Origin: an uncultured archaeon | Lineage (GTDB): Archaea > Asgardarchaeota > Lokiarchaeia > Sigyniarchaeales > SOKP01 | Direction of reading: 5' to 3' | Length of the DNA: 19,290 nt | Assembly (NCBI GenBank): GCA_964388035.1 | Contig: CAYLZE010000090.1 | Location: forward strand, 1,901-21,190 | Shown: positions 1-19,290 of the stretch, one piece after another | Numbering within the stretch: the stretch's first letter is position 1 | Layout: every line of letters begins with the position of its first letter | Position numbers and translations under genes: made by a program | Notes under the pieces: generated by a model | Database searches by the model: none | What the model was told of the DNA's origin: nothing | The model's input: the letters and a program-made list of their open reading frames with translations, nothing else

Positions 1-1154
1 TGCCATCCCTTCCATTTTTCATTAAGGGTAGACAATAGCGATCGATAAACAATTGATAATCTTTTAGACCTTTCCTTAATAACCTTGCTATCCACTTGAA
101 TCATCTCTTTTGCCTCCGTTCCAGGACGTGGAGTAAATTTTGATATATTTAAAATTTCGGGTCGTAACCACTTGATAATATTAATCGTATTGTAAAAATC
201 ATGCTCATTCTCTGCGGGAAAACCACAAATAATATCTGTTGAGATGGTAAGATAGGGAAATTTTGATCTTAGTATTTCTAATTTTTCTAGAAGTGCGGGA
301 AATGAATATGGTCTATGCATCTTATGCAAAATACGTGCACTACCGGATTGGATTGGAACATGGAGAAATTGATAAACAGTCTTCAAGTTAAAAATGGAAA
401 CTAATTGATTCATATTGGATAAGAGAAAACTGGGATTTATCATTCCCATTCTGATAAAATAGTGATCATTTAATCTGGAAAGTTGAGATAGTAACTTTTC
501 AAGCGTTATGTCCGAATATTGATAAGTACTGCAATCTTGAGAGGTTAAATAGATTTGCTTTATTCCTTGTTTTAATAGATGTTGAGCATTTCGAATTATA
601 TATTTAGGGTCATAACACTTTAACCCTCCCCGCGCATTTTTCACGCAACAATAACTGCAATTTCCTTGGCATCCTTCAGAAATTGGAATTATCCCCGTGA
701 CTTTACGGGAAGGGTAATTTATGAGGTATTGAGCTTTATCAATTTTTTCACTTGAACGATATATAATATTCTTCTCCCCTTTCTTAATGCGCTCCAATAG
801 GGAAGGCATTTCATGAATCCCATCCAAATCAATTATAGCCGAGAAGTTAGAAGTAAGACTTGTAATGACATTAAGATATGAAGGAGCGATAAAGGGTAAA
901 CATCCCGTAATTATTAGGTGTTTTGTAGGATTGTCCTTAAAAAGGTCGTTAAGTGCTTTTAGTCTTTGTTTTATTTTATTTTCTGTTTGTTGCTTTACTC
1001 CACAGGTATTGATAATGATAAAGGATGCATTTTCCATATCAGTCTGATGATATCCTTCTTCAGATAAGACTTGTGAAATAATTCCCGAATCTGCTTTATT
1101 AGAAGTGCATCCATATGTTTCCAAATAATAAGTATCTTTCTCAACTAAAGTCAT
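1..1154 (-). CDS. mtaB: tRNA methylthiotransferase, MiaB-like radical SAM family (archaeal e-MtaB/CDKAL1 type); C-terminus runs off the window edge
   Basis: Not in the ORF track; motif regions translated by hand from ATG at 1154: MTLVEKDTYYLETYGCTSNKADS..., INTCGVK, ITGCLP (UPF0004 Cys motifs), PISEGCQGNCSYC (radical SAM CxxxCxxC), HVPIQSGS, TDIICGFP, SKFTPRPGTEA. The CxxxCxxC and HVPIQSG motifs were checked to be in frame with the ATG. Confidence 0.9.
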   Translation of the reverse strand, partial: MTLVEKDTYYLETYGCTSNKADSGIISQVLSEEGYHQTDMENASFIIINTCGVKQQTENKIKQRLKALNDLFKDNPTKHLIITGCLPFIAPSYLNVITSLTSNFSAIIDLDGIHEMPSLLERIKKGEKNIIYRSSEKIDKAQYLINYPSRKVTGIIPISEGCQGNCSYCCVKNARGGLKCYDPKYIIRNAQHLLKQGIKQIYLTSQDCSTYQYSDITLEKLLSQLSRLNDHYFIRMGMINPSFLLSNMNQLVSIFNLKTVYQFLHVPIQSGSARILHKMHRPYSFPALLEKLEILRSKFPYLTISTDIICGFPAENEHDFYNTINIIKWLRPEILNISKFTPRPGTEAKEMIQVDSKVIKERSKRLSIVYRSLLSTLNEKWKGW

Positions 1155-1384
1155 TTTTTACAAAAAATAGGTTTTAATTAAATAACAAGTTTTTCAATTA
1201 ATTTACGTCTTATCATCTATTTTCTTAAATATTTAAAAGATCCATGAAGTTAATATATGGTCTCAAGGAATACTAATATTTTAAATATTTTAAAATAAAT
1301 TTTCTAATTAATAGTAAAAAATAATAGGGAAATAATGATTATTGAATCTTTAACTGATAATTAAATTGTAAAAAAGGAATAAAA

Positions 1385-2158
1385 ATGGCGAGAGGAAGGA
1401 AACCAAGAAAAGCTCCAGAAAGAGATTTCGATCCTTTAGATGAATATTCTACTTGGGACGTAAGAATTGCACAATTATTTTACTTTGCAATCATTATTGC
1501 AACGGCCATCATAGTATTTGGGATCTGGGGCACAATTATAGATCTTTTATTAGCAAAAACGACTTTTTTGGATTTTTATTTAAATCTTCCCTTAGGATTT
1601 CAAATTGCATTGATTGGAGGAATTGTTACCGGTCATTTACTTTTATTAGTATTATTCTATTCTCTTTTTAGAGGAGGGATAGTGAGAACTTGTAGAATCT
1701 TATTTAAAGATCGGTTAGTAGCTAAAAAATGGGAAAGCCATACGGTTTTACGCTGGCTTATTGCCGTGACATTACTGGGTGTTTATATTACAGTTATTTC
1801 AATCGTTGTTTCACTCCTACCTTTATCTATGTGGATACAAAATTTAACTCAATGGATGATTGCTAATTTTGGTATTGTTCACTGGATTCTTTATGTGGGA
1901 GTCGTATTTTTGATAGGGATAGGTTTGGTCTTCATGGCATTCGTGATGTGGAATCATTGGGTATACTGGGTTCTACGCAGAGTAAAAACAATTGAAGAAG
2001 AAGAAGAGATTAGAGAGGAAATAAAGGTTGATCAATTAAAAGGCGCTGATGAAAAGACGCAACAACGAGCATATGAAAAAGCCACGGGAAAAAGAGCAAT
2101 GTATCGAGGAAAAGAAACTAAAGGCTATAAAGAGTGGAAACAATCTAAAGGGATATAA
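1385..2158 (+). CDS. Hypothetical integral membrane protein (about 4 TM helices) with charged C-terminal tail
   Basis: 257-aa ORF, AAGGA upstream of ATG, four long hydrophobic stretches, Glu/Lys-rich tail ending YEKATGKRAMYRGKETKGYKEWK. Confidence 0.8.
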   Translation: MARGRKPRKAPERDFDPLDEYSTWDVRIAQLFYFAIIIATAIIVFGIWGTIIDLLLAKTTFLDFYLNLPLGFQIALIGGIVTGHLLLLVLFYSLFRGGIVRTCRILFKDRLVAKKWESHTVLRWLIAVTLLGVYITVISIVVSLLPLSMWIQNLTQWMIANFGIVHWILYVGVVFLIGIGLVFMAFVMWNHWVYWVLRRVKTIEEEEEIREEIKVDQLKGADEKTQQRAYEKATGKRAMYRGKETKGYKEWKQSKGI

Positions 2159-2175
2159 CTTATAAAAGCAAAAGA

Positions 2176-2217
2176 TTTTCTTAATTTTTCCTTAAATTTT
2201 TTTTATAAATTTTTCTT
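2176..2217 (+). terminator. Probable archaeal oligo-T terminator region
   Basis: Four successive T-runs starting 18 nt after the stop at 2158. Confidence 0.4.
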
Positions 2218-2712
2218 CATATTAACGTAATAATTGAATGTTAAGTAGTTTTTACTCCGTCTTTCATACAAATAAACAAAGTGAGAGATCTATTTTTCTT
2301 ATTATTAAAACCAAGCATTAATAACTTTAGAATCAAAAATAAAATAAAAAGAAAAAACTCAGTTATAAAATTAAATTCATTTGCTAATAAGACCTGGACT
2401 ATTAATAAATCTCCAAATTTTATTATAAAGTGATTTAACACGGATAGCAATATTATTGAAATAAATTACATTTTTTGAGTTCACATTACTCACTTCCTCT
2501 AAAAATAATAAATCTTCTTATTCTATTTATACTTATTGTATCGTAGATTTTTAAATTAAATCTCTTAATTTGTCCAAAATTAAGCTTTTTGAATTATAAA
2601 TAATTAATATATAAATTAAAATTTAATTATTATTCCAAAAATAATAAATGAAAAATTTATCTAGAAAAAGATATTTTTATGAATCAAAAACTTGAATTAA
2701 TAAAGTAAATTT

Positions 2713-4038
2713 ATGATAAATTTCAATAAGAATTTTCGACTCAAATCACAAGAGATATTAGGAAATTATCAGATTTCTAATTATTTAACCTATTTAAAGA
2801 AGGCTCAGTTTTTTGATGAGGAAAGAATAGAAGATAATCAAACAAAAAAACTCAAAAAAATAATACAGTATGCAGTTCAGAATATAAAATTTTATTCCGA
2901 CTTTTTCAAAGAAAACAAGCTAAAGCCTTCGGATATAAATGAGCTTGATGATTTAACTAAACTTCCCATAATAACAAAAGAAATTTATAGAAAAAACTTT
3001 CCTAATAACCTAGTGAATAGAAGTATCCCCAGAAAAAATTATGTTCTAACCCATACCTCTGGGTCTACAGCATCTCCCATTGATATTTATACTTCCCACG
3101 CATTGAGAGGACGTTATGCTGCTGAAAGTATTTTCTTTTTTGAATGGGCAGGTAAGAAATATGGAGAACCATATGTTAGAATCTGGGGGAAAGAAAGCAA
3201 GAGAATTTGGTTATTTAATACCTTCATAAAAAATGCTTTTGTTATCAATGCTAAAAAATTGAGTAATGAAACGATAAATAATTTACACCGGAATTTAATG
3301 AGAAAGAGATTTAGATTTTTAGAAGCATTTACCTCATCAGCAAATGCGCTTGCATCATTATTGAAAAAGTATAATTTGGAAATGAGCATTCCAACTACCA
3401 TAGTATCTGGTGAAACGCTCTTTGATTTTCAAAGAGAACGAATAATGGAACAATTAAATACTCAAATCTACAATCGATATGGTTGTCGGGAATGTGGAGA
3501 TATTGCACAAGAATGTTCCGAACATCAAGGTTTACACGTATTGCAAGAAAGTTTTATAATTGAAATTTTAGATGATAACAATGAACCAGTCAAAATCGGA
3601 GAAAAAGGCAAAATTATAATAACTCATTTAGATAATTATCTCTGTCCATTAATTAGATATCAAATAGATGATATTGGTGCTTTATCACCAGTAAATTGTA
3701 CTTGCGGGAGAAAATGGCAAATGCTTAAATATGTAGAAGGAAGGATTTCCGATATCATTTATTCTCCTTCAGGTAGACATATTTCCCTATTCTTTTTCAT
3801 TAAGATGTTTGAAAAATTAGTTTTTAATGCAGTGAATGAATATCAAGTATTGCAACCGAAACACTCGCCTGAATTAGTGTTAAGAATAGTACCTGGAAAT
3901 CATTATAGTCAAAAAATCGAGCATAAAATTATTAATGAAATTAAATCTCTTGATAAGACCTTTAAAATAACCATAGAGAAAGTAAAGAACATACCTTTAG
4001 AATCATCGGGGAAAAAAAAGCTCATAAAATTAATTTAA
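2713..4038 (+). CDS. Adenylate-forming enzyme, phenylacetate-CoA ligase / CapK-like family
   Basis: LPIITKE, ANL P-loop HTSGSTASP, VSGETL, NRYGCRECG, PLIRYQIDD, CTCGR, VEGRISD, C-terminal SSGKKKLI. Confidence 0.85.
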   Translation: MINFNKNFRLKSQEILGNYQISNYLTYLKKAQFFDEERIEDNQTKKLKKIIQYAVQNIKFYSDFFKENKLKPSDINELDDLTKLPIITKEIYRKNFPNNLVNRSIPRKNYVLTHTSGSTASPIDIYTSHALRGRYAAESIFFFEWAGKKYGEPYVRIWGKESKRIWLFNTFIKNAFVINAKKLSNETINNLHRNLMRKRFRFLEAFTSSANALASLLKKYNLEMSIPTTIVSGETLFDFQRERIMEQLNTQIYNRYGCRECGDIAQECSEHQGLHVLQESFIIEILDDNNEPVKIGEKGKIIITHLDNYLCPLIRYQIDDIGALSPVNCTCGRKWQMLKYVEGRISDIIYSPSGRHISLFFFIKMFEKLVFNAVNEYQVLQPKHSPELVLRIVPGNHYSQKIEHKIINEIKSLDKTFKITIEKVKNIPLESSGKKKLIKLI

Positions 4039-4119
4039 GGAAAGTATTTACATCCGTCTATTTTTTTACCATTTTAGAAAACTGTTTTTGAAAAGATTGA
4101 AGTTAGTATTTTTAATTAT

Positions 4120-5223
4120 TTAACGTAAGATTATTGAATATAATTTTTCTAATTTCAGTATAGTTTTATCAATATCATACTTTTCAAGTACTCTTTTATA
4201 AGCATTTTCAGCAATTTTATTGGCTAAATCTTTATCTTGTATTAATCTTTTTATAGCCAGAGCCATTTTTACGGGATTTTTTGCGGGAAATAATAAAGCT
4301 TCTCTTCCATCTCTAACAACTTCCACATTTTCCGGAATGTTGGTGGTAATAATCGGTTTTTTCATTGCCATGGCTTCTAATAAGCTATTTGATTGCCCTT
4401 CATATAAGGTGCTGCTTACCCAGATATCAGTAATGGCTAAAATTTGAGGGATATCCTTCCTCATTCCAAGCATTTTAACATTTTTTAAGTTTAGGTTCTT
4501 TATTGCATTATGTATTGTGTGAGTCTCATCCATAAAGTTATTTCCAGAACCAACAATAAGGAAAGTAAAATTAAATTCCTTTTGGAGATGTGCTAAAGCA
4601 TTTAATACAGTTGGATAATCTTTTTGCTTTCTAAGATGTGCAACCATCGTGATTATTAAGGAATCGGGAAACTTCATACTATTTTTAATTGCTTCCTTAT
4701 TATTTATCTGCTTGAAAATCTTAAAATCAATGCCGTTTTCAATTAATACGATTTTTCTCATATCGATGCCATAATCATTGACGAAATTCTTTAAAGTATG
4801 AGAATTTACCATGTAGACATCTACTAATCTCTGCGTCATCGTGTCAATCAAATTTAAATATTTTTTCGCTACTAATTTAATCCTTACGGAAGAAATTACT
4901 TTAGAATTTAATCCCAAGGAGGCGAATCTTCCCATTATATTGGCATGAATCATGAAGCAGTGAATAATCTGTGGTTGTTCTTGGTAGACTATTCTTCTTA
5001 ATTTAAAAAATTCAATTGGAAAGTTCTGAATTCCTTTTAAATTTAATACATATATTTTATCGACCTTATCTCTGATATCTCCTAATATATCCGTTAAATT
5101 CAAAAGACTACAAACAATTATTTCGTACATTTCCCGATTTAACTTCAGAATAATCTTCTTTAGCATGTTCTCTGCTCCTCCTGCAAAAAGTCCAGTAATC
5201 AAGTAAAATATTTTGACTGTCAT
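4120..5223 (-). CDS. Glycosyltransferase family 4 (GT-B fold)
   Basis: N-terminal GLFAGGAE, IENGID, HLRKQKD, LGMRKDIPQIL, and the EX7E motif EGQSNSLLEAMA. Confidence 0.92.
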   Translation of the reverse strand: MTVKIFYLITGLFAGGAENMLKKIILKLNREMYEIIVCSLLNLTDILGDIRDKVDKIYVLNLKGIQNFPIEFFKLRRIVYQEQPQIIHCFMIHANIMGRFASLGLNSKVISSVRIKLVAKKYLNLIDTMTQRLVDVYMVNSHTLKNFVNDYGIDMRKIVLIENGIDFKIFKQINNKEAIKNSMKFPDSLIITMVAHLRKQKDYPTVLNALAHLQKEFNFTFLIVGSGNNFMDETHTIHNAIKNLNLKNVKMLGMRKDIPQILAITDIWVSSTLYEGQSNSLLEAMAMKKPIITTNIPENVEVVRDGREALLFPAKNPVKMALAIKRLIQDKDLANKIAENAYKRVLEKYDIDKTILKLEKLYSIILR

Positions 5224-5481
5224 GGTAAAAAAAATAAATTAATCAAATCTCAACATGATATTCTAATTTAAGAAGTCATTCTTAGATTTGTTTTCGTAAA
5301 ATTTAGAAAAAATGACACATTTGAAATTTATTATTTAGAAATTTTCTTTCATATGTTATAATCTTGTCGAAAAATCCAATATGATGAAAATTTACCGTGT
5401 TTTTAGTTTGATTATAGAATATTTTTTGAATTTATGAATTAAAAAAGTGAAAAAAGAAAATTACTTAGATTTTACCAAAAT

Positions 5482-6327
5482 TCATTTTCTTACCATGCGT
5501 GGGTTCAAATATAAATCTAATTCTGGTTTTGGAGGTTTATAATCGGAAGTTCCCGAATCTCTCATTTCGGAAAGATGCTTTTTAATCATTTTATGAATTT
5601 CATCAATAAAATTCATTGCGCAACCAAAAAGAGTTATCATCATTATAAAAGTTTTATCATTGGCGCAATTTTCGTCAAAAATGTTGATTTCCACATCCTT
5701 CTGGACACGTTGGTGGTTTACCTCAGCAATTTGCGTTTTTCCCAAATATACTTTATAGTCATTCCCCATTCCAACCTTACCTTTTAATTCCACCACTTGA
5801 AGCTTATCCTCACTGGTTTCTGGTAATAATGGAAATGCCCATCTGGTACCAATAAACCTGCGTGCTTCCACAATGCGCGGTAGGGCCTTTAGGTTAGGGA
5901 GATGGACAAAAAAGACGGGAGCAGGACGCCGAACTTCATAACTTTGCTCTATCGAATGTAACATGGAAAGTTCTAATCCACCCATGTAATTGCCTCCCGT
6001 TCTTTCCCCAATCTTCTCTTCCATTATGGTAAATAATCGCACATTTAATCGCTTATCCTCATTTTTAGGTGTTTCCTCCCATTCCTTGCGCGCAAATGCT
6101 AACACCCATTTATCCTCGTGATCTATTTCAATTTTTCCTTCAATATCAAAATTCTTGGAGAAATAACGCGTTTGAGCTTCGTATTTGAGGTTCTGATAAA
6201 TTCCGATTTCTTCTTTATGTAATCCCGTGCGCCACAAATTAATATGAATACGTTTATAAGTTTTTCTTTTTGGTTTTGGGGGCTCTTTTTCTATAATCTC
6301 TTCTTGTTTAGACTTTTTTTTTGCCAT
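5482..6327 (-). CDS. Hypothetical protein; C-terminal half resembles Tubby-C/LURP-one/scramblase-like fold
   Basis: 281-aa ORF. The pattern LKGKVGMGNDYKVYLGKTQIAEVNHQRVQKDVEINI followed by one hydrophobic helix FIMMITLFGCAMNF recalls LURP-one-related proteins. The fold call is by eye and tentative; the gene itself is clear. Confidence 0.6.
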   Translation of the reverse strand: MAKKKSKQEEIIEKEPPKPKRKTYKRIHINLWRTGLHKEEIGIYQNLKYEAQTRYFSKNFDIEGKIEIDHEDKWVLAFARKEWEETPKNEDKRLNVRLFTIMEEKIGERTGGNYMGGLELSMLHSIEQSYEVRRPAPVFFVHLPNLKALPRIVEARRFIGTRWAFPLLPETSEDKLQVVELKGKVGMGNDYKVYLGKTQIAEVNHQRVQKDVEINIFDENCANDKTFIMMITLFGCAMNFIDEIHKMIKKHLSEMRDSGTSDYKPPKPELDLYLNPRMVRK

Positions 6328-6600
6328 TAATTAACACATTTTTTTTACTTTCTTATTTATTTAATTCAAATAGATAATATATTTTTTACTCTAATTTTTT
6401 GATTCATGATAATAATTAAAAAAATAAAACGCATTAAAATCCATAAAGCTGTGAGTTGGTCAAGTTTTTATTAGGATTCATTTAATTTATATTTAGAGCA
6501 TCACTTATTTTTAATGAGTTTCTCAGCTTTGAAATATTTTAAATTATTAAATTTTTTAGATTAATGCTCATTTGCTGAGGCTAATACCTATTTTTTAATC

Positions 6601-7113
6601 ATGAAAGATGTGGATTACCGTTTCAAGGTTTTAATGTTAGGGGATAAGAATGTGGGTAAGACTACGCTCACGTATAGATACATGAAAGGGGACTATATTA
6701 ACAAACTTAAACGTACAATAGGTTTGGACTTATTCAGCAAAGTGATTGTTTTTTTTGGAAAAAGAATCGATCTGCAGATTTGGGATTTCGCAGGAGAGGA
6801 GAGATTTCGGGAACTCTTGCCTCACTATTGCTTGGGAGCAAGTGGAGCATTTTTACTTTATGATATTACAGATCCAAGCACCCTTGAGCATTTAAAAGAT
6901 TGGATTTCGGTTATTAAAAAAGCAATAGTAGCTATTCCCATTATTTTAATCGGCACAAAAAGGGATTTAGAAAACGCTCGGGAAATTACTTATTCAGAAG
7001 GTAAGAAAGTCATGGAGAAATTAGGGTGCATTAAATTTTTAGAGTTATCTTCGAAAACTGGTGAAAATGTTGAAAAAACGTTTGAATCCATGGTCCAATG
7101 TTTAATAGAATAA
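6601..7113 (+). CDS. Rab-like small GTPase (Ras superfamily)
   Basis: FKVLMLGDKNVGKTT (G1), RTIGLD (G2), LQIWDFAGEERF (G3), LLYDIT, IGTKRDL (G4), ELSSKTGENV (G5). Confidence 0.95.
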   Translation: MKDVDYRFKVLMLGDKNVGKTTLTYRYMKGDYINKLKRTIGLDLFSKVIVFFGKRIDLQIWDFAGEERFRELLPHYCLGASGAFLLYDITDPSTLEHLKDWISVIKKAIVAIPIILIGTKRDLENAREITYSEGKKVMEKLGCIKFLELSSKTGENVEKTFESMVQCLIE

Positions 7114-7221
7114 TCTCTCTCTCTTTCTTTCAATATTCTTCCAATTAAATTTACTAAATAAAAAATAAATAGATGTGATTTGGAATTTTAAAATGAAGGA
7201 AAGAGAATTAAATATAAATTA

Positions 7222-9456
7222 TCATTCTATTTTAACTTCACAATGATCCGAATCGCAAAATTTTTCTCCAATTGCCCTATCACTCGTGGAATCCAAATTT
7301 AAGGGCTTAATATGCGAGATCATTTGGTCGTATTCTTCCTTGGTGATTTTTTCATAAGGAGCTTGTACATACCCATGTTCGGTCAATGGAAGAAAGCTCA
7401 CGCTTTTTAATTTATCTTCATAACATTCTAATACATACTGAATTTGATCTGCTTCTTCTGTTTTAAAAGTTATTGTAATTGATACTTGGTTATCAGACCA
7501 ATAACGTTGATAAGATGCGGCATTTTCCGCCTGCTCCCAAATAGAAACATCATCCTTGGAACGAACAAAATATTTTTCGTGAATCGGAAATTCTACCACT
7601 AAAGAATTATCAGAATACTGATCTTGCTCAATCTTATAACCGGTTTCTTTTAAAGGGGGTATGAGATCGGAATTTTGAGAGATTCTGATTCTCCGAATAT
7701 AATATTCTGAATGCGGATAATGGATACCGGGAGTCACTCCTGGGAGAAGACTTACCGTTCCACTGGGTTTTACCGTGGTTATTTTGATGGATTTAGGCAC
7801 GCAAAGCCAATTGGAATATTCTTTATCCAACTCCCTTAAATATTTATAAGCTTTATCGCACCATTCTAACATGGTCCTCCTACCATGTCTCACCATTGCC
7901 TCAATAATGCCCGTTTGCGAAATGCCCATTCGTCTATTCTTTAACATCACTGCATTGGTCTCTTTCCAATGCGTGTTAACTAAAGTAACGCTTTTGGCAT
8001 ATAAATAGGCGTACTTCAACGTCTCTTGGAATTCCTCATAGGTATCATTACGGGAAGGAAAGGTTTCTGCAAGGCAACAAAGCTCAAAGGATTCAAGAGA
8101 TTGCTCTCCGCAGGGATTTATTCCCGCAACCTTATTATCTGCATGATCAGGAGCGTCGCCCATCCGGGAATAATCTCTGGCATTATTTAACCAGAAGATT
8201 CCTGGTTCTCCATTTACAGCGATTTGCTTGGCTATAAAGGAATAATCCATGCCTTTCATTGCGAATACGCTGTTGTTGCTTGCCCATCTATGAGAATACA
8301 ATTTATCTTTATCCTGCTTGCATAAAAGGAAACCGATATCAGTAGGATCTCCTAACGCAATTTCGGCACTTCGGCGAACATTACCGGCCACAACGCATTT
8401 TCCAATAAGGTTCATTATATCTAAGATATCAACCGAGGTGATTGGTTTTCCGATTCTTTGATCCAATATGTCCTTTATATTTTCAAGCATTTTGCGTAAT
8501 GGTTTGGGTCCGGACGCTATACCACCAAAACCGCGGATGGGATCTCCAGCGGGTCTTATTTTGGAAAAATCGAAAGTGGGAAGCTGCTTACCCAAAAAAT
8601 ATGCATCTAACAATAATTTTAACGCTTCCACCCATCCCTCTCTGCTATCGGGTATTTCAAAAAGGAAAATCCCCTCCTTGGGTACCTTGATATTGATTTT
8701 TCCTGCACCCTTCGTGTCAAATCCCACGCCTACCCCCAACATTAATGCATCCATGACGAATTCAAACGCTTTGCTATATTTTAAATCAATATCCTCTGTT
8801 GAAGCAAATCCACAATTATTTAATGCCATGGAGCCATGCCGTGCAATGAACTCGGTACCCATCATCCACAATCCCCTGCCGGGAGGGCACATTTTAAAGT
8901 CCCAAATTTTTTGGTACATTTTCTGAGCAGATTTTTGTGCCTTCATTTCGTTCCATGGCAAGCTTAACTTCATGCAATGCTCTTTTTGAATGGAATAGCA
9001 ACCTTCTACTACTCGTTTTATGGTTTCCCAGAATTCTTCCTTACGATCTTCTTTCTCAATGATTCTGGCATAGGTTCTTTTATAGCTTATATATCCCAAC
9101 GGACCCCAATCGGGTTGTTTATGATTAAATCGATTGAGAAATTCCTCGTCTAATGTAAAGGAAATATTCTCTAAATTAATGGCTCTAGCAAACAAATTTC
9201 TGTACTTATTTAATCCCCTCTGGGTTAACTCCAAGCATACCAATTCTCTAATGTGATTAGTAGAAATTTCTTTTACTCCGAATCCTATTATTTTTCTTAT
9301 AACCTCTTCAGCGACTTCATTTGCTATGTTCATATCTAAACCCGTTTCCTTATTAAGTATCTTAGCTATACTGGATTCATCAAACGGTTCTTTTTCCCCT
9401 TTTGAATTAATCACGTATTTTGGATATAAATCAGATAATGAAAAATTGCGTGTCAT
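7222..9456 (-). CDS. nrdJ: Class II (adenosylcobalamin-dependent) ribonucleoside-triphosphate reductase, monomeric RTPR-like type, with N-terminal ATP-cone
   Basis: YKRTYAR, PPGRGLW, LNNCGF, IPDSREGW, VVAGNVRRSAEI, thiyl-radical motif NPCGE, ELCCLAE, TTVKPSGTVS, C-terminal FCDSDHC. N-terminal VINSKGEKEPFD...IRELVCLEL is an ATP-cone. Confidence 0.95.
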   Translation of the reverse strand: MTRNFSLSDLYPKYVINSKGEKEPFDESSIAKILNKETGLDMNIANEVAEEVIRKIIGFGVKEISTNHIRELVCLELTQRGLNKYRNLFARAINLENISFTLDEEFLNRFNHKQPDWGPLGYISYKRTYARIIEKEDRKEEFWETIKRVVEGCYSIQKEHCMKLSLPWNEMKAQKSAQKMYQKIWDFKMCPPGRGLWMMGTEFIARHGSMALNNCGFASTEDIDLKYSKAFEFVMDALMLGVGVGFDTKGAGKINIKVPKEGIFLFEIPDSREGWVEALKLLLDAYFLGKQLPTFDFSKIRPAGDPIRGFGGIASGPKPLRKMLENIKDILDQRIGKPITSVDILDIMNLIGKCVVAGNVRRSAEIALGDPTDIGFLLCKQDKDKLYSHRWASNNSVFAMKGMDYSFIAKQIAVNGEPGIFWLNNARDYSRMGDAPDHADNKVAGINPCGEQSLESFELCCLAETFPSRNDTYEEFQETLKYAYLYAKSVTLVNTHWKETNAVMLKNRRMGISQTGIIEAMVRHGRRTMLEWCDKAYKYLRELDKEYSNWLCVPKSIKITTVKPSGTVSLLPGVTPGIHYPHSEYYIRRIRISQNSDLIPPLKETGYKIEQDQYSDNSLVVEFPIHEKYFVRSKDDVSIWEQAENAASYQRYWSDNQVSITITFKTEEADQIQYVLECYEDKLKSVSFLPLTEHGYVQAPYEKITKEEYDQMISHIKPLNLDSTSDRAIGEKFCDSDHCEVKIE

Positions 9457-9689
9457 TAATATACCTCTATTTCTTAATTCTTATAACCTTACTTCTGTTA
9501 TATTAGTAATAATCTCAAAAATTATCCTATACTCTATTATTCAATTATTTTTAAATTAAATTTTATCTCCACTTTATTATTTTCACATTAACATACACTA
9601 ATATCGGTCTAATTCTAGTTAAAACCCTATATATTTAAATGAAAAATTATGAAACTTTAATACTTACATTTTAATTTTCATATAAATAG

Positions 9690-9863
9690 ATTTTTAAAAT
9701 TCAGGAATATTTTTTTTCACCCGTGAAGGTCTTCAAAGAAAGAATAGAGATGATAGATGATTTTGGTAATCTTTTTGCATCCCATTTCGAAGAATAAATG
9801 GACTAATTTTATGGGAAAGTCGCCAAATTTGACCTTTTTATTTCTGAAATAGAAAATTTATAA
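9690..9863 (+). pseudogene. Possible decayed gene fragment (C-terminal part of a longin-like small domain)
   Basis: One frame reads IFKIQEYFFSPVKVFKERIEMIDDFGNLFASHFEE*MD*FYGKVAKFDLFISEIENL*, with internal TAA at 9795 and 9804. Family resemblance is by eye only. Confidence 0.3.
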
Positions 9864-10495
9864 AAGGATAATGTAAGAAACCAAAGTAGAAAAAGCATCA
9901 TTCAAATTGTGGAGAGACACGTTTTTATTTGTCTATATTCGTTCAGCTTAATCCGAATCCTATACTTCTGATAAGATCATGATATCATTGTTCCTTGTTT
10001 TTTCAGATTACGAATTTCCATTCATTTTCGTACATTCTCTTCGATAATAAATTAAATTATTGAAATTATCGAATAAAATCTTTCTTTTTTTATAATATAT
10101 AAAAAAATTGAATTCAAATATGGAACTCTCTAAACCTTTTTTAGAGAATTCATTTCTTAAATGAAACGGTTATTATTGGAAAAAGAATGAATTTTGAGCA
10201 TTTGCAAATATTTTTCTTATATTACTTATTTTTGTATACATTTTATTTTTATTTGACTGAAAGAAGCAAGCTTACTTCCTTAATCGAAATAGTAGATATT
10301 CTCAAAATTCAATAGAGAAGGTTTCATTTTCTTCCAATAAAAATTAACTTTTTTTTCAAATATGAAAGTTTTCAATCGAAAGAATATTATTTTATTCAAC
10401 TTTCAGATTATTAAGGTTCTCAATACTTTTATATTAGAGAGAAAATAAGTTCTCTAAAATTAGTGAAGAGTAGATGTATAATATAAGGGTTATCC

Positions 10496-11419
10496 ATGGC
10501 GTTTAAACCAGAACAAGCTCTAGGCGAACAAGGGCAAGATTTCATGGAAGAGGGTGTTAGAGAGGAAGTTCCCGTTCATTTTGTTTGGTTCATCCTTTCA
10601 TTCCTATTAATATTCATGGGGTCATTATTACTTCCCAGTATTATGTTTATGGTATACGTATTGTATTTTTTTGTTCCCTATTTTTTGGATGTTACTAATT
10701 TTATCATGGTATTTAACAATAATCTGAGTCTACTTGCCCTTCTTACCTTTCCTTTGATGTTAATTGCATGCTACTTGGTACGCCTGTATTTCATCGCTAT
10801 TTTTACACGCATTTTTTGGAGATACACGGAAAGAAAAATGCCGACGAAAGATGGGATTATTCCTCGCAATTTTGCCAGTAAAACCTTGGAATATTATCAT
10901 AAACGATCATTTTTAATAAAATATCCTAAAAATACCTTCATGAAAGGAGTGTTTCCATGGTTAATTAATTGGCTTTATAAATATGTAGGGACCAATAAAG
11001 TAGGAAAGGGTGCAACTATCGAAGAACAATTTGGTGCAGATAAATTCGTGGATATTGGAAAGAATAGTTATATTGGAGTGGGCTCAGGAATTAGCTCCCA
11101 TGTCGTTGAAGGCATTTTTGGTAATATTCCTTATTTTGAAATAAAAATTGGAGATAATGCAACTTGTGCGGCCCGAACGACTCTTGGGCCGGGATGCAAT
11201 ATTAAAAATGATTCTTACATGTTTCCTATGGCTTGCGGAACTAAATTCAATGAAACTAAAGGGGATGGACATTTTTATTTTGGAATGCCCTTTCGAAAAA
11301 TATTTAAGAAAAAAATCATGGAATATTTGAAAGTATCAGAAGAGGATTTAGAAAGGGCAGAAAATCTAAGAATGAAAAGAGAGAATCAAACTTCTAATCA
11401 ATTAAGAGAGAGAGAATAA
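10496..11419 (+). CDS. Cassette 1 gene A: membrane-anchored left-handed beta-helix (hexapeptide-repeat) acyltransferase-like protein, resembling one repeat of the Pls/NRPS terminal domain
   Basis: Two TM helices, PTKDGIIPR linker, hexapeptide repeats (KVGKGATI, DIGKNSYIG, KIGDNATC, TLGPGCNIKNDS), SSHVVEG, terminal FYFGMP. Paralog of 13890..14765. Confidence 0.85.
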   Translation: MAFKPEQALGEQGQDFMEEGVREEVPVHFVWFILSFLLIFMGSLLLPSIMFMVYVLYFFVPYFLDVTNFIMVFNNNLSLLALLTFPLMLIACYLVRLYFIAIFTRIFWRYTERKMPTKDGIIPRNFASKTLEYYHKRSFLIKYPKNTFMKGVFPWLINWLYKYVGTNKVGKGATIEEQFGADKFVDIGKNSYIGVGSGISSHVVEGIFGNIPYFEIKIGDNATCAARTTLGPGCNIKNDSYMFPMACGTKFNETKGDGHFYFGMPFRKIFKKKIMEYLKVSEEDLERAENLRMKRENQTSNQLRERE

Positions 11420-11424
11420 TTAAA

Positions 11425-12369
11425 TTGACTCAAGAACACGAAGAGATAGATTCTATGGAGGATTCGAAAGAAGAAGAAGAGGAAAATGAAATAGAAGAGG
11501 ATGTTTTTGATGAAGAAGGGGATATCATCTTAGATTTTACTACCAGTAGCGCCATCAGTCGTATCAATATTAAATTTCTTGTAGTCTACATTCCCTTTTT
11601 CTGGATTTGTGGAATTGGGGAAGCAATTTTTTGGTATGAATGGACTAAAAATTTACCTCCCATACAAACCAATCCAACTGCGTGGATAGGCACCATCCTT
11701 CTTTTACCATTTGCTTTTCTGTGCATGTATTTTATTTTTATTCTGGAAGCGGCTTTCTTTGGAAAACTATTCTTAACCTTAATTAATCTAATTCACAAAC
11801 CAAAAGAAGGTATCTTCAGAGCGGAACTAGGAGATACGGATTTTGAATTTTGGTGCTTACGCACGGAATTAAAAAAATTCGTCTTTTGGTTAATCCGAAA
11901 TTGTCCCATTCCCTGGATTGATGTTTTAGCATTTCGCTGGTTCGGAATAAGAATCAATTTCTCGAGCCATTTGAATGATGCTTGGTGCGATGGAGAGTTC
12001 ATGAAATTTGGGAGAAGAGTAATGGCGGGACAAGCGAGTGTATTAATGTGTTCAATGGTAGCTGGTAATTATCTTATTATTAAAGAAGTAGTCTTTAATG
12101 ACTATATTGTAATTGGAGGAATTTCAAGCATTGCTCCTGGAACAATTTTTGGTAGTGACACGGTATTAGGGGCAGTTTCGATAACAACCTACGACCAATT
12201 ATTGGAAGCGGGATGGATATATTCCGGGATTCCAGCAAGGAAATATAAGCCAAATAAATTATATGAAATGAGACGAGATGTCATTGCTAAAATCGATGTG
12301 GATAGCGAACAAAGAATTGATGTGAAGCACGAGGTTAACGTTGATGAAGATAAAAAAGATTTGGCTTAA
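11425..12369 (+). CDS. Cassette 1 gene B: membrane-anchored left-handed beta-helix protein, Pls/NRPS terminal-domain-like repeat
   Basis: TTG start 5 nt after the gene A stop, acidic N-terminus, two TM helices, KPKEGIFR..DFEFWCLR, AFRWFGIRI, KFGRRVMAGQ, VIGGISSIAPGTIFGSDTVLG, WIYSGIPA. Paralog of 14773..15675. Confidence 0.85.
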   Translation: MTQEHEEIDSMEDSKEEEEENEIEEDVFDEEGDIILDFTTSSAISRINIKFLVVYIPFFWICGIGEAIFWYEWTKNLPPIQTNPTAWIGTILLLPFAFLCMYFIFILEAAFFGKLFLTLINLIHKPKEGIFRAELGDTDFEFWCLRTELKKFVFWLIRNCPIPWIDVLAFRWFGIRINFSSHLNDAWCDGEFMKFGRRVMAGQASVLMCSMVAGNYLIIKEVVFNDYIVIGGISSIAPGTIFGSDTVLGAVSITTYDQLLEAGWIYSGIPARKYKPNKLYEMRRDVIAKIDVDSEQRIDVKHEVNVDEDKKDLA

Positions 12370-12377
12370 ATAAAAAT

Positions 12378-12383
12378 AGGTGA
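12378..12383 (+). promoter_or_regulatory. Shine-Dalgarno site of cassette 1 gene C
   Basis: AGGTGA 6 nt upstream of ATG at 12390. Confidence 0.7.
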
Positions 12384-12389
12384 AAAAAA

Positions 12390-13307
12390 ATGTCAGTTCC
12401 TTCTAGCTTACGAGTCGGCCCATTTGTTTCCAATGTCTTGGTGAAAAAACGATATTTATTTTTTCATTTCCTGCTAATCTGGGCCAGTATCATTCCGATA
12501 ATGTTGGAATTTTGGATATATTGGCAGTTTTTCTGGAATTACGCACGTCCCGTACATTTCTATATTTATTTACCCTTGTTATTCTTCTTAATGTACCTCA
12601 CACTTGCGGGAAGTGCACTTATCTTTGCAAAGTTATTATTAATGATTGTAAATGCGGTTTACCCCGCAAAAGAAGGAGTATTTCTTAGGGATGCATCGGA
12701 TAAAGATTATCGATTTTGGAGCATGCGTAATGTAATTAAGAAATGGCCCGTTTGGATTTGTCATAAATTCCCCTTTCCATTTTTAGATAATATAGCATTT
12801 AAAATGTTTGGCGTCAAGACAAAGTTCTCAAATTCTCTTTTTGAGGGATGGGTAGATACAGAATTCATAGAATTTGGACATAACGTGGTCGTGGGACAAG
12901 GTGCATTAGTCATGAGTGCTCTTATAATTGGCAATTTTCTTATTATTCGGAAAACTATTATTGAAGATAATGTAAGGATTGGAGCTCATTCCATTATTCT
13001 TCCGGGCACGCATGTTGGAAAGAATTGCGTGTTAAATACGTGGTCTACGACTATTGTTGGTCAAGAACTGGAGGATGGATGGATATATAATGGTGGACCT
13101 GCAAAAAAATTTAGAAAAAATCACTTTTTTCAACCCGGATTAGAAGGAAGAATCAAAGGAGTATCGAAAAATACGAAAGAATTGAGGGAAAGATATGATA
13201 GTCAATATGAAAAACGCCACGACGAGAAAATATCTATCATAAAACGCATAAAACGCAGAAAAGAGATAAAGGAAGAAGAATCTAAGATTTGGGAAAAGGT
13301 GGATTAA
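12390..13307 (+). CDS. Cassette 1 gene C: membrane-anchored left-handed beta-helix protein, Pls/NRPS terminal-domain-like repeat
   Basis: Two TM helices, PAKEGVFLR..DYRFWSMR, FKMFGVK, EFGHNVVVGQGA, IEDNVRIGAHSIILPGTHVGKNCVL, WIYNGGPA, charged helical tail. Confidence 0.88.
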   Translation: MSVPSSLRVGPFVSNVLVKKRYLFFHFLLIWASIIPIMLEFWIYWQFFWNYARPVHFYIYLPLLFFLMYLTLAGSALIFAKLLLMIVNAVYPAKEGVFLRDASDKDYRFWSMRNVIKKWPVWICHKFPFPFLDNIAFKMFGVKTKFSNSLFEGWVDTEFIEFGHNVVVGQGALVMSALIIGNFLIIRKTIIEDNVRIGAHSIILPGTHVGKNCVLNTWSTTIVGQELEDGWIYNGGPAKKFRKNHFFQPGLEGRIKGVSKNTKELRERYDSQYEKRHDEKISIIKRIKRRKEIKEEESKIWEKVD

Positions 13308-13315
13308 AGAACTTA

Positions 13316-13720
13316 TTATGAACTTTTCTTGTTTAAAAGTTCCTCCCTAACAAATTTCTTCAATTTCATGCACGTTTTTTTGAATTCTTGCTCATGCGTA
13401 TAAAATAGAGATGTTCTTGGACAAGATCCATCCAAAATGCATTGCTTCTTATTGATATCATAAATCATGGGATAGAACTTGCACCCTTTTGGACGAATAT
13501 CATAAATTCTACAACTTTTATCGTTTTTATTAAAAAAGTAACAATTATTTTCCATGTTCGTCATTTGATAAAGCCCATCTTCATTCTTAAAGAAGAAATC
13601 TTTTATAGTTGAATTATTAAAATAATTTAATTGAATCCGCTTGATATCCCTTGCAGACAGAAGCATTTCCGTTTGAATGCAACATAGCCCACAATCTTCG
13701 CATTTTGGAAAATTAGACAT
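13316..13720 (-). CDS. YkgJ family cysteine-cluster protein (CxxCxxCC, putative Fe-S or Zn binding)
   Basis: CEDCGLCC, NNCYFF, CRIYDIRPKGCKFYP, plus two further Cys (QCILDGSCP). Confidence 0.9.
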   Translation of the reverse strand: MSNFPKCEDCGLCCIQTEMLLSARDIKRIQLNYFNNSTIKDFFFKNEDGLYQMTNMENNCYFFNKNDKSCRIYDIRPKGCKFYPMIYDINKKQCILDGSCPRTSLFYTHEQEFKKTCMKLKKFVREELLNKKSS

Positions 13721-13889
13721 TTTTGAGAACTCTATTAATATTCCATCTATGATTAAGTTAGCTATGTTTTAGTTATGATGAGAATTTTGAAGAGAATTTT
13801 GATGCATTAATACTAACGATTTATGAATTTTTAGGATAATATTTATAACGTAAAAAGTACAAGAATTCATATAAATATTTGTATTAAAC

Positions 13890-14765
13890 ATGGAAGCAGC
13901 ACTGAATCCTTCAAATAATGATAGTAACCAGCTTAAGTCCGCTGAAGTGAAACTCCAATTTCATTGGTATTTATTGGGGTTTTTTATTATATATTTGGGT
14001 TCTTTTATCGTTCCAAGTATTGTTTTCATGAGCTATTTAGTATTATTTTATTTTCCTTATTTTTTAGAGCAGAAAGTATTGATGAATATATTCACAAATA
14101 TCAATTCATTAATAGCGGCAATTCTCTTACCATTAATCTTTCTTGGATGTTATCTTATTCATGTTTTGATGATGGGACTATTTACACGTTCGTTATGGAG
14201 GCTTACCGAAAAAATTTCTCCTACAAAAGAGGGTATCATTCCTAGAAATATAGAAAGCAAGACTCTGAATTTTTATCATATCCGCTCTTTTTTGCTAAAA
14301 TATCCCAAAAACTCTATTGTAAAGGGGCCTTTTCCGTGGTTGATTAATTGGTTTTATAATTTCGTGGGAACAAACAAAATTGGAAAAGCTACTACTATTG
14401 AAGAACAATTTGGAGCCGATAGATTTATTGAAGTGGGAGAGAATAGTTATATTGGAGTAAATTCGGGATTTAGTTCCCATTCTGTTGAAGGTGTTTTTGG
14501 AAATATCGCTTATTATAAGATCATCATAGGGGATAACGTGACAACAGCAGGATTGAATTGCTTAGCACCTGGTGTTGAGATAAAGGATAATTCTTACTTG
14601 CTTCCAATGGCGGGAGCAACTAAATTCAACAAACTTAAAGGAGACAATTTTTATTTTGGCATTCCCCTAAGAAAAATCTTTAAAAAAAAAACAATGGAAT
14701 ATCTAAATTTATCTGAAGAAGAAGTGGAGAAAGTTTATTTGAATGAATCTACAAATCTAGAATGA
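13890..14765 (+). CDS. Cassette 2 gene A: membrane-anchored left-handed beta-helix acyltransferase-like protein
   Basis: Colinear with 10496..11419 (TKEGIIPRN, RSFLLKYPKN, FPWLINW, VGTNKIG, IEEQFGAD, SSHSVEGVFGNI, FYFGIP). Confidence 0.85.
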   Translation: MEAALNPSNNDSNQLKSAEVKLQFHWYLLGFFIIYLGSFIVPSIVFMSYLVLFYFPYFLEQKVLMNIFTNINSLIAAILLPLIFLGCYLIHVLMMGLFTRSLWRLTEKISPTKEGIIPRNIESKTLNFYHIRSFLLKYPKNSIVKGPFPWLINWFYNFVGTNKIGKATTIEEQFGADRFIEVGENSYIGVNSGFSSHSVEGVFGNIAYYKIIIGDNVTTAGLNCLAPGVEIKDNSYLLPMAGATKFNKLKGDNFYFGIPLRKIFKKKTMEYLNLSEEEVEKVYLNESTNLE

Positions 14766-14772
14766 GGAAAAC

Positions 14773-15675
14773 ATGATGCAACATATTGATGATGAAATTG
14801 ATGCGATTCATGAACAAAATTCTAATCTAGATAATGATGAGCAGATTTCAGACTATATACTTGATTTCAATACTAGTAGCGCGATTTCTAATATAAGTTT
14901 AAAATTCTTGGTGCTATACATACCTATATTTTGGCTTAGCGGGTATTTAGTGATTACAATAGTAATTATGGCTTATAATGACCTTAACTTAATATTATTT
15001 ACTCTATTACTTCCTTTGATGTTAATTGGCATGTTTTTTCTATTTATTTTGAATGCAGTTTTTTTCACTAAATTATTTCTTACTTTTATCAATCTCATCC
15101 ATAGACCAAAAACCGGAATATTTAAAGCCATAAAGGGGGATAAGGATTTTGAATTTTGGAGATTAAGAATTGAATTGAAAAAGATTGGAGTATGGTTATT
15201 GAATAATTGTCCCTTACCTTTTACTGATGTATGGGCATTTAAATGGTTTGGAGCAAAGATGAATATTCTTAGCCATCTTTACGATGCTTGGGTGGATGTT
15301 GAATTCGTTGAAATGGCACGGAGAGTGACGGTCGGCCAAGGGGCAGTGGTGATGAGTTCCATGGTGGTAGGAAAGTATTTAATCATAAAAGAAATTACCT
15401 TTGATGATTATTCTGTCATAGGGGGGGTTTCTAATATTGCGCCAGGTACTTTTGTGGGAAATGATACGGTAATTGGAGCATTTTCTAGCAGTTCTTTCGG
15501 CCAAATCTTGGAACCAGGCTGGATTTATTTCGGAATCCCCGCCATAAAGTTAAAGAGAAACAAATATGCGGAAGAGAGAAGCGATATTATCATCGAGCGA
15601 GATGTAGATAATCAAAAGAAGTACGAAGTAAAGAGTGAAATTAATATTGACGAAGATAAAAAGGAGTTATTATAA
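14773..15675 (+). CDS. Cassette 2 gene B: membrane-anchored left-handed beta-helix protein
   Basis: Colinear with 11425..12369 (ILDFNTSSAIS, DFEFWRLR, SHLYDAWVD, IAPGT, WIYFGIPA, DEDKKEL). A GAGG RBS at 14764-14767 overlaps the upstream TGA stop. Confidence 0.85.
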   Translation: MMQHIDDEIDAIHEQNSNLDNDEQISDYILDFNTSSAISNISLKFLVLYIPIFWLSGYLVITIVIMAYNDLNLILFTLLLPLMLIGMFFLFILNAVFFTKLFLTFINLIHRPKTGIFKAIKGDKDFEFWRLRIELKKIGVWLLNNCPLPFTDVWAFKWFGAKMNILSHLYDAWVDVEFVEMARRVTVGQGAVVMSSMVVGKYLIIKEITFDDYSVIGGVSNIAPGTFVGNDTVIGAFSSSSFGQILEPGWIYFGIPAIKLKRNKYAEERSDIIIERDVDNQKKYEVKSEINIDEDKKELL

Positions 15676-15682
15676 TTATCTA

Positions 15683-15688
15683 AGGTGA
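15683..15688 (+). promoter_or_regulatory. Shine-Dalgarno site of cassette 2 gene C
   Basis: AGGTGA 6 nt upstream of ATA at 15695; same motif and spacing as in the paralog. Confidence 0.6.
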
Positions 15689-15694
15689 TATGAA

Positions 15695-16633
15695 ATATCT
15701 GTTCCTTCCTCTCTCAAAGCAGGACCATTTACTACTCAACTATTAATTAAGAAACGATATCTTTTATTTCATGTTTTCCTCATCTTCAGTACTATTTTCA
15801 TTGTTCAATTTGAATTCTGGCTATATTGGAATTTATGCTTCCATGAAAACTTCATCATTTTTGTTTTCTTTCTTCCTTTTTTATTAATTTTGATGTATTT
15901 CAGTAGTATATTCATTTCTCTCCTTATTGCGAAAATCTTGTTATTAATTACCATTTCTATTTGCCCACTAAAAGAGGGCGTGTTCCTTAGGGACCCTCCC
16001 AGTAAGGATTATCGCTATTGGTGTATGAGGAGTGTGATCAAGAAATGGCCTGTTTGGCTTAGTCACAAATTTCCCTTTCCATTTTTAGATAATCTTTGTT
16101 TTAAATTATTCGGTGTCAAAACAAAATTATCTAACTCCCTTTTTGAAGGATGGGTGGATACGGAGTTCATTGAATTTGGTGATAACGTGGTAGTAGGACA
16201 AGGTGCTATTATTCAATCCGCAATGATAGTGGGCAATTTGTTAATTATAAAGAAAACTAGAATTGATGATAACGTGCACATTGGAGCTCATTCATTCGTA
16301 ATGCCTGGCACGCATATTGGTGCTAATGCAATATTAGCTGCTAGTTCCGCTACGACTGTTGGACAAGAACTGGAAGAAAATATGATTTATGTTGGAGTCC
16401 CTTCAAAAAAATATAAAGAAAACAAATTTTTTGAAGATGGCCTTGAAAATATTTTAGATAAGACAATAAAAAATGCAGAAGGCATCAGGAAAAAGTATGA
16501 ACAAATGTACGTTAAACGACATGATGAGCATCTTCCTTTATTAGAACGATATCACCATTATCAAGAAATTAGAGAAGAAGAGAAATCCCGATTAGAAAAA
16601 GCCTTGCTAAAAAATGTGAAAAAAGAAGAATAA
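15695..16633 (+). CDS. Cassette 2 gene C: membrane-anchored left-handed beta-helix protein; start extended upstream to a non-canonical ATA
   Basis: The ORF track starts at 15890, but the same frame is open back to TGA at 15686-15688 and reads (ATA)SVPSSLKAGPFTTQLLIKKRYLLFHVFL..., matching MSVPSSLRVGPFVSNVLVKKRYLFFHFLL of 12390..13307. Confidence 0.8.
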   Translation: MSVPSSLKAGPFTTQLLIKKRYLLFHVFLIFSTIFIVQFEFWLYWNLCFHENFIIFVFFLPFLLILMYFSSIFISLLIAKILLLITISICPLKEGVFLRDPPSKDYRYWCMRSVIKKWPVWLSHKFPFPFLDNLCFKLFGVKTKLSNSLFEGWVDTEFIEFGDNVVVGQGAIIQSAMIVGNLLIIKKTRIDDNVHIGAHSFVMPGTHIGANAILAASSATTVGQELEENMIYVGVPSKKYKENKFFEDGLENILDKTIKNAEGIRKKYEQMYVKRHDEHLPLLERYHHYQEIREEEKSRLEKALLKNVKKEE

Positions 16634-16774
16634 TCTCATCAAATTTTATCTGTAGCCTATTTTTTAAATGGTATTCTTCATAAATCTCATGAGACATGCT
16701 TTCAATTAGAAATTAATATTTTATAAGCAATAAAATAAAAAAATGTGAATTACTGAAAATTTTAGGTGGTCCAA

Positions 16775-17611
16775 ATGGAACCTATTATAACCTTTTCTAT
16801 CATTATATATTCCATAATTACCTTATATATTTACATATTTATAGCAGCCATCATAGGGATTTCGAAAAAAAATAATGCAATCATGGATGTTTTTTATGGT
16901 CCCGGGTACTTTGTGCTTATTGCGAGTAGCTGGGCATTCCATATTTATTTCACCAAGTCATTCACTCTACGTCAGATCATTACTACCATTCTGATCTTAA
17001 TTTGGTCAATTAGACTTGCCACTTATGTTCATATCAGAAATCGTGGGAAGCCAGAGGATAAAAGGTATGCGAACATGAGACAAAAATGGAAAAATCAAGG
17101 GAAAAGCGTGGTTTTAATGAGTATAATGAAGATTTATGTATTTCAAGGATTGGTGATCATTATCGTGGGATTTGCTGGAGTTTGGATTAATGTAATTGAC
17201 GATCCTCTCCTTTCTCTATTTCAAGATCCTCTTGGTCTTACTTTATGGATCGGAATTGTAATTTGGGCACTAGGTTTTTACTTTGAGACTGTGGGGGATT
17301 TTCAATTATATTCTTTTCTACACGATCCCAATCGTACGAAACGTATTATGGATGAAGGTTTATGGAAATATACACAACACCCTAATTACTTTGGAGAAGT
17401 CACTCAATGGTGGGGGATCTATATTATCGCAATAGGAGTTCCGTATGGGTTTATCATGATTTTTAGTTCCCTCTATATTACTTGGCAAATCATTAGTGTA
17501 TCTGGAGTGCGATTATTAAGTAAAAATTTTCAAGGTAATGAAGAATATCAAGCCTATCAAAAACGAACGAGTCAATTCATTCCTTGGTTTCCTAAAAAAG
17601 AGAAAAAATAA
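16775..17611 (+). CDS. DUF1295 family membrane protein (steroid 5-alpha-reductase/ICMT-like superfamily)
   Basis: IMDVFYG, WSIRL, EDKRY, VFQG, ETVGDFQL, GLWKYTQHPNYFGE..WWG, YQKRTSQFIPW. ATG at 16775 is preferred over GTG at 16766 because AGGTGG (16764-16769) then serves as RBS. Confidence 0.9.
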   Translation: MEPIITFSIIIYSIITLYIYIFIAAIIGISKKNNAIMDVFYGPGYFVLIASSWAFHIYFTKSFTLRQIITTILILIWSIRLATYVHIRNRGKPEDKRYANMRQKWKNQGKSVVLMSIMKIYVFQGLVIIIVGFAGVWINVIDDPLLSLFQDPLGLTLWIGIVIWALGFYFETVGDFQLYSFLHDPNRTKRIMDEGLWKYTQHPNYFGEVTQWWGIYIIAIGVPYGFIMIFSSLYITWQIISVSGVRLLSKNFQGNEEYQAYQKRTSQFIPWFPKKEKK

Positions 17612-17628
17612 AATATTAAATAATAATG

Positions 17629-18882
17629 CTATAGCTTTTTTTTATTATCATTTTCTTCTATTTTTTGGGTGATCTTAGTGAAATCTGTAATAGCAAATAT
17701 GATCATGCATATTAGAAGCAGGATAGAGGTGTAAATAAAAGCCCAGGAAAAAGAGAACACGTCATATATATAGCCAAAAATTAATGATTCTGCCATTGTA
17801 ATGATACCTACAGAGAAATAGTAATAGCCATATGCTCTGCCTCTCTTATTTTTTCCCGCTAAATCTGCTATATACGCTCTGGAGATGGGATCTACGGCAC
17901 TCAAGTAAAATCCATACATTAAAAAGATGATAGTTATTATTATTAACGAAATTGAAGAAGGAGTAACGGGAAAGGCTAATATGATGGATGAAACGAGTAG
18001 AAACGATAATCCAATTAATATAATAGGCTTTCGTCCTACCTTATCAGAGAGAGTGCCATTAATTGGAGAAAAAAAAGTGTAAACCACGTTGCTTAATAAA
18101 TAGAAGAGAGGAATCAAGAAAATCATGTTCATCGAGACATAATCCGCTGCTCTAATGATGAGAAATGCAATATCTAAACTGGCGAATTCAATTACTCCTA
18201 AGATGATGATCAATTTGATAAAATTCTTATCTATTTTATCCATCTTGGGCGTTTCTTGAAATTTAAGCTTGGTTTCATCGAATTTATTGGGATCCACTTC
18301 TTTTACCGTTAGTATTAAAACAATAGCTATAATACCGGGAAAGATCGAAAAAAATATGATTTGCGAAAAGGACCAGAAAAAGAATAAGAATATAAATGCC
18401 AATAATGAACCAATAACTGCACCTAATGTATCCATCGAACGATGCAATCCAAACGATTTTCCTTTTTCAATCGCATAATATGAAATGAGTGCATCTCGTG
18501 AAGAAGTTCTAAGACCCTTGCCCACGCGATCCGTAGATTTTAATGCTAATACGAATTCCCATGAGGGACTTAGCCCTATAAAAGGTTTTGAAAGATTAGA
18601 TATAGCATATCCTGCGACAACGAACGGCTTCCTCTTGTTTATTTTATCACTCATCCAACCCGTTACCCCTTTGAGAATGTTGGCTATTGCGTTGGTCATT
18701 CCCGAAATTAGCCCTAAGATCAATGCAGTACCTCCAATTGAAAAAATAAATAACGGTAAAATGCTTTGAATCATCTCGCTCGAAACGTCCGTAAATAATG
18801 ACACCAAGCCCATGATAAAAACTTGAATACTAACGCCCAGTATTGTTTTTTGTTTCTGTTGTGCTTCTGGTTCTTCTATCAT
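17629..18882 (-). CDS. Major facilitator superfamily transporter
   Basis: About 12 TM segments, VSLFTDVSSEMI, motif A GWMSDKINKRK and GTLSDKVGRK, DRVGKGLRTSSRDALI, FGLHRSMDTLGA, RGRAYG. Confidence 0.93.
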   Translation of the reverse strand: MIEEPEAQQKQKTILGVSIQVFIMGLVSLFTDVSSEMIQSILPLFIFSIGGTALILGLISGMTNAIANILKGVTGWMSDKINKRKPFVVAGYAISNLSKPFIGLSPSWEFVLALKSTDRVGKGLRTSSRDALISYYAIEKGKSFGLHRSMDTLGAVIGSLLAFIFLFFFWSFSQIIFFSIFPGIIAIVLILTVKEVDPNKFDETKLKFQETPKMDKIDKNFIKLIIILGVIEFASLDIAFLIIRAADYVSMNMIFLIPLFYLLSNVVYTFFSPINGTLSDKVGRKPIILIGLSFLLVSSIILAFPVTPSSISLIIITIIFLMYGFYLSAVDPISRAYIADLAGKNKRGRAYGYYYFSVGIITMAESLIFGYIYDVFSFSWAFIYTSILLLICMIIFAITDFTKITQKIEENDNKKKL

Positions 18883-19135
18883 GTTTTAGTTGAAATATTT
18901 CTTTAAAAATTATAATTGTAAAATATATCACGTATTAAACCTATAATTAACCAAAAAAGAGGATTAAATTTAAATTATTAGTAAAAATAATTTGAGTACT
19001 AAATACTGACTTGTTAATTAGATTAATTTTTCCTATTTTATTTAAAAATAAGAGAAAAACCATAGATTAAATAAAAAGGTAAGAAATTTTTGCTCCATTA
19101 ATTCAGTACTTATGAACTTTTTTAAAACTTTTTTA

Positions 19136-19290
19136 TTAACACCAAACTGATGGTGTATATTGTGTTAAGGGTAAATTAATTATTTGTTGAGTTCGAGAAG
19201 ATTCATATGACGCTAAAACCAGTTCCAAAGCTGCTCTACCATCATATATCGTTGGAATCCATTTTTCTGGAAATCCAACATCATCGTTTG
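19136..19290 (-). CDS. C-terminal fragment of a Gfo/Idh/MocA family oxidoreductase (partial)
   Basis: Not in the ORF track; translated by hand: NDDVGFPEKWIPTIYDGRAALELVLASYESSRTQQIINLPLTQYTPSVWC*, stop TAA at 19136-19138. DG..ALE...A.YES....I.LP is typical of this family's C-terminus. Confidence 0.7.
   Translation of the reverse strand, partial: NDDVGFPEKWIPTIYDGRAALELVLASYESSRTQQIINLPLTQYTPSVWC

Follow-up and report, generated by a model that had tools for sequence, protein, structure and literature searches.

What do three small membrane genes, each joining a transmembrane (TM) hairpin to a left-handed beta-helix (LbH) and occurring twice in tandem as a set, make together in an Asgard archaeon? 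A first-pass annotation of the window, that is, the whole stretch of 19,290 nucleotides that was analysed, read the three encoded proteins (A, B and C) as a split version of the terminal C1-C2-C3 module of Pls/PosA-type synthetases, assembled into a six-TM heterotrimeric acyltransferase or polymerase. The two cassettes span 10496-13307 (copy 1) and 13890-16633 (copy 2), and with their neighbours they comprise the following genes:

10496-11419, + strand: A1, catalytic-type subunit, 307 aa; model parts are a TM hairpin (~29-64 and 76-114), a strand (120-122), helices 129-149 and 154-164, and an LbH (168-265)
11425-12369, + strand: B1, non-catalytic-type subunit, 314 aa from TTG 11425, with TM hairpin and LbH
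12390-13307, + strand: C1, non-catalytic-type subunit, 305 aa
13316-13720, - strand: CxxCxxCC (PF03692) putative Zn/Fe-binding protein, 134 aa, Pfam E 5.7e-13, convergent and 8 nt behind C1
13890-14765, + strand: A2, second catalytic-type subunit, 291 aa, with the His in an S-S-H-x-V-E-G loop
14773-15675, + strand: B2, second B-type subunit, 300 aa
15695-16633, + strand: C2, second C-type subunit, 312 codons from ATA 15695
16766-17611, + strand: DUF1295 (steroid-reductase / ICMT-like) membrane protein, Pfam E 1.3e-55

The reading frames and their tight spacing hold, with all six cassette genes on the + strand and gaps of 5 and 20 nt in copy 1 and of 7 and 19 nt in copy 2; for B1, the database gene call uses an alternative start at ATG 11455, which gives 304 aa. 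Each type is conserved between the copies, with BLASTP identities of 55% (A1/A2), 52% (B1/B2) and 56% (C1/C2) at E-values of 1e-109 to 1e-124, and the three types are mutually distant, as had been claimed: pairwise BLASTP gives 36-39% identity for B vs C and 17-28% for A vs B or C. Two hydrophobic helices are found in each of the six proteins, and their six-way alignment recovers the proposed shared motifs as invariant columns, namely a K-x-G behind TM2, the Arg in the aromatic-x-x-R helix and a terminal Y-x-G-x-P. Only C1 (33.5 bits) and C2 (32.2 bits) exceed the Pfam Hexapep cut-off of 27 bits, A and B falling below it. The C type is the most conserved of the three (C1 homologues are 60-81% identical; mean column identity 73%). 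The suggested Asgard host is also correct, as close homologues come nearly all from Promethearchaeota (Lokiarchaeia) MAGs.

At position 15695, where C1 has an ATG at the equivalent place, C2 has no ATG, GTG or TTG; the codon is ATA, and the frame is open from 15689. A Shine-Dalgarno-like box, GGTGA, lies 6 nt upstream of this ATA, and the same box precedes the ATG of C1. The first canonical start, TTG 15890, would cut off the first membrane helix. The C2 sequence is identical among contigs from three metagenome runs of three studies, and the strain variants listed in C2 are 9 synonymous vs 3 nonsynonymous, two of the synonymous ones lying upstream of TTG 15890.

To which enzymes the fold belongs is best seen in A1. 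In its AF2 model (mean pLDDT 92.6), residues 113-270 match whole chains (residues 1-182) of maltose/galactoside O-acetyltransferases with VIA Z 12.8-13.3 and an rmsd of ~2.9 A over ~150 residues. The soluble part, including the N-terminal helices, shares its fold with E. coli Maa and LacA, S. aureus SACOL2570 and V. cholerae VCA0836. These enzymes work in solution as homotrimers whose three sites are identical, whereas the Asgard subunits each have a TM hairpin and are predicted to form a ring of three different subunits with the His in one. The A-type profile alignment places His202 of A1 opposite His115 of E. coli LacA (1kqa), the established general base. The column is invariant in 60/60 A-type sequences, while B and C show Ser, Ala or Thr at this position. 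Since only A carries the catalytic-column His, a single active site per assembly, in A, is most likely. A second site may also exist, given that C1 has a conserved His200 of its own within an I-G-A-H-S coil (134/141 C-type sequences) and that a basal set, on contig C32, shows the catalytic-column His in both units.

The best NCBIfam match of A1 (E 8e-7) and A2 (E 4e-8) is heptaprenylglyceryl phosphate O-acetyltransferase (NF058585, Bacillus YvoF type). At 29-33 bits the match is weak (the cut-off is 300), and it may reflect no more than a likeness common to MAT enzymes. The YvoF-type enzyme, a soluble and homomeric protein with a MAT-type LbH, acetylates an archaeal-type isoprenoid glycerol lipid.

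Gamma-carbonic anhydrases (gamma-CA) and the CA/CAL chains of complex I also appear among the sequence and fold matches, and the triad could instead be a gamma-CA-like protein or a structural or transport-associated LbH ring, comparable to the complex I gamma-CA module of plants and protists. Complex I has heterotrimeric LbH modules with degenerate sites, and the CA1/CA2/CAL heterotrimer resembles the Asgard triad in being membrane-attached and built of paralogous LbH proteins. It differs in its zinc hydration chemistry and in its attachment to complex I without hairpins of its own; moreover, the NCBIfam gamma-CA matches (up to E 1e-6, for C2) are weak and generic to the LbH, and the likeness is much weaker than that to acetyltransferases. 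With MAT/GAT acetyltransferases as the best whole-chain fold matches, N-terminal helices included, and with the acetyltransferase general-base His kept by A in an alignable loop, we consider a non-acyltransferase role quite improbable.

Hexapeptide acyltransferases are normally homotrimers, and the single-gene homologues of other Asgard families are presumably homotrimeric too, so A, B and C might each form a homotrimeric membrane acyltransferase of its own and simply be encoded next to one another. Fusions in relatives, on the other hand, place different units in one chain: A-B (~610-630 aa), C-A (~535-565 aa) and a triple C-A-B fusion (P0122, 797 aa, Promethearchaeota). Also against separate enzymes is the strict gene order and co-occurrence, the order A, B, C being kept in every run of 79 further loci with ~70 sets (38 with A-B followed by C, 22 with A, B and C as separate genes, 8 with extra A genes); no inverted gene order occurs among these loci. 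Homotrimers of B or of C are, in addition, predicted to be inactive by the canonical mechanism, because neither type has the catalytic His, yet C is the best conserved of all. The model of the A1+B1+C1 complex also passes its controls, with an ipSAE of 0.88 vs 0.28 for the best of 3 controls, against a mark reached by 58/80 solved complexes and 2/110 mismatched pairs; part of this pass could come from likeness to solved LbH homotrimers, and high scores may be obtainable with any combination of LbH paralogues. At least 90% of the contacts recur between its runs, the partners have pLDDT of at least 85, and the contacts involve the membrane helices and the beta-helices. On the strength of the fusions, of the strictly kept gene order and of the modelled complex, we uphold the proposal of a six-TM membrane heterotrimer and infer a 1:1:1 assembly; independent homotrimers seem very unlikely indeed.

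The relation of this heterotrimer to Pls/PosA is genuine. The Pls/PosA family comprises single-module NRPSs such as epsilon-poly-L-lysine synthetase and delta-poly-L-ornithine synthetase, whose C-terminal membrane "polymerisation" domain, with TM1-6 and C1-C2-C3, is described by the NCBIfam model TIGR02353. TIGR02353 is the top NCBIfam match for B and C (B1 E 3e-5, C1 E 3.5e-11), and in B2 the match pairs residues 47-267 with model positions 11-220, covering both the hairpin and the LbH. Scores against this model are 17-45 bits for the six proteins, 54 bits for P0122 and 471 bits for P0268 (cut-off 423.1), the last being a bona fide Pls-family NRPS with A and PCP domains. Searched against 1.84 billion proteins, a profile built from the six Asgard proteins matches P0268 at E 2.7e-23 in three stretches. 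The published PosA model has a unit of a TM pair, a strand, two helices and a roughly five-turn LbH (PMC10522769), and the architecture of A1 agrees with it, both sides being predictions. Homology to the terminal module, as claimed in the first-pass annotation, is supported by this profile match and by the common unit architecture: three units of two TM helices, strand, two helices and LbH, joined in a six-helix bundle. The catalytic-column His of P0268, the one Pls-type sequence examined, is likewise found in one unit. In Pls/PosA, however, the three units form one chain behind A and T domains, whereas the Asgard units are separate genes or two-/three-unit fusions; the window holds no A or T domain, in line with the claimed detachment. 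A structural search, recommended earlier as a check on the Pls link, did return ordinary soluble acetyltransferases as best matches, but this was given no weight against the link because no structure of the Pls membrane module has been solved.

Descent from a split Pls gene is a different matter. In a tree of the units, the Asgard ones lie on one side of a branch as their own clade (SH-aLRT 90.8), and a tree constrained to unite all His-bearing units is 59.5 lnL worse and is rejected by the AU test (p-AU 0.00025), in an analysis that includes one Pls-type sequence and long branches and a group named after the first tree. Because of this clade and the rejected common origin of the His-bearing units, the three-way split of the Asgard units arose in parallel and not via Pls gene splitting, and the equation of A, B and C with C1, C2 and C3 has to be abandoned. 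Bacteria also have stand-alone three-unit proteins, all annotated as hypothetical: P0187, P0195, the Elusimicrobiota proteins P0261 and P0262, and the SDR-fused P0237. Like the Asgard triad, they consist of three TM-hairpin and LbH units without a carrier or A domain, mostly with one His-bearing unit, the exception being P0261 with His in all three. Unlike it, they are single chains of 650-960 aa that resemble Pls more closely (TIGR02353 157-184 bits), and their units group apart from the Asgard ones.

Pls is the only characterised relative, and there the module polymerises amino acids. By analogy, the heterotrimer could join amino-acid or other monomers, supplied in trans on a carrier, CoA or tRNA, into an amide or ester polymer extruded via the six-helix bundle. 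The homology to P0268, the agreement with the PosA unit and the single His-bearing unit of P0268 and most bacterial triples favour such a polymerase/exporter, as do one A-T-TE protein and one PPTase in the source genome and an AlaX-like tRNA-editing gene near 26/79 loci, although we know of no LbH enzyme that uses aminoacyl-tRNA. However, only 1 of 21 other genomes searched in the source organism's family has a PP-binding (carrier) domain, an absence that rests partly on incomplete MAGs, yet the ABC system (A, B and C) is present in 15 of the 15 family genomes searched for it. The A-T-TE protein is unlinked to the cassettes and has its own thioesterase, and its A domain is of the fatty-acyl-CoA-ligase type (FadD7-like, E 4e-119). 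No adenylation or carrier gene, nor any other that would make or activate a monomer, is a conserved neighbour at the related loci compared, where the surrounding genes point to neither a donor nor an acceptor. Since the Asgard triad arose independently of C1-C3, moreover, a function in common with Pls cannot be assumed. The polymerase with a donor supplied by a carrier or A domain, as originally envisaged, therefore finds no support in these genomes, and we judge a Pls-like polymerase/exporter unlikely. Because carriers are so scarce, and given the fold, acyl-CoA rather than a carrier-bound amino acid is the most likely donor.

Taken globally, the reading that we prefer, at a probability of roughly 60%, is a ring-shaped A+B+C heterotrimer with one catalytic centre that acts as an acyl-CoA-dependent membrane acyltransferase. 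Mechanistically, one A, one B and one C would associate, their hairpins of two helices each making up a six-helix membrane bundle. On the cytoplasmic side of this bundle the three LbH domains would pack in the manner of trimeric hexapeptide acyltransferases. This orientation is suggested by the charges of A1, which reads six Arg/Lys after TM2 and none in the TM1-TM2 loop. The one catalytic centre would lie at the general-base His of A, with B and C serving as scaffold and binding subunits. The pantetheine arm of the acyl-CoA thioester would reach in at the cytoplasmic end of the beta-helices, and an acceptor probably held at the membrane-proximal end would take up the acyl group on a hydroxyl or amino group. 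A membrane lipid is a candidate acceptor, as is a lipid-linked glycan or some molecule in transit through the bundle; a simple lipid head group would leave the purpose of a six-helix bundle unaccounted for.

The source genome encodes 12 units, 4 of A type and 8 of B/C type, with two further sets besides the two window cassettes. The family is expanded in Lokiarchaeia (2-5 sets per genome). An evolutionary series runs from the single genes scattered through the genomes of other Asgard families, every one with the His, by way of A + X pairs in the sister family f2, to the triads of the source family. The two window cassettes and the two further sets are paralogues that probably differ in substrate. 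In agreement with the first-pass annotation, which knew of none, no earlier description of such an archaeal system was found in the published literature. A bolder reading, to which we give little credence, is that the triad is a new archaeal membrane machine that couples the transfer of an acyl group, taken from a cytoplasmic thioester, to a substrate residing in or travelling through its own six-helix bundle. It might then be an enzyme that esterifies or amidates Lokiarchaeia membrane lipids, bearing on the unusual lipid biochemistry that has been proposed for Asgard archaea, or a carrier-independent polymerase-exporter of some polymer; the multiple paralogous sets would in that case stand for a family of products.

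Two neighbours of the cassettes recur elsewhere. In 58/79 related loci an orthologue of the CxxCxxCC protein is found no more than 6 kb from the C gene, and the first 18 loci compared include 5 with a DUF1295 orthologue beside the cassettes.

The window carries two tandem, co-oriented triads, A1-B1-C1 and A2-B2-C2, in a MAG of 5.47 Mb (96.7% complete, 7.3% contamination), where A, B and C denote three kinds of protein made of a transmembrane (TM) hairpin and a left-handed beta-helix (LbH):

10496-11419 (+): A1, gene of triad 1
11425-12369 (+): B1, gene of triad 1
12390-13307 (+): C1, gene of triad 1
13890-14765 (+): A2, gene of triad 2
14773-15675 (+): B2, gene of triad 2
15695-16633 (+): C2, gene of triad 2

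Successive genes are separated by 5 and 20 nt in triad 1 and by 7 and 19 nt in triad 2, and each of the six proteins consists of a hydrophobic two-helix hairpin followed by a hexapeptide-repeat region. The two copies share 55% (A), 52% (B) and 56% (C) identity; across kinds, B and C share 36-39%, and A shares 17-28% with either. These ORFs, gaps and layout are as the first-pass annotation had described them, and the motifs it had named correspond to invariant columns in an alignment of all six proteins. No Rfam match was found in the window, and a promoter and terminator scan of it with bacterial-type models stayed at background level.

The first codon of C2 is ATA, at the site of the ATG of C1 and with the same GGTGA box 6 nt upstream (window 15684-15697). 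This start stretch is the same in contigs from three metagenome runs, each of a different study, including one strain diverged by about 1%. The strain differences listed for C2 are mostly synonymous (9 synonymous versus 3 nonsynonymous), and two of the synonymous variants fall upstream of the first canonical start. Such conservation and variation suggest that C2 is functional and AUA-initiated rather than a pseudogene. A nearby ATG at 15690 is out of frame and probably coincidental.

A structure model of C1 built from 60 close homologues was poor (pLDDT 52.9) and was left unused, and A1, modelled from a diverse alignment, reached a pLDDT of 92.6. The A1 model comprises helices 29-64 and 76-114, a strand at 120-122, helices 129-149 and 154-164, and a beta-helix spanning 168-265. 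Its residues 113-270 superpose on whole maltose/galactoside O-acetyltransferase chains (Z 12.8-13.3; also matched by Foldseek), and therefore what had been taken for a linker is the N-terminal helical region of this enzyme type.

Gene order points to the joint assembly of the three proteins. The order A, B, C is constant in 14 loci of relatives and in 79 further loci, with no inverted order among them, and the arrangements comprise three separate genes, an A-B fusion followed by C, arrays in which A genes are added, and single A-B fusions beside a complete set. A second locus type presents a C-A fusion followed by B, and the Promethearchaeota protein P0122 (797 aa) is a triple fusion C-A-B. 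All gene orders and fusions can be derived from one ring order by cyclic permutation. When A1+B1+C1, the one combination scored, was modelled as a complex, the ipSAE was 0.88 against 0.28 for the best control, a pass to which solved LbH homotrimers may contribute; in calibration, 58 of 80 solved complexes attained this mark, as did 2 of 110 mismatched pairs. At least 90% of the contacts agreed between runs, the partner pLDDT was at least 85, and confident contacts were found in membrane helices and beta-helices alike. The fusions, the constant order and the predicted complex thus favor the heterotrimer proposed in the first-pass annotation.

In the A-type profile, His202 of A1 aligns with His115, the catalytic residue of E. 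coli LacA. This catalytic-column histidine is invariant in A and missing from B and C of the A-B-C and C-A-B types, so that the heterotrimer would probably have a single canonical active site. His200 of the C-type proteins (motif I-G-A-H-S, conserved in 134 of 141 sequences) was also considered as a catalytic residue and rejected, as the LacA alignment places it at His143, not His115.

The relation to Pls/PosA, the bacterial poly-lysine and poly-ornithine synthetases, was addressed by profile searches. TIGR02353, the model of their terminal membrane module, is the top NCBIfam match for B and C, with E values (1e-5 to 5e-12) far under the cut-off. A search of 1.84 billion representatives with a profile built from the six proteins yielded 706 proteins below E 1e-10, of which 106 were below 1e-30. 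One match (E 2.7e-23, in three stretches) is P0268, a bona fide Pls-family NRPS of 1713 aa with adenylation (A) and PCP domains that lies above the TIGR02353 cut-off. As for structure, the PosA module predicted with AlphaFold/RoseTTAFold is built of six membrane helices, which are bent, and three beta-helices of five turns that pack as in sugar-nucleotide acyltransferases; each helix pair connects to its beta-helix through two helices and a strand (PMC10522769). The A1 model matches this module unit for unit, both being predictions; in the PDB, Pls is represented by its adenylation domain (7wew), with no membrane module. Given the P0268 match and the fit between the PosA module and the A1 model, the homology and shared architecture with Pls/PosA are real, as had been suspected from the sequence.

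Other matches of the same profile are bacterial three-unit proteins without a carrier domain (650-683 aa), of which two come from Elusimicrobiota, and carrier-less forms of the module therefore exist in bacteria too. P0187, P0195, P0261, P0262 and P0237 are uncharacterised bacterial proteins made of the three-unit Pls-like module, one with an N-terminal short-chain dehydrogenase (SDR), without A and T domains. Atlas and cluster look-ups assigned few taxa other than Promethearchaeota, Elusimicrobiota and Bdellovibrionota.

The stricter proposal that A, B and C are a split version of the C1-C2-C3 units of Pls is not supported. In a tree of the units, which includes a single Pls-type sequence (P0268), every Asgard unit falls on one side (SH-aLRT 83-91), and a tree constrained to join the His-bearing units of the Asgard, bacterial and Pls-type proteins in a single clade is rejected (loss of 59.5 lnL, p-AU 0.00025). 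The His-bearing unit is the first in A-B-C, the middle one in C-A-B and the last in P0268; among the bacterial triples, the middle unit bears the histidine in four of five, and P0261 keeps it in all three. The restriction to a single catalytic unit seems to have arisen in parallel.

A, B and C have 450-680 homologues each in the databases; nearly all stem from MAGs of Promethearchaeota (Lokiarchaeia) and are annotated as 'hypothetical' or 'DapH/DapD/GlmU-related'. Among 120 sampled genomes of the phylum, all 15 of the window's family and both of a sister family give strong matches, with 2-17 matched units each; the sister family presents A + X pairs. The remaining families of this sample give weak single matches only, which are dispersed single genes with the same hairpin and LbH layout, all with the catalytic-column histidine. 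Several such genes per other Asgard family are found at loci L038-L045 (genomes G038, G047 and G006). The dispersed genes likely represent the homotrimeric ancestral state, and the triad would have evolved in parallel from such single-gene, presumably homotrimeric, ancestors.

The window's own genome holds four sets, with 4 A-type and 8 B/C-type units. Beyond the two triads, these are:

C8 61977-64404: set 3, C-A fusion plus B
C32 44439-46042: set 4, B + C pair at a contig end
C13 53582-54424: A-type partner of the C32 set, unlinked to the B + C pair

Relatives of the C32/C13 set are fused in the protein P0154, and in the basal C32 set both the B and C units retain the catalytic-column histidine. 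The unlinked C13 gene adjoins an ADP-forming acyl-CoA synthetase alpha-like gene, a homologue of which lies 1.1 kb from a set in genome G040 (locus L031).

None of the loci compared has an adenylating enzyme or carrier as a conserved neighbour, and PP-binding domains occur in 1 of 21 other family genomes, many at least 98% complete. These observations argue for a triad independent of a carrier protein and leave the polymerase idea of the first-pass annotation unsupported. An acyl-CoA, the usual donor of this fold, would be the most economical choice of donor. Basic residues follow TM2 and spare the TM1-TM2 loop, for which reason a cytoplasmic position is predicted for the beta-helices. In the A1 model, the MAT/GAT-like domain touches the membrane bundle with its N-terminal, acceptor-binding end, which suggests, by inference only, an acceptor embedded in the membrane or crossing it.

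The neighbour that recurs most often is an orthologue of a CxxCxxCC (PF03692) gene, found at 58 of 79 related loci; in the window this putative metal-binding gene (13316-13720, -) is convergent with C1 across an 8-nt gap. Other conserved neighbours are a Zn-dependent dehydrogenase, AlaX-like, LRR, DUF6512, C-N hydrolase, DUF1295 and class II RNR genes, with no coherent pathway among them. Since all loci compared come from one family, their common synteny may be inherited.

The only carrier domain of the genome resides in an 875-aa A-T-TE protein (contig C1 83423-86050, -; L046 7424-10051) with a fatty-acyl (FadD-like) A domain, unlinked to the triads. Next to it lies the genome's only PPTase, of Sfp type (C1 87352-88131, +; L046 11353-12132), and MFS transporters flank both genes. 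Given the rarity of carrier domains in the family, the two may form a small NRPS-like or lipid cluster gained by horizontal transfer.

Taken globally, A, B and C form a real, conserved and undescribed family, which we regard as a heterotrimeric variant of the Pls-type membrane LbH module, split into subunits and carrier-less, probably with one active site. The threefold membrane hairpin and beta-helix architecture has been stated to occur only in Pls-related synthetases (PMC8117764), and our literature search found no description of stand-alone or archaeal forms, in agreement with the first impression that no such archaeal system had been described. A design previously seen only in a few poly-amino-acid synthetases of bacteria and fungi, as their polymerising end, thus appears as free-standing subunits in a large, strongly conserved and expanded family of the archaeal group closest to eukaryotes. 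It offers a module naturally divided into parts that can be expressed individually, predicted to be one catalytic and two scaffold subunits, and a clear case in which homotrimers repeatedly evolved into pseudo-trimers with one active site. The product of this abundant, unassigned membrane enzyme of Lokiarchaeia, putatively a lipid, glycan or polymer, could be of importance to the biology of the Asgard envelope; the importance of the family depends on experiments.

Elsewhere in the window, 2713-5223 encodes a PaaK/F390-synthetase-like acyl-CoA ligase (441 aa, NCBIfam E 6e-37, under cut-offs) and a GT4-type glycosyltransferase. The pair separates two genes (1385-2158 and 5482-6327) whose orthologues adjoin in the syntenic loci of relatives, and looks like an insertion specific to this genome. 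A small GTPase of the Ras family (6601-7113, +; Pfam Ras, E 7e-46), one of the 'eukaryotic signature' proteins typical of Asgard archaea, adjoins a ribonucleotide reductase of class II (B12-dependent) that has an ATP-cone (7222-9456, -). Between the latter and the divergent A1 lies about 1 kb of AT-rich DNA (9457-10495, GC about 0.28) with no ORF above 77 aa and no Rfam match, which presumably holds the promoters of both genes.
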